Virus record (IMG/VR): IMGVR_UViG_3300022752_004330
Location: 32,001-96,000 of that record
DNA: 64,000 nucleotides
Strand: one strand, 5' to 3'
From: a virus
A model generated the notes under the pieces. It was not told the origin of the DNA, ran no database searches, and worked only from the letters and a program-made list of their open reading frames with translations. A program made the translations under genes and the position numbers. Below, piece by piece: positions 1 to 64,000 of this stretch. Numbering within the stretch: position 1 is the stretch's first letter; each line of letters starts with the position of its first letter.

Positions 1-8
1 GTTTATAT

Positions 9-491
9 ATGTCTGTAAATCTACTGTCTTGGGCAATAAAACATAAATTACAGACAGTTGAAACTATCGAACCTTCTCAAATAACAGCTCAGGTTAGAGA
101 AAGACAATTATCTTGCCTAGCAAAAAACATTTATCATGAAGCTGGTTCTGAACCTTTTGAAGGTAAGGTAGCAGTGGCACAGGTCACAATAAATCGGGCC
201 AATAGCGAAGGTAAATTTCCAGGTGATATCTGTCACGTCATCTATCAGAAAAATTTATTTTATGATAAAGTACTTTGTCAGTTTAGTTGGGTCTGTGACA
301 GAAACGTATTGTTTAATCCGAAACATCCCGAGATATACGATGAAAGCATGGAAGTAGCCAAAAAGGTACTACTTGAGGGGTTTAGACTTCCAAGTTTAAC
401 TGAGGCGCTGTATTTTCATGCAGATTATATTAACCCGGGTTGGAAAAGGGAAAGGGTGGCTAAAATTGGGCGGCATATCTTCTACAAATAA
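9..491 (+). CDS. Cell wall hydrolase (SleB/Hydrolase_2 family), possibly 5'-truncated by the window edge
   Basis: CLAKNIYHEAGSE..GKVAVAQVTINR, QFSW, ALYFHADY..P.W, IGRHIFY motifs; the frame is open to the window start. Confidence 0.85.
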   Translation: MSVNLLSWAIKHKLQTVETIEPSQITAQVRERQLSCLAKNIYHEAGSEPFEGKVAVAQVTINRANSEGKFPGDICHVIYQKNLFYDKVLCQFSWVCDRNVLFNPKHPEIYDESMEVAKKVLLEGFRLPSLTEALYFHADYINPGWKRERVAKIGRHIFYK

Positions 492-828
492 ATTTAACGG
501 CGTAGTTACAAAAATAACAGGGTTTGTAGCTAATATTCCAAATACAGTATGGGAGTTTTTGCGTAATCATCTTGGTAGGATCAGCGCACATACTCTTGGA
601 TGGTTGACAATAATACTATTACATTTTGCCAGTATTCCTACATTGTTGGCAGTTTTAATGGCGCAAAATGATAAATTACCGCCCGTGGATCTTATGATCT
701 TTGTGTGGAGTGGACTAATTACTTTCTTTTTTAAAAGTCTTATAGAACGTAACTTTCTGTACATTGCGACAATTTGTCTAGGCTTCGGAGCTCAAACAGT
801 GATAATGAGTCTTATACTTTTCAAATAA
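418..828 (+). CDS. Small multi-pass membrane protein (start uncertain)
   Basis: Three hydrophobic segments; the ORF start overlaps the upstream gene. Confidence 0.55.
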   Translation: MQIILTRVGKGKGWLKLGGISSTNKFNGVVTKITGFVANIPNTVWEFLRNHLGRISAHTLGWLTIILLHFASIPTLLAVLMAQNDKLPPVDLMIFVWSGLITFFFKSLIERNFLYIATICLGFGAQTVIMSLILFK

Positions 829-836
829 ATAATTTA

Positions 837-1085
837 ATGCGTATAAACGAATTATTAGAAAAGAAAATATCTGCTCCATCTGCCAGTCAATGTTCTGTAG
901 GCAAGGCAAGGTTAAGTAATGTTCGCTATAGTCAATGCGTTAGTAGAGGCATGCTAAAACATGACAGCGAACATACAGCTGGTACTGGTAAACAAGGAAA
1001 AAAAGGAACCGGCGTTCGTCTTAAGGGCAAAAAGATGAAAAGCGTGATACACGGAGGTCCTGTGAAAGATTACGACGGCAAATAA
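837..1085 (+). CDS. Small basic late protein, hypothetical
   Basis: ATG at 837 lies 5 nt after TAAATA; N-terminus MRINELLE; K/G-rich. Confidence 0.6.
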   Translation: MRINELLEKKISAPSASQCSVGKARLSNVRYSQCVSRGMLKHDSEHTAGTGKQGKKGTGVRLKGKKMKSVIHGGPVKDYDGK

Positions 1086-1426
1086 CCGTCCCAATCTCTT
1101 GTTTTTTCAATGAAAATTTCTAAAATTTCTTTATGATCTAAGTTTTGGAATTCTTTGCTTACTGTGTAAATTTTGTCTATGTCCATGGGTTCCATACCTT
1201 TTAATCCAATAAGTTCAATTATTTCTTGAAAACTTATTTCTTCATTTCTCATGCTGCTTACCCAAATACAAGTTACTAAACAGGCCATAAGCACAATTTT
1301 ATTATTATAGACTCCCTGTATTTCACACCATTCTACAGTGCGTTTGAGATAGTAATCTATATCTTCTAATCTATTTTCTAAGTTCTTGATCCAGTCTTGA
1401 GTGTCTGTTCTTAACCAAGGCTTCAT
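1070..1426 (-). CDS. Hypothetical protein
   Basis: 118-aa ORF coupled to the iscA stop (ATGA overlap). Confidence 0.6.
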
Positions 1427-1749
1427 ACGCTAAAACTTTCTCCACATCCACATTTGGCCTTTTCGTTAGGATTTTTAAATTCAAACCCTTCGTTTAATCC
1501 TTGCTTGACCCAGTCCATTTCTAAACCGGTTAGATAAACCGCACTCTTACCATCCACATAAACTTTTACCCCGTGGTTATCATAGACAAATTGATCTCGG
1601 GTAATAGGCGGAGTATCAACATATTCTAGCACATAGGCTAGCCCACTACATCCTGTGGTCTTTACTCCTACCCTAATGCCTAGGCCTTTACCTCTGCGGG
1701 CAAGATTATGCTTTACTTTTTCTGCTGCTCTTTCAGTTAACGAGATCAT
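1423..1749 (-). CDS. iscA: Fe-S cluster assembly A-type carrier IscA
   Basis: [16 protein letters not shown] and C-terminal CGCGESF motifs. Confidence 0.92.
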
Positions 1750-2130
1750 GTTTTTGTTTATAATCTGCTATTGCCGCTTTTATGGCATCTTCTGCGAGGA
1801 TTGAACAATGTATTTTTACTGGGGGGAGCGCCAGCTCTTCGGCAATCGCCGTATTACGTATTGTGGAAGCCTGGTCAAGAGTCTTGCCTTTAACCCATTC
1901 AGTAACCAGCGAACTACTAGCGATTGCACTGCCGCAACCATAAGTTTTAAATTTTGCATCGGTAATAACACCATCCTCTACCTTTATCTGTAGTTTCATC
2001 ACATCGCCCGTCAGCCGCAAGCGGGAGCACCGACCATGCCGGTTCCCACTTGCGCCATTTCCTCCTTATTAAAAGATCCTACGTTTCTGGGGTTCTCATA
2101 ATGATCCAGAACTTTTTCGCTGTAAGCCAT
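1733..2130 (-). CDS. iscU: Fe-S scaffold IscU, interrupted by an 8-nt insertion (stop plus frame change) at the CGD motif
   Basis: AGGAG SD and ATG at 2130 give [20 protein letters not shown]...GAPACG then TGA (2011-2013); a second frame resumes GGC GAT GTG ATG = (G)DVMKLQIKV...[10 protein letters not shown]...LPPVKIHCS; the joined product is 129 aa. Confidence 0.88.
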
Positions 2131-2132
2131 TT

Positions 2133-2717
2133 TTATTCTCCTAAAATACTTCTAACAACTTCCATTGATTGGAATGAATCCCATTTCTTTCTGTTTTCTT
2201 CTCCTAAGATCCATCTTAAATTTTTCCTACTCCCTAATATAGAGGGATCTATTCCTAGCTCAAATCCTTGACGATAGGGAATAATATGATCCAACTGATA
2301 TTGATTTTTCCTTTTACCTGTGTCAGCAGGTATAAAACCTTCTTGTTTCATAGCATACCAAGATCGATATGTTGCTTTTCTAACTTCTCTCTTATATGCA
2401 GTAAAATTATCGTCTACATAATTCTTAGGACGCCGATTATTAACGCGACCATCTTTGTTAGGATTATCTTGTTTCCATCTTTTGCTTTGTTTTTCATTAG
2501 CAATGCCCTTATTCCAGCCCCATCCTTTTTTTAATCCTTCTCTGTTTTGTTTTGACTTTTGTTCTTCTGTCAGAGTTTTTCCTTTGTTCCAGGGTGTGTA
2601 TTCTCCTCTGTTCAAAGGATTTTTACATTTTTGTGAACAATAATCTAAAAATCTCGGCCTAGTTTCAAATTTTAAACTACAAAAAAGACAAGTTTTAATA
2701 ATGCCATATTTTTTCAT
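2133..2717 (-). CDS. Free-standing HNH homing-endonuclease-like protein with NUMOD3-like repeats and an N-terminal Cys-rich zinc motif
   Basis: CLFC..YCSQKC; PWNKGK / GWNKG repeats; YQLDHIIP...NL...EN.KK HNH core; likely start at 2717, 5 nt after TAAATA. Confidence 0.8.
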   Translation of the reverse strand: MKKYGIIKTCLFCSLKFETRPRFLDYCSQKCKNPLNRGEYTPWNKGKTLTEEQKSKQNREGLKKGWGWNKGIANEKQSKRWKQDNPNKDGRVNNRRPKNYVDDNFTAYKREVRKATYRSWYAMKQEGFIPADTGKRKNQYQLDHIIPYRQGFELGIDPSILGSRKNLRWILGEENRKKWDSFQSMEVVRSILGE

Positions 2718-2787
2718 AACATTATTTATCATCTCGGCGTGCCCGTTTGCGAGTTTAATTTTTAAATTCCTTTTTACTATACTAGCA

Positions 2788-2804
2788 TATTTACCAGGTA
2801 AATA
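2788..2804. promoter_or_regulatory. Back-to-back T4-like late promoters (TATTTAccaggTAAATA)
   Basis: Palindromic pair of TAAATA boxes between the divergent HNH-iscU-iscA and erpA units. Confidence 0.55.
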
Positions 2805-2809
2805 CAAGC

Positions 2810-3133
2810 ATGATTGATATCACAACGTCCGCACAAAATAAGATACAAGAGTTACTTTTGGAAGAAAACAATCCTAATATAAAACTACGCACCTTTGTTC
2901 AAGGAGGTGGATGTTCTGGCTTTCAGTACGGGTTTACTTTTGATGAAGACCAAGCAGATGACGATTTTGAAATTCCAGTAGGCCAATTCAAAATTCTTGT
3001 AGATGCAATGAGTTTACAATATCTGCAAGGAGCAGAAATTGACTATGCAGACGATTTATCTGGTGCTAGTTTCAAAATTAAAAACCCAAATGCTGCTTCT
3101 TCATGCGGATGCGGAAATTCCTTTTCCATTTGA
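2810..3133 (+). CDS. erpA: Fe-S insertion protein ErpA (A-type carrier)
   Basis: [34 protein letters not shown]. Confidence 0.9.
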
Positions 3134-3134
3134 C

Positions 3135-3163
3135 TTGACAAAAAGCCAGATTTAACATATAAT
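3135..3163 (+). promoter_or_regulatory. Sigma70-type (early) promoter
   Basis: TTGACA-17 nt-TATAAT upstream of DNA ligase. Confidence 0.8.
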
Positions 3164-3195
3164 TATTGAATCGTAACTATTAACATTCATACACT

Positions 3196-4509
3196 ATGAG
3201 ACATTGCGATTCAATTATTCGTATTCTACAAGATCACCCCAGCAGGTTAAACAAAGAAGCTATTATTCTTGCAGAAGCAGAATCTGGTAATGAAGAACTT
3301 TTCGCCGGATTTAGATGGTGCCTGAGCCCATATGCTACATTTGGTGTGAAAAAAGTTCCAGAACACAAAAACCCAGATGGTCCCGGAGTGTCTTGGAACG
3401 ACTTTGAAACATTATTGAACATGCTGAGTTCACGAACTATTACTGGACACGATGCAAGAGATGCTATTGAGCGAGTAATGCTAGCCAGCACCAGAAGTCA
3501 ATGGAATGATTGGTATAGACGCATATTGATTAAGGATCTGCGTTGTGGCGTAAGTGAAAAAACTATCAACAAGGTACTACAGGATTTTCCTAACATTGTA
3601 CCTATTCCTGTATTTGAGTGTATGTTAGCACATGATTCTGCTAATCATGAAAAGAAAATTCAAGGTAAAAAATTATTAGAACCCAAACTAGATGGTGTCA
3701 GAGTAATCACCATAGTTGACACTGTGAATAACACAGTGGTGCAATATAGTAGAAATGGTAAAGTATTAGAAAATTTCACTCATATTACCGACAGTTTGTT
3801 AAAACACATTAATCTAATTGAACGTCCTATGGTATTAGACGGTGAAATAGTAAGTACTAGTTTTCAAGATCTTATGAAGCAGGTACATCGCAAGGACAAT
3901 GTACAGGCTGGCGACGCAAGATTAATGCTGTTTGATATTATCCCGTTAAGTGAGTTCAGGGCAGGGGTTAGTGTAATGGGACAGCGCCGCCGTAGTAATT
4001 TGTTACGTACGATGAAACCAATTTTTAATATAATTGGTCATATTGATATTATTCCTCAAGAAGAAGTTGACCTGGACACCTATGTTGGAGAGTTGCAATT
4101 TAAACAGTTTAACAAAGATGCTATAGACAAGGGTTTTGAAGGTATTATGATAAAGGATTTAGAGGCAAAGTATGAATGTAAAAGATCAGCTAGCTGGCTT
4201 AAGCAAAAACCTTTCATTGAAGTATCACTTCAAGTCGTTGAGGTTGAAGAGGGCACAGGCAGGAATGTGGGCAGACTTGGTGCACTGGTCTTGGAAGGTG
4301 TGGATGACGACAAGACAATCAGAGTTAACTGTGGTTCGGGCTTTAGTGACGCTGACCGCGGTATATTTTGGACAGGGCGTGATACGCTACCTGGTCAAGT
4401 AGTAGAGGTTCGTGCAGATGCTATTACACAAAATCAAGACGGTTCTTACTCGCTTAGGTTTCCGAGATTCCTACGTTTCCGAGGATTTAAAGCAGGGGAG
4501 AAACTCTAG
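3196..4509 (+). CDS. ATP-dependent DNA ligase
   Basis: EPKLDGVR (motif I), LDGEI, EGIMIK, WLKQK, SLRFPRF. Confidence 0.93.
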   Translation: MRHCDSIIRILQDHPSRLNKEAIILAEAESGNEELFAGFRWCLSPYATFGVKKVPEHKNPDGPGVSWNDFETLLNMLSSRTITGHDARDAIERVMLASTRSQWNDWYRRILIKDLRCGVSEKTINKVLQDFPNIVPIPVFECMLAHDSANHEKKIQGKKLLEPKLDGVRVITIVDTVNNTVVQYSRNGKVLENFTHITDSLLKHINLIERPMVLDGEIVSTSFQDLMKQVHRKDNVQAGDARLMLFDIIPLSEFRAGVSVMGQRRRSNLLRTMKPIFNIIGHIDIIPQEEVDLDTYVGELQFKQFNKDAIDKGFEGIMIKDLEAKYECKRSASWLKQKPFIEVSLQVVEVEEGTGRNVGRLGALVLEGVDDDKTIRVNCGSGFSDADRGIFWTGRDTLPGQVVEVRADAITQNQDGSYSLRFPRFLRFRGFKAGEKL

Positions 4510-4510
4510 T

Positions 4511-4753
4511 TTGGATAAACAAGCCTTGAAGAATATCTTATATGGAAGTATATATGAGTTAGCTAAAGATCAGAAATATTTTTATCATAGTCCCTTTGGA
4601 GGAAAGTATAATCATTTTACTCCAGAAGGAGAAAAGGCTGTTTTAGAAATCTTAACCATATGGGTAGAAAAAATTTTGCAAGAAGAAAAAACTATTTTAG
4701 ACCAACGTGCTAAAGAATTAGTTATTAAAGGATTAAAAGGAGACAAAGACTAG
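4511..4753 (+). CDS. Hypothetical protein (probable TTG start)
   Basis: ORF fills the gap between ligase and infA. Confidence 0.55.
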
Positions 4754-4971
4754 TGCCAAAAGAGGATTTAATAAGTTTAGATGGAAAAATTGAAGAAGTT
4801 TTACCTAATGCCATGTTCAGAGTGAAATTAGAACAAGGAGCAATAATATTAGGACATATCAGTGGTCGTATGCGGCAAAATAAAATACAAATTTTAACCG
4901 GTGATCGTGTTAAAGTTGAAATGAGTCCTTATGATTTAACCAAAGGACGCATTGTCTATAGAGAAAAATAG
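4753..4971 (+). CDS. infA: Translation initiation factor IF-1
   Basis: [49 protein letters not shown]; 72 aa; GTG start. Confidence 0.95.
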
Positions 4972-5487
4972 TTAATCTAAATCTAAATAACGTCTCCAGC
5001 TGGCATGGGCGAGCGAAAACTCCATGCTTTTTCTGTTATCTACTAACTGGTAGTAATTAGGTTTGTAAGGTTTAATCTTTGGCTTAATTTTTTTGTTATT
5101 TCCCTTTTTAGCATTGCAATCTCCACAGGCTGTCACTGTGTTTTCAAACACAGTTTTACCACCATAACTGGTCGGTAAGACATGATCTAACGTAGCTGTG
5201 GCACGATTCACTTTTACCTCGCAATATTGACAGGTAAATCTATCACGTAGAAATACATTAGATTTACTAAATCGTACGGTTAACTTACGTTTTTCATAAA
5301 CGTGCAACATCATCACCGAAGGCACAGGAGTTGACCAATTTGGTGAGCTTACTACCCAGTTTTCATAAAACTCTAATACTGCGGCCTTTTCTAATACCAT
5401 GTATTTTATAGATTCTTCCCATGGAATTACACTTAACGGAAGCCAAGACACTGGGGCTCCGTCTGCATTTAATATCAACGTCGTCAT
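4972..5487 (-). CDS. HNH endonuclease (McrA-like)
   Basis: TLILNAD..P; VFLRDRFTCQYC; TLDHVLP..GG....N..TAC..CN..KG. Confidence 0.88.
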   Translation of the reverse strand: MTTLILNADGAPVSWLPLSVIPWEESIKYMVLEKAAVLEFYENWVVSSPNWSTPVPSVMMLHVYEKRKLTVRFSKSNVFLRDRFTCQYCEVKVNRATATLDHVLPTSYGGKTVFENTVTACGDCNAKKGNNKKIKPKIKPYKPNYYQLVDNRKSMEFSLAHASWRRYLDLD

Positions 5488-5564
5488 TTTTGAATTTATT
5501 TATGAAAGTAAATATACTACTTTATTCTAACATAAAATAAAAATAAATGCAACTAAATAATGAT

Positions 5565-5846
5565 ATGACGTATTCTACCTTTATCCATTCTGGCATTGTT
5601 AATCCAAAGACCACAGTCTTACCCGAAAACAAAGAACCCGAAACTGTGGTTATTGAATATGATTTATTATCTGAAATCCTACAGTCTGTTCACGGACGTA
5701 AAGAAATAAAGACAATTTTAGAAAAAATTAAAGAATTAAAAGATACTGGTGTACTAACTAAAAAATCTCATGCTGAGGCGTTTGAATTAACTATCTCAGA
5801 AGATGATAAAGCTCTAAAAGATATTAAAAAATTAGCTGGATTGTAA
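5565..5846 (+). CDS. Hypothetical late protein
   Basis: ATG 5 nt after TAAATA; C-terminal IKKLAGL. Confidence 0.55.
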
Positions 5847-5847
5847 A

Positions 5848-7047
5848 ATGAGTATATTATTCATTAACACTGGAACTGGAGCCAATGCTAAAAATGGCGA
5901 TTCACTAAGAACAGCGTTTAATAAAGTAAATCAAAACTTTGCCTATTTAAGCACTGCAAGTTTCGATAAGCATGGAGTTACAGGACCCCAAGGAGTTCCA
6001 GGACCAACTGGTCCAGAAGGTCCGCAGGGTGGACTAGGTCCAATTGGTGTAACTGGTCCACAAGGGCCAAAGGGTGATTTTGGCCCAACTGGTCCTAGCG
6101 GCCCGGCCAGCACAGTTCCAGGGCCACAAGGTCCCACAGGTTCAGTAGGCCCAACTGGTCCAACGGGTGCTATAGGTCCCACAGGTCCCAGCGGAGGACC
6201 TCCAGGTCCAACTGGCCCAACAGGTATACAGGGGCAAATAGGACCTTCTGGTCCATCAGGCCCTCAAGGTTTAAAGGGTGATACTGGAAGTATACAGGTA
6301 AGTTTAATTACTATTGGTAATACTATTACCAATGCTGTAAACAATGTAACCGCATTGAGATTTGATCAGGACAGCGGATTTGATGTTGTGAACCTAGGCG
6401 GCGGTGCTGCCAAAATACAGCTCAATAGTACCTTTAAATATTGGAACGTAAACGGTCTTCCAGGATTAACAGCTGAGGCATTAGATACAGTTAATTTTGT
6501 TGCCAGCACAGGCACTAGAATTGTAGCAACTACATCTGGCACTAACAAATCTATCACATTTAGCGTATTACCCGCTACCACAACTACTCTAGGCGGTGTA
6601 AAATCTGGCGTAGGATTAAACATTTCTGCAGACGGAACTCTCAGCGTAAGAGCAGCTACCACACAGTCTTTAGGCGGTATTATTATTGGTAGTGGTCTAG
6701 CAGCAGGAGTAGACGGCACTGTTAGCGCAGCAGGAGTTATAAAAACTTTTAATGTTGCAGGTGAATTTTGGAGTCCTGTAGCAGGCACAGCAGCCTTTTT
6801 TGTTACTCAACAAACCACACTAAGGTCTGTTAATATCAGTGTAGGATCTGGTTCTACTTCAGATATCATGGCGGGTTTATATAGAAATAATAGTTTGATA
6901 TCTTTTTTTACTTTGCCAGCTGGTTATCAAAACTTGTGGATAAATAGTCCTATTACCACCTTATATGTAAATGATAGACTTACAGTGAGCATTGAAACTG
7001 GTCAAGGGTTGAATTTTTCAATGGAACTGCTTAATATCCAAAAATAA
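5848..7047 (+). CDS. Collagen-like (Gly-X-Y) tail fibre/baseplate-associated protein
   Basis: N-terminal [23 protein letters not shown] resembling T4-like baseplate attachment motifs; long GPT/GPQ run; [10 protein letters not shown] repeats. Confidence 0.75.
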
Positions 7048-7112
7048 TAAAAATAGATAAATAAATTTACAATAAGTTTCGGGTGAGACTTGAGAAATAG
7101 GAGATTAAACTA

Positions 7113-10112
7113 ATGGCTACTTTAAATGAATTAGGTAGAAATAGTGCAAGTATAACATACGGACCGTTCGCGACTGGTGCTGACATTTGGCCAACTTTTG
7201 CTTTGTTTGATCAATGGATTAGAAATGATACCATGCAAGGCACAGTTACAGCTTCTGGCACAACAGTTACAGGTGCCGGTACTATTTTTACTACACAATT
7301 ACGTGCTGGCGATGTTGTAATGGTCGCTGGACAACTTAGAACAATTGCAACTGTGGTATCAGATACATCATGTACTGTAACAGTGGCGTTTAGTCCTGCC
7401 GTGAGCTTGCCAACATTAATGGAACACATTAATAACACGTTCGGTGGAAGCGGTGGAAGTCTTACAGGAACTATTGCTTGTTCAGTAAGAAATAATGTAA
7501 CAGGTGTAGTTAGTTGCACCAACGGTTCTGCCGTGGTAAATGGTGTTGGAACGTATTTTTTAAGTGAATTAACTAATAGCGTAACAACAAATGCACTAGC
7601 TGGTACAGTTGCAGTAGACACAAGTGGAAATGTTACAGGTTCTGCTACTACATTTAACCAAGGTGCAGATGGAAGCACTAATAGACTACAGGTAGGCGAT
7701 AGTGTGCTTATCGGAAGTGCTTATTTTATTATTGCAACAGTAACTAGTGATACTGCTGCTACTGTTGTAACTCCTCCTGCGGTGGCTATTTCAGCTGGTG
7801 CTACTATTGCTAAAGCGCTTAACGCAGTTTCAGGAAGAACAGTTCAAATACAAGGCAGATTAAGAACAGTTTTATCTGTTGTAAGTAACAACCAAATTAT
7901 TCTGAACGCTCCAATGGATTTCACCGATAGCAATTTAAAAATTAGATCATGGCCAAGAGGTACACTTACTGTTTCTGCTGGTAGTTCTGGTGTTACAGGT
8001 GTTAGTACAAACTTTAGCTGGGATTGTGTAAACGGTGATCAAATGTGGATCGGTGATGAGCTTAGAGGTTTTACATTTACTGCTAATGCTACAAACAGTG
8101 CTACACTAGTCGACTATACAGGATATGCAGGATCATCGATTGCGGTGTTACGTCAAGCAGTGACAGCTATTCAGTTTTATCGAGATGACACATACCTAAT
8201 AGGTACAGGTTCTAATTTTATCAACGAAGTTAGAGTAGGCGACGATTTAGTAATTGATTGCACAAGAGTTACTGTAACAGCAGTATTAAGTGCAACCAGT
8301 ATGAGAATCAGTTTACCATTTAGTCATAATATCACAGCAGCCACTGCCTATAAGCTGAAGAAGTTACATGGTTATGTACTAGAAGGTACAAGAGAAGGTG
8401 CAGGTACCGGTGGTAAATTTTCTCAGGTTACTTCGATGGCGTTGGCCGCTGGTACAATTTATCCAGCAGGTTCAACACAGGTTGTTGTTGCTTCTTCAAC
8501 AAACTTTTCACAGTTTGGTATTATAAAGATTTCAGGTGCAGGTGGACCACCTCAGCAGTTAGCAGGTCAAGTTACTGCAACAGGTACCGCAGTTACTGGT
8601 GTCAATACATTGTTTACAACACAGTTACATATTGGTGCAGAAATTATTATTGCTGGACAACATGCCGTGGTAACTGCGATAACCAGTGATACTGCTTGTA
8701 CTGTTTCACAGTCTTTCACTATTGCTGTGGCAACAATTACCCCAATTTACAGAAGTATTCCTTTGTATACATGGATGGCTGCTGTAAGCGGCACGACAAT
8801 CACACTGGGTGTTCCATTACGTCACCCAATTTATAGCACCGGTCAACTGCCACATCTAATCTACACACATACAGGTGCCACAGACTTTATTGAATATGTC
8901 TACAGTGCTCCAAATTATGCTATTGACAACTTAACAGGCGGCGGTACGGCAACATTGAGTAATGTAAGCTTAGATAGAAAGTATTTCGGGCTAAGATATT
9001 ATCCATTAGCAACCGGTGATGGTTCAGGTAACTTAATTACCAACGCTGGTAGCGCAATGAATCTTACTGTATACGAACGTTGGGCAGCTAGTTATGGTCA
9101 AGCAGGTGGTGTTGGAATTAACCAAGCAGATTTAAGTGGCGGTACACATGCGCTCACAGCCACTGCTCCAAACTTCTATGGTGTTGATCAAACTAACATG
9201 TCACAGACCACAGGCGGTTTCTTGTACTTGTTTGCTCATCCACGTTATATGGTTGTTCAAGGCAAGACATTCTTAAACGTTCAAAAGAGATGGCTCGGTT
9301 GTATTGAGTTTGAGCGTGCCCAACCAGAAGATACTTCAACTGGTCTTGGTACCACAGCAGGTATTACGTTTAACCTCGGTGCTCCGTTACTTACTGTTGG
9401 TGGTAGTGGATCTAACGTACCAATTTCGTTGAATATTTCACCATGGCCCTGCTATGCTTATTTCAACGGTGAGCGTTTCCCAATTGGTGGATCGCAATTA
9501 GCTACACTTCCTGTGTCATTGACACATGGGACACACGGTATGTTATTTGCTACACCACGTGTTCGTTGTTCAACAGGCGATTTAACAGGTCAAAACGCAC
9601 ATATCTATAGCGCATGTACTATTACAACTGGTGCGTGGGGTCATATGATTGAGTTTATTGGTAGCGGTGCTTATCAAACTACTTCAGCAGGTTCGGGCGG
9701 TGCTTTAGTAGCTCAACCAGCTGGTGCGTTCCCTCAGTTACACATGGGACAGATTGTGCCTGTTTATACTAACGTATATAACAGTAAGCGTTTTATGTTT
9801 AGTCCAGTGGTTGTACTTGGTCCAAAATATGATCCAGATATCCGTGGTAGAATTTACGGATTGAAGATTATTCCAAGTGGTCTAGGTACACTAATGGATA
9901 CAGTAAGTGTAACAATTGACAGTGCGTTCTTTTATAACGCAGCAGGAACAGCCACTGATCATTGGGTACTAACTTCTTCAGTTAATACATTTAGAACTAC
10001 ATTGGCAGGTAATAACTTCCAATCTTCACGTAGTTTAGAAGATTCAACAACACTTGCGGCTAACAGTGTTCTAACATTTACTAATAACTTTAGGTTTGCT
10101 TTGCCTGCCTAA
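7113..10112 (+). CDS. Large virion structural/tail fibre protein with repeated beta modules
   Basis: Recurrent GTVT.SGTTVTG.GT.FTT.L..GD modules; T/G/A-rich; GGAG SD. Confidence 0.7.
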   Translation: MATLNELGRNSASITYGPFATGADIWPTFALFDQWIRNDTMQGTVTASGTTVTGAGTIFTTQLRAGDVVMVAGQLRTIATVVSDTSCTVTVAFSPAVSLPTLMEHINNTFGGSGGSLTGTIACSVRNNVTGVVSCTNGSAVVNGVGTYFLSELTNSVTTNALAGTVAVDTSGNVTGSATTFNQGADGSTNRLQVGDSVLIGSAYFIIATVTSDTAATVVTPPAVAISAGATIAKALNAVSGRTVQIQGRLRTVLSVVSNNQIILNAPMDFTDSNLKIRSWPRGTLTVSAGSSGVTGVSTNFSWDCVNGDQMWIGDELRGFTFTANATNSATLVDYTGYAGSSIAVLRQAVTAIQFYRDDTYLIGTGSNFINEVRVGDDLVIDCTRVTVTAVLSATSMRISLPFSHNITAATAYKLKKLHGYVLEGTREGAGTGGKFSQVTSMALAAGTIYPAGSTQVVVASSTNFSQFGIIKISGAGGPPQQLAGQVTATGTAVTGVNTLFTTQLHIGAEIIIAGQHAVVTAITSDTACTVSQSFTIAVATITPIYRSIPLYTWMAAVSGTTITLGVPLRHPIYSTGQLPHLIYTHTGATDFIEYVYSAPNYAIDNLTGGGTATLSNVSLDRKYFGLRYYPLATGDGSGNLITNAGSAMNLTVYERWAASYGQAGGVGINQADLSGGTHALTATAPNFYGVDQTNMSQTTGGFLYLFAHPRYMVVQGKTFLNVQKRWLGCIEFERAQPEDTSTGLGTTAGITFNLGAPLLTVGGSGSNVPISLNISPWPCYAYFNGERFPIGGSQLATLPVSLTHGTHGMLFATPRVRCSTGDLTGQNAHIYSACTITTGAWGHMIEFIGSGAYQTTSAGSGGALVAQPAGAFPQLHMGQIVPVYTNVYNSKRFMFSPVVVLGPKYDPDIRGRIYGLKIIPSGLGTLMDTVSVTIDSAFFYNAAGTATDHWVLTSSVNTFRTTLAGNNFQSSRSLEDSTTLAANSVLTFTNNFRFALPA

Positions 10113-10132
10113 TGAGTTTAAAGGTAGAAATT

Positions 10133-10161
10133 AAATGCCCGTCAATGACGGGCATTTTTTT
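10133..10161 (+). terminator. Rho-independent terminator
   Basis: AAATGCCCGTCA-A-TGACGGGCATTT followed by a T-run. Confidence 0.85.
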
Positions 10162-10176
10162 GGTAAATAGTTTATC

Positions 10177-13100
10177 ATGAACTACATCTATCCTGCAATC
10201 GGTAATCTATATCAAATCAGTGGTAGTAACAAAATCACAAGTAATAGTGTTCAATACTATACATATGATAGGGATATTCTTACTACTACATTAAACACTT
10301 CTACTGCTACAACTTATTTTTATAATAACAGAGCTGGTTCTACCAGTGGCAGCATAACACAAGCAATATTTTTAAGTTTAAGTTACACAGGAACATTTAC
10401 TACATCTTACTATGTAGAAACGGTGAATGTCACCACAAATACCAATAATAGCATTACTTTTGTGCCTCCGGTGGGATTTCCTGATTTTACTTTTGGAGAT
10501 ATTCAAGTAATTGTAGCATCTGGTATAACATATCCAACCTCTGGTTTTCAACTGGATAACAAGGTACTGAATTATACAGTGGCACCAAAAATGCGGGCGA
10601 TATCTAATGTCATTGTGCCCAGTAGTGTAAAAAGAGAATTCACGGCTCGTGCAAGATTAGATTCAAGATTTATATCAACAGGTCAACGTGTAGATTTATT
10701 ACAAAGATTAAAAACTAGCGAGAAACCTTTAATACCAGGTAATCAACTTTTAAAAACACCTCCGGTTGTCGTGGAAGGGTGGGCCACAAGAAGAATCTAT
10801 TCAGCTACGACTTCTACTCAAGACAGATATTTAATAATTAATACCACAGCCACTACGTCATATTTTACAGGAACAACTACGGCTATTGTTTTGACAGCTC
10901 CGTTAAACCAACCAGTATTTCCGAATTCTCTAATTCAAATTCTTAATATTCCGCAGCTGAACTTTTCAGCTTCTGCTGGAGTGGTATTATTAGATGAAGG
11001 TCTGTCTCCTGCAGGTACTTTAGTTTATTGGAGTCCGCAAACAACTTTCTCAATGACATATGGTAACCTTGGAAGTGGTTCAGCTCACGGCTATGTACCA
11101 TCAACAAGTTTTGTTTTAACATATCCCAACTTACCTAACCATACACAAATGAGATATAGTTTCAATTGGCATTTTGTTGATAGTGTAGATAGTGAAACTA
11201 GCTGGTTTGAAATAGATGGACTTAGATATTTCCAATTTACCAAAAGCGGCGTTGTAGGGGCTCCTCAAAATATTTCCGTAGATCGTTTGACTCCGAATTC
11301 ATCTAATGGTGGAGGTTATGCTTGGTCAGGAGTACAAACCTATAGTTATCGACCGTTCTATGGTGGCAGTCAAGGAGGTGACGGGTATATAACTATTGAT
11401 ACAGGTTGGATTAACCACTTTGCCGGTAGCGTGATAATTAATCACTTTATTGGAGTCGATCAAGTACAGACTGACGAAGCAAGCTATATAAGTCATGCTA
11501 AATTACAAGTACGAGGTAATCAAGTGTCATTGCCAGTGAACTTTGGTCTAGGAAATTATTTGGTGGATAGTGTTAGCACAAGCTCTAACACTATATTTGT
11601 AAAAGGTTTAAATGTTTTTACTACGGCTAGCGGAATTTCCACTCCTTCAGTTCTTGGTACAGTTACTAATTTCTTAAATGTTTATTCTGTATACAGTCCA
11701 GTTACAGTTTTTTCTAATAGCTTTACACAACAAACTCAACTTTTGGTCACAGGAAAGATACCTAATCAAGTTGAACGTATCAAGGCAGTAGTTGAAGCTC
11801 CAGTGAAAGTAGCCACAACCAATTTATATAGTAAAATTAGGGGGGTGGTCACTGATAATTATATTAATAGAACACCTAATCTAAGGATTTTAAATTTATT
11901 CAAAGAAATAAGAGTAGGTTACCGTGGCACACAAACTGAAACTAAGGTACTTATTTTTAATACAGTAACAGTAAAATATCCCTTATTAGATAATGCAAAT
12001 ATTCTTAAAGTTTATTCACCTACCGTCACTTATGGGGATGCTTGGGGCGTAGTAGCAAAGACAGGAATATCAGGGGTACCAGAAAATCCTAACGTTACAG
12101 GAGTGTTTTTTAATACTTCAAGCACCTTGTTTACAACTATTACAGCGGATAGTACTTTACCGCAGTTTTTTCCAGGATACCAAGTAAAGATCCAAACACA
12201 ATCACGTGGAACAGTAGAATTAACCCCTATTACAAGCTCTACTGATGTTTCTACTAGAGTTGGAGCTAATGCTTATATTCAATTTTCTGGACAAATTGTT
12301 GCCAATACCTTTCAATATAACGGATTTTTTGGTGTTCCAACTTATTATGAAGCATGGGTGAATTTAAACAATAGTAATGGTGGATTCATTGCTATGGAAC
12401 AGCAGTCAAGTTGGGACGATTCAATTAATATAGCCTTTGGTATTGGACCTGCCTTGGTAGGCGGGGGAACTAGGGTATTCATGGGTTATAATACTGGATA
12501 TTGGTCGGGCTGGAGTACTTGGTATATAGCTGCGTCAACAAACCAAGTTACACCGGGCCGTTGGACTCATATCGCAGGTTCATGGGATGGCGGAACCTTT
12601 AGAGTTTATATAAACGGTACACTAGAGGGATCGTCCGGTACAAGTGGTCAGTTACAAAATGGTGGTTTTGGATATGTAAATCTTTTAGCTAACAATGGTG
12701 GTGGTGAAATTTTTGATGGCTCAATATTTAATTTCAGGATCATTAATACTATAACCACTGTGCCACCTTCGGTATTGGCTCTACCAGGTAACGGATTTGC
12801 TGGCCCAACTGGTCAGTTTTATGGTGGTGATATTGTTCCTGGAACTAGGATGGTAGCATTTAATAGTCCATTTAATAATAATAACCTTCCAAAAACAGTA
12901 AACACAACAACTATGATTGCTTTTCCAACGAATGCATTGAGTGTAGGCACTGTTAATTTTATTAATCCTCAAAATTTTAATTTCCCTCAGAACGTAGCCT
13001 TCATTAGACCAGCAAATACTGTGACAATTGTATATCCTGAAGAAACATATGAAGTGATAGGAGCGTCGGGTAACCAGTTATACATTAAAGGATTGGCTAG

Positions 13101-16100
13101 TTTTAGAGATTTAAGCCAGTGGAAAATTACTATAAATCAACTTAACAATCCACAAACACCATTATATGGTGTTACTGCTACCATGGTTACTAGAACAAGA
13201 GAAATAGGCAAAGTTAAAAGTTTACAACAATTAAAAACTGTAGCATTACGTACTCAAGTAGCCAAAGCTAGTTTCGTTAATTTATTTAAAGAATCATTAG
13301 GTAATAGAATATTACCTGGTAGTCAAAATAGTATACGATTACTTAATTTCTCTGATGTAAACTTTGTAAAAAATTATTCATCAGGCACAACCACTAGTAC
13401 GTTTTGGACTGAAAGGAATATTTTCCTAACCACTAGCACTGTGGTAGGAACCTCAACCGTTTTAACTTTAAGCACTGCGGTTTCTTATCTATCAGTACCT
13501 AACTATGTTAGATTAGACTATAGATCATCTACATTAGAGACATTTCTTACCAGTAGAGAATCAGATTATGACAATCCTTTACAAGGAACCTATGGTAACA
13601 ACGTAGTAGGAGCAGTTGAGTTTACTTCGGCAGGAACCTATACCTTCTTCCCCCCGCCGGGCGTAACAGAAGTACATGTTGTCTGCATTGGTGCAGGGGC
13701 TAGAGGAGGAAGATTCAATTTTACTGGGGACGAATACGCAGGTGGCGGCGGTGGACTTGGGTGGAGAAATAATATTCCTGTGGCTGCAGGACAAGGATAT
13801 ACTGTTGTAGTAGGTTCTGGTAACGGAGCAGGTTATGTTGAAGGTGCAGATGGAGGCGATAGTTACTTTATTAGCACGGCCACTGTGGCAGGATTAGGCG
13901 GTAAAACTGGAAGGATAGCAGGTACTACTGGTACTACCATAGTAGGAACCATTACAAATCTTGTCATTGGATTTATGTCTGGTGCTGGCGGCGGATATGT
14001 AGGTGATGGAGGCGGCCGTGGAGGAAGAGGATTTAGTGGTGGTGGTGGGGCAGGTGGTTATTTTGGCTCAGGCGGAGACGGTGGACAATTTCCTCTGAGC
14101 TCTACAACTTTTGATGGTCTAGATGCTCAGTTAGGTAGTGGTGGGGCAGGTGGTGGTGGTGGAGCAGGTGATGCAACTGCAAGTTGGTATTTTTATAGAG
14201 CTGGTGGTGGCGGATCTGGTACAGGATATTACGGAATAAATCTTACTGGGCGAGGTGGTTTTAGAGGGAATACCCCTACTTTTGGATCTGGTTTGAGAGG
14301 ACAATTTGGTATTCCGGGTAGTCACGGCCAAAATGCTGAGGGTAATAGTAATAACCCAATTGGCGGTAGTGGAGGATTTCCTGGAGGTGGGGGTGGTAGA
14401 AGCGAACGACCAGGTGCCTACGGTACTGCCGAAACTCATGGAGGCGGCGGTAATGGTGCTGTAAGAATCATGTGGGGTAAAGGTAGAAGTTATCCATATA
14501 ATACAGTGCCTAGTGTAGGTACCAGTGTCAGATTTAATGGTACAAGTGATTATATTTCTATACCATATGCATTTATTAGACCAGTGTCTAGGTCTAGTCC
14601 GCAAATGGTTGAAGCTTGGGTAATGCCTGGACAGACAACGAATGGTATGATAATTGCCAGTGAAGAATATACCGGAGGTAGCAACTCTATTAACGTAGTT
14701 TTAGGATTAAGTAATAGTCCTCCGACAGGTTCTGGTAATAGAGCATGGTTTGGATTTTATACCGGAGCCACGTGGTATACTGCTGTTGGAATTACCCAAC
14801 TTCAAACTAATACATGGTATCATGTAGCTGGTCAATATGATGGAAATCAATTAAGGATTTATGTAAACGGTAATTTAGAAGGAACTACTGTAGTAGGGCT
14901 AGTTAACCTAAATGATTTTAATGGAAATTTATTCTTTATTGGAAAACGTTGGGACAATGGGGTTGATACTACACAAGTTTATTTCAACGGACACCTGTAT
15001 GGGGTAAGAGTAATTAATGAAGTAATCATGTATACAGGAAAGTTCACACCCCAATGGTTAGGATACATAACAACAATAGGACAAAATACTTTATTAGCAT
15101 GTACAGACAAGGCACCTATGATCAGCGTGCCCGGCCCTGGCACATATATTTCTAACGATTATCGAGGTCAAAACCTAGCAAGTTTGGCAGGTAGCACTGG
15201 TACAGTTAAGTTAAACCTAGGCAATGCTACAGGACGTCCTTTCTATGAAGAAAAAACTTATAACGTTTTATCAGCCAGTACTAATACCCTGACAATTGAT
15301 TTACCTCTTAACATAAACTTGGACAGATTTAACTATAGAGTTACGTTCACTGGACAGAATATTAATCAACCTCAACAAAATATAACATTTACAACTCTAT
15401 TAGATAAGCCACAAAAATTCTTAGCTATACCTACAGTAAAAGAAGCCAAAGATAAAGTCAAAGCTGATCAATTTATGTTTAATCCTAAGGTAACTTCGGC
15501 TTTGGAAGTACCTAGGTCCGCTAGCCAAAAAAGTCTTATTAAAGTCAGGGGATTACCTTTAGATAATTTAAATAAAGTAGCTAGACAGGAAAAATACAAA
15601 TCAACGAATTATTTTTCATTATTTTTACAAAATCAAGGTTTAATCAATAAATCGGCAATATCGCTAAGATCATTGCCTACAAGGTTAACCACTGATAAAG
15701 TTTTACAGATTCCTAGAATTACAGGAGAATTAAGTAGAATAATAAGTGGTCAAACACAGATAAGAAATTTAGTTAAGATGCCTGACGATAAATCAATCGC
15801 CAGAAACTTTTCATCTTTCAGCACTACAACAGAATTCTTTAGTCAAATAGATATTAGACCAATTAACCCACCAACTAATGCCAGAGAACGTTTATTCTTT
15901 GCTAACCTAGCAAGAAGTAAGTATGGTGTTGATCTTAATGTACAGACTAGAAACATAGCTAGTCCTATTAACCTAACACCTCCTAAAACAGGTATAGTGG
16001 TATCTGGAGCAGGTGTGGTATGGGTAAATCAGGCCTATAGAATACGAGGGACAAACTTACAGACCACTGCAAATTTAAATTGGTATACCGCTGATGATCC

Positions 16101-18162
16101 TAGACTAACATTAACATATAACACCGGAACTAATATGGTCTTGTATTTTGACAATGTTCCCGCTATATCTACGGTATTATCTAGTTCGCATGTGAGATTA
16201 GTCAATTATGTAGGTTATGATCAGTCATTTCCTATAGTGTCTTACACAACTAACAGTATAACCATTGCTAGACCTGCGAATTTTCCGTCAATAAGTACTC
16301 TAAATGCTTATTTTGGCTCAGCTGGTACTGTTGATCAAATTATATGGAATGATCAAAACACTGTACCTGTATTCACTAGTAATCTAACATTTGTACCAAT
16401 TACAGTACAAGCAGAAAAAATAATATTAGTTTCTCCTGGTGTATTAACTGTACCTAGCAGGTTTAACCTAGTGACTAGACCAGTTGGTGTAGAAAGAATT
16501 AGAGATTATAGCAGAATTGAATCTGAAAATACTCAGACCTATGTAGCTGGTATGAATTACGGTTTACCAAATACAACAAGAGGTAGGTTCGAATACATCA
16601 GCATAGCGCCTGGATACAAATATAACACAAAGTTTGACTTAGCTTCTAGTAGGTTCTTAACCCCAATGAGTATAGAAACGGGTAAAACTTTACTAAGTTT
16701 TATTAATGGTCTAGGATTTACTGGACCAGTTGATGGTAATAATGGTTCAGGTCCGTGGCTAACCGGTCACGCAAACTTACCCTATACTTTCGTTCAAGTA
16801 GGCAGCTTTAGTAATTATTTTTCCAGAGGCACAGTAGCTGTGATGATTGGTGACGGCTCCGCTGATGGAAGCGATCAGGCTGTATTTTATTTTAATCCTG
16901 GAAACGCAGGTGGTGATTTTGACGGCAATGCAGCCTTTTATGCATTTTTCGGAGGAGAAAATTCACAAGGTACTGGATATTTAAATGGAACTGTTGGTAC
17001 TATATGGGGATTTTCACCTCTTAAAGGATATCGTCCTTTATTTGTCCTACCACTTCCCTCGGGCGGATCGTTTAACCATTATTTTGCAGGTTGGTACAGT
17101 GCAGGAAATACTGTGACTTCAGGTAATGGTAAGAGAAGCAATTACGACACATTTAAGTGTGAGAAATACCTATTTACTTGCGGTAATACATGGAATGAAC
17201 CAACTGGATCTACCTTATCCGATATGATTAATAGTGTTGGGGTCAATGCTTCTATCATACAGGCGGATGTACCAGGTGCTTCAGTTACAACGGAGATATA
17301 TGAGTCAAGCGTAGGTCCTGTAAATTGGTTCAATAACCAAATGTCACCAAATAATATTAGAATTGATACATTGAAAACATCTACAGTATTGAAAGATCTG
17401 CAAAATAATATTAAATCTAATAACATAGAATCTTTAGAAACAATTGATACTCCAAGTGGGTTTAATTATGGACAAAGTAGGCAAAATATTTCTACCAGAC
17501 GGAGATTATTTTTTACTGAATTAGCACCTGGGCTAAGAAAAAATATACAGTTTGAAACAAGGTATGGCGGATTGTTGATGAATAGAGGATATTCCTTGGC
17601 CACTCAAGGAGTAACTAATTTTGATTTTCAAGAAAAAACAAGAGTACCTCAATATCAGCAGATAAAAGATATCAAAGTTACTATAAAACCTATCGAAGAT
17701 AGATTATACAGAACAGGTACAGCAAGAATTATTACACCACTTAAACGTGCTACTTTAGAAGACAGAACTTCTGGATTGATACGTAGAATACCAAGTCCTC
17801 AACATGTTCCTCATTTTAAAGAAGCAGGTGTCTATGGTAAACGTAATATAAATTCTGTAGGACAGGTTAGAGGTACTCCTTTTGAGTTAAGACCAACTGT
17901 GATGAATAAAGGTGTTATTAGTGTCAGAGCAATACAAGCCAATAATATAAGAGTTGGTGCTAGTAATATTCCTATAATACGGTGGAGTTATCATAAAGCT
18001 GATTATCCTATCCTTAAGTTTAGCACAGTCAATAAAGGTACAGTTTTTAATATTAATAGCGGTATAGTAGGCATAGGACAAGACAGAAACAGAAGATTAG
18101 GTAACGTTAGACCACCATTCGAAGGTGCAGGACGCAGAGTACCAGTTCAGTTCTGGAGTTAA
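10177..18162 (+). CDS. Giant (2661 aa) virion/tail protein with two LamG/ConA-like domains and a glycine-rich domain
   Basis: W(T/Y)H(I/V)AG.(W/Y)DG...R(V/I)Y(I/V)NG motif twice; VHVVCIGAG...GGGGGL.W.N glycine-rich module. Confidence 0.75.
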   Translation: MNYIYPAIGNLYQISGSNKITSNSVQYYTYDRDILTTTLNTSTATTYFYNNRAGSTSGSITQAIFLSLSYTGTFTTSYYVETVNVTTNTNNSITFVPPVGFPDFTFGDIQVIVASGITYPTSGFQLDNKVLNYTVAPKMRAISNVIVPSSVKREFTARARLDSRFISTGQRVDLLQRLKTSEKPLIPGNQLLKTPPVVVEGWATRRIYSATTSTQDRYLIINTTATTSYFTGTTTAIVLTAPLNQPVFPNSLIQILNIPQLNFSASAGVVLLDEGLSPAGTLVYWSPQTTFSMTYGNLGSGSAHGYVPSTSFVLTYPNLPNHTQMRYSFNWHFVDSVDSETSWFEIDGLRYFQFTKSGVVGAPQNISVDRLTPNSSNGGGYAWSGVQTYSYRPFYGGSQGGDGYITIDTGWINHFAGSVIINHFIGVDQVQTDEASYISHAKLQVRGNQVSLPVNFGLGNYLVDSVSTSSNTIFVKGLNVFTTASGISTPSVLGTVTNFLNVYSVYSPVTVFSNSFTQQTQLLVTGKIPNQVERIKAVVEAPVKVATTNLYSKIRGVVTDNYINRTPNLRILNLFKEIRVGYRGTQTETKVLIFNTVTVKYPLLDNANILKVYSPTVTYGDAWGVVAKTGISGVPENPNVTGVFFNTSSTLFTTITADSTLPQFFPGYQVKIQTQSRGTVELTPITSSTDVSTRVGANAYIQFSGQIVANTFQYNGFFGVPTYYEAWVNLNNSNGGFIAMEQQSSWDDSINIAFGIGPALVGGGTRVFMGYNTGYWSGWSTWYIAASTNQVTPGRWTHIAGSWDGGTFRVYINGTLEGSSGTSGQLQNGGFGYVNLLANNGGGEIFDGSIFNFRIINTITTVPPSVLALPGNGFAGPTGQFYGGDIVPGTRMVAFNSPFNNNNLPKTVNTTTMIAFPTNALSVGTVNFINPQNFNFPQNVAFIRPANTVTIVYPEETYEVIGASGNQLYIKGLASFRDLSQWKITINQLNNPQTPLYGVTATMVTRTREIGKVKSLQQLKTVALRTQVAKASFVNLFKESLGNRILPGSQNSIRLLNFSDVNFVKNYSSGTTTSTFWTERNIFLTTSTVVGTSTVLTLSTAVSYLSVPNYVRLDYRSSTLETFLTSRESDYDNPLQGTYGNNVVGAVEFTSAGTYTFFPPPGVTEVHVVCIGAGARGGRFNFTGDEYAGGGGGLGWRNNIPVAAGQGYTVVVGSGNGAGYVEGADGGDSYFISTATVAGLGGKTGRIAGTTGTTIVGTITNLVIGFMSGAGGGYVGDGGGRGGRGFSGGGGAGGYFGSGGDGGQFPLSSTTFDGLDAQLGSGGAGGGGGAGDATASWYFYRAGGGGSGTGYYGINLTGRGGFRGNTPTFGSGLRGQFGIPGSHGQNAEGNSNNPIGGSGGFPGGGGGRSERPGAYGTAETHGGGGNGAVRIMWGKGRSYPYNTVPSVGTSVRFNGTSDYISIPYAFIRPVSRSSPQMVEAWVMPGQTTNGMIIASEEYTGGSNSINVVLGLSNSPPTGSGNRAWFGFYTGATWYTAVGITQLQTNTWYHVAGQYDGNQLRIYVNGNLEGTTVVGLVNLNDFNGNLFFIGKRWDNGVDTTQVYFNGHLYGVRVINEVIMYTGKFTPQWLGYITTIGQNTLLACTDKAPMISVPGPGTYISNDYRGQNLASLAGSTGTVKLNLGNATGRPFYEEKTYNVLSASTNTLTIDLPLNINLDRFNYRVTFTGQNINQPQQNITFTTLLDKPQKFLAIPTVKEAKDKVKADQFMFNPKVTSALEVPRSASQKSLIKVRGLPLDNLNKVARQEKYKSTNYFSLFLQNQGLINKSAISLRSLPTRLTTDKVLQIPRITGELSRIISGQTQIRNLVKMPDDKSIARNFSSFSTTTEFFSQIDIRPINPPTNARERLFFANLARSKYGVDLNVQTRNIASPINLTPPKTGIVVSGAGVVWVNQAYRIRGTNLQTTANLNWYTADDPRLTLTYNTGTNMVLYFDNVPAISTVLSSSHVRLVNYVGYDQSFPIVSYTTNSITIARPANFPSISTLNAYFGSAGTVDQIIWNDQNTVPVFTSNLTFVPITVQAEKIILVSPGVLTVPSRFNLVTRPVGVERIRDYSRIESENTQTYVAGMNYGLPNTTRGRFEYISIAPGYKYNTKFDLASSRFLTPMSIETGKTLLSFINGLGFTGPVDGNNGSGPWLTGHANLPYTFVQVGSFSNYFSRGTVAVMIGDGSADGSDQAVFYFNPGNAGGDFDGNAAFYAFFGGENSQGTGYLNGTVGTIWGFSPLKGYRPLFVLPLPSGGSFNHYFAGWYSAGNTVTSGNGKRSNYDTFKCEKYLFTCGNTWNEPTGSTLSDMINSVGVNASIIQADVPGASVTTEIYESSVGPVNWFNNQMSPNNIRIDTLKTSTVLKDLQNNIKSNNIESLETIDTPSGFNYGQSRQNISTRRRLFFTELAPGLRKNIQFETRYGGLLMNRGYSLATQGVTNFDFQEKTRVPQYQQIKDIKVTIKPIEDRLYRTGTARIITPLKRATLEDRTSGLIRRIPSPQHVPHFKEAGVYGKRNINSVGQVRGTPFELRPTVMNKGVISVRAIQANNIRVGASNIPIIRWSYHKADYPILKFSTVNKGTVFNINSGIVGIGQDRNRRLGNVRPPFEGAGRRVPVQFWS

Positions 18163-18212
18163 ACAGATAAATAAATATAAATATTGAAAGCAAACAAACA
18201 AAGGAGAATTTC

Positions 18213-18467
18213 ATGTCAATGTTTGAAACATTAAACAATGCTTTTCCAAATCATACACATTTTTATGTAGTATCCGGAATGCAAATTAGTGAAGCTATGG
18301 ATCGTTGCGCTAGATTAACTCTAGATGATGGTCAAGTTTTTCATTATAATAATCAAGTGATTTTTGCTGTTAATCATGATGTTGAAACAGTAGATATTCC
18401 ATGGTTAGATCCAGTGGAAGGTTCACCACATACACCATTATTCCAACAAAAACCAACTGATGAATAA
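18213..18467 (+). CDS. Hypothetical protein
   Basis: AAGGAG SD; TAAATA boxes upstream. Confidence 0.65.
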   Translation: MSMFETLNNAFPNHTHFYVVSGMQISEAMDRCARLTLDDGQVFHYNNQVIFAVNHDVETVDIPWLDPVEGSPHTPLFQQKPTDE

Positions 18468-18488
18468 TTTTATTATCTGAGATAACCT

Positions 18489-21401
18489 ATGGCCAAGAAA
18501 ATAATAAGAGAAGCCTATACTTTTAATCCTGCGACAAGGACTATTACTATAACAGGTAGGTCCTTGCGAAGAGAGCAACTTGTTCTTATAACCAATGTAA
18601 CTACAAACGTAGTAATTTATAATTTTGCTGATACATCTTTAACTGCCAGCAGCTATACTGTTACCACTACTAACAATGTAGAAACAACTACGATTGTATT
18701 GACCTATAACACAGGGAGTATGAGCTCTACCGACAAATTGGCCATACTTATCGAAGATACTAATGAGTGGTTATATCCTGCAGAAGCATATAAAGATCCT
18801 GTAGAAAAGATGCGTATCAGCGCACCTCAGGCGCTGATTGATACTGACTTTGAATATGGCACCCAGCCTACTAAGTGGGAAACTATTGCCTTGGTAGCTA
18901 ACCGTCCTGCAAGTTTTTATGATTACACACAGCCAATTACTAACGTAAATACACAATATAGTATTAATGGTGGTGCTGTTGGTAACTATCAAATCACCAA
19001 CGTAGTAGGAAATGGTAATTATTCAGTTACAATAAGTATTAATAATACAACTGGTATTACAACTTCAACTCCAATTTTCGTTCAAGATACAACTGATGCT
19101 AATATAAATGGTTGGTGGATTCCAACATCTATATCTGCTAATACTTCTATTACATATAATACAGAACGACAAATAACCAACGGTAGTGTATTTGATAGTG
19201 CTAAAACCATTGTATTTGTTGGAGCATTTTATACCGGTGCTGCTTTCCCACATGCAACCAATGCATTTACCAATGTAGGAAGTATAGTTACTGTAACAAC
19301 AACACATGCGCACAACATGAATGCAGGGCAGGCAATATTTGTGACAGGTACTTCTGCTACGACAAATGCACCAAACGGTACTTGGGTGATTAGAAGAATT
19401 CTAAGTTCAAATAGTTTTGACTTTGATGTTGCGCCTCAGGCTTCGGCTCCAACTGGAGCTATTACAGCAACACTAAATGGAAGTTTATATTCTAAAACAT
19501 GGGGTAATAGTTCTCACAGAGCATTCGACGGTGGGGTAACTTTCACAGCTGGATTGCCATATCATGGAAATCAACTGATAAGGCAGACTCGAAGATACTT
19601 TCGTTATCAGTCAGGCAAAGGAATTCAGTTCTCTACCGGAAGTAATTTATGCGCACCATTTCAAACTGATCAATTATCAGCTTCTGGTACCACTGTTACT
19701 GTGACGACCAAATATCCTCATAATATTAATATAGGATGTGTAGTTCAAGTAGCAGGAGCAGATCAAGCAGCTTACAATGGAAGCTTTACTGTAACCAGCA
19801 TACCTACGGAAACAACATTTACCTATACTGCATTATCAGCTCCAACTCCTACAGTAGCAACATCTATTACAGCAAATGGTTTTACAGTGCAGCCAAAAAA
19901 TTGGTACGGTGCTAGTTGTAGATTAGGAATGTTCGATCAACAAAACGGTTTATTTTTTGAATATGATGGACAAACACTTTATGCAGTAAGAAGATCTAGC
20001 ACTACGCAGATTCCTGGTTTTTTAACAAGTCTTGCAAACGGTAGTCAGGTTTGTACAGGTTCTGCTGCCTGTAAGTGGGCAGAAAATTTAATTCCAGGTG
20101 ATTACGTTGTAATTAGAGGCATGAGCTACATGGTAGTTAGTATTGAAAGTAATACTAGCATGACAATCTACCCAGATTTTAGAGGTCCTTCGATTACAAG
20201 CCCTTCTACTGTGATTATAAGCAAGACGATTGATTTTAAAGTTCCACAGAGTTCTTGGAATATAGACAAGTGTGACGGAACTGGGGAGAGTTTATTCACC
20301 TTAGATATTACAAAGATGCAGATGTTCTTTATTGATTATGCATGGTATGGTGCTGGTACAGTGAGATTTGGATTGAGAAATCAAGCTGGTCAGGTAATGT
20401 ATTGCCATAAAATGGCTCATGGTAATCAACAAACAGAGGCTTACATGCGTTCTGGTAATCTGCCAGCACGTTATGAGGTTAATACTCTATATCCAAAAAC
20501 TATTATGGATCCTACAACTAGTATCACGGCAGTATCTAATTCTATTGTAGTTAGAGATACAACAGGATTTCCTAATACAGGAACTTTTGTTATTCAGGCT
20601 GCGGGTAATACAGGAGCAGCCGTAGAATATGTAAATTATACAAGTAAAACTTCTACATCATTTTCCGGTCTAGTAAGAGGAATACAGTCTTTATCTGGAC
20701 CAGGAGCACAGGCGAATATGGGAGGTGGTGCAGCATCTTCTTTTACACCTACTGCAACTGCCCCGGTTGGTATACAATATTGGGGGCCACAGGCCGCTGT
20801 TACTATTAGCCATTGGGGCAGCTCGGTTATCATGGACGGTGCTTATGATGATGATAGAGCTATTTTGTTTAACTATGGTATTAACACGCCTTACACATTA
20901 ACCACTGCCGGTGTAAGATATCCAATTTTTAGTATAAGGTTAGGACCATCAGTGGACTTCGGTGCCACAGGAACCCTAGGTCAGAGAGAAGTTATCAATC
21001 GTATGCAATTACAGCCACACGGTGTTGGTGTGTTTGCAGCAGGATCAACAATTCGTGTTGAACTATGGTTGAACACTGCGGTAAGTGGTTCATCAACTTT
21101 TGTAGGTGTCGGTGGTTCTAGTTTGACACAAAGAGCTGATCATACAAACACACAAGTTATCAGTGGGGGTGAAAGTATAGCTACCTTCTTTGCTCCGGTA
21201 GGTTCATTCTCTGTGCTAGACTTAACTAAAGCTCGTGATATTGGAAATAGTATTTTAGGTGGTGGTATTACTAATACCTATCCAACTGGAGTGAATAATA
21301 AGTATCCAGATGGTCCTGATATTTTAACAGTGGTTTGCATTCCAACCTCAAACGGTGCAACAGCACTTGTTCGTATGAACTGGATTGAAGCACAGGCTTA
21401 A
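18489..21401 (+). CDS. Large virion structural protein
   Basis: Repeated VTVTT..(A/P)HN...G..(I/V).V.G......NG modules; T/S/G-rich; lies in the structural cluster. Confidence 0.65.
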   Translation: MAKKIIREAYTFNPATRTITITGRSLRREQLVLITNVTTNVVIYNFADTSLTASSYTVTTTNNVETTTIVLTYNTGSMSSTDKLAILIEDTNEWLYPAEAYKDPVEKMRISAPQALIDTDFEYGTQPTKWETIALVANRPASFYDYTQPITNVNTQYSINGGAVGNYQITNVVGNGNYSVTISINNTTGITTSTPIFVQDTTDANINGWWIPTSISANTSITYNTERQITNGSVFDSAKTIVFVGAFYTGAAFPHATNAFTNVGSIVTVTTTHAHNMNAGQAIFVTGTSATTNAPNGTWVIRRILSSNSFDFDVAPQASAPTGAITATLNGSLYSKTWGNSSHRAFDGGVTFTAGLPYHGNQLIRQTRRYFRYQSGKGIQFSTGSNLCAPFQTDQLSASGTTVTVTTKYPHNINIGCVVQVAGADQAAYNGSFTVTSIPTETTFTYTALSAPTPTVATSITANGFTVQPKNWYGASCRLGMFDQQNGLFFEYDGQTLYAVRRSSTTQIPGFLTSLANGSQVCTGSAACKWAENLIPGDYVVIRGMSYMVVSIESNTSMTIYPDFRGPSITSPSTVIISKTIDFKVPQSSWNIDKCDGTGESLFTLDITKMQMFFIDYAWYGAGTVRFGLRNQAGQVMYCHKMAHGNQQTEAYMRSGNLPARYEVNTLYPKTIMDPTTSITAVSNSIVVRDTTGFPNTGTFVIQAAGNTGAAVEYVNYTSKTSTSFSGLVRGIQSLSGPGAQANMGGGAASSFTPTATAPVGIQYWGPQAAVTISHWGSSVIMDGAYDDDRAILFNYGINTPYTLTTAGVRYPIFSIRLGPSVDFGATGTLGQREVINRMQLQPHGVGVFAAGSTIRVELWLNTAVSGSSTFVGVGGSSLTQRADHTNTQVISGGESIATFFAPVGSFSVLDLTKARDIGNSILGGGITNTYPTGVNNKYPDGPDILTVVCIPTSNGATALVRMNWIEAQA

Positions 21402-21700
21402 TTATTTTGCTGTAACAATAAAGTTTTTTTAAGATTATTATAATCGTCTACAAAACTTAATTGTTTAGGATCTTTAGGGGTATCCTGCCATTCTGATTCT
21501 GTGATATTTTTAGTTATAAAAATTTCATAGTCATGGCCGGTGCCCTTATATAAATTTACAGTTTCAAATCCCACAGGATTTTCGGCTGCTCTGAGCAGGG
21601 CTCTTCCAAGTTCTTTTAATGCTGTTGTTTCTCCTATAATCACAGCCTGTCCTTTTATATCAGCACTTGGGTATATATGTAATCTTGATTGTACTTTCAT
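21398..21700 (-). CDS. Hypothetical protein
   Basis: 100-aa ORF coupled by ATGA overlap. Confidence 0.6.
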   Translation of the reverse strand: MKVQSRLHIYPSADIKGQAVIIGETTALKELGRALLRAAENPVGFETVNLYKGTGHDYEIFITKNITESEWQDTPKDPKQLSFVDDYNNLKKTLLLQQNN

Positions 21701-22341
21701 CTTTTTAATAGCTCATTAACAAAATCTAATAATAATTCATGATGTAACTTCTTATGCCAGCGTTTTACCATGTATTTCTTTCTATACCAGTATTGTTCAC
21801 TTTCCGGATGGCAACCTATTAGGCCTATGTTACCTTGTATTATAGCCATAGGATCATTATTGGCGTATCTTGAAATAACTTCAAATGTTCGTTCGTTTCC
21901 TAGATAAGTACATCCGTCGTAAAAAAACATATCGTAATCTTCATCATACCATTTGATCTGAGCAGTGGTGGCATACGAGCGTTTTACATCTGAATTTGGT
22001 CGTTTTATATATTGCACTACATCGATATCTTCTAATAAATCAAAATACCATGGACCCGCCCAATAGGCACCCATACATATGCCAAGATATTTCCCGCCAT
22101 ATTCAATATACTCAGCCATCATATTACCTTGGCGACGTGTAAAAAAATTATAATGTGTATGACTATCTCCAATACCTCCTGGAAACATTACTGCACTATA
22201 GTCTTTCAAAATTACTTTATTAAACTCTTCTTTGGTGAACAAGTCTATTTTATAATAAGAAGATAATGCTTCTATCATTCCATTGCAACAATCTATGCTA
22301 CATTCTGGATGATGATTAAACAATGCTAGTTTTAATTTCAT
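21697..22341 (-). CDS. Stand-alone BPL_N / class I glutamine amidotransferase-like protein
   Basis: FPGG, GGKYLGICMGAY nucleophile elbow, GCHPE. Confidence 0.78.
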   Translation of the reverse strand: MKLKLALFNHHPECSIDCCNGMIEALSSYYKIDLFTKEEFNKVILKDYSAVMFPGGIGDSHTHYNFFTRRQGNMMAEYIEYGGKYLGICMGAYWAGPWYFDLLEDIDVVQYIKRPNSDVKRSYATTAQIKWYDEDYDMFFYDGCTYLGNERTFEVISRYANNDPMAIIQGNIGLIGCHPESEQYWYRKKYMVKRWHKKLHHELLLDFVNELLKR

Positions 22342-24002
22342 GCGACATCTTCTAATTTAAATTTTTTATGTTTATATACTGTAACATACTCTGTGTTATT
22401 TTTATATCCCAATTTTCCTTCCCCCCATATGATTGGATGTTCATGTAAACTTGTAGCATGTGGTAAAACAACATCTAAATAACGACCATTACCTGTTCCC
22501 AATGTGACGAATGTTATGTACTCTTTTGGTTTAGACTTGAACACACGATAATTAGCTACCAACCCACAAAATTCTACCCGTCCAGGACGGCGTATTTCTT
22601 GACATTGAGGTATAAAACTCTTTGAACGCCAACGACCCATTTTCATTAGGTCCTCAATCTCACCACCTTGCCCTACAGCAGGAACAGCACCCGCTAACTT
22701 TGCTTCTTGCCAATATACCCATCGAGCATATGAACCTTGACAATGTTTTAGAGCAGCACGCCAAAACGCTTCAGGATTATGCGCCTTCTGATAAGCCAAT
22801 GCCCAAATTAATCTACCTAGGTTAATGGCATGAGCTCGACATAAGCCAAAATGACTAAGCTCTCTCAAAGCTAAAAAAACATCATTTTTTCGTGGATGAT
22901 CGCCTATTAATTGCATAAATTCAAACATTTTTTCTTCATTTTTCTTGGCAAAGGCACGTCGCCACATGTCCGCTGTATACTTGTCACAATCTAGTATTTC
23001 AGAAATAAGATCTATGGCATCATCTTCAAATACTATAGTATCTTGGAACCCATCTTTGCTCCAGTCTTGAAAGAATGAAGCCTTGCGGCGACCCTGTGTG
23101 GCCACTGGACGAATTAGGGCAGTGGCCAAGGTGCAGTCACTTTTACTCTTAGGACGAATAGCACGAAACAGACGTTTCATAGCAGGACTTTCGCCCTGTG
23201 TGACTCCTAAGATATCACCACGACACAATAGTTCGCTAGTAGCCTCATCGTGCTCCGGGTAGTCCGACAAAGAACGCTGTTCTATTTCCCATAGTTGACT
23301 CAGCCCACGATTAGCAAGTACGTCTATCTTAAAGTGTTCAAGATCTTCAATTTCATACTTGTCTAGTAATATTTGGTTTTCAGAATTGATTAGGCTTTTA
23401 GGCACAGCACGATCGAAGATCAATATACCACCACAGTGTTTAGAAATACAGCGTTTTTTGCCTAATAGTTTATTGGCTAGTCTTTCAGCATCTTTTACAA
23501 ACTCAGGAACTACTTCTTCTAATTTAAAGTTGCGTTTGAGTTTGCCCTTGGCACCATAGCGTTTTGCTGCTTCGCGTAGTGCGGATTTTTCTTTGTAGGT
23601 CACGTAATTACTAACACGAGCACTTTGCCCTTTCCATTTATTGAATATACGATTCATAACAGTTTCTTGTTGCCAGTGCGGAAAGTCAAGATCTATATCA
23701 GGTAAATCGTCGCGTTTTGGATTCATAAAACGTGCCAGCGGTATGTGTTCTTTAACAGGATCTACATCCGATATTCCCATTAGATAACAGATTAGACTTG
23801 ATCCTGCTGATCCTCTAGTTATATGTGGAATATCACGAGTTAGGTCTAGTATTTCCCTAACCCTAAGAAAGTGTTTGGCAAAACCTAGTTGTGCTATGAG
23901 TTCTAATTCTTCTGTTAGTCTTGTGTTATATTCTTCAGTATCGGGTATTTGCCTGGTAAATTTAGTGATGAGATAATCTAATTCCTTGTATCTTGATTCC
24001 AT
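22338..24002 (-). CDS. dnaE: Compact family-C DNA polymerase (DnaE alpha-like) lacking the PHP domain
   Basis: RGSAGSSLICYLMGISDVDP, RFMNPKR..LPDIDLDF, KHCGG, KIDVL; only 554 aa. Confidence 0.85.
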   Translation of the reverse strand: MESRYKELDYLITKFTRQIPDTEEYNTRLTEELELIAQLGFAKHFLRVREILDLTRDIPHITRGSAGSSLICYLMGISDVDPVKEHIPLARFMNPKRDDLPDIDLDFPHWQQETVMNRIFNKWKGQSARVSNYVTYKEKSALREAAKRYGAKGKLKRNFKLEEVVPEFVKDAERLANKLLGKKRCISKHCGGILIFDRAVPKSLINSENQILLDKYEIEDLEHFKIDVLANRGLSQLWEIEQRSLSDYPEHDEATSELLCRGDILGVTQGESPAMKRLFRAIRPKSKSDCTLATALIRPVATQGRRKASFFQDWSKDGFQDTIVFEDDAIDLISEILDCDKYTADMWRRAFAKKNEEKMFEFMQLIGDHPRKNDVFLALRELSHFGLCRAHAINLGRLIWALAYQKAHNPEAFWRAALKHCQGSYARWVYWQEAKLAGAVPAVGQGGEIEDLMKMGRWRSKSFIPQCQEIRRPGRVEFCGLVANYRVFKSKPKEYITFVTLGTGNGRYLDVVLPHATSLHEHPIIWGEGKLGYKNNTEYVTVYKHKKFKLEDVA

Positions 24003-24099
24003 AAGATGCCTTTATAATTGCCATAATATGGATATTTAAGAAATTAAATTTTGTATTGATGAGTTTTTGGTTACAAATATCATCTATAAAATATTTTAA

Positions 24100-24174
24100 C
24101 AGGATCCGTTTTTGGGATATCAGGACTGCGAACAGTCTCAAAGAAGGCCAAATAATTTTGCTGTAAGGATCCTA
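24100..24174 (-). ncRNA. Structured RNA motif copy A (AGG-N4...CAGCAA family)
   Basis: Minus strand AGGATCC-TT-ACAGCAA ... GACTG-TTCG-CAGTC ... GGATCCTG; same architecture as 48737-48936. Confidence 0.65.
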
Positions 24175-24187
24175 ATTGTATTTAACT

Positions 24188-24556
24188 TTATAAAGTCATC
24201 TTCTGAGCAGCCATGGCTCGTTCTTCATCTGTTAATTCGTAGCATTTAGGCAAACGATTAGGATCTCGTAATAAATCATATTCGGATCTTTTCGTATACG
24301 TCTGTTTAAAATGTCTAAATACCAACCAGGTTACAAATGCCATGCTTACTACTGCTACATGTCCTATTACATTATAGCCAATGAGATAAAGTTCTCCCGC
24401 CCACAAACTAAATGCCACGGCCCAAAAACTTGCCAATAAAATACTGGCAATATATTTGATTTGTGGTGGTGCATCTTTTAGAGCATTTCGATTGGGGTCA
24501 AGAAGTTCGACGAATGCTCGATACACAACGATAATGAATTTAATTAGTCCAAACAT
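24188..24556 (-). CDS. Membrane protein, hypothetical
   Basis: GGAG SD before MFGLIK; two to three hydrophobic helices. Confidence 0.65.
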   Translation of the reverse strand: MFGLIKFIIVVYRAFVELLDPNRNALKDAPPQIKYIASILLASFWAVAFSLWAGELYLIGYNVIGHVAVVSMAFVTWLVFRHFKQTYTKRSEYDLLRDPNRLPKCYELTDEERAMAAQKMTL

Positions 24557-24575
24557 ATTAAGTATCTCCGAAAAA

Positions 24576-24725
24576 TTAGTCTTTAGATTTACCGCAGAGA
24601 TCCGGGTAAAATTGTTCATTACATACATTGGTTACAGCGTAATGTTTGTCTTTAATCCAATAAAGACCTAGGCAGATTAAAATTGGTAGTACAAAGGCTA
24701 CAAATATAGCAATTAAATACTTCAT
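24576..24725 (-). CDS. Small single-TM protein (49 aa; absent from the ORF track)
   Basis: MKYLIAIFVAFVLPILICLGLYWIKDKHYAVTNVCNEQFYPDLCGKSKD, first ORF after a sigma70 promoter. Confidence 0.55.
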   Translation of the reverse strand: MKYLIAIFVAFVLPILICLGLYWIKDKHYAVTNVCNEQFYPDLCGKSKD

Positions 24726-24747
24726 AGTGTGTCAGTCCTAAATAATA

Positions 24748-24776
24748 ATTATATACTATTTAATTAGATAGGTCAA
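24748..24776 (-). promoter_or_regulatory. Sigma70-type promoter
   Basis: TTGACC-17 nt-TATAAT. Confidence 0.7.
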
Positions 24777-24821
24777 TGGTTACTTAAATTTTTTGAATAG
24801 AAATTTACTAGGTAAAAAGTA

Positions 24822-25319
24822 TTAAAATGACCAACCTGAATTATATGTATTCCTAGATGTGGTTGCAAAAAAGTCTACGACAGCATGTAATAAAAACCAA
24901 TCAGCATTATTATTACTTCCGGAAATATTCCAAGTTCTAGGATCTCTAGCAGTAACATCATTTGCTGTTGCCCAATTGTAACCATTAAAGGTTCTTGTTG
25001 TGGTAAAATCAAAAACCACTATGGTAGATCTTCCTGTAAAATCATTTAGGTCTAAAAATTTAGTTCCAGTATTTCCATCTACTAATTTTGGTGGTTCCTC
25101 ATTAACAGGACTACTTCCCCCCGGATTAGTTACCGTAACACCAGACATACTTTGATTAACACCATCAGCTGTGAATACAAACTCCGATGCTTGAGGAAAA
25201 CTATTAGAACCTTGATTTACTCCTCCTCGAATGTTATTAATTTCCCACTTATAATATCTAAAAGGCAACAAGGAAACAGTAACTCCTCCTCTTATAACCA
25301 CTCCTCCTTGAAGTTGCAT
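24822..25319 (-). CDS. Discoidin/F5-8 type C-like carbohydrate-binding protein
   Basis: KLVDGNTGTK, WATAND...RDPRTW.ISGSN motifs. Confidence 0.65.
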   Translation of the reverse strand: MQLQGGVVIRGGVTVSLLPFRYYKWEINNIRGGVNQGSNSFPQASEFVFTADGVNQSMSGVTVTNPGGSSPVNEEPPKLVDGNTGTKFLDLNDFTGRSTIVVFDFTTTRTFNGYNWATANDVTARDPRTWNISGSNNNADWFLLHAVVDFFATTSRNTYNSGWSF

Positions 25320-25332
25320 ATTATAACATCCG

Positions 25333-25965
25333 CTAAACTTTTCCACTGGCAAGAACTATTTGACATATATGTTCTAAGCGTTCTATATGTTCAAAAGCAC
25401 GCCATGGAGTGGTATCTATGCTGACTACACCGTGTCCCTTAATACCCACTATGTCATAGGCAATATTTCCAAACTGATCTAGTTCTAGAGCACGATGACA
25501 ATGATCTGCTAGTTCTTGGCTAATTGGAGCAACATCTCCTACATTAGGTGCTACTTTGGTATAACGGCTTAGTTCAGGAAAATCTTTTACTAGGTCTTGT
25601 AGCACGATACCACGGTGCATGGCTGCTATGGTATAGGTTGGATGTAGATGAACTACCACACGAATATCTTCTGAGTGCTGTCCCATCTCTCTTTGTAGTC
25701 CCCAATGTAAAGGTAATTCTCCACTTGGTTTGAGATTCCCGCTAATGTCATCCTGTTCTATGACTTCAGGATATTCTGTTGTGCCATTATTAGCAATACG
25801 GATTTTTTTAAACATATCGTATTGTAGTTTTTGCTTACGCACACCACTAGGTGTTATATAAAAATGATTACGATCGTGATAGCGTATACTTAGATTACCA
25901 TCTCTACTAGTAATCCAATTACGACGGTATGCTTCTGCTAAAACATCGCAGCAAGTTTCTAACAT
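25333..25965 (-). CDS. Class II aldolase/adducin family protein
   Basis: DGNLS, ITPSG, PSGELPLH, VVHLHP, GHGVV metal-binding motifs. Confidence 0.88.
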   Translation of the reverse strand: MLETCCDVLAEAYRRNWITSRDGNLSIRYHDRNHFYITPSGVRKQKLQYDMFKKIRIANNGTTEYPEVIEQDDISGNLKPSGELPLHWGLQREMGQHSEDIRVVVHLHPTYTIAAMHRGIVLQDLVKDFPELSRYTKVAPNVGDVAPISQELADHCHRALELDQFGNIAYDIVGIKGHGVVSIDTTPWRAFEHIERLEHICQIVLASGKV

Positions 25966-25984
25966 AAATTATCCTTGATGTACT

Positions 25985-27109
25985 TTAATATAATCGCTCA
26001 ATGCTGATAAAATTCTTTGAATAACCAGGGCCGATCATCAAAGTTATTCTGTAAAAACGATTGTTTGTAACATCGTTTACTAGATATTGACTACCATCAC
26101 CAGCATTTGGAAAATTATATCCAAACCAGGATCCGCTGGGAGTTGTAGTATATGTAGCAGCACTGGTCGTTGCGTTGCCACCTACACCATTTACATAACC
26201 GAACGTGGCACTAATATGAGCTTGAAATGATCCCGAAACAGCGGCTACACTTAATCCCCTATTACCTGATGTAGTAACCGTGGCCTTAATATTGTCTAAT
26301 GTAACAAACTGTCCTGCATCTACATAGTTAGAGATTGATTTAAAATCTGATACTGTAGGTATTATATAAATGAATGTGCCTGGGGGTTCACCTTGAGTTA
26401 GTGTTCCCGTATGTGTCCAACTGCTGGCAGGATCTGTAGATACAGTATAATGTGATCCATTACTCCAGGTCCCAAAATATCCATATAGTGTATAACTGGT
26501 TAGAGAATTTTGTATAACTTTAAAAATAGATGGGGCAGAAACATTGCTACCTAAAGCAGTATTTCTACTGGCAGATCCGTCACCGTAAAATCCATTTTTA
26601 TTTGATTGACCATTTGAAGTTTTAAAATATAACTCTGTCACTTGATTTTGAGAGAATTCTGTGTTGTAGCCACAGTGAGCAACTATTCTCATATAAAGAG
26701 TAGTTCCCTCATTAACCGTAGTCCAAGTTCCTAAATTCACATAGGATGCACTGCCTCCTGTTTGTGGAATATTAAAACTTGTAGAACCTCCTGAATCTCC
26801 CTTTGGTCCAGTATCGCCTTTAGGTCCTTGAGCACCAGTATCGCCTTTAGGTCCTTGAGCACCAGTATCCCCCTTAGGTCCTTGAGCACCAGGTAGTCCA
26901 TCCTTGCCAGCAGGTCCCGGCTCACCTTTCTCTCCTCTAGGTCCCATGTCACCCTGTGGCCCAGGTGTTCCATCTTTTCCATTCTCTCCACGATCGCCTT
27001 TAGGGCCTACCTCTCCCTTTATAACTGTTGTGTTATTAGAATCTAAACCGGTAAGCTCGCCTAGAATTGCCTTTAATTGTTCTTTTCTATAATTTATTAA
27101 AGTACTCAT
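25985..27109 (-). CDS. Collagen-like repeat protein (tail fibre-related)
   Basis: GPKGD(T/R)G repeats then a beta-rich C-terminal domain. Confidence 0.72.
26808..26892. repeat. 27-bp tandem repeat, about 3 copies (GAQGPKGDT)
   Basis: ccagtatcgcctttaggtccttgagca repeated within the collagen gene. Confidence 0.8.
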
Positions 27110-27483
27110 TCGTATAATCTCCACTCTTCACCATTATAAAACACACCAATGCTATCATTGTTTAAACTTACCGTAATGTAAGGAGTCCCTAATATTGTAT
27201 TACCGTTTCCATCTAAGATTAAATTATTGGTAGAAAAAGTTCCAAAGGCATCTAAGAAAAATATAGCATCTCCAATAGATGGAATTTCCGGTAAAGTAGC
27301 GGTTATTTTTTGACTTCTACTGTCTACTCCATACCTTTTTCCGGACATAGCATTAAAGTTGTCTGATTTAATGTCAAACCCAGGTTCTAAATGAGACTTA
27401 GAATTTAATCTCTGTAATACTTCATCATGAGTACCGGAGGTTGAATCTATAAACGGAGTAAAAACAAAAGTTGTTTGTGTCAT
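27106..27483 (-). CDS. Tail-fibre-associated small protein
   Basis: YGVDS....ITATLP..P..GD.I.F.D..GTF.TNNL...GNG..I.G module seen in T4-like fibres. Confidence 0.55.
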
Positions 27484-27530
27484 AGAAATTTCCTAATATT
27501 AAATTATAATATTATTTAAACATTTTTATT

Positions 27531-27845
27531 TTATTTTTCAATCTTAACTCTAACCGAAAACTCGCTATTTTCACTGGCACTTAATACACACCCTTGATTA
27601 TTTTTGTATTCAATTATAGTCCATGCAGTAGTTTTTTCATTATAAAGTAAAACTACATTATTACCTTCGTCGTTATTCCTACCTCTCCAAATCGGAGTTT
27701 CTCCATATTTAGGGTCGCTGAGTTGTTTTAGTACCGAAGTAAAATCCGAAAAACAAACAACTGGTTTAGAAAAAAGATTTTGCCCGTATGTACTATCAGA
27801 CAAAAATATACACATGGTTATAGTTAGAATTTTTATTATTTTCAT
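27531..27845 (-). CDS. Secreted hypothetical protein
   Basis: N-terminal signal-like segment; KPVVC...WTIIE...GCVL. Confidence 0.6.
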   Translation of the reverse strand: MKIIKILTITMCIFLSDSTYGQNLFSKPVVCFSDFTSVLKQLSDPKYGETPIWRGRNNDEGNNVVLLYNEKTTAWTIIEYKNNQGCVLSASENSEFSVRVKIEK

Positions 27846-28627
27846 TATAAATTGTACCTACCTCTAAAGGCGTCATAGTTTTGAATTATTTCATTATCAG
27901 TTAATGCTCGATCATATAAAAGAAAAACGCCAAACCTACCAATAAATCTTCCAACTCCCCAATTTACAGCGGTGTTGGCTAATCCTATTTTTGCAGGTGC
28001 ATCAGTTGTACTACTGACATATGCACCAAAAGTGCTTACAGATGAAAATACGCCGTTAGTAAACATTGTAACTGTTGCACCGGACTGTCGCATGCCTATA
28101 AATTGCCAACGATTAGCTGTATCTTGTAAACCTGAACTATTTCCTGCTACAGAATTATTTGCCGCAAACATCGTATAGGGATTTCCCGTATATGCATTTC
28201 CTGGTGTCCCCCCATTGGCATTAATTATGCGCCAACCATTAAAATACCCTGTACCTGTTCCATGAATTATATAACTATCTCCGGAATTATTTCCACCAAC
28301 GCCGAAATTCGTTATGAAATAAGAACAACATAATGAAAAATTTCTACTACTTCCTAGTGAGTTATAATCTATTCCAGAACTCAATTGTATATATTGGTAC
28401 GATGAACCGTCTATTGTAAATGTTCTTTCCGCAGAATTATAGGTCGGAGAATTTACCAAGCTTGCAGTTCTATTATTACCACTGAGATCAAACCAACTTG
28501 TTCCAGACCCAGGATAACTGGTTGAATTGGCAGCATCTAAATACGTTATTAAATTAGAAACTACTGGAGACGGTGGTGCAAGGATATTTATAGGACCGAA
28601 AAAATTTACACCACCGGATATGTTCAT
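27845..28627 (-). CDS. LamG/ConA-like domain protein
   Basis: LDAANSTSYPGSGTSWFDLSGN...YDRALT..EI.QNY.A.RGRY. Confidence 0.8.
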   Translation of the reverse strand: MNISGGVNFFGPINILAPPSPVVSNLITYLDAANSTSYPGSGTSWFDLSGNNRTASLVNSPTYNSAERTFTIDGSSYQYIQLSSGIDYNSLGSSRNFSLCCSYFITNFGVGGNNSGDSYIIHGTGTGYFNGWRIINANGGTPGNAYTGNPYTMFAANNSVAGNSSGLQDTANRWQFIGMRQSGATVTMFTNGVFSSVSTFGAYVSSTTDAPAKIGLANTAVNWGVGRFIGRFGVFLLYDRALTDNEIIQNYDAFRGRYNL

Positions 28628-28656
28628 ATATTTTAAAATCAGTATAATAAATGTAT

Positions 28657-28890
28657 TTAATGTTTTGTGGTAAACCTCGAGATTAACATTTCTCTCATCA
28701 TTTCTAATTCGTCTTTTGATTTTACAATTATTTTAGAATCTAGATCTTCATCATCTTCCCAAAAATGTTTAGGAAAACGTAAGAAAAGGTAAATGTCTCT
28801 CCATGTAGTAGTTACACCTTGGTCAAAACACAACTCAATCACACGAAATATACTATAACTTATTATTTGGTGCAATTGGTTTTCGTTCAT
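28657..28890 (-). CDS. Hypothetical protein
   Basis: 77-aa ORF. Confidence 0.5.
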   Translation of the reverse strand: MNENQLHQIISYSIFRVIELCFDQGVTTTWRDIYLFLRFPKHFWEDDEDLDSKIIVKSKDELEMMREMLISRFTTKH

Positions 28891-29011
28891 TTTCTTTTTC
28901 TATCTTATCTACAGGATTTTGTGATTGCGACTGATTAATGGGAAATTTTTTGTCCCTAATAAAGCTAGGAGGAAGTGGTTCAGGTCTACGTTTAGATCTG
29001 AACCATGTCAT
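28853..29011 (-). CDS. Small hypothetical protein (52 aa; absent from the ORF track)
   Basis: MTWFRSKRRPEPLPPSFIRDKK...; fills an otherwise empty gap. Confidence 0.4.
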   Translation of the reverse strand: MTWFRSKRRPEPLPPSFIRDKKFPINQSQSQNPVDKIEKENERKPIAPNNKL

Positions 29012-29054
29012 ATTTAACTAACCTTTGAAAGTATATCATAGATTAATATACTTA

Positions 29055-30029
29055 TCATTTGTTTGCCAAAGGATTATCTAGAGCTTTTTTCAAATCCTCA
29101 TTAATCTTTTTATCTAGAGCCTTCATTCTTGCATCTATTTCTTTGTTATTAGCAGCTATGGCCTTGGTATTTTCAGCAGACATACGATTCATTTCTTTAG
29201 TTGCATTGTTCAGAGCAAGGTCGGCTTGTTTTTGAATATTCCTTACATCAGCCTTGACCTCTTGTACGGTCTTATCTATTTCTCTTTGCTGACTCTTATT
29301 ACTGCTTTCTACTCCTTCTACTACCTTATCCAATCTACGTATGTCATTCTTAAGATCGTTCTTTATATCTCTTGTATACTCTGCTGTTTTGTCCGATCCT
29401 TCTTGCACGGCTTTGAGAGTTTTATTCATGCTTTCTTCAGTCTTGGCCATGTTTTCTTCAATCACTGTGATTCGCTTGTCATAGGTTGAAAGATCGGGAG
29501 CTACATATTTGGCAATTTTCTCCTTCATATCTATATAGCCTTTGTAAACTTCGAAAGCACCATACATACCACCAATAGCAGAACTCAATGCAGCAGCGGC
29601 AATTCCTATTTTGGCCGGCGTAAATTCAATACCGGCCACGGTCCACACTCTGTTTTTATCAGTTAGTTTTTTAATTTCATCTACTTTTTTATCTAAATTT
29701 ATAGTAGCAGGCTTCTCACCGGTAGATGGTACGGCTGTTTGAGTTGTTGAGTTAGCAGGTTTGGTTGTTTGAACAGTTGAAGTTTTTTTAGGTAACGTTT
29801 TTTTACTTTTCGAAGCAGTTGCCTTTTTTCCTTTGACAGCCTTTTTTGTCTTTCCTTTATTAGCCAAGGCCGCAGCTCCAAGAGCACCTGCTGCTAGTAA
29901 GGCTGCATTTGAGCCTTCTTCAGTCTGTTCTTCTTCAGTCTGTTCTTCTTCAGTCTGTTCTTCTTCAGTCTGCTGCTCTTCGTTATTTTCTTCAGGTTTT
30001 TCTTCTGTTTCATCTTTGTCTTTAGACAT
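29055..30029 (-). CDS. Membrane-anchored coiled-coil protein
   Basis: Acidic EEQTE repeats, a hydrophobic AAAALSSAIGGMYG helix, a long heptad-rich C-terminus ending ALDNPLA. Confidence 0.7.
   Translation of the reverse strand: MSKDKDETEEKPEENNEEQQTEEEQTEEEQTEEEQTEEGSNAALLAAGALGAAALANKGKTKKAVKGKKATASKSKKTLPKKTSTVQTTKPANSTTQTAVPSTGEKPATINLDKKVDEIKKLTDKNRVWTVAGIEFTPAKIGIAAAALSSAIGGMYGAFEVYKGYIDMKEKIAKYVAPDLSTYDKRITVIEENMAKTEESMNKTLKAVQEGSDKTAEYTRDIKNDLKNDIRRLDKVVEGVESSNKSQQREIDKTVQEVKADVRNIQKQADLALNNATKEMNRMSAENTKAIAANNKEIDARMKALDKKINEDLKKALDNPLANK
29917..29976. repeat. 15-bp tandem repeat, about 4 copies (EEQTE)
   Basis: ttcttcagtctgttc repeated. Confidence 0.8.
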
Positions 30030-30032
30030 TTT

Positions 30033-32531
30033 TTATCTCCTATACTGCTGTTCTATCATTTCTTGATGCCTTGCATCTTGAGCTAGATTACGTAATGCTC
30101 TAACATTATCTATTGTACGTTGGTTACGATATATTTCGCGTGGTGTATAAAATGCTGCATCTTTTAACACCAAAGAAGCATAAACATTAAAACCTTGAGG
30201 GGCTAGGGCAATGGTCTCTATACCGATACCACCGGCAAGTTCATTATTGGCTACATTTCTATTCACGCTAGATAATTCTGTTTTTGGCTGATTAGAATCA
30301 GTCATTAATATACGTCCTTCAACTATTGACGTTATTGGATTTGTTCTATTAGTAATGAAATTAGCAGGATTCACTATAGAATCTAATTCTGTAGTTTTTA
30401 TTTCAACTGGATTTACCACAGTGGACTGCGTAATAGTACTTGATTCAGGTATTATTACACTGGCAGGTGCGGGCGCTGAATCTGTCATTGGTATTGTTGG
30501 TCTAAACACATTGGTTACCTGCGGACGATTGTCAATTACCGCTAGGTCAACTTGTGGTACAGTCATTAACATTGGTTCTTGCTTAGGTGTCTGTACTATG
30601 TCATTACCCTGTGGTGATTGATAGGGCGTAATTATCGCTGCTACGGTTGTTGTTTGCGTGACAATATTTTGTTGTGGTTCAGGCGCTCTAACTTGAGAGA
30701 TCAATGACCCTGTATTTGTAGGTTCGTTAGGCATTACAATTTCTACTGGTGTTGAAGTTTGTCTTTGTGCTATTGATAACTGTGGTTGAAGTGCAGCAGA
30801 AATTGAGCTTAATGTTGTATTGGTAACAGGTCCTAAATTCATCTGCGCTGCCATGGTATTAACACTGTTGGTAGTCATTGGAACATTAGCAGCTTGAGCG
30901 GCGTCAGCAGCAGCATCTGAGGCCGCTGCACCTTGCTGTTGGTTAGCGTCTGCTACAGACACAGCCTCCGATCTTGCGGCATCGGCACGAGCAATAGCTT
31001 CATTTCTAGCATTTTCACTCGCTCTTTGTGCTATAGTTTGCTCTCTACGCTGATTTGCCTGTACAAGACTTAGGGCAAATTGTGTATTGGATCTAGTCGC
31101 AGATGGTTCATTACTGGCACTAGTGTTTACCGCAGTTGCTACATTAACAGAGGGTGTAGCACCGTTGGCATTTTCTATAGTAACAGTGATTGCACCGCCT
31201 GGGGCAGATGAGCTAGAGCTAGTAGTTGCTGGTGTTAGAGCAGCTATGCGTTCTTGTTGTGCCTTAACATCTGCTATGACTTGAGTCAAGGTTGATTGAA
31301 AATTACTACAATTAGGACTATATAAACCATTAGTGTAACAAGGATCAGGAGTCCAGATAGGCCTAGTCCAACCGACCCAACCAAAATGATTCCATACATC
31401 ACTGGCCCACCATTGAACAGATCCCATGTCTAAACTATTCTTACTTTCAGTGAACAAATGCCTAGAACTAAAACTACCAGCATTATTATTACCAGATACA
31501 TACCATTGATTTTGAAACATAGTAGTATTGTTCTTATCACTTATTCTAAAGTTTATATTACCGCCACCATCGGTACGCCAATCTGTACACCAAAACAAAA
31601 AGGTATTATAACAAGCACCGTAATTATACCAATTGAATCCGTAGTCGTAGCCGTGCAATACCACACCTCCGCCAATGTGTGGCAAGGATTGAGCTATGTT
31701 ATAACTATAATAAAATGTTGGACTTTTGGCTCCTTGTAGAACATTAGAAAATCCGGCACAACTGGAATTAAATGCAGGATTTAATATACAAGGATCTACA
31801 CTATATATGGCACGGATGTATGCGTCTTTTACTTGAGGTCCATAACAGTTTGGATTACATGCCCAAAATCCCTGGTCACTTCCAATGATTTCATAATTTA
31901 CAGCACCGGCCTGAGCTAAAGGTTTTGCCCCAGCAAAGGTAACTGTTTGTGATAAAGTTTGCCAGCTGGGGTTATAGGGACTATTACCATCGTTTATGTT
32001 TTTAAGCCCTAACTGATGTGTATAAAAAGTAGGGGAACCTGTCGATGGATAGTAACCAACTTCCACTCTTAGATTGTCCTGTGTTGGATTGGCAATAAAC
32101 CCTGCCTGAGCTGTTCCATCACAATTAGTTCCTATGCTATTAGCACAGGGAAATCTATATTTTAAGCCATACATGAATCCAGTAACAAACACTGCACTAG
32201 AGTTTAAATATCCATGATTAAAACTACTTAAATTGACACTAGGGTTTTGGCCGAGTGATTCTACACCATAACCAAAAGTATAGCCATCTACACCAAATGA
32301 ACCCCCTGGACTGACCGGTGTCCAGGTAGGGCTACCAGTTGTTACAGTCCATCCCGACACCGATGATATAGAACCATTTGATATAAGATTGCCTGTTACA
32401 CTATCAATACTATAACCACTAGGCGTGTTAGGCGAAGTCTGAGCATAGACAGCACCCAAAGCCATGACGATGATAATTAAAAGGAAGATTAAAAATCCTC
32501 GAGTATGCTTATACCCGTAGTTTGGTTCCAT
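30033..32531 (-). CDS. Large secreted/membrane protein with Cys-containing modules and a low-complexity C-terminal half
   Basis: N-terminal hydrophobic segment; two DPC..N.....C motifs. Confidence 0.7.
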   Translation of the reverse strand: MEPNYGYKHTRGFLIFLLIIIVMALGAVYAQTSPNTPSGYSIDSVTGNLISNGSISSVSGWTVTTGSPTWTPVSPGGSFGVDGYTFGYGVESLGQNPSVNLSSFNHGYLNSSAVFVTGFMYGLKYRFPCANSIGTNCDGTAQAGFIANPTQDNLRVEVGYYPSTGSPTFYTHQLGLKNINDGNSPYNPSWQTLSQTVTFAGAKPLAQAGAVNYEIIGSDQGFWACNPNCYGPQVKDAYIRAIYSVDPCILNPAFNSSCAGFSNVLQGAKSPTFYYSYNIAQSLPHIGGGVVLHGYDYGFNWYNYGACYNTFLFWCTDWRTDGGGNINFRISDKNNTTMFQNQWYVSGNNNAGSFSSRHLFTESKNSLDMGSVQWWASDVWNHFGWVGWTRPIWTPDPCYTNGLYSPNCSNFQSTLTQVIADVKAQQERIAALTPATTSSSSSAPGGAITVTIENANGATPSVNVATAVNTSASNEPSATRSNTQFALSLVQANQRREQTIAQRASENARNEAIARADAARSEAVSVADANQQQGAAASDAAADAAQAANVPMTTNSVNTMAAQMNLGPVTNTTLSSISAALQPQLSIAQRQTSTPVEIVMPNEPTNTGSLISQVRAPEPQQNIVTQTTTVAAIITPYQSPQGNDIVQTPKQEPMLMTVPQVDLAVIDNRPQVTNVFRPTIPMTDSAPAPASVIIPESSTITQSTVVNPVEIKTTELDSIVNPANFITNRTNPITSIVEGRILMTDSNQPKTELSSVNRNVANNELAGGIGIETIALAPQGFNVYASLVLKDAAFYTPREIYRNQRTIDNVRALRNLAQDARHQEMIEQQYRR

Positions 32532-34000
32532 TATTTTTCAGCCACAACCTGCTTTGGTATTAGATCTGGGTTCTTGGACCAAAACTCTCTAGCCTGCTCA
32601 CCTATTAATCCGTTTACAGGGCATGGTGTACCTGCTGCCATCATAGCGTCCCATACACGACGATCCTGACACATGGTAGCCACAGCAGCCACTTTCATAC
32701 CCATGTCGTATAGAGTCTTGCTGAGTTTCAATCTTTCACAATTCATGTCACGATTGGTAGCGCCAAAACTGATACCTAATACCTGTGTTTGAGCAGCTCC
32801 AGAAACACCGGTTACACATAGGTCTGTGCCCATGCTCATCATGGCAGGAGCAATAGCAGTTGGTGGTGGTTGTATTACCTTTTGTGTAATTTCACTCTTG
32901 TTTATATTGGTGTTGACATTGTCAGTTTTTACCGTTTGGTCACTGGTACTTACACTGGTGCTAACATTGTTGTTATTATTGGTGCTGACACTGGTTGAGT
33001 TATTGATGTTACGGTTAGTCATGTCGCCAGTTTGAATATTGTTATTAGTGTTAGTGCTTTGACTGGTAGTAGTAGCTGTGGTGGTGTTGATGTTACGATT
33101 GGTCATGTCGCCAGTTTGAATATTGTTATTGGTATTAGTAGAAGTTGCGGTGCTAGTTGAATTGTTTATGTTCCGATTGGTCATGTCGCCAGTTTGTATA
33201 TTGTTGTTGGTGTTGACAGCCGTACTGGTGCTAGTTGAATTGTTTATATTACGGTACGTCATGTCACCAGTTTGAACATTATTATTGGTACTAGTATTAG
33301 TGTTGACATTGTTGTTATTATAAGTCACTGTACCACTCATGATATTTCTGTTAGTATTATCACTTGAAGTTACATTGTTATTATTATAAGTCATTGTGCC
33401 AGAATTGATATTGTTGTTTGTATTCACTGTGGTAGCGGTACTTGTGCTGGCATTGTTGTTATTATAAGTCATTGTTCCAGAATTAATATTATTGTTGATA
33501 TTGGTAGTGGTGGCGGTACTAGTACTGGTATTGGTGTTGACGTTATTATTGTTATTCGTCATTGTTCCTGAATTAACGTTGTTATTATTATAGGTAACTG
33601 TACCTGAATTAACATTATTATTGTTATAGGTCATTGTGCCAGAATTGGTATTTTGGTTAATATTTGTTAACGTACCGCTTTGAATATTGTTATTTGTATT
33701 AACGTTGGTACTGGTACTGGTATTATTGTTATTGTTGGTATTCGTGCTAGTGCTATTCACAGTACTTGTAGAAGTGTTTGTACTAGTGCTGGTGCTGAAA
33801 TTGTTAGTGGTTACTGCACTGGTGCTGTTACTGGTTGAGTTAGTGTCAACCAAACTCTTGCTATCGTAAGTCCCCTGATTAATTGGGTTTATTGTACTAG
33901 TGGTTGTGCCACTTGTGGTGCTTTGAGTGCTTGTATTCTGTGCTTGAACTATTCCAGCAGTCAGTAATAATATCACAAGTGATATTAGTTTCTTGATCAT
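32531..34000 (-). CDS. Secreted Asn/Thr-repeat protein with a Cys-rich C-terminal domain
   Basis: Signal peptide (..IVQA/Q); repeats SGTMTYNNNN and QTGDMTNRNIN; C-terminal CERLKLSKTL...MCQD...GTPCP. Confidence 0.75.
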   Translation of the reverse strand: MIKKLISLVILLLTAGIVQAQNTSTQSTTSGTTTSTINPINQGTYDSKSLVDTNSTSNSTSAVTTNNFSTSTSTNTSTSTVNSTSTNTNNNNNTSTSTNVNTNNNIQSGTLTNINQNTNSGTMTYNNNNVNSGTVTYNNNNVNSGTMTNNNNNVNTNTSTSTATTTNINNNINSGTMTYNNNNASTSTATTVNTNNNINSGTMTYNNNNVTSSDNTNRNIMSGTVTYNNNNVNTNTSTNNNVQTGDMTYRNINNSTSTSTAVNTNNNIQTGDMTNRNINNSTSTATSTNTNNNIQTGDMTNRNINTTTATTTSQSTNTNNNIQTGDMTNRNINNSTSVSTNNNNNVSTSVSTSDQTVKTDNVNTNINKSEITQKVIQPPPTAIAPAMMSMGTDLCVTGVSGAAQTQVLGISFGATNRDMNCERLKLSKTLYDMGMKVAAVATMCQDRRVWDAMMAAGTPCPVNGLIGEQAREFWSKNPDLIPKQVVAEK

Positions 34001-34073
34001 TTTCGCTCCGTATCAAAAAAATTGCACTATTATTTAAGCCAAAATCTAGGTAAAATAACTATGTATATTAGAT

Positions 34074-34448
34074 CTAAGTATATTTGAGGATAAAATATGC
34101 AATAAACAAGTAAGTTACCTGATGAGCTAACTGATCTGCCCCAAATTCTGACCAATAACGACTAGTTTGTTGATCTTTTGTACCATATTTTACCTTAAGA
34201 TAATCTATATGGTAATGAGCTATACCTTCAAAAATACTTACAAATAATATTATTAATGGGTTTATTGGATGAATTAAATTAAATGCAACCAGTGCAATAA
34301 TAGTGTAAAGCATATGGTCTAAACTATGACTAACTCCTACAAGATCGCCATATGATCCTTTTTTAATGGTTTGGTCATAGGTTTGAATACAGAAATCAGC
34401 ATACCAATGCTTGACATTTAGGAAAAATAAGAGCAGCAGGTATTCCAT
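34074..34448 (-). CDS. DUF3307 family membrane protein
   Basis: KHWYADF..Q, HSLDH, HYHIDY.K, GADQLAHQ. Confidence 0.8.
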   Translation of the reverse strand: MEYLLLLFFLNVKHWYADFCIQTYDQTIKKGSYGDLVGVSHSLDHMLYTIIALVAFNLIHPINPLIILFVSIFEGIAHYHIDYLKVKYGTKDQQTSRYWSEFGADQLAHQVTYLFIAYFILKYT

Positions 34449-34475
34449 ACTGCTATTTATATACTACTTTATTTA

Positions 34476-35957
34476 CTAATTAAAAGTAGCAGCCATAGGA
34501 ACCTTACTCTGTTGCAGTGCTGCATTTTGGTTAAATTGTGCGGGAGTTTGTAGTTCTGGCTTGTTTTTGTCTTGTTTAAAAGTTTTTGGTTTAGGTGTTA
34601 TAGAGACTAATTCGTCCAACATTTCACCAGATTCAAAATAGTTTCGCATATATCCACCTGTTACCTGACTTCTAAATTGGCAAAGTTTTACAGGTTTTTG
34701 ATTAACATTGGCTACATCTGGCCTAACAAATATCTGTATAGTCCTTCCTCTGCCTTTAGAAGGTACTTTTACAGCGAATAGGTCCAAGGATTTCATTGCA
34801 TCTACAAGACTATCACTGTATCTTAAGATTTTATATGCGCCGCTAGGAATAGTATCGTTTACCTTAACAATCTCTACGTCTTCTAAACTTTCGCCTCTAG
34901 CAAATATATTAGCAGCATTGGCTAATTGTTTAACTATTTGTGACTCTTTACCAGGATTTTGCATTTTCATTAGTGCATCTATCTTCGGGAATAAAACAGT
35001 GTCATAAAGTTTGAATAAGTTAGCTTCTAATTTTTCTTTGCTAAGTTTAGGATCAAACAATGCCTGTTTATCGGATAGGTCAATATTAAACCCGGTTTTA
35101 AAGAAATATTGTATTGCATCAAAACTTAGTCCCGAACGCTGACCTAATGTAGCAGACGAACTAGTTTTTAAACTTAATAAAGATACCTTACTGCCGTCTA
35201 TAGTCAACACCATATCGGCCTTGGTGCCTTTTGAGTCGCTTGTTCCATCTGATTTAATTTCTACTAAATTAGTATTAGGATCTTTCATTACCCGTGCTAC
35301 AGCAGCATCTACACTGTCTGATTCATTAACATAACGAACGACACCTTGTAATATACTGGCTAGATCTCCGGGTAGTGGTCCTACTCCATAGTCCATTAAA
35401 GCCTGAGCACTCTTAGCAGGAATTACAGCAAGAAAGTTTAAATTATCTGGTTTAGATTTAGTTGTATATTGAATTGTTTTTTCAACTTGAAAGTCCATAG
35501 TGCTGCGAGATTCAGCAAACTCCGGGCTTGCTTCGAACATCATTCTTCTTACTTGATCGCTAGAGACGTCTCTGTTTTGATTAATAAACCTTGCCGCTAC
35601 TGCTAACCCCATGAATAATTCATTCAGGTGTCCTGCGTTATAAAGTTTCTTGCCCATTAAACCAGTAAATGCGCCGCTTTTAAATATAGCACCCCAAGAT
35701 CCTTTGACAGTTTTTCCATTACTTAAAATGAATTCTGGCGTGGCATTAAGGTCACCTCCGCCTACAAAATTAATTAGATTATCTACAGTATCTCTTGTTA
35801 ACTCAACTGTATTCCCATATGTGCCTCGCTTGTTAGGCACAATTTCGACAGGACCTTTATCTGCTAGGTTGGCTAAAATTTCCGCATATTTTCTGCCATG
35901 TTTAAGTAATTCAGATTGGCTTAATCCTGCTTCGTATAAAAAATCACGGGCTCGCAT
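34476..35957 (-). CDS. Hypothetical late protein with a PD-(D/E)XK-like nuclease motif
   Basis: ELFMG..., KADMVL...SLLSLK; N-terminus MRARDFLYE; TAAATA upstream. Confidence 0.5.
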   Translation of the reverse strand: MRARDFLYEAGLSQSELLKHGRKYAEILANLADKGPVEIVPNKRGTYGNTVELTRDTVDNLINFVGGGDLNATPEFILSNGKTVKGSWGAIFKSGAFTGLMGKKLYNAGHLNELFMGLAVAARFINQNRDVSSDQVRRMMFEASPEFAESRSTMDFQVEKTIQYTTKSKPDNLNFLAVIPAKSAQALMDYGVGPLPGDLASILQGVVRYVNESDSVDAAVARVMKDPNTNLVEIKSDGTSDSKGTKADMVLTIDGSKVSLLSLKTSSSATLGQRSGLSFDAIQYFFKTGFNIDLSDKQALFDPKLSKEKLEANLFKLYDTVLFPKIDALMKMQNPGKESQIVKQLANAANIFARGESLEDVEIVKVNDTIPSGAYKILRYSDSLVDAMKSLDLFAVKVPSKGRGRTIQIFVRPDVANVNQKPVKLCQFRSQVTGGYMRNYFESGEMLDELVSITPKPKTFKQDKNKPELQTPAQFNQNAALQQSKVPMAATFN

Positions 35958-35967
35958 AATAGAATAT

Positions 35968-36639
35968 TTATGCTGTTTCCGGAAAGAGAATTTCGTCTAC
36001 AAACTGCTTAATTATAGATTCTTGTACACCCATAGCTATCATACTTTTTATGACTTGTGGATTTTGTTTTTGGTAATAACAATAACGATCCTGTGCCATG
36101 TGAAAATCTGCACCACAGGTCTGTGTAAGGCCTACATTAGCTAGATAGAAATCTAGTGATTTTTTAGCAGTTTCACATAACAAATCAATTTCTTTTTCAT
36201 CACTGATATTACCTGCTGCTATCATTGAAGGACTAAAAATTTGTCTAGCCCAATCCGGTAGTGTTCTAGGTTTAGTCCATTCTAAAGATTCTACGTGTTT
36301 TGTGAACCACAACATCATGTCATGATTTCTATCCCCAGCTGCGCTAAAATCATGAAAGGCTCCTGTGATTTTATTACGGCCGCATATAACATCAAATCCC
36401 CAAATAGGACTAGGATCGTTGTAATGTGGGAATATTGTAGAATGTAAAATGTAGATTCCATGCGAATCACGCTTGTCTACTATTTCTATGTGTGCTCTAC
36501 GATATCTTAGACTAGACCAAAGTGTATTTTCCCAATCGTAATTTTCGTTGAGTTTACCCTCTATTGCATCACCTGTGTCGTTAAATCTCTTTTCTAAATA
36601 TCGTGCTAATTCTTCAATTTTGTTCCAAATCACTGTCAT
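35968..36639 (-). CDS. Ferredoxin-dependent bilin reductase (PcyA/PcyX-like)
   Basis: RRAHIE, LHSTIFP, PIWGFD, GAFHDFS, R.LPDWA..IFS, Q..YC..QKQNP. Confidence 0.85.
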   Translation of the reverse strand: MTVIWNKIEELARYLEKRFNDTGDAIEGKLNENYDWENTLWSSLRYRRAHIEIVDKRDSHGIYILHSTIFPHYNDPSPIWGFDVICGRNKITGAFHDFSAAGDRNHDMMLWFTKHVESLEWTKPRTLPDWARQIFSPSMIAAGNISDEKEIDLLCETAKKSLDFYLANVGLTQTCGADFHMAQDRYCYYQKQNPQVIKSMIAMGVQESIIKQFVDEILFPETA

Positions 36640-37156
36640 AGACCCTCATCATTTTTATTGCCCAGTCAAAGGCTGTGTTTGCTTCGTCTGCAAGACTGTC
36701 ATCTAATTTGGCTCTAAGATTTGTCATAAGTTCTTTAGGATTATCAAATTCTAAACTAAGGTGAGATCCCGGTACAATACGTTTAATTGCCTGACCTCCA
36801 AACATATCTCCCATATGCCACGTATATAAATGTGCTAGAATCTTTCTAGCATTGTGTTGAATTGATTTGATATAATCATGGTATGCAATAGTGGTAGGAC
36901 GTATTTCGTATACTTTTAAATCACTATTATTAGCATTAAAATCTTGAGCCAGAGCAGGTGCTCTAGTTATTCCTCTAAGATCTTCTAATAGCAAATTTTT
37001 TAGAGCGGCAGTTTCTATTGTATTGTAGAAAATTGCCTTTTGATATGTCCAGTCGGTCCACAAAGTTAAAGGCAGGGTCCTTGCGAACACTGCCTTCATA
37101 AACGATGTAGACTCTGCTTCTTTGTGCTTATCAGCAGTTAAATCCTTTAGAGCCAT
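36614..37156 (-). CDS. Heme oxygenase (HemO/Ho1-like)
   Basis: LKDLT...H..AE, AHLYTWHMGDMFGGQ, EANTAF. Confidence 0.88.
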   Translation of the reverse strand: MALKDLTADKHKEAESTSFMKAVFARTLPLTLWTDWTYQKAIFYNTIETAALKNLLLEDLRGITRAPALAQDFNANNSDLKVYEIRPTTIAYHDYIKSIQHNARKILAHLYTWHMGDMFGGQAIKRIVPGSHLSLEFDNPKELMTNLRAKLDDSLADEANTAFDWAIKMMRVYDSDLEQN

Positions 37157-37164
37157 TTAGTTTC

Positions 37165-37473
37165 TCATTCTGGTTCTATCTTAATTACCAAAGGAAAGTT
37201 ATTTGCTCTGGCAAGATTGGATGCATCTTGTTCTTTTTGCTCGGCAATTTCAAAGGGATAAATCCCTGCTACTCCGCTGCCTGAATGATGAACTTCCATA
37301 GTTATTTGCATGGCTCTATCTTGTGTATGCCTAAACACAGTTATAAGAACACTGACAACGAACTCCATTGGCGTGACATCATCGTTACAAAAAATAACTT
37401 TAAATTTACCAGGTTCTTTAATTTTGTCAATTTGTTTTGCTTTTTTTACAACTTTTTCTGTAATAGGTTCCAT
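37165..37473 (-). CDS. clpS: Clp protease adaptor ClpS
   Basis: KVIFCNDDVTPMEFVV..L...F, VH..GSGVAG.Y..EIAE.K, FPL. Confidence 0.92.
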   Translation of the reverse strand: MEPITEKVVKKAKQIDKIKEPGKFKVIFCNDDVTPMEFVVSVLITVFRHTQDRAMQITMEVHHSGSGVAGIYPFEIAEQKEQDASNLARANNFPLVIKIEPE

Positions 37474-37489
37474 AGATTTTATCCAGGTA

Positions 37490-37515
37490 ATAGTGGGGGG
37501 CGATATCCCCCACTA
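37490..37515 (-). terminator. GC-rich hairpin after hsp20
   Basis: TAGTGGGGG-cgata-TCCCCCACTA inverted repeat. Confidence 0.55.
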
Positions 37516-37527
37516 ATATTTAACACA

Positions 37528-37953
37528 TCAGTTAATATTAATAATTCTAGGTTTTAAAGATTCTGGAATTTGTCTATTAACCTGAATGGTTAGGATACCA
37601 TCTTTACAAGTGGCTTCTCCCACAATCATATGTGCTTCAAGAGTGAAAACTCTTTCGAAATCTCTAGTAGCTAACCCTCTATGTAGATATTGTTTGCTAT
37701 CAGTTTCTTCTTCTTTTTTCTTTCCAATAATACTTAATTGGTCTTGATCTACTTGGATAGTAATATCTTCTTTGTTGAACCCTGCAATGGCAATTTCAAT
37801 TAAAAAAGTGTCATTTTCAGTTTTACAAATATTATACGGGGGATAGTTACTGGCAGAATGTTGCCAACGATTTTCAAAATCGTTAAAAATTCTATCGAAC
37901 CCGATAAGTGCTTTGTTAAAAGCATTTGTGTCAATACGCATTAATTGTGTCAT
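37528..37953 (-). CDS. Small heat-shock protein (IbpA/Hsp20)
   Basis: IGFDR, YPPYNI, IEIAIAGF, YLHRGLA.R.F.R.F.L, DGILTI. Confidence 0.92.
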   Translation of the reverse strand: MTQLMRIDTNAFNKALIGFDRIFNDFENRWQHSASNYPPYNICKTENDTFLIEIAIAGFNKEDITIQVDQDQLSIIGKKKEEETDSKQYLHRGLATRDFERVFTLEAHMIVGEATCKDGILTIQVNRQIPESLKPRIININ

Positions 37954-38005
37954 AATTTTCTCCTTTTATTAAGCAAGATAATTGCGGCCTCACCTGAGCG
38001 CCGCA
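37951..38005 (-). promoter_or_regulatory. ROSE-like RNA thermometer of hsp20
   Basis: TCTTGCT-taataaa-AGGAGA (UUGCU pairing the SD with a bulged G) preceded by a GC-rich hairpin. Confidence 0.7.
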
Positions 38006-38035
38006 GTTTTATTTTAAACTAACTGTGTCTGTCTG

Positions 38036-39931
38036 TCAAATCTTTGTTTTATCAGTTTCTTTTGTTTTTTCTTTGGCTTCTACATCAACAAACTCTTGTC
38101 CATTTGTTTCTGGAGCGGCGGGAGTTTTACTACGTTGTATATCATTAAAAGTATTACTTAATTTTAAACTTGATTCATCTATTTTTTCTTTATTATCTTC
38201 CGCCAGTGCTTCTCTTAATTCTTTTATGATATCTTCAACTTTAGCTTTTTCCTCTGCTGTAAATGTTGAATCAGCTTGTTTTAAAACACTTTCCACATTA
38301 TGTATCATACCGTCTGCCGAATTTCTTGAATTAATTTTTTCTATTTCTTTTTTATCGGCTTCAGCATTTTCTTCAGCTTCTTTAATCATTCTTTGTATTT
38401 CTGCTTCTGTCAATCCGCTGTCACTCTTAATTGTTATTTTATTTTCTTTTCCTGTGTTTTTATCTTTGGCACTTATATGCATAATACCATTAGCATCTAT
38501 GTCTACTGTAACCTCAACTTGGGGAACACCTCTTGGTGCAGGCTCAATACCTTCTAGATTAAATTCTCCTAGCAGTTTATTATAGGCAAACATTTCTCTT
38601 TCACCTTGTGCGATTTTGATTGTGACTGCAGGCTGATTATCTTCAGCTGTGCTAAATGTTCTACTTTGTTTCGTAGGAATAGTTGTATTTTTTTCTATAA
38701 GTTTATTAAACACACCACCTAGTGTTTCAATGCCTACACTTAGCGGAGTTACATCTAATAAAAGGACATCTTTCCTATCGCCTGATAATACAGCTCCTTG
38801 TATAGCGGCACCTACTGCTACTGCTTCATCTGGATTCACATCTTTTCTAGGCGACTTTCCAAAAATATCAGCAACTGCTTCTTGAACTTTAGGCATACGA
38901 GTCATGCCTCCTACAAGAATTACTTCATCTATATCACTTGGCTCGCATCCTGCATCTTTCAATGCTATTCTACAAGGTTCTAAACTACGATCAATAAGAT
39001 CTTCAACCAGATTTTCTAACTTTGTTTTTGTCATTTTAATATTCAAATGTTTAGGACCATTTGAATCTGCTGTGATATACGGGAGATTTATATCAGTTTG
39101 TTGACTACTACTTAACTCAATCTTTGCCTTTTCTGCTGCTTCTTTTAACCTTTGTAAAGCCAACACGTCTTTTGTAAGATCAATACCTTGTTCTCTCTTA
39201 AACTCATCTACTAAAAAGTCCATTATTCTTTGGTCAAAATCTTCACCACCTAAGAATGTATCACCGTTTGTAGATAATACTTCGATTTGTTTATCTGCTT
39301 CTAACTGAGCTATCTCGATAATACTTATATCAAACGTACCGCCACCTAAATCGTATACAGCAATTTTTCTATCTTTTTTCTCTTCTTTATCTACACCATA
39401 AGCCAACGCAGCAGCAGTGGGTTCATTAATGATACGAAGAACTTCCAAGCCAGCAATACGGCCAGCATCTTTAGTGGCTTGACGCTGACTATCATTAAAA
39501 TAGGCTGGAACAGTAATAACAGCTTCTGTCACTTCATGACCTAGGTAATCTTCTGCTGTTTTTTTCATTTTACGTAATACTTCAGCACTAACTTGAGGTG
39601 GCGCTACACGTTCACCATTGGCCTCAATCCATGTATCTCCATTGTCTGCTTTAACAATTTTATACGGCATGAGATTTATTTCTTTTTGTATAGATTGCTC
39701 TGTAAATTTCCGCCCAATAAGACGTTTTGCGGCATAGATAGTGTTTTTTGGATTGGTAACGGCTTGGCGTTTTGCGCTGGCACCTACAAGAATTTCTTTA
39801 TCAGTGTATGCTACTATGCTTGGGGTAGTACGTGCGCCTTCTGAATTTTCTATGACTTTTGCTGTTCCATTTTCAACAACAGCGACACAGCTATTAGTGG
39901 TACCTAGATCGATACCTATTACTTTACTCAT
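38036..39931 (-). CDS. dnaK: Chaperone DnaK (Hsp70)
   Basis: [33 protein letters not shown]. Confidence 0.96.
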
Positions 39932-40013
39932 TTTGAATTCTCCTTTGTTAAGCAAGATTATTTGAGCACCATGCTCGATGTAAAAACCTATGGCTTTTTA
40001 CATTTTTTATTTA
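39929..40013 (-). promoter_or_regulatory. Late promoter plus a three-hairpin ROSE-like leader of dnaK
   Basis: TAAATA at 40008-40013; hairpins TGTAAAAA..TTTTTACA and GAGCA..TGCTC; TCTTGCT-taacaa-AGGAGA over the SD. Confidence 0.62.
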
Positions 40014-40292
40014 TCATTCATCTATAACATGATCTGCTTTCGGATCATATTTTTTTAGATAATTTTCTGTATAAGAATCAATACTTTGCTTAGAATTGTA
40101 ATATATATTTAATTCTTTATTTTCTAAGAATTTTATTAGTGGAAATAACATTTTGTTAGTTAATCTAGAACTAAAATTTTCCAATACATATTCTAATTGA
40201 TTTCTTTTTAATTGAGAGATGGCTAAATCTTTTTCTAATAACCTTGCCATCTCTACCCACTCTGTATACAGCTGGATTTCTTCATCTGTCAT
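40014..40292 (-). CDS. Hypothetical protein
   Basis: ATGA-coupled to the phosphoesterase. Confidence 0.55.
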   Translation of the reverse strand: MTDEEIQLYTEWVEMARLLEKDLAISQLKRNQLEYVLENFSSRLTNKMLFPLIKFLENKELNIYYNSKQSIDSYTENYLKKYDPKADHVIDE

Positions 40293-41131
40293 ATTGTAAT
40301 AATAATTTGGGGATTCCAATATGACTCTTCATAGCCTTCATAACCTCTCGGGTTACAAACAACTCTAGTTGTTCCTACCATATAGTCACTGGGGTCATGA
40401 ACATGCCCATGTGTCCACAATTTTATCTGTGGTCTGTCTAAAATAAAATCTGATAGACTACTAGCATAACCACCATTCATAATTGTCTCTTCCACATACC
40501 TAGAACCAATACTAGCAAAGGTAGGCGCCATATGACTGACCACTACACACTTCCGGTTGGGATTAGCATCAAGAACTTCTCCGAAATATTTCAATGTGCT
40601 AATATGTCTCTTGATGCAGTCATCTGGTCTTACTTTCCTAAAACCTTCTAGATCATGTTTAATGATTCTGAAATCATTCATCATACCTTGAATCGTATGT
40701 TTAGTAATAGGATCATGCTTATTCATGTCTGTCCATAATGTCCCGCCTACAAATAAGACATCATCAATTTCCTTTGTATCATTTTCTAGAAAATAGATGT
40801 TAGGAAATCGTGAGCACTCCGCTCTAAGATAATCTAGTCCGGCTACCCATTTACCATGATAAAACTCATGATTACCTGCAACATAGATAACATGAGGGAA
40901 CTGAAAACTAATTCTTTTAAGAAAGTCACGAAAACGCTGTGCTGCTGCTTGACGACTGCCCAATATCCGAACGATCTCGGGAGGGTAAGGAACATGTGGC
41001 TCTGGATGATCATGTAGATCCTGAGCAACCATGATATCACCACTTAGGATTAAAAGGTCATAGTCATGCTCATTCGTAACATTGACATCACTGAATTCCA
41101 AATGTAGATCTGATACAACTTTTATTTTCAT
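40289..41131 (-). CDS. Calcineurin-like metallophosphoesterase
   Basis: SDLH, GD, GNHE, H..P, HGHVH, NPRGY. Confidence 0.92.
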   Translation of the reverse strand: MKIKVVSDLHLEFSDVNVTNEHDYDLLILSGDIMVAQDLHDHPEPHVPYPPEIVRILGSRQAAAQRFRDFLKRISFQFPHVIYVAGNHEFYHGKWVAGLDYLRAECSRFPNIYFLENDTKEIDDVLFVGGTLWTDMNKHDPITKHTIQGMMNDFRIIKHDLEGFRKVRPDDCIKRHISTLKYFGEVLDANPNRKCVVVSHMAPTFASIGSRYVEETIMNGGYASSLSDFILDRPQIKLWTHGHVHDPSDYMVGTTRVVCNPRGYEGYEESYWNPQIIITI

Positions 41132-41154
41132 ATAATTAGTTTAGCACAAAACGA

Positions 41155-41535
41155 TTACTTAGTCAACTTTAATATCATTTGATAGTTTTCCCAGGCTTTT
41201 TTCAATGCAGGATTAGTATGACGCAGACGACATTCCTCTTCATGCTCTGCTACAATATATTGCAAACGCTGGTATGAAGCGTGTAGGCCAAATGGCTTAC
41301 TGTCAACTAATTGTGTTATACGGTTTTCATGTTCTACCAAAGCAGCGAACCGATCTTGCGGTAAACAGACATTTAACATAGGAATTTCCGTTATGTTAAC
41401 AAAAATGTCTTTAGCCGTGCTAGTGTCATAGGTGTTATTCACACGCAAAGGTGGTAACTGGTGTCTACGAAAATACCTACCACTAGTGCTTACTGTGGCT
41501 TCATACCTACTGCAAAACTTATCTATATCATTCAT
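41155..41535 (-). CDS. Hypothetical protein
   Basis: ORF coupled to the upstream small-gene array. Confidence 0.6.
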   Translation of the reverse strand: MNDIDKFCSRYEATVSTSGRYFRRHQLPPLRVNNTYDTSTAKDIFVNITEIPMLNVCLPQDRFAALVEHENRITQLVDSKPFGLHASYQRLQYIVAEHEEECRLRHTNPALKKAWENYQMILKLTK

Positions 41536-41714
41536 GAATCCCACCTTAGCATAAACCATATTTTATGAGATTGTTCTTGAAATGTCAATGCCATACCCTC
41601 TCTAGGTTGATAGCCAAATGTTTTCAAACTCTAAGAGTCAATCTCCAATACTCTATCAGCATACCAACTGTAGTCCACTATAATACCGTTAAGATCTGCC
41701 CAAAGAAACTTCAT
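41532..41714 (-). pseudogene. Fifth member of the 'WF.LRW' small-protein array, with an internal TAG (41631-41633)
   Basis: MKFLWADLNG...EIDS*SLKTFGYQPREGMALTFQEQSHKIWFMLRWDS; both ends ATGA-coupled to neighbours. Confidence 0.65.
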
Positions 41715-41941
41715 GACCACCTCAACATAAACCAAGTTAGATCTTTAGTATCTTCAAATATTACTTTATCTTCAATATCGTGTAGTTCTGCCGGGATATA
41801 TCGTGCTCTGTATGGTTTCAGTTTTCTATTAAGTATTCTTAAGGCTATGTCATGGTCAGGATTATCCTGATTGGCCTTTACAAAGTTTTGCCAATATATG
41901 GGACAATTTATTAGCATAGTATCTAAATAAAAACCAATCAT
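41711..41941 (-). CDS. Small protein, 'WF.LRW' family
   Basis: C-terminal FEDTKDLTWFMLRWS. Confidence 0.65.
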   Translation of the reverse strand: MIGFYLDTMLINCPIYWQNFVKANQDNPDHDIALRILNRKLKPYRARYIPAELHDIEDKVIFEDTKDLTWFMLRWS

Positions 41942-42114
41942 GACCACCTCAATAGGAACCAAAGATAATCACGTTCATTCTTAAATTCAAAAACGCCTTC
42001 ACCTTGGTAAAACCATTCATATGCGGATATATTTTTTTCACACCATGCTATACATCTATTCCAATGAACATCATGTTGTGGCGGGCTTATACTAATTACG
42101 TGCCAGTTGAGCAT
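41938..42114 (-). CDS. Small protein, 'WF.LRW' family
   Basis: WCEKN...FEFKNERDYLWFLLRWS. Confidence 0.65.
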   Translation of the reverse strand: MLNWHVISISPPQHDVHWNRCIAWCEKNISAYEWFYQGEGVFEFKNERDYLWFLLRWS

Positions 42115-42368
42115 GACTGTGACTCTGCCCAACGTAGTGAAAACATAGTAGCATCTTTGTCATCTTTGAATATAAATGTAGCGTTGCCTTTATCCTCATT
42201 TTCCCATATATCTTTAGATGTATCAGAATTCGCGTACCAAGCTACCGGACTATTCATATTTTCCAACTGTTTTTTCCACCATGCTTCTTGCCCATATTGT
42301 TCTTTACACCAGGCTCGCATATCCCTGTACTTCTGAAGACTAACTTCTTTCATCTTGATCTCTGTCAT
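42096..42368 (-). CDS. Small protein, 'WF.LRW' family
   Basis: WCKEQYG...FKDDKDATMFSLRW. Confidence 0.65.
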   Translation of the reverse strand: MTEIKMKEVSLQKYRDMRAWCKEQYGQEAWWKKQLENMNSPVAWYANSDTSKDIWENEDKGNATFIFKDDKDATMFSLRWAESQSCSTGT

Positions 42369-42369
42369 A

Positions 42370-42624
42370 TTATTTCCATTTAAGAGTAAACCAGTTGTAT
42401 TCTTTATCAGTTTGAAAATAAATTCTTCTGTTCCACTGCGAGCATTCCCAAGACCATACATTTGGCTCTAATTCGTGATGCTCTATTTCAGCACCAGGTC
42501 CCCAATTCTGCCAACACCAGTTTCTAACTTCAATAAATTTTTTAGCTTCACTTTTATGAAATTGAATCCCATATTTGAATATGGTATGTCCGTTGTATCT
42601 TTTGTCTAGTTTTAAAGTCTTCAT
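42370..42624 (-). CDS. Small protein, 'WF.LRW' family
   Basis: WCWQNWG...YFQTDKEYNWFTLKW. Confidence 0.65.
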   Translation of the reverse strand: MKTLKLDKRYNGHTIFKYGIQFHKSEAKKFIEVRNWCWQNWGPGAEIEHHELEPNVWSWECSQWNRRIYFQTDKEYNWFTLKWK

Positions 42625-42630
42625 ATGTTT

Positions 42631-42659
42631 ATTATACAAAAAATTTAGATTATGGTCAA
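42631..42659 (-). promoter_or_regulatory. Sigma70-type promoter
   Basis: TTGACC-17 nt-TATAAT, 6 nt before the ATG at 42624. Confidence 0.75.
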
Positions 42660-42683
42660 TAAATATTACTATAAAGGATAGTT

Positions 42684-43103
42684 ATGTCTAAAATTAAAAA
42701 AGCTCTTTGGGTATCACTGGGATTCGTTTTTCTAGTTATCGCATATATAGGTGTAATCACTCCTGGCATACCTTGGTCTACTCCTACTGTTATTGCAGCC
42801 TACTGCTTTGCGAAAGGAAGCGAACGATGGCATAACTGGATAATGAATCATAAACTATTTGGTCCTTTTCTTAGGAACTGGAGTGAGAGGCGTGTGTTTC
42901 CTAAGTATGGCAAATGGGCAATGTTTATTACCATGGACATAAGTTTAATCATTATTTGGTTCACAACTTACAATTGGAAACTCACTGCTGGAATAGGATT
43001 AATGATGATGTTAGTAGCAATTTGGGCGTGGAAATATCCTGAAACACCTGAAGAATATGATCGTAGAAAAGAAAATGGGTTGAAAATAGGATGGATTAGG
43101 TAA
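42684..43103 (+). CDS. DUF454 (YbaN-like) inner membrane protein
   Basis: IGVITPGIPWSTP..IAAYCFAKGSERWHNW..NHKLFGPFLRNW. Confidence 0.82.
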   Translation: MSKIKKALWVSLGFVFLVIAYIGVITPGIPWSTPTVIAAYCFAKGSERWHNWIMNHKLFGPFLRNWSERRVFPKYGKWAMFITMDISLIIIWFTTYNWKLTAGIGLMMMLVAIWAWKYPETPEEYDRRKENGLKIGWIR

Positions 43104-43608
43104 CAAGTTCAAACAAATTAATTTCAGGGTTAGGTCTAGGCTTATTTTTTTTTATTTTCTTTTCCTTTGGTTTCTCAATGTCGCAAGGTGTTCCATCGAA
43201 CCTATAATGATACTTCAGTGCATCTGCACAGATTATGTTTTGTTCAACTATATGCTGAAGATCTTCTCTACCACATAACAAGCGTTTTTGGCACTCAGCA
43301 ATATTATCGGGCATTAGGTCCACCCCATATATAGTAGATAATGCCTGTTCAAAAGTTGAGCCATGCTCCATTTTACGTATTAAAACTTCTCCAAGAAATT
43401 GTCCATCACCGCAAGAGTTATCTAAAAACGTACTAGACTCATCTGTAAAAACAGTTTCAGGTAATTGGTCTAATAACTCTTCTACCAAAGGTGTCGGAGT
43501 AAATACTTCTCCTGTGGCTTTAATACGCTGTTTATCACGCTCAACTCCACTCATATATTCTCTGCCTCTGATATGTTTTATAACTTCATTCAACATTGTC
43601 TTCGACAT
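43096..43608 (-). CDS. Short N6-adenine methyltransferase-like protein (SAM-binding half only)
   Basis: TGEVFTP, LDNSCGDGQFL, IYGVD, NIICADAL; no NPPY motif. Confidence 0.75.
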   Translation of the reverse strand: MSKTMLNEVIKHIRGREYMSGVERDKQRIKATGEVFTPTPLVEELLDQLPETVFTDESSTFLDNSCGDGQFLGEVLIRKMEHGSTFEQALSTIYGVDLMPDNIAECQKRLLCGREDLQHIVEQNIICADALKYHYRFDGTPCDIEKPKEKKIKKNKPRPNPEINLFELVT

Positions 43609-44788
43609 AATCTATCTCTTTTTTAGTAAGTTTAAAATATTCGTAAATATCATTATTAGTCCAAACTTTATTAAGATCTAATTTTGGCATTATATTAGGA
43701 ATATGTTTTTCTATGTACTGATTAGAACGGTTACCTTCTATAATAAATTTAAATATTTTACTGTTAAGTTGGGATTCTGCACTGGCTAAATGTTGTTTAT
43801 CTATAAGCTCTCTATGTGCATGTTGCGCAGGAGTGATTTGTCCGTCATCAGCCATAACCTTATATTTTCCAACATAAGATAACATTACTTTAGAATCATT
43901 ATGATTTTCACCTTGTTTGTTGCAGTATTTTATTTCTGCACTGCCATGACTGTCAAAAAATTTATATGGAAACTCTTTGGTTTTAGAAATATTAATTCTA
44001 AGACTTTTATTAAGATTTGTTTGTTTTTGAAAAAACTTCCAACGGTTTCCTTTTGAAAGGACAACCTTATTGAATATACTAAATCCTTCTTTGCTAAGAT
44101 CTCTGGGAATTAGAGGAAGTTTATTTAAATCAATAGTTTCTTTACCGAAGTTTGTTGTCATAACTGAGGTAGAATGATTATCTAGAATCTTTTGAACAAC
44201 AAAATAACTTATAGTAGATCCAACATTAAAATATTTCTCGCACTCATTTAGATTTATGGCAATAGTTTTATATGGCTTAAGGATATCCTTGAATAAGCCC
44301 TTTCGTTCAGTTCTTAGATCATTTGTAGGAGTTCTCCAACCATCTGGGGTGATAAAACAAATATATCCATTATCTTGTAATAAATCCCACCCTTTAAATG
44401 TAAAAGGAGCCCAAAGATTATCGTTTACCTTTTTGCCATGTTTAGATTTTTTCTGATAAGGAGGATTGCCTACCACCACGGTAAATTTCATTGGTTTAAA
44501 CTCCATTTCTAAGAAATCGCCTTGCTTGTATTTTCCTACAAGTTTATGTTTATTTACAGCATACGTTATACGGTGCTCAAATTCTTCATATCCAAAGACT
44601 CTGTTTGAAATATTCTCAATATCATGCCCTGCTTTCATTAACCTAGATTCAATTTCACGTACAAATTGACCCCCGCCGATAGCAGGATCTAAGAAAGTAG
44701 AAGTTTTACTGGTCCATATTGAATTTGGTAAATTATCTAAAATTTCAGAAACTAATAAATTAATTTCAAATTTCATTCTACCTAACAT
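43586..44788 (-). CDS. Gamma-class (Eco57I-like) adenine DNA methyltransferase
   Basis: FLDPAIGGGQF (motif I), VVGNPPY (motif IV), GYICFITP. Confidence 0.85.
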   Translation of the reverse strand: MLGRMKFEINLLVSEILDNLPNSIWTSKTSTFLDPAIGGGQFVREIESRLMKAGHDIENISNRVFGYEEFEHRITYAVNKHKLVGKYKQGDFLEMEFKPMKFTVVVGNPPYQKKSKHGKKVNDNLWAPFTFKGWDLLQDNGYICFITPDGWRTPTNDLRTERKGLFKDILKPYKTIAINLNECEKYFNVGSTISYFVVQKILDNHSTSVMTTNFGKETIDLNKLPLIPRDLSKEGFSIFNKVVLSKGNRWKFFQKQTNLNKSLRINISKTKEFPYKFFDSHGSAEIKYCNKQGENHNDSKVMLSYVGKYKVMADDGQITPAQHAHRELIDKQHLASAESQLNSKIFKFIIEGNRSNQYIEKHIPNIMPKLDLNKVWTNNDIYEYFKLTKKEIDYVEDNVE

Positions 44789-44811
44789 ATGAGCTCCGAA
44801 GTGATAGTGTT

Positions 44812-44840
44812 AGTATAGCACAGATCTTTCTTATTGTCAA
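44812..44840 (-). promoter_or_regulatory. Sigma70-type promoter
   Basis: TTGACA-17 nt-TATACT upstream of the MTase. Confidence 0.7.
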
Positions 44841-44846
44841 TTTTTG

Positions 44847-46100
44847 TTAGGCAAATATAAGTTCAATTAGATCACGCTCAATTACACCGCCTAAAATTAA
44901 CTCTTTAATCATGTCATATTCTACACCAAAATCTTCACTTATTCCTTGCCTAATAATAGCTGGTTTTTTATCTAAAATTTCAAATGCTTCGTCTAATGTT
45001 GTTCCTCCTTGGTACTTTATAATGTCAATATTTTGAGCTATGGTAACAATCATTTTTCGTGCATCCTCTAGCAGACTTTTGGAGATGTCTTTTTTGTTAG
45101 ACGTTTTGTCTTTTGAATTGATTATACTAGTCTTTCCACGCTGTGCAACTTCTTTCGTAGCAGCTCTAAATAGGTCAATATTGCCTAGAGCTAACGCTCT
45201 AATCTGCTCTACGGTCATTTCTTCAATTCTGGCAACTTTACCTATTACTCTGTGAATACTTTTCCTTGCTATGGCTTCTTCTAAATATTCATCTATTTCA
45301 ATTTTGACTGCGCCATCGGGTTGACATTTAAAAATATCCACAGTTTTAAGTACATCTCTTAAAGCCTGTTTCATGTCTTTCACCTGCTTATTTTTATTAT
45401 AGTTTCTGGCAGTTTCAATCAACATAGCGTCGAACTTATCATCTCTGTTTGGATCAAAGCTTAAACTTATTACACGACCGATTTTACCTTGTTTATGAGG
45501 GGTTAATGTTCTGCTCATTTTTTGAATAGTGGCACCGTTATCTCCTGTATCATAAGCCAAATATAGCTCGGTAATCTGAGGAATGCTAAAACTTCGTTGT
45601 GCCATACCTGCACTGATTATTAGAACATGTTGACTAGATTTTTCTGCCAGTTCAATCGCTTCTTTCACTTCTCGTTCAGCTGTGGCGTTGGTAATATCTT
45701 CCGCACCACTTACTAATATAACACGAAATCCTCTAAGAGCTTGTTCTGCAATTGGTTTAATTTCCAATAAATTTTCATTAGTAGTGGACCCAGGTAAAAA
45801 CATCATAGCAACTTTAATACCTTCCTTGGCCTTACGTCCTGTTTGGAAATCTACATTGAGGCTGTCATCACCTCCTTTGCCTTCAAAGACAGCCTGTAGC
45901 ATGTTTGTAAAAAACCCTTTGGCTTTAATTGGCTGAGCAGAAAATTTTGTCCAACTAGGTAAAAATATTCCATCCTGAATGAACGCATCTGGTTCTGCTG
46001 TTCTAGCTATATTGACCACACTGGTTAAATTCATCTGATAGAATTCAACATCTACGTAAAGCTGATGTCTTGTAGTATCTACTTTAAAATGTTTTAGCAT
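44847..46100 (-). CDS. SF2 helicase C-terminal half (restriction-subunit-like)
   Basis: MAQRSFSIP (motif V-like) and IQKMSR (motif VI-like). Confidence 0.6.
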   Translation of the reverse strand: MLKHFKVDTTRHQLYVDVEFYQMNLTSVVNIARTAEPDAFIQDGIFLPSWTKFSAQPIKAKGFFTNMLQAVFEGKGGDDSLNVDFQTGRKAKEGIKVAMMFLPGSTTNENLLEIKPIAEQALRGFRVILVSGAEDITNATAEREVKEAIELAEKSSQHVLIISAGMAQRSFSIPQITELYLAYDTGDNGATIQKMSRTLTPHKQGKIGRVISLSFDPNRDDKFDAMLIETARNYNKNKQVKDMKQALRDVLKTVDIFKCQPDGAVKIEIDEYLEEAIARKSIHRVIGKVARIEEMTVEQIRALALGNIDLFRAATKEVAQRGKTSIINSKDKTSNKKDISKSLLEDARKMIVTIAQNIDIIKYQGGTTLDEAFEILDKKPAIIRQGISEDFGVEYDMIKELILGGVIERDLIELIFA

Positions 46101-46101
46101 A

Positions 46102-47064
46102 TTATTGTTCCAAACGTTCTTTGTGTTTTTCTATTAATAACTCTGGATAGGTTACAGAAAGATAATGATCTACTGGCCAAATACTAGCCGCTTTATCTCC
46201 GTTAGTGCCGGTCATTAATAAGACAACATCATTCTCTGCTCTTGCTTGAATTAAAGGTAAACTTTGCCCCGGCCTATGGACACCAAAGTCTGCTTCGTCA
46301 ATTATCATTAATTTCTTTGTTTCCTGTGAAAACAAGAAATCAATTTTATTTTGTCTACGTTGCCCAGAACACATGGATAAAAATACAATAACCTGTTTAT
46401 TTTCGGCCAATGATTCAGATACTTTATTTTCCCAATTAGATTCGCCAGCTTCTACCAGAACAAAATTCCTAAACTGTTCGAAACTGTTTAGATCTTTTTT
46501 GAAACTGGCAAAACTGGTTAATACATAACTAGCAACAATAGTCAATGCAAATTCTGTTTCTCTTATTAATACTCCACTCCAGATTGTTTTTCCGAAGCGG
46601 GCACATAATTCTGCCACAATCGTTCTCTTATCTTGGTTAATGGAATTAATAACATTGATAGCAGCATCATATTGATTTTGGCTAATAGCTACCAAAGGTA
46701 GTGATTGACCTACTCTTTTTAATAACTCGTTTATCCTAAACGACATTTCAGTAGAATTGAGTGTGTGTACTTCTCCTGTAGTGCCTTTACGATACCCAAT
46801 TTGTTCACGTATATAATCATCTACGCGACCATGTTGTTTAAATCGTTCTGGACATTTAGATATTGCTAATTCTGACACATCCCAAAAACTAACGAGCTCA
46901 ATAGTTCCGTCACGAATTTTATCTTTGCGTACACCAACAGAATCTTTAATCCTACTCCAAATTTCTTTTTCAGGGTCTTGACCAGCCTTTACCCAGCGTT
47001 CTCCAAATTTACATTCATTCTCATCTGTGGTTTCATGCCATAGATAACAAAACATTCTATCCAT
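46102..47064 (-). CDS. SF2 helicase N-terminal half with a possible GIY-YIG-like N-terminus
   Basis: ARFGKT (Walker A), IIDEAD (Walker B), MTGT (motif III). Confidence 0.72.
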   Translation of the reverse strand: MDRMFCYLWHETTDENECKFGERWVKAGQDPEKEIWSRIKDSVGVRKDKIRDGTIELVSFWDVSELAISKCPERFKQHGRVDDYIREQIGYRKGTTGEVHTLNSTEMSFRINELLKRVGQSLPLVAISQNQYDAAINVINSINQDKRTIVAELCARFGKTIWSGVLIRETEFALTIVASYVLTSFASFKKDLNSFEQFRNFVLVEAGESNWENKVSESLAENKQVIVFLSMCSGQRRQNKIDFLFSQETKKLMIIDEADFGVHRPGQSLPLIQARAENDVVLLMTGTNGDKAASIWPVDHYLSVTYPELLIEKHKERLEQ

Positions 47065-47067
47065 TGT

Positions 47068-47241
47068 TCATTCCGATCCATAATCTGCGTTTGCGATCTC
47101 TTCTTCCCAAAATGCACGAGCATCTTTTTCATGCTCAAAGCTTTCCAAAACATTCATACCGCCCAAGGGATGAGGGAACCAAACATGCCAAACAGCATCG
47201 TCTTCATCGTAGGTGCAAAAAAGTTCTACCTTTTCCTGCAT
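47068..47241 (-). CDS. Small acidic protein (57 aa; absent from the ORF track)
   Basis: GGAG SD; MQEKVELFCTYDEDDAVWHVWFPHPLGGMNVLESFEHEKDARAFWEEEIANADYGSE. Confidence 0.65.
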   Translation of the reverse strand: MQEKVELFCTYDEDDAVWHVWFPHPLGGMNVLESFEHEKDARAFWEEEIANADYGSE

Positions 47242-47270
47242 GATCACTCCAAATTGTTAGTGTATATCTT

Positions 47271-47308
47271 ATTATACAATAAAAAAACCGGACTGTCAAG
47301 TCCGGTTT
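47271..47308 (-). promoter_or_regulatory. Sigma70 promoter whose -35 box forms the loop of the upstream gene's terminator
   Basis: AAACCGGAC-TTGACA-GTCCGGTTTTTTT; TTGACA-17 nt-TATAAT. Confidence 0.75.
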
Positions 47309-47327
47309 AGTCGAACTACTTAATTGG

Positions 47328-48725
47328 TTAGGCTATTAAGGCATATCGTTCGCTATTTAAAGTCTTAAGCATAACTGCTAGTGGACTCAGTTCATCTGCC
47401 TTAAGGATCGAAGTCATAATACTAGGACTAAATCCACTTACCAATGCTACTCCAGGCTTATCATATTTAACAGGCACTTGGTTAGCACGAGCATTAAGGT
47501 TCCAGAATACAATCATAGGAACTTGATAGCCTGCTTCTGCATACTTGCGTTCAATCATTTGCATAGCACTATCATCGTGACGAGCACATTGATTAAACTG
47601 CATATCGCTTATAATCAACAAATACTTAGGCATATGGCGCTGTGGCACTTTCCATTCTACAGCATACATGAGGATAGCCTCAAACGCCGAATGTAGATTA
47701 GTGCTCATACCCCACGCTGCGTGACGAAGTTGGTTTAACTTGGAAATTAGATTTCCTTTAAGGATTTCTAATTTTGACTCATTTGTAAAAGTCATGAACA
47801 TGTCTCTAAACGGACCAGTGTTTTTATCTGCAAGGTATAGGCCTAGAGATACACAAACATCCATACAGGTAAGGTTCTTATTTCCACCTACAGAAGTCAT
47901 CATTGAACCACTGACATCACACAATGGCAGAACCAGTTCGTTACCACAGTAGTTTGGCAGAGCATCCCACTGTGCTTGGATTACGGTCGGATCTCCACTG
48001 TTGTTATATGCCTTGATCACATCATATGGATACACCGCACTGGCATTGACCTTGGCTTCACCACTAACTAGTTTTTCTTTGAAAGCCTCATATCCCTCAG
48101 GATCGTGCTTACGAAAAGCCTTTTGATAGCGGCTGGCAGCTAGGCTAGGAACATGACTGTAGTTAATTTCAGTCCAACGATTAGCGCACATATCTTGTTC
48201 AACGACTTTGGTCAATTCAACAAGACGTTTACGATAATATTTCGGACTAAACCCAAGAAAGTTTCTTAATTCTACAGCCACAGGGCCTTGACGTGGCATC
48301 CATTTTGCACAAAGACCATTATCTGCTTTCAACGCATTTTTGATTAGAGTAAAGGCTGCTTCTTTAAAGGCCTTGGTTTCAAAAATTAGTAGGTCGTCCC
48401 AACGTCCATATTCTGGGATATGTGGCAATAAACGAAACAAAGGCATAGGAGCATGGGTCTCCATATATTTTATGATTTTACGAACAACATCACGTTCTCC
48501 TGCACCACCACGCACATCACGTGCCCACATCAGCAGTTTAAGCGCCAAGGTTTGGTCCTGAGCAAGGGCTCTGGCAAAATCTGCACTGAGATCTTTTCCA
48601 CGGCTTGCACCAATTGAAAAGAAAAGGTCTACTAGTGCGCTCTTGCTAGAGTCAAAGGTTTTCATACCGTTTTCGGTATGAGTTTCTAGTTGAACTTCTT
48701 CAACTGCTTCTTTAAATAAATTCAT
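47328..48725 (-). CDS. DUF2828-family protein (helical N-domain plus vWA domain; Ro60/TROVE-like architecture)
   Basis: TENG, LVDLFF, ARDVRGGAGER, YGRWDDL, AKWMPR, DVSGSM (MIDAS), SDMQF, FWNL, VSGFSP. Confidence 0.82.
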   Translation of the reverse strand: MNLFKEAVEEVQLETHTENGMKTFDSSKSALVDLFFSIGASRGKDLSADFARALAQDQTLALKLLMWARDVRGGAGERDVVRKIIKYMETHAPMPLFRLLPHIPEYGRWDDLLIFETKAFKEAAFTLIKNALKADNGLCAKWMPRQGPVAVELRNFLGFSPKYYRKRLVELTKVVEQDMCANRWTEINYSHVPSLAASRYQKAFRKHDPEGYEAFKEKLVSGEAKVNASAVYPYDVIKAYNNSGDPTVIQAQWDALPNYCGNELVLPLCDVSGSMMTSVGGNKNLTCMDVCVSLGLYLADKNTGPFRDMFMTFTNESKLEILKGNLISKLNQLRHAAWGMSTNLHSAFEAILMYAVEWKVPQRHMPKYLLIISDMQFNQCARHDDSAMQMIERKYAEAGYQVPMIVFWNLNARANQVPVKYDKPGVALVSGFSPSIMTSILKADELSPLAVMLKTLNSERYALIA

Positions 48726-48736
48726 ATGATCCTCAA

Positions 48737-48803
48737 CAGGTTAATGCCTTTCGGCTTTGTGGTTAGATTACAAGTCTATAAAATGATTGCTGAAATTAAC
48801 CTA
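48737..48803 (-). ncRNA. Structured RNA motif copy B
   Basis: AGGTTAA-TT-TCAGCAA ... TAGA-CTTGTAA-TCTA ... GCC-GAAA-GGC ... TTAACCTG. Confidence 0.68.
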
Positions 48804-48810
48804 AAATCTA

Positions 48811-48936
48811 CAGGTTGGCTACTACTTTTTGTTTACAGTGAGAAATTCGAAACTCACCTTGTCTAGGAGTATGGAGTTTGTTGTCCCTACCTGCCCTAGA
48901 CTAGACTTTATCGTATTTGTTGCTGAATCCAACCTA
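48811..48936 (-). ncRNA. Structured RNA motif copy C
   Basis: AGGTTGG-AT-TCAGCAA ... GTCTAGG/CCTAGAC stem ... GTGAG-TTTCGAATTT-CTCAC ... CCAACCTG. Confidence 0.68.
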
Positions 48937-48954
48937 ATTTCTTATTATGCTACT

Positions 48955-57464: not shown

Positions 57465-57482
57465 CTAGATCTAATATTTATT

Positions 57483-58013
57483 TTAAACAGGTTGACCGTT
57501 AGAGTCAACCTCTATCCAAGAATAGTCCCCTAACCATTTAACCTGACAAATGTATTCATACTCTACGGGAACGCCTGTACACCAGTCGTTCGGACCTAAT
57601 AGACTCAACCTTGTGCAATCTTTCTTTTTATCGTATAGAAGCCAATAGATATTGCCGTGAAAAATTTGAAATTGGTACTCGGCAGCATGAACCCAATCTG
57701 TAACTTCTAATCTACGCTTAATTTGGGTGGCCTGTTTTTGTAACACGGCAACCATTTCCATTATGCGGTTATATTCTTGTTCTGCATGTAACCGTGCTAC
57801 ATTGACCATGATGTCCTTTTGTTTGGTCACAGGGACCAGATCAAAGGAGGGACCTCCTACTTCTGTAGGATAAGGAGTAACATTTCGGTTGAAAAAATTA
57901 ACCAACCCGCCGCCGACAGTGATATCAAAACTATCTCTCCCTTTGGCAGAGTTGGGCTTTTGATCACCAGCTTGAGTTTGAATTTTCTGAGAGTCTGGTG
58001 TAGTTGAGGACAT
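57483..58013 (-). CDS. DUF2452-like protein
   Basis: PYPTEVGGP.F, coiled segment, G.IY.L, LSLLGP.DW, D.SW. Confidence 0.65.
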   Translation of the reverse strand: MSSTTPDSQKIQTQAGDQKPNSAKGRDSFDITVGGGLVNFFNRNVTPYPTEVGGPSFDLVPVTKQKDIMVNVARLHAEQEYNRIMEMVAVLQKQATQIKRRLEVTDWVHAAEYQFQIFHGNIYWLLYDKKKDCTRLSLLGPNDWCTGVPVEYEYICQVKWLGDYSWIEVDSNGQPV

Positions 58014-58131
58014 TACCTTGCCCATATTGTGCTTCGCCTAGTGCTTTGGCTTCCCAATCATTATTAGCATAGATACGAGTATGAGCAGTTTGATAACTAT
58101 TAATCCTAACCCAAAGTTCATAAAGATACAT
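57964..58131 (-). CDS. Small protein (55 aa; absent from the ORF track)
   Basis: GGAG SD; MYLYELWVRINSYQTAHTRIYANNDWEAKALGEAQYGQGNVLNYTRL... Confidence 0.62.
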   Translation of the reverse strand: MYLYELWVRINSYQTAHTRIYANNDWEAKALGEAQYGQGNVLNYTRLSENSNSSW

Positions 58132-58162
58132 AATATTGCTCCAAGTTGTTTACTGTACTTAT

Positions 58163-58191
58163 AGTATATGACAAAAACTAGTCTAAGTCAA
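58163..58191 (-). promoter_or_regulatory. Sigma70-type promoter
   Basis: TTGACT-17 nt-TATACT. Confidence 0.65.
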
Positions 58192-59097
58192 CTAGGCGTT
58201 ACTTAAATCATACAGCCCCTGCACACCGGGACCTTGGCAATTTTTATCGTTCATATAAGTGAAACATTGTCCTCGATTACCAGACCTATTAAAACTTATA
58301 TGATGCCACGGCTTTCCTGTTCCTGTTGTCTTGTATTCAAGTATGAACTGATCATATGGAACATTGGCCTTGACCCATTGAGCTCGTGTGTAATAATCGG
58401 ATTTACTCGCACTGGCATATTGAATATCCATGGCCATGCCTCTGGGATGTTGACTTGTAGGACTACCTACTCCTCCTTTTCTGAATGAACAGGTTATAAA
58501 AGCATCGGGAAACTGCGTCTTAATTGGGACCCAACAATTAACCACTAATGCTTTGAGATTATCACAGACATCTTGTACAGGTACTCCGTTTTCCGGAGCC
58601 ACTGTGGCAACATCGTACGGAAATATAACACCAGGTTGTTTAGTAACAGTTTTTACATATATCGTTGAAGTAGTAGTTTGTCCAGGAGGAATTGATGTCC
58701 AAACATATAATATTGTATCGTCAATTACGGAATCTAAATTACTGGCTGTGGTAGCTGAGCCAGCACTAGCGGTGCCAACTGTTGGATCGCTAGCAACTGG
58801 ATTAGCTCCTGCCCCATCACCACGTTTTAAATCTGCTTGGCTAATAACACCTTTTTCTATTAATATTTTTTGTTGTTGAGTAACAGAATATTCGTCGCTG
58901 GTTTCTCCTTCTACTGCTTCTTGAGCTTCTTTTTCTTTTTCATATTCTGCACTAGTTGTAATTGCACTCATAGATTGCATGACCAATGCGTCCGTCCCCC
59001 CTTGCTGTAACCAAAGTGCTATGGGTACAAAATTAGCAAATACATTATTGCTATGGTATACATCGTTTAATCTACCAGTTCCAGGAACGTAGGGCAT
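58192..59097 (-). CDS. Peptidase M15-like peptidoglycan peptidase
   Basis: ITCSFR, SQHPRGMAMD (H-x6-D), DQFILE, WHHIS. Confidence 0.8.
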   Translation of the reverse strand: MPYVPGTGRLNDVYHSNNVFANFVPIALWLQQGGTDALVMQSMSAITTSAEYEKEKEAQEAVEGETSDEYSVTQQQKILIEKGVISQADLKRGDGAGANPVASDPTVGTASAGSATTASNLDSVIDDTILYVWTSIPPGQTTTSTIYVKTVTKQPGVIFPYDVATVAPENGVPVQDVCDNLKALVVNCWVPIKTQFPDAFITCSFRKGGVGSPTSQHPRGMAMDIQYASASKSDYYTRAQWVKANVPYDQFILEYKTTGTGKPWHHISFNRSGNRGQCFTYMNDKNCQGPGVQGLYDLSNA

Positions 59098-59390
59098 TAA
59101 TATCTTCCTATATCTATGCCTGTTGTGCTGCTTATATATTGATCAGCAGCATCTTTCTTACATTCTACCATGGCCAGTATATGAGAATGTTTAATTTGCA
59201 CTGTGTCTTTACCACCTAAGAATAACCAAGGAATCATACCAATTCCTTTACTACTCAGTGTAGCGGCTAACGGCTGGTTTACTTCTATATATTCTTTCGT
59301 TTCATTGTCTAAACGACCAATAATTTCTTCGCCTGAAATTAATTTGCAACAAATTATATCACCTTTAGAAACAGTTTTAGACATTAACAT
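59097..59390 (-). CDS. Hypothetical protein (Sm-like fold candidate)
   Basis: KLISGEEIIG...P...G.GM.PW motif. Confidence 0.6.
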   Translation of the reverse strand: MLMSKTVSKGDIICCKLISGEEIIGRLDNETKEYIEVNQPLAATLSSKGIGMIPWLFLGGKDTVQIKHSHILAMVECKKDAADQYISSTTGIDIGRY

Positions 59391-59911
59391 TATTCTTCTT
59401 CTTCCTTCGGTGGTTTATCACATAGAGCTTCTAGAGTTTTGTAGTGTTGGTATGCTTTTTTCAGTGCTTCATAATGAGCTAGTTTTTCTGGGTCTGGTAC
59501 AAGAATAGATAATCTACGTTCTATGGTTTCTAACATTTCACCAAGGCTACGACCTTTCCATTTAATATCGCCATCAATTTCTGCATCACCATTTACCTTT
59601 AGAGTAGATTGACCGGTCCCACCACTTCCCCATGAATAAGTAGGCCCGGTATTGCTGATTGTAATATTTCCTGCGCTGTAAGGCATGGCGCTAATTTGCT
59701 GTGTGGTCAAAGGCTGCAAAGAGGGCCAATTTCCGTAATTATTATAAGTAGTATTAGCTGTAGATGACATCTCATTATTATAACTTATATCTATATCTTT
59801 TATAAGATCATCTAAATTCAATGTAGATATCTTAGTTAGACTTAAATTATCAAGGTTTATGTCAGAGTCGTGGTCTGCTGAAATTATAAAGTTATCCCTG
59901 TTATCATCCAT
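59390..59911 (-). CDS. Hypothetical protein
   Basis: IERRLSILVPD....Y.ALK.AY..YK.LE.L C-terminus. Confidence 0.6.
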   Translation of the reverse strand: MDDNRDNFIISADHDSDINLDNLSLTKISTLNLDDLIKDIDISYNNEMSSTANTTYNNYGNWPSLQPLTTQQISAMPYSAGNITISNTGPTYSWGSGGTGQSTLKVNGDAEIDGDIKWKGRSLGEMLETIERRLSILVPDPEKLAHYEALKKAYQHYKTLEALCDKPPKEEEE

Positions 59912-60128
59912 TCAAGTTCTCCTTGAGTTCAGTAAAGCCTCCGATTAATTTGCCATCAAGAAAGATCTGTGGAACTGTTTTTGCCAAGGGTACTGCTTCT
60001 AATAAATCTTCTTTAGTCCATCCGTCGCCGATTTTTCTTTCTTCAAATTCAATGCCCCTTTGCTTTAACAGGGCTTTAGCTTGGTCACAGTACGGACAAT
60101 GATATTTACTCCAGATGATTGCTTTCAT
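59904..60128 (-). CDS. Glutaredoxin
   Basis: CPYC, TVPQIF, IGGF. Confidence 0.93.
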   Translation of the reverse strand: MKAIIWSKYHCPYCDQAKALLKQRGIEFEERKIGDGWTKEDLLEAVPLAKTVPQIFLDGKLIGGFTELKENLNG

Positions 60129-60136
60129 GTTTCTCC

Positions 60137-61240
60137 TTATAGATCTGGAAGATCAGCGTAATGAACTACATCACTCATAATACCTATAACATAATTTGTG
60201 CTTTCATTTTCTTGTAACGCTGTTTGTTTCTTGTTTATATTTACATGTTTATTGAACCAGGGTATTGGATTTGTTTTAGGATGATCTTCTACATATTTTA
60301 TATTGATATCTTTCAGTTTCATAAAGGCTGTATAATCTACGAAATCTCTTAAAATTCCTGCATTTAATCCAATTACTACTCCCTTGCTAAACAGGTACTC
60401 TGCCCAGGTTTTTTCTTCTCTAATGACATCCAAATACATCTTGTATACTTCTTGTTCACATTCCTGTTTGGCCTGTCCGAATCTTTCATCTTCTTTTACC
60501 ACTTGGTTTATGATCCAAGCGGTCCATTCTGCATGTAGAATTTCATCTTGTAGAATTAATGCTATGATATTGCCGTTGCCAATAAAGATTTTATTCTCTA
60601 CCATGGCTAGGCTTGTAGCAAAAGATACCATAAAGCGAAATGCTTCTAATGCATAGCTAGCATTCAGTGCTAGCCAGATAGCCTTGACATGTTCTTTTTC
60701 GTTAACTGATTCTGGATTTACTTCTTTTAAACTATTGAGTCTATGAAGGTTATCATAATAATCACCAACACTGCTTGCCATGTCAACAATTTCTTTAGTG
60801 TCGTGTATCTTGTTAAATTCTTCTTTTGGAACTCCATAAACATTACGTATAATATGACTATAACTTTTGCTATGAATATTGGTTTCGAAAAAACTCCAAT
60901 TACTTACTAATGCTTCGAGCTCAGGTATACTTATGACCGGACTAAACACTTGGCCAGGGGCTCTACCTTGAATACTGTCCAACGCAGTTTGGCGCAGTAG
61001 ATTACTTGTAAAGATATGTTTTACAGCGTCGGTAGCATCTTTCATATCTATTTTATCTTTGGTCAGAGAAATTTCCTCAGGCACCCAAAAAAAACCTCTG
61101 GCCAATGCTTCGAAATTTTGTAGTTTAGGATATTTTACTTCTTCAAATCTTTGTACTGTAACTGGCCCTTCGGAATCTAAAAACATTTTTCTTTTTAAAT
61201 AATTAGGGCGTTTGGAAATATCATATTGTGCTTTGCTCAT
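60137..61240 (-). CDS. nrdB: Ribonucleotide reductase class Ia beta subunit
   Basis: FFWVPEEI, DSIQGR, ETNIHSKSY, LEAFRF, DEILH, ALQENE..NY. Confidence 0.94.
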   Translation of the reverse strand: MSKAQYDISKRPNYLKRKMFLDSEGPVTVQRFEEVKYPKLQNFEALARGFFWVPEEISLTKDKIDMKDATDAVKHIFTSNLLRQTALDSIQGRAPGQVFSPVISIPELEALVSNWSFFETNIHSKSYSHIIRNVYGVPKEEFNKIHDTKEIVDMASSVGDYYDNLHRLNSLKEVNPESVNEKEHVKAIWLALNASYALEAFRFMVSFATSLAMVENKIFIGNGNIIALILQDEILHAEWTAWIINQVVKEDERFGQAKQECEQEVYKMYLDVIREEKTWAEYLFSKGVVIGLNAGILRDFVDYTAFMKLKDINIKYVEDHPKTNPIPWFNKHVNINKKQTALQENESTNYVIGIMSDVVHYADLPDL

Positions 61241-61263
61241 CAGTGTGTCTCCTTTTTTATTTC

Positions 61264-63615
61264 CTACAACTTGCACGATTCACAATCTTCTACATCGTAA
61301 TTCTCATATAGTACTATGTTATCGGCTGCTGATATAAAATTATTACTCATATAATTTGTGGTATTAGTATTGGTAACATTTGCTTTGGCTCCGATCTTAT
61401 TGATAAGGCTGTAATAGATTGTCTTTATACCCCATTTATAAGCGAGCATTAAATTTTTGGCAATCAGTGTTCCTGGAACTTTACCGTCTTGAAAATATGC
61501 CGGATTATAAAATGTATTAGTAGAAAGACTTTGATCTATATACACAGCCAAGACTGCTGCTGTTTTTAGATAACCTAGACAATCTTTTTGGTCCCACATG
61601 AGCTGATATCTATTCTTTAATCTTTTATATTCTGGAACCACTTGGACAAAACTTCCTGCCTTGCTTTCTTTTACAGAAATTAGTTCCATTGGCATCTCAA
61701 TACCATTGGTTGAATTCAATACTACTGAACTACTTTCAACCGGAGCTACTGCCATTAATGTACCATTGCGAATACCATATTGCTTTATTTTTTCACGTAA
61801 AGACTCCCAATCCATACTGGGGGTGAAATCAGTTAATTCATTAACTCCCTGAGCTCTGCGTTCCCAGGGAAATATACCTTTACCATAGTAGGTATAAGAT
61901 GACCGCTTACATGGGCCACGTTCTTGTGCTAGTTCAACACTGGTTTCTGTAAGATAGTATGCCTGATGCTCCATCCATCGTTTGACTTCTGCTAGACTAT
62001 CTTTCTCACCGTATTTTAAATTACGTCTAGCGTGCCAATAGGCAAGATTGGTTATGCCTACTCCTAATGGTTCAAAGTCTTTGTTGGCCAATTCGCTTTG
62101 TATACTAAGAAAATCTTGATAGTTAAGTAAGTTACTTAATGAGCGGACCAATACCCTACAGGCTTTGCGCATATCCTGAGGATTACGGAAGGCACCCCAG
62201 TTGATCGACCCAAGAGTGCAAAGAGCAATTCGTCCATTAGGATCTTCAATTCTTTGGAAAGGCTTCGTGGGTAGTAATATCTCTTGGCATAGATTGGACT
62301 GATATATCGGATCAATGCTTGTATCAAACGGTCCCTGTTGGATAACGTTGTCGATATTGACCAAATAAATTCTACCCGTATCAGTACGTTCTTTAAGGAT
62401 ACCATTTTTGAATATTTCATCTGCCGGTAATACTTTTTTCTTTTTTGTCTTATCTTGTTCATAGCGCAGATAAAGTCTTTCAAATTCGTTTGAGTCTCTA
62501 TAGTATGCTTCATATAAATCCGGTACTTCGTGAGGATCAAACAAGGTTATCATTTCATTGTGTTTGTACCTGCGCCAAAACATCGCATTTACCACCACAC
62601 TGTAATCCATTTGTCGAACTCGCGTTTCTTCAGTTCCCTGATTGTTCTTAAGTACAATGAGGTCTTCAAACTGATAATGCCATATGGGAAATGTCACTGT
62701 ACAACTTGCGTTACGGATACCACCTTGACTACATGATCGCAGGTCACTAAACCATTTTTTCAAAAATGGTATCATGCCTGTATGTTTAATTTCTCCGTTT
62801 CGTATAGGAGAACCTAGTGGTCTAATACGTCCAATCTCTAAACCAATGCCTGCACGTTTGCTGGCATACTTGGCCATCATTTCGCCAGCAGCGAATATGC
62901 TATCAAGGGTATCATCGCTACTGATAAGAACGCAACTACTGAACTGTTTAGTAGTAGTGCCAAGCCCAGCAAGCACAGGGGTGGCAAGAGTGAAATGACC
63001 ATCTGAAGCGCACTCATAGTAATCCTTAACGTACTTTAATCTCTTATCTTTAGCCTCGGCATGAAAAGCAGTGGCCGCTGCTATGGCATAACGTACCTGT
63101 GGTGTTTCATAAATTTTTCCTGTACTGCGATTCTGTACCAAATACTTTTCGCAAAGTTGTGCTATGGCAGCATAGGTATAATTTTCGTCCTTGCTGTGAT
63201 CTATGAATAGTTCGATAATCTTCCATTCTTCCTCTGTATACCACTCTACTAGTTCTTTTGTATACATTCCTAATTGAACATTGTTCTTTATGATATCATA
63301 AAGAGGTATAGGATCATATTCTCCATAGACTTCTTTTCTTAACATGCTGAGTCTTTGGCGACCTGCGACATATTGGTAATTTACATTATTATATTCTGGG
63401 TTTTCACTTTCATCTATAAGGCCGACCATGGCCTGCAATAGCAGTTCATCAATAGTACTTGTTGTTATTCCATCATGTAGTTCTAACTGTGCTCGTAGCT
63501 CAATCATACTTGGACTCACACCATCTATTCCTCTACAACATAGTGCTACTTGTCTTTGTATCTTACTAATGTCAAGAGGAACGCGAGTTCCATTACGTTT
63601 CACTACTGTAATCAT
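61264..63615 (-). CDS. nrdA: Ribonucleotide reductase class Ia alpha subunit
   Basis: ATP cone (VVKRNG), QFSSCVL, SNLCQEI, CTLG, C-terminal CESCKL. Confidence 0.95.
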   Translation of the reverse strand: MITVVKRNGTRVPLDISKIQRQVALCCRGIDGVSPSMIELRAQLELHDGITTSTIDELLLQAMVGLIDESENPEYNNVNYQYVAGRQRLSMLRKEVYGEYDPIPLYDIIKNNVQLGMYTKELVEWYTEEEWKIIELFIDHSKDENYTYAAIAQLCEKYLVQNRSTGKIYETPQVRYAIAAATAFHAEAKDKRLKYVKDYYECASDGHFTLATPVLAGLGTTTKQFSSCVLISSDDTLDSIFAAGEMMAKYASKRAGIGLEIGRIRPLGSPIRNGEIKHTGMIPFLKKWFSDLRSCSQGGIRNASCTVTFPIWHYQFEDLIVLKNNQGTEETRVRQMDYSVVVNAMFWRRYKHNEMITLFDPHEVPDLYEAYYRDSNEFERLYLRYEQDKTKKKKVLPADEIFKNGILKERTDTGRIYLVNIDNVIQQGPFDTSIDPIYQSNLCQEILLPTKPFQRIEDPNGRIALCTLGSINWGAFRNPQDMRKACRVLVRSLSNLLNYQDFLSIQSELANKDFEPLGVGITNLAYWHARRNLKYGEKDSLAEVKRWMEHQAYYLTETSVELAQERGPCKRSSYTYYGKGIFPWERRAQGVNELTDFTPSMDWESLREKIKQYGIRNGTLMAVAPVESSSVVLNSTNGIEMPMELISVKESKAGSFVQVVPEYKRLKNRYQLMWDQKDCLGYLKTAAVLAVYIDQSLSTNTFYNPAYFQDGKVPGTLIAKNLMLAYKWGIKTIYYSLINKIGAKANVTNTNTTNYMSNNFISAADNIVLYENYDVEDCESCKL

Positions 63616-63648
63616 TTTCTGTACCCTTTATTCTTTTTAGATTTCTAT

Positions 63649-64000
63649 TTACCTTGGTGTATTAATTATAACCATATTTTGCAGGTATAATCCACCAGGA
63701 ATAAAATCAACATCAATCGGACCAGTATCGTCATAATTTAATACTTTTTTACCATCCACATATATTAAATTATATTCTCTAAATCTGTGTTTGTCTATGA
63801 CAGTGTGTAATTCAATAGAACTTTGATGAAATTTGTTAGATAATTTTAATGTCCAAGCTATCATTAATGATTTAGTGAAATCATCATACTTATTTTCTTC
63901 CAATATTTCCCAAGGTGTGGGCCATGATTGTTGGTTATATGGATCCACATATCTATTAAATGGAATAAAAGGTGCTTTGTTCCAAAATTCTTGTACTTCT
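63649..64000 (-). CDS. Hypothetical protein, 5' part outside the window
   Basis: ORF containing WPTPWEIL; the frame appears open to the window end. Confidence 0.55.
   Translation of the reverse strand, partial: EVQEFWNKAPFIPFNRYVDPYNQQSWPTPWEILEENKYDDFTKSLMIAWTLKLSNKFHQSSIELHTVIDKHRFREYNLIYVDGKKVLNYDDTGPIDVDFIPGGLYLQNMVIINTPR

Follow-up and report, generated by a model that had tools for sequence, protein, structure and literature searches.

A probable short programmed translational bypass in the iscU gene of freshwater huge phages, tied to a putative homing endonuclease

The window analyzed here, a stretch of 64,000 nucleotides of viral DNA (IMG/VR record IMGVR_UViG_3300022752_004330, positions 32,001 to 96,000), carries an iscU gene that is interrupted by a short insert and lies directly behind a free-standing HNH-like gene. 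The features of the locus are given below in window positions; take-off and landing designate the Gly codons at which a ribosome would leave and rejoin the message.

2133 to 2717, minus strand: HNH-like free-standing gene, 194 aa, ending 2 nt before the iscU ATG
2130-2128, minus strand: iscU ATG, with GGAG 9 nt upstream
2014 to 2130, minus strand: iscU N-half, 39 codons, ATG through take-off Gly, with a NifU_N profile match
2061 to 2067, minus strand: AAGGAGG, an internal Shine-Dalgarno (SD)-like motif, 44 nt ahead of the take-off codon and separated by a few nt from the 5' side of the hairpin
2016 to 2054, minus strand: 5' hairpin of 39 nt (11 bp + 4 bp), predicted from folding energy and covariation
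2014 to 2016, minus strand: candidate take-off Gly codon GGC, the end of the N-half; GGN in all 80 known versions
2011 to 2013, minus strand: in-frame stop TGA adjoining the take-off codon and followed by C (weak UGA-C context), as read in the sequence
2009 to 2010, minus strand: spacer CG, 2 nt; 0-3 nt and freely variable in relatives
2006 to 2008, minus strand: candidate landing Gly codon GGC; always GGN in the versions, with GAY directly after
1733 to 2005, minus strand: iscU C-terminal part, from the Asp codon GAT (GAT GTG ATG), 90 codons plus stop, with a NifU_N match
1735-1733, minus strand: iscU stop; the frame is open from GAT GTG ATG to this point
1423 to 1749, minus strand: A-type carrier gene (iscA-like) overlapping the iscU stop (Pfam Fe-S_biosyn, E 1.7e-18)

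The iscU junction in the window reads TGC GGC TGA CG GGC GAT, an 8-nt insert within the invariant A-C-G-D motif. Matches to the NifU_N profile (Pfam PF01592) are above cut-off in both halves and lie end to end, with profile positions 1-35 on the N-half (E 5.7e-11) and 35-124 on the C-half (E 1.9e-36). Joining the gene at the two GGC codons yields 129 aa with the canonical APACGDVMK, and this hop-joined translation retains the ligand motifs of an Fe-S scaffold (C37-G-D39, YGC63GS and HC106S). The coordinates, the minus-strand sequence and the two intact iscU halves are as described in an earlier reading made from the sequence alone (the sequence-only reading), and the HNH-type ORF that it had placed 2 nt before the iscU ATG is indeed present (2717-2133). 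The downstream iscA-like gene also occurs in relatives, representing a conserved operon context. A sigma-70 promoter scan upstream of iscU and the HNH-like gene gave nothing decisive, and TATAAATA, used as a promoter check, showed no enrichment in the window.

Four runs, each from a different study, supplied Logan contigs that were aligned to positions 1400-3200 of the window. The junction is covered by X7 record 19 (1927-2271) and X9 record 26 (1925-2384) with 0 differences and 0 gaps; these records represent two studies other than the possible source study. No indel at the insert site was reported among the Logan contigs. A single RNA run, X20, matched a small share of the stretch, 6% of the words sampled. 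Being identical in independently assembled contigs of other studies, the 8 nt are not an assembly error, and they are not unique to the window genome, two outcomes that would have undone the sequence-only reading: 80 distinct viral and metagenomic versions of interrupted iscU carry an insert at the same codon. At this site, TGY GGN GAY is found in 73/73 uninterrupted viral iscU alleles retrieved with the C-half, so the insert is a specific departure.

The 80 versions share a common plan of GGN, stop, 0-3 nt, GGN and GAY, with insert lengths of 6 nt (1 version), 7 nt (45), 8 nt (25) and 9 nt (9). The codon after take-off is TGA in 52 versions, TAA in 14, TAG in 12 and TGT in 2; all three stop codons are seen, and the stop is thus kept as a class and not as a sequence. 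Insert length changes within a supported clade (support 97) that contains L005 with 7 nt, L249 with 9 nt and L255 with 6 nt, and again within another well-supported clade (L259, 9 nt; L266, 7 nt; L269, 9 nt). Inserts of 7 and 8 nt would need opposite frame corrections, while those of 6 and 9 nt keep the frame with a stop inside. The range of 6-9 nt therefore excludes any single frameshift, and only a frame-independent mechanism decodes all versions, as expected from the earlier proposal of a hop in place of a simple shift. A metagenome scan gave 37 iscU matches with the same junction types and no new insert lengths, and a variable-gap scan that allowed 4-16 nt, limited to alleles with GCTTGC, found inserts of 7-9 nt only. 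No cultured isolate with the cassette was found by blastn of the locus or tblastn of the HNH-like protein, and there was no iscU among the 120 matches listed in a pattern scan of cellular genome contigs.

The matching of take-off and landing codons, a central element of the sequence-only reading, holds in the window (GGC/GGC) and in only part of the family. The two codons are identical in 43/80 versions and differ as GGT to GGC in a further 5, and only the GG doublet is invariant. A wobble mismatch that one E. coli-type tRNA-Gly could not read occurs in the remaining 32/80 (GGT to GGA in 21, GGA to GGT in 9, GGA to GGC in 1 and GGG to GGT in 1), which counts against a hop; for these versions, a hop would need a tRNA-Gly able to read every GGN codon, or else P-site re-pairing at two of three positions. 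No tRNA-Gly gene was found on the 113.7-kb contig, where the sole gene returned by the search was a tmRNA. Three further observations weigh on the same side. L265 and L266 have the sense codon TGT where the others have a stop, a GGG lies one base ahead of the landing GGC in the window as a possible out-of-frame landing site, and the synthetic short hops made by Weiss in 1987 reportedly occurred at low efficiency.

Purifying selection acts on both iscU halves and equals in strength that seen in uninterrupted alleles. Among 127 hop-joined coding sequences analyzed, a further stop or frameshift was found in 0/53 interrupted alleles. In interrupted clades, the N-half has a dN/dS of 0.00-0.24 and the C-half one of 0.06-0.13, compared to 0.11 and 0.07, respectively, in uninterrupted alleles; dS of the C-half is ~1, and dS reaches about 1.5 since divergence. 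From the landing site to Met41, in sets that were not selected on these codons, variation is synonymous only (GGA/GGC/GGT, GAT/GAC and GTA/GTC/GTT/GTG), which indicates that these codons are translated in the C frame even though no start codon precedes them. In L255, CTT replaces the Met41 ATG and there is no other start codon nearby, leaving no codon for a restart. Two contigs have an intact intein (C...HN, then C) in the C-half at Cys63.

The hairpin in the window (2054-2016) has a folding energy of -28.8 kcal/mol (z -4.84), and its 3' arm consists of the Ala-Pro-Ala-Cys codons and the first G of the take-off codon. It supersedes the small folds CCG-CUUG-CGG and CCCG...CGGG that had been suggested for the site. 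Mean hairpin energy is -24.6 kcal/mol in interrupted versus -12.7 kcal/mol in uninterrupted alleles (p 1.5e-18). When the 15-bp hairpin was aligned, 97% of cells were paired, versus 32-45% in slid controls, and 4 pairs showed compensatory double changes (25 cells), a degree of covariation matched in 0/500 shuffles. Just 5' of the hairpin is an AGGAG motif, located 41-44 nt upstream of take-off in the family. An SD-like 5-mer at -60..-30 is present in 53/53 interrupted alleles versus 11/63 uninterrupted, HNH-free alleles, and the motif is retained despite differences in the residues encoded (K-E-E, K-G-D or E-E-T). Per-clade identity profiles show the 60 nt ahead of the junction to be near-identical, which we attribute to the hairpin and to shared cassette ancestry; mean pairwise identity along the locus across all alleles was uninformative.

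The upstream ORF is designated HNH-like on the basis of sub-threshold matches to endonuclease families. The protein has an N-terminal four-Cys ribbon, NUMOD3-like PWNKG/GWNKG repeats and a C-terminal D-H...N...N arrangement, and C10, C13, C27, C31, D143, H144, N166 and N175 are invariant in 16 aligned homologues. Pfam HNH, HNH_4 and HNH_5 were all matched below threshold, HNH in 9/16 members (best E 0.0065), as was NUMOD3 (E 0.017). Structural comparison by VIA-align gave weak matches to the HNH nicking endonuclease 4h9d (Z 4.5, rmsd 3.6, 67 residues) and the HNH nuclease 5h0o (Z 3.8), and the best Foldseek rows were HNH domains with E above 0.5. A PDB profile search with the family gave no match, and the PHROGs match, phrog_5104, is annotated as unknown function. 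Relatives in cultured phages (T4-like Acinetobacter, Aeromonas and Sinorhizobium phages) are distant, with <=40% identity over half of the protein. BLASTP against T4 gp60.1, which comprises the C-terminal MobA remnant only, detected no similarity (E 4.1). In the T4 record, mobA is fragmented and its region has stops.

Of the 63 loci found with an HNH homologue, nearly all have it immediately upstream of iscU. In the set fetched by IscU C-half similarity only, an HNH-like gene or remnant is upstream of 6/7 interrupted versus 1/73 uninterrupted alleles, in accordance with the expected co-occurrence of insert and HNH gene, and among scorable alleles the counts are 42/52 and 8/71, respectively. 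Phylogenetically independent contrasts of insert against HNH number only 4, all in the same direction, so that p can be no lower than 0.125. HNH remnants and HNH-less interrupted alleles both exist. L039, a syntenic relative of the window, has neither the HNH-like gene nor the insert, and HNH-positive uninterrupted alleles have unusual residues at the site (APSCGDVL, ACGDLM or TGSPACGD). In the N-half tree, a single clade of interrupted alleles is not rejected (p-AU 0.86), whereas in the C-half tree it is (delta lnL 258.5, p 3e-6). Since the N-half fits a single origin and the C-half rejects one, the HNH-like gene, N-half and insert act as one cassette that has been recombined onto many alleles. 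Convergent constraint imposed by the hairpin and the SD-like motif could account in part for the single origin of the N-half. The homing cassette of the sequence-only reading is upheld in its linkage of HNH and insert, but the mobile unit appears to be larger than was noted, comprising the HNH-like gene, the whole iscU N-half and the insert.

We consider it probable that the iscU insert is a programmed short translational bypass, or stop-hop, tied to a homing endonuclease, a reading that draws on comparative sequence evidence. Recurrence of the insert, co-occurrence with HNH, dN/dS and the variety of insert lengths all support this combination, which the sequence-only reading had put forward from the single allele. 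In the proposed mechanism, the ribosome would arrive at the take-off GGC (Gly38), and UGA-C would occupy the A site, a context in which termination would be slow. The peptidyl-tRNA-Gly would then unpair, the mRNA would slide by 8 nt, and the same tRNA would pair anew with the next GGN. Decoding would restart at GAU with no second decoding of the landing Gly codon, giving the canonical 129-aa IscU with the C-G-D cluster-binding motif intact. The hairpin and AGGAG probably drive or position the slide. Refolding of the hairpin behind the ribosome, its 3' arm being the 11 nt before and into the take-off codon, would pull the mRNA forward, and AGGAG, at the 5' foot of the hairpin, may serve as an SD-like anchor. 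As for the spread of the element, the HNH-like endonuclease is hypothesized to cut uninterrupted iscU near the ACGD codons, after which repair from a cassette-bearing phage would copy the cassette in. The insert would break the endonuclease target and leave the protein unchanged. With fair confidence, we regard the inserts as a natural and widespread minimal stop-hop of 6-9 nt, driven by a hairpin and an SD anchor, that would constitute the immunity half of a homing-endonuclease cassette among the iscU genes of freshwater huge phages.

Several other explanations were considered. That the insert is an artefact of assembly or sequencing, or a minority variant in a mostly uninterrupted population, is hardly credible. 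The window is a metagenomic contig, and contigs drop rare variants, so that a rare uninterrupted form could escape notice; the sequence is nevertheless identical in independent assemblies and in runs of different studies and years, and the same architecture is found in dozens of diverged relatives. It is also very unlikely that iscU is a pseudogene in which the insert is a repair scar of the neighboring endonuclease. Although the reading frame is formally broken by a stop (in the window also by a frameshift) and iscU, as an auxiliary gene, could be dispensable to a phage, this explanation is already strongly disfavoured by the intactness of the halves in 53/53 interrupted alleles, by low dN/dS (0.06-0.24) at dS of up to about 1.5, by conservation of the stop as a class, by compensatory changes that maintain the hairpin, and by the persistence of an intact intein in the C-half.

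A functional but split IscU is unlikely as well, yet has more in its favour. Termination would release a 39-aa N-peptide, translation would restart at the ATG of Met41 (in the window alternatively at GTG), and the fragments would assemble. Such a scheme is also frame-independent and would accommodate every insert length from 6 to 9 nt. All versions but one have an ATG 6 nt past the landing codon, many have an SD-like GGAGAT or GGTGAT ahead of it, and split genes made by homing endonucleases are known (T4 gp39/gp60 and Aeh1 NrdA; bioRxiv 10.1101/2022.08.31.505936). However, Cys37 would be on the 39-aa peptide and the C-fragment would be without the cluster ligand Asp39, although only synonymous changes are seen in the GAY and GTN codons ahead of the ATG, as in translated sequence. 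GGCGAT, found in several versions including the window, is a poor SD, L255 has CTT for the ATG with no start codon close by, and neither a hairpin that ends on the take-off codon nor an SD-like motif 41-44 nt upstream of it has an obvious role in a restart ~16 nt downstream. Somewhat less likely still is recoding that depends on insert length, namely a +1 shift for 7 nt, a +2 or -1 shift for 8 nt and readthrough for 6 and 9 nt, each of which would place 2-3 extra residues between Cys37 and Asp39. The weak UGA-C stop after the P-site codon and the upstream SD-like motif resemble the +1 site of prfB (RF2), at which CUU shifts to UUU by overlapping re-pairing with an SD 3 nt upstream, and in the C frame the spacer of the 8-nt class corresponds to ACN, with each of the four N represented, as would be expected of synonymous Thr codons. 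Against this stand the three or four mechanisms required for one homologous element that varies within clades, the impossibility of tRNA-Gly re-pairing at +1, +2 or -1 on GGN-U(G/A), the distance of 41-44 nt to the SD-like motif versus 3 nt in prfB, and the free variation of the would-be inserted residues (N, D, R, E) where uninterrupted alleles are strictly C-G-D.

The closest precedent for the preferred stop-hop is the T4 gene 60 bypass with its MobA HNH homing-endonuclease cassette (bioRxiv 10.1101/2022.08.31.505936; Huang 1988; Bonocora 2011). In both systems, a Gly take-off codon has a stop directly behind it and a landing Gly codon adjoins the resume codon; the insert falls on invariant residues within a conserved active-site motif; a gene for a known (T4) or putative (iscU) HNH endonuclease is directly upstream, with the insert kept where the endonuclease is lost; spread into different alleles has been repeated; and the wobble base may differ, with the stop rarely replaced by a sense codon. 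The systems differ in scale. The gap between codons is about 3-6 nt in iscU (5 in the window, with inserts of 6-9 nt) versus 47 nt in gene 60 (insert of 50 nt), and unlike gene 60, the iscU gap has no room for an A-site take-off stem-loop and no SD inside. A covarying 5' hairpin is dominant in iscU, whereas the 5' stem-loop is not conserved in gene 60 homologues (bioRxiv 10.1101/2022.08.31.505936, section 19). The target gene is iscU instead of the topoisomerase II large subunit, it is not split into two ORFs with added tails as in the T4 system, the HNH-like protein has no detectable similarity to gp60.1, and the bearers are uncultured freshwater huge phages, not T4. The iscU element would thus act in the manner of gene 60, yet it does not belong to the gene 60 element family.

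Synthetic stop-hops have been described in E. coli (Weiss, Dunn, Atkins and Gesteland 1987, as reviewed in PMC5009743). The 6-nt version in L255 (GGT TGA GGA) has exactly the synthetic form and the window is the +8 version; unlike the artificial hops, the iscU element is natural and conserved, comes with additional RNA signals and is associated with a putative mobile endonuclease gene. According to a 2016 review of recoding, no natural in-frame stop-hop was known, although shorter counterparts of bypassing "have long been presumed" to exist (PMC5009743). The mitochondrial byp elements of Magnusiomyces capitatus (Lang 2014 and Nosek 2015, cited in PMC5009743) are likewise short mobile inserts in coding genes that are skipped in translation, with matched or nearly matched codons, a poorly decodable A-site codon and tolerance of wobble mismatches, in byps of larger ones too. 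However, byps are GC-rich, 27-55 nt long, spread over many genes of a single mitochondrial genome and unaccompanied by an endonuclease, while the iscU inserts of 6-9 nt occupy one site in one phage gene family. Like iscU, prfB has a weak UGA-C stop as its A-site codon, preceded within the coding sequence by an SD-like element; it differs in that overlapping re-pairing is impossible in iscU, where insert lengths also fall in different frames and the SD-like motif lies 41-44 nt ahead of take-off. Free-standing phage endonucleases of the T4 Mob and Seg families are known for intronless homing (PMC2988022). As in those cases, the putative endonuclease gene at iscU adjoins a conserved gene, differences in target sequence would protect, and co-conversion of flanking sequence would generate mosaic alleles. 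Protection of iscU is proposed to arise from a non-coding insert that is mended at translation, a strategy otherwise known only for MobA/gene 60, while in some HNH-positive iscU alleles the site shows amino-acid changes instead.

Until now, a single element family, that of T4 gene 60, has represented programmed bypassing in bacteria and phages. If our reading is correct, the iscU element would be the first stop-hop found in nature and a second, independent bypass system in phages. Its 80 natural variants, which differ in gap, stop, wobble pairs and hairpin compensation, provide a ready mutational series that could reveal what causes slides of a few bases, how strict P-site re-pairing is, and whether mRNA refolding at the exit channel acts as a driver. 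For annotation, the finding bears on interrupted iscU genes that are now called as two fragments or as pseudogenes. A second independent pairing of an endonuclease with a recoding insert that would hide its target would suggest a general evolutionary strategy.

The iscU gene of the window is interrupted at a junction reading ...GCT TGC GGC TGA CG GGC GAT GTG ATG... Pfam NifU_N matches the gene in two parts, profile positions 1-35 ahead of the stop and 35-124 past the second GGC, in a different frame. The coordinates that the sequence-only reading had assigned to the junction and its neighbours were all correct. The stretch belongs to a 113.7-kb IMG/VR viral contig with a completeness estimate of 32%, which implies a huge phage, and runs containing it come from freshwater and lake metagenomes of 13 studies. 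Its relevant features are as follows:

1423-1749, minus: iscA-like A-type Fe-S carrier (Fe-S_biosyn, E 1.7e-18)
2130-1733, minus: iscU
2054-2016, minus: 5' hairpin (-28.8 kcal/mol, z -4.84)
2717-2133, minus: HNH-like ORF
2810-3133, plus: second A-type Fe-S carrier (Fe-S_biosyn, E 1.7e-19)
Strand opposite iscU: ATP-dependent DNA ligase
4753-4971, plus: translation initiation factor IF-1 (Pfam eIF-1a, E 1.5e-26)
4972-5487, minus: further HNH endonuclease gene, an unambiguous case (Pfam HNH_5 E 4e-13; HNH E 2e-10)
5848-7047, plus: protein of 399 aa containing an extended collagen-like G-x-y repeat (Pfam Collagen, E 6e-12)
56443-56796, minus: tmRNA, permuted betaproteobacterial type (Rfam beta_tmRNA 123.8 bits; tmRNA_permuted 126.4 bits)

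The A-type carrier genes lie on opposite strands either side of the HNH-iscU pair, so that the phage carries a small ISC module. A perfect TTGACA-17-TATAAT promoter (3135-3163) precedes the unit that the DNA ligase shares with IF-1, its final gene. The second HNH gene is ~2 kb away from the iscU cassette. The collagen-like protein is probably a fibre or tail component, and the tmRNA (tag peptide ANDDYFGEVRLAA, ARAGORN) hints by its type at a betaproteobacterial host.

As a check on the insert, contigs of four runs from four studies were aligned to positions 1400-3200, and no indel was reported at the junction. Independently assembled contigs from two of these studies (2011 freshwater and 2018 aquatic), neither a candidate source of the window, span the junction with 0 differences and 0 gaps; the insert is thus genuine and not an assembly error. 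Nor is it unique to this genome, since 80 distinct versions occur at one iscU codon. Among the 80 viral loci closest by the IscU C-half (the part after the insert), 73 carry TGY GGN GAY, and the other 7 have an interruption at exactly the same codon. Together with pattern scans of DNA and a similarity search by the HNH protein, these neighbours gave 162 interrupted loci, representing 80 distinct 300-nt contexts. All 80 versions share the order GGN, stop, 0-3 nt, GGN, GAY; the stop is TGA in 52, TAA in 14 and TAG in 12, with sense TGT in the remaining two. The latter (L265 and L266, with the junction around position 2194) read GGT TGTT GGA GAT, a 7-nt insert with the hairpin kept, and represent a 'hungry codon' variant or else an allele in decay.

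Insert length is 6 nt in one version, 7 nt in 45, 8 nt in 25 and 9 nt in 9, and switches within well-supported clades. Inserts of 7 and 8 nt shift the frame oppositely, and those of 6 and 9 nt stay in frame, stop included, so that no single frameshift or readthrough mechanism decodes them all. Every length can be accounted for by a hop of peptidyl-tRNA-Gly between the two GGN codons. Re-initiation as a general mechanism is argued against by locus L255, which has CTT at Met41 in place of ATG. Codons for the landing Gly (GGA/C/T), Asp39 (GAT/C) and Val40 (GTA/C/T/G) vary at third positions only, at loci not chosen on these positions, and therefore behave as translated; no start codon precedes them in the C-half frame. 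The proposal that hopping uses matched take-off and landing codons holds for the window (GGC/GGC) but not for the family, in which only the GG doublet is constant and 32 of the 80 pairs are not readable by one E. coli-type tRNA-Gly. Re-pairing in a hop must therefore tolerate third-position mismatch, a tolerance also reported for byps, the mitochondrial bypass elements of Magnusiomyces capitatus, and for homologues of gene 60. In the window, a competing GGG lies one base ahead of the landing GGC.

Selection was assessed in 127 distinct hop-joined iscU alleles, 53 of them interrupted, and the 53 were all free of additional stops and frameshifts. dN/dS within eight interrupted clades was low in both halves (0.00-0.24 in the N-half, the part before the insert, and 0.06-0.13 in the C-half), comparable to the 0.11 and 0.07 of uninterrupted alleles; C-half dS was ~1. 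These values indicate that interrupted iscU is a living gene.

Fold energy of the 44-nt segment whose 3' end is the take-off codon averaged -24.6 kcal/mol in interrupted and -12.7 kcal/mol in uninterrupted alleles (Mann-Whitney p 1.5e-18). The hairpin comprises 11 bp + 4 bp, its 3' arm being formed by the Ala-Pro-Ala-Cys codons and the first G of the take-off codon. Across 31 distinct sequences, pairing was found in 97% of cells, falling to 32-45% with sliding partners as a control, and four pairs showed compensatory double changes, including pair 12-42 (AU, CG or UA) and pair 15-39 (UA, CG, UG, GC or GU); none of 500 shuffles matched the observed covariation. An AGGAG-type motif, 41-44 nt upstream of take-off and immediately 5' of the hairpin, occurs in 53/53 interrupted versus 11/63 uninterrupted HNH-free alleles and is retained despite differing encoded residues. 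Possibly the ribosome is anchored or positioned by this SD-like motif, and the hairpin would re-zip at the ribosome exit and draw the mRNA forward, as proposed for gene 60 (bioRxiv 10.1101/2024.12.09.627546). Codon 31, seven codons ahead of take-off, is nearly invariant Met in HNH-free alleles (amino-acid entropy 0.32) and M/L/I/V in interrupted ones (entropy 1.72), where it falls in the hairpin apical loop.

The ORF upstream of iscU combines NUMOD3-like repeats with a four-Cys ribbon that is invariant and with a D-H...N...N motif; its HNH family matches are sub-threshold only. In essentially all of the 63 loci that the HNH search gave, the homologue is the gene immediately before iscU.

HNH status of iscU alleles
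Interrupted: full 38, remnant 4, none 10, not scorable 1
Uninterrupted: full 6, remnant 2, none 63, not scorable 3

The predicted co-occurrence of insert and HNH gene was thus borne out, with a full or remnant gene in 42/52 interrupted versus 8/71 uninterrupted scorable alleles; the raw odds ratio is 33. Phylogenetically independent contrasts number only 4, all in the same direction. One relative, L039, has the gene order of the window without HNH gene or insert. HNH-positive uninterrupted alleles (L223, L234, L237, L244-L254, L273) lack the hairpin and SD-like motif and carry unusual residues at iscU codons 30-42 (G-L-V/T-G for G-M-V-G; APSCGDVL, ACGDLM or TGSPACGD), which may confer an alternative target-site immunity to the endonuclease. 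A single clade of all interrupted alleles was not rejected for N-half columns (p-AU 0.86), a result possibly inflated by common RNA constraints, and was strongly rejected for C-half columns (delta lnL 258.5, p 3e-6). By these tests, the HNH gene appears to form a single cassette with the N-half and the insert, recombined onto many C-halves and bounded at the insert. Such a pattern is expected if homing involves a cut close to the ACGD codons. Two relatives (L209:2248-3528, minus strand, and L214, with the same element; also fetched as L241 and L238) combine an 8-nt insert with an intact intein of ~330 aa (C...HN|C; Pfam Hint weak) at Cys63 of YGC|GSAIAS in the C-half, marking phage iscU as a hotspot for selfish elements.

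The window observation is confirmed, and its interpretation as a ribosomal-bypass and homing-endonuclease cassette is supported, with hop and endonuclease cleavage both inferred from sequence. The iscU system would work like T4 gene 60/MobA but lies outside that family: the gene, the gap length, the signals and the endonuclease are all different. No paper that connects iscU to bypassing came up in full-text searches. The 6-nt iscU form would be the natural counterpart of the synthetic stop-hop, for which, according to a 2016 review (PMC5009743), no natural case is known.
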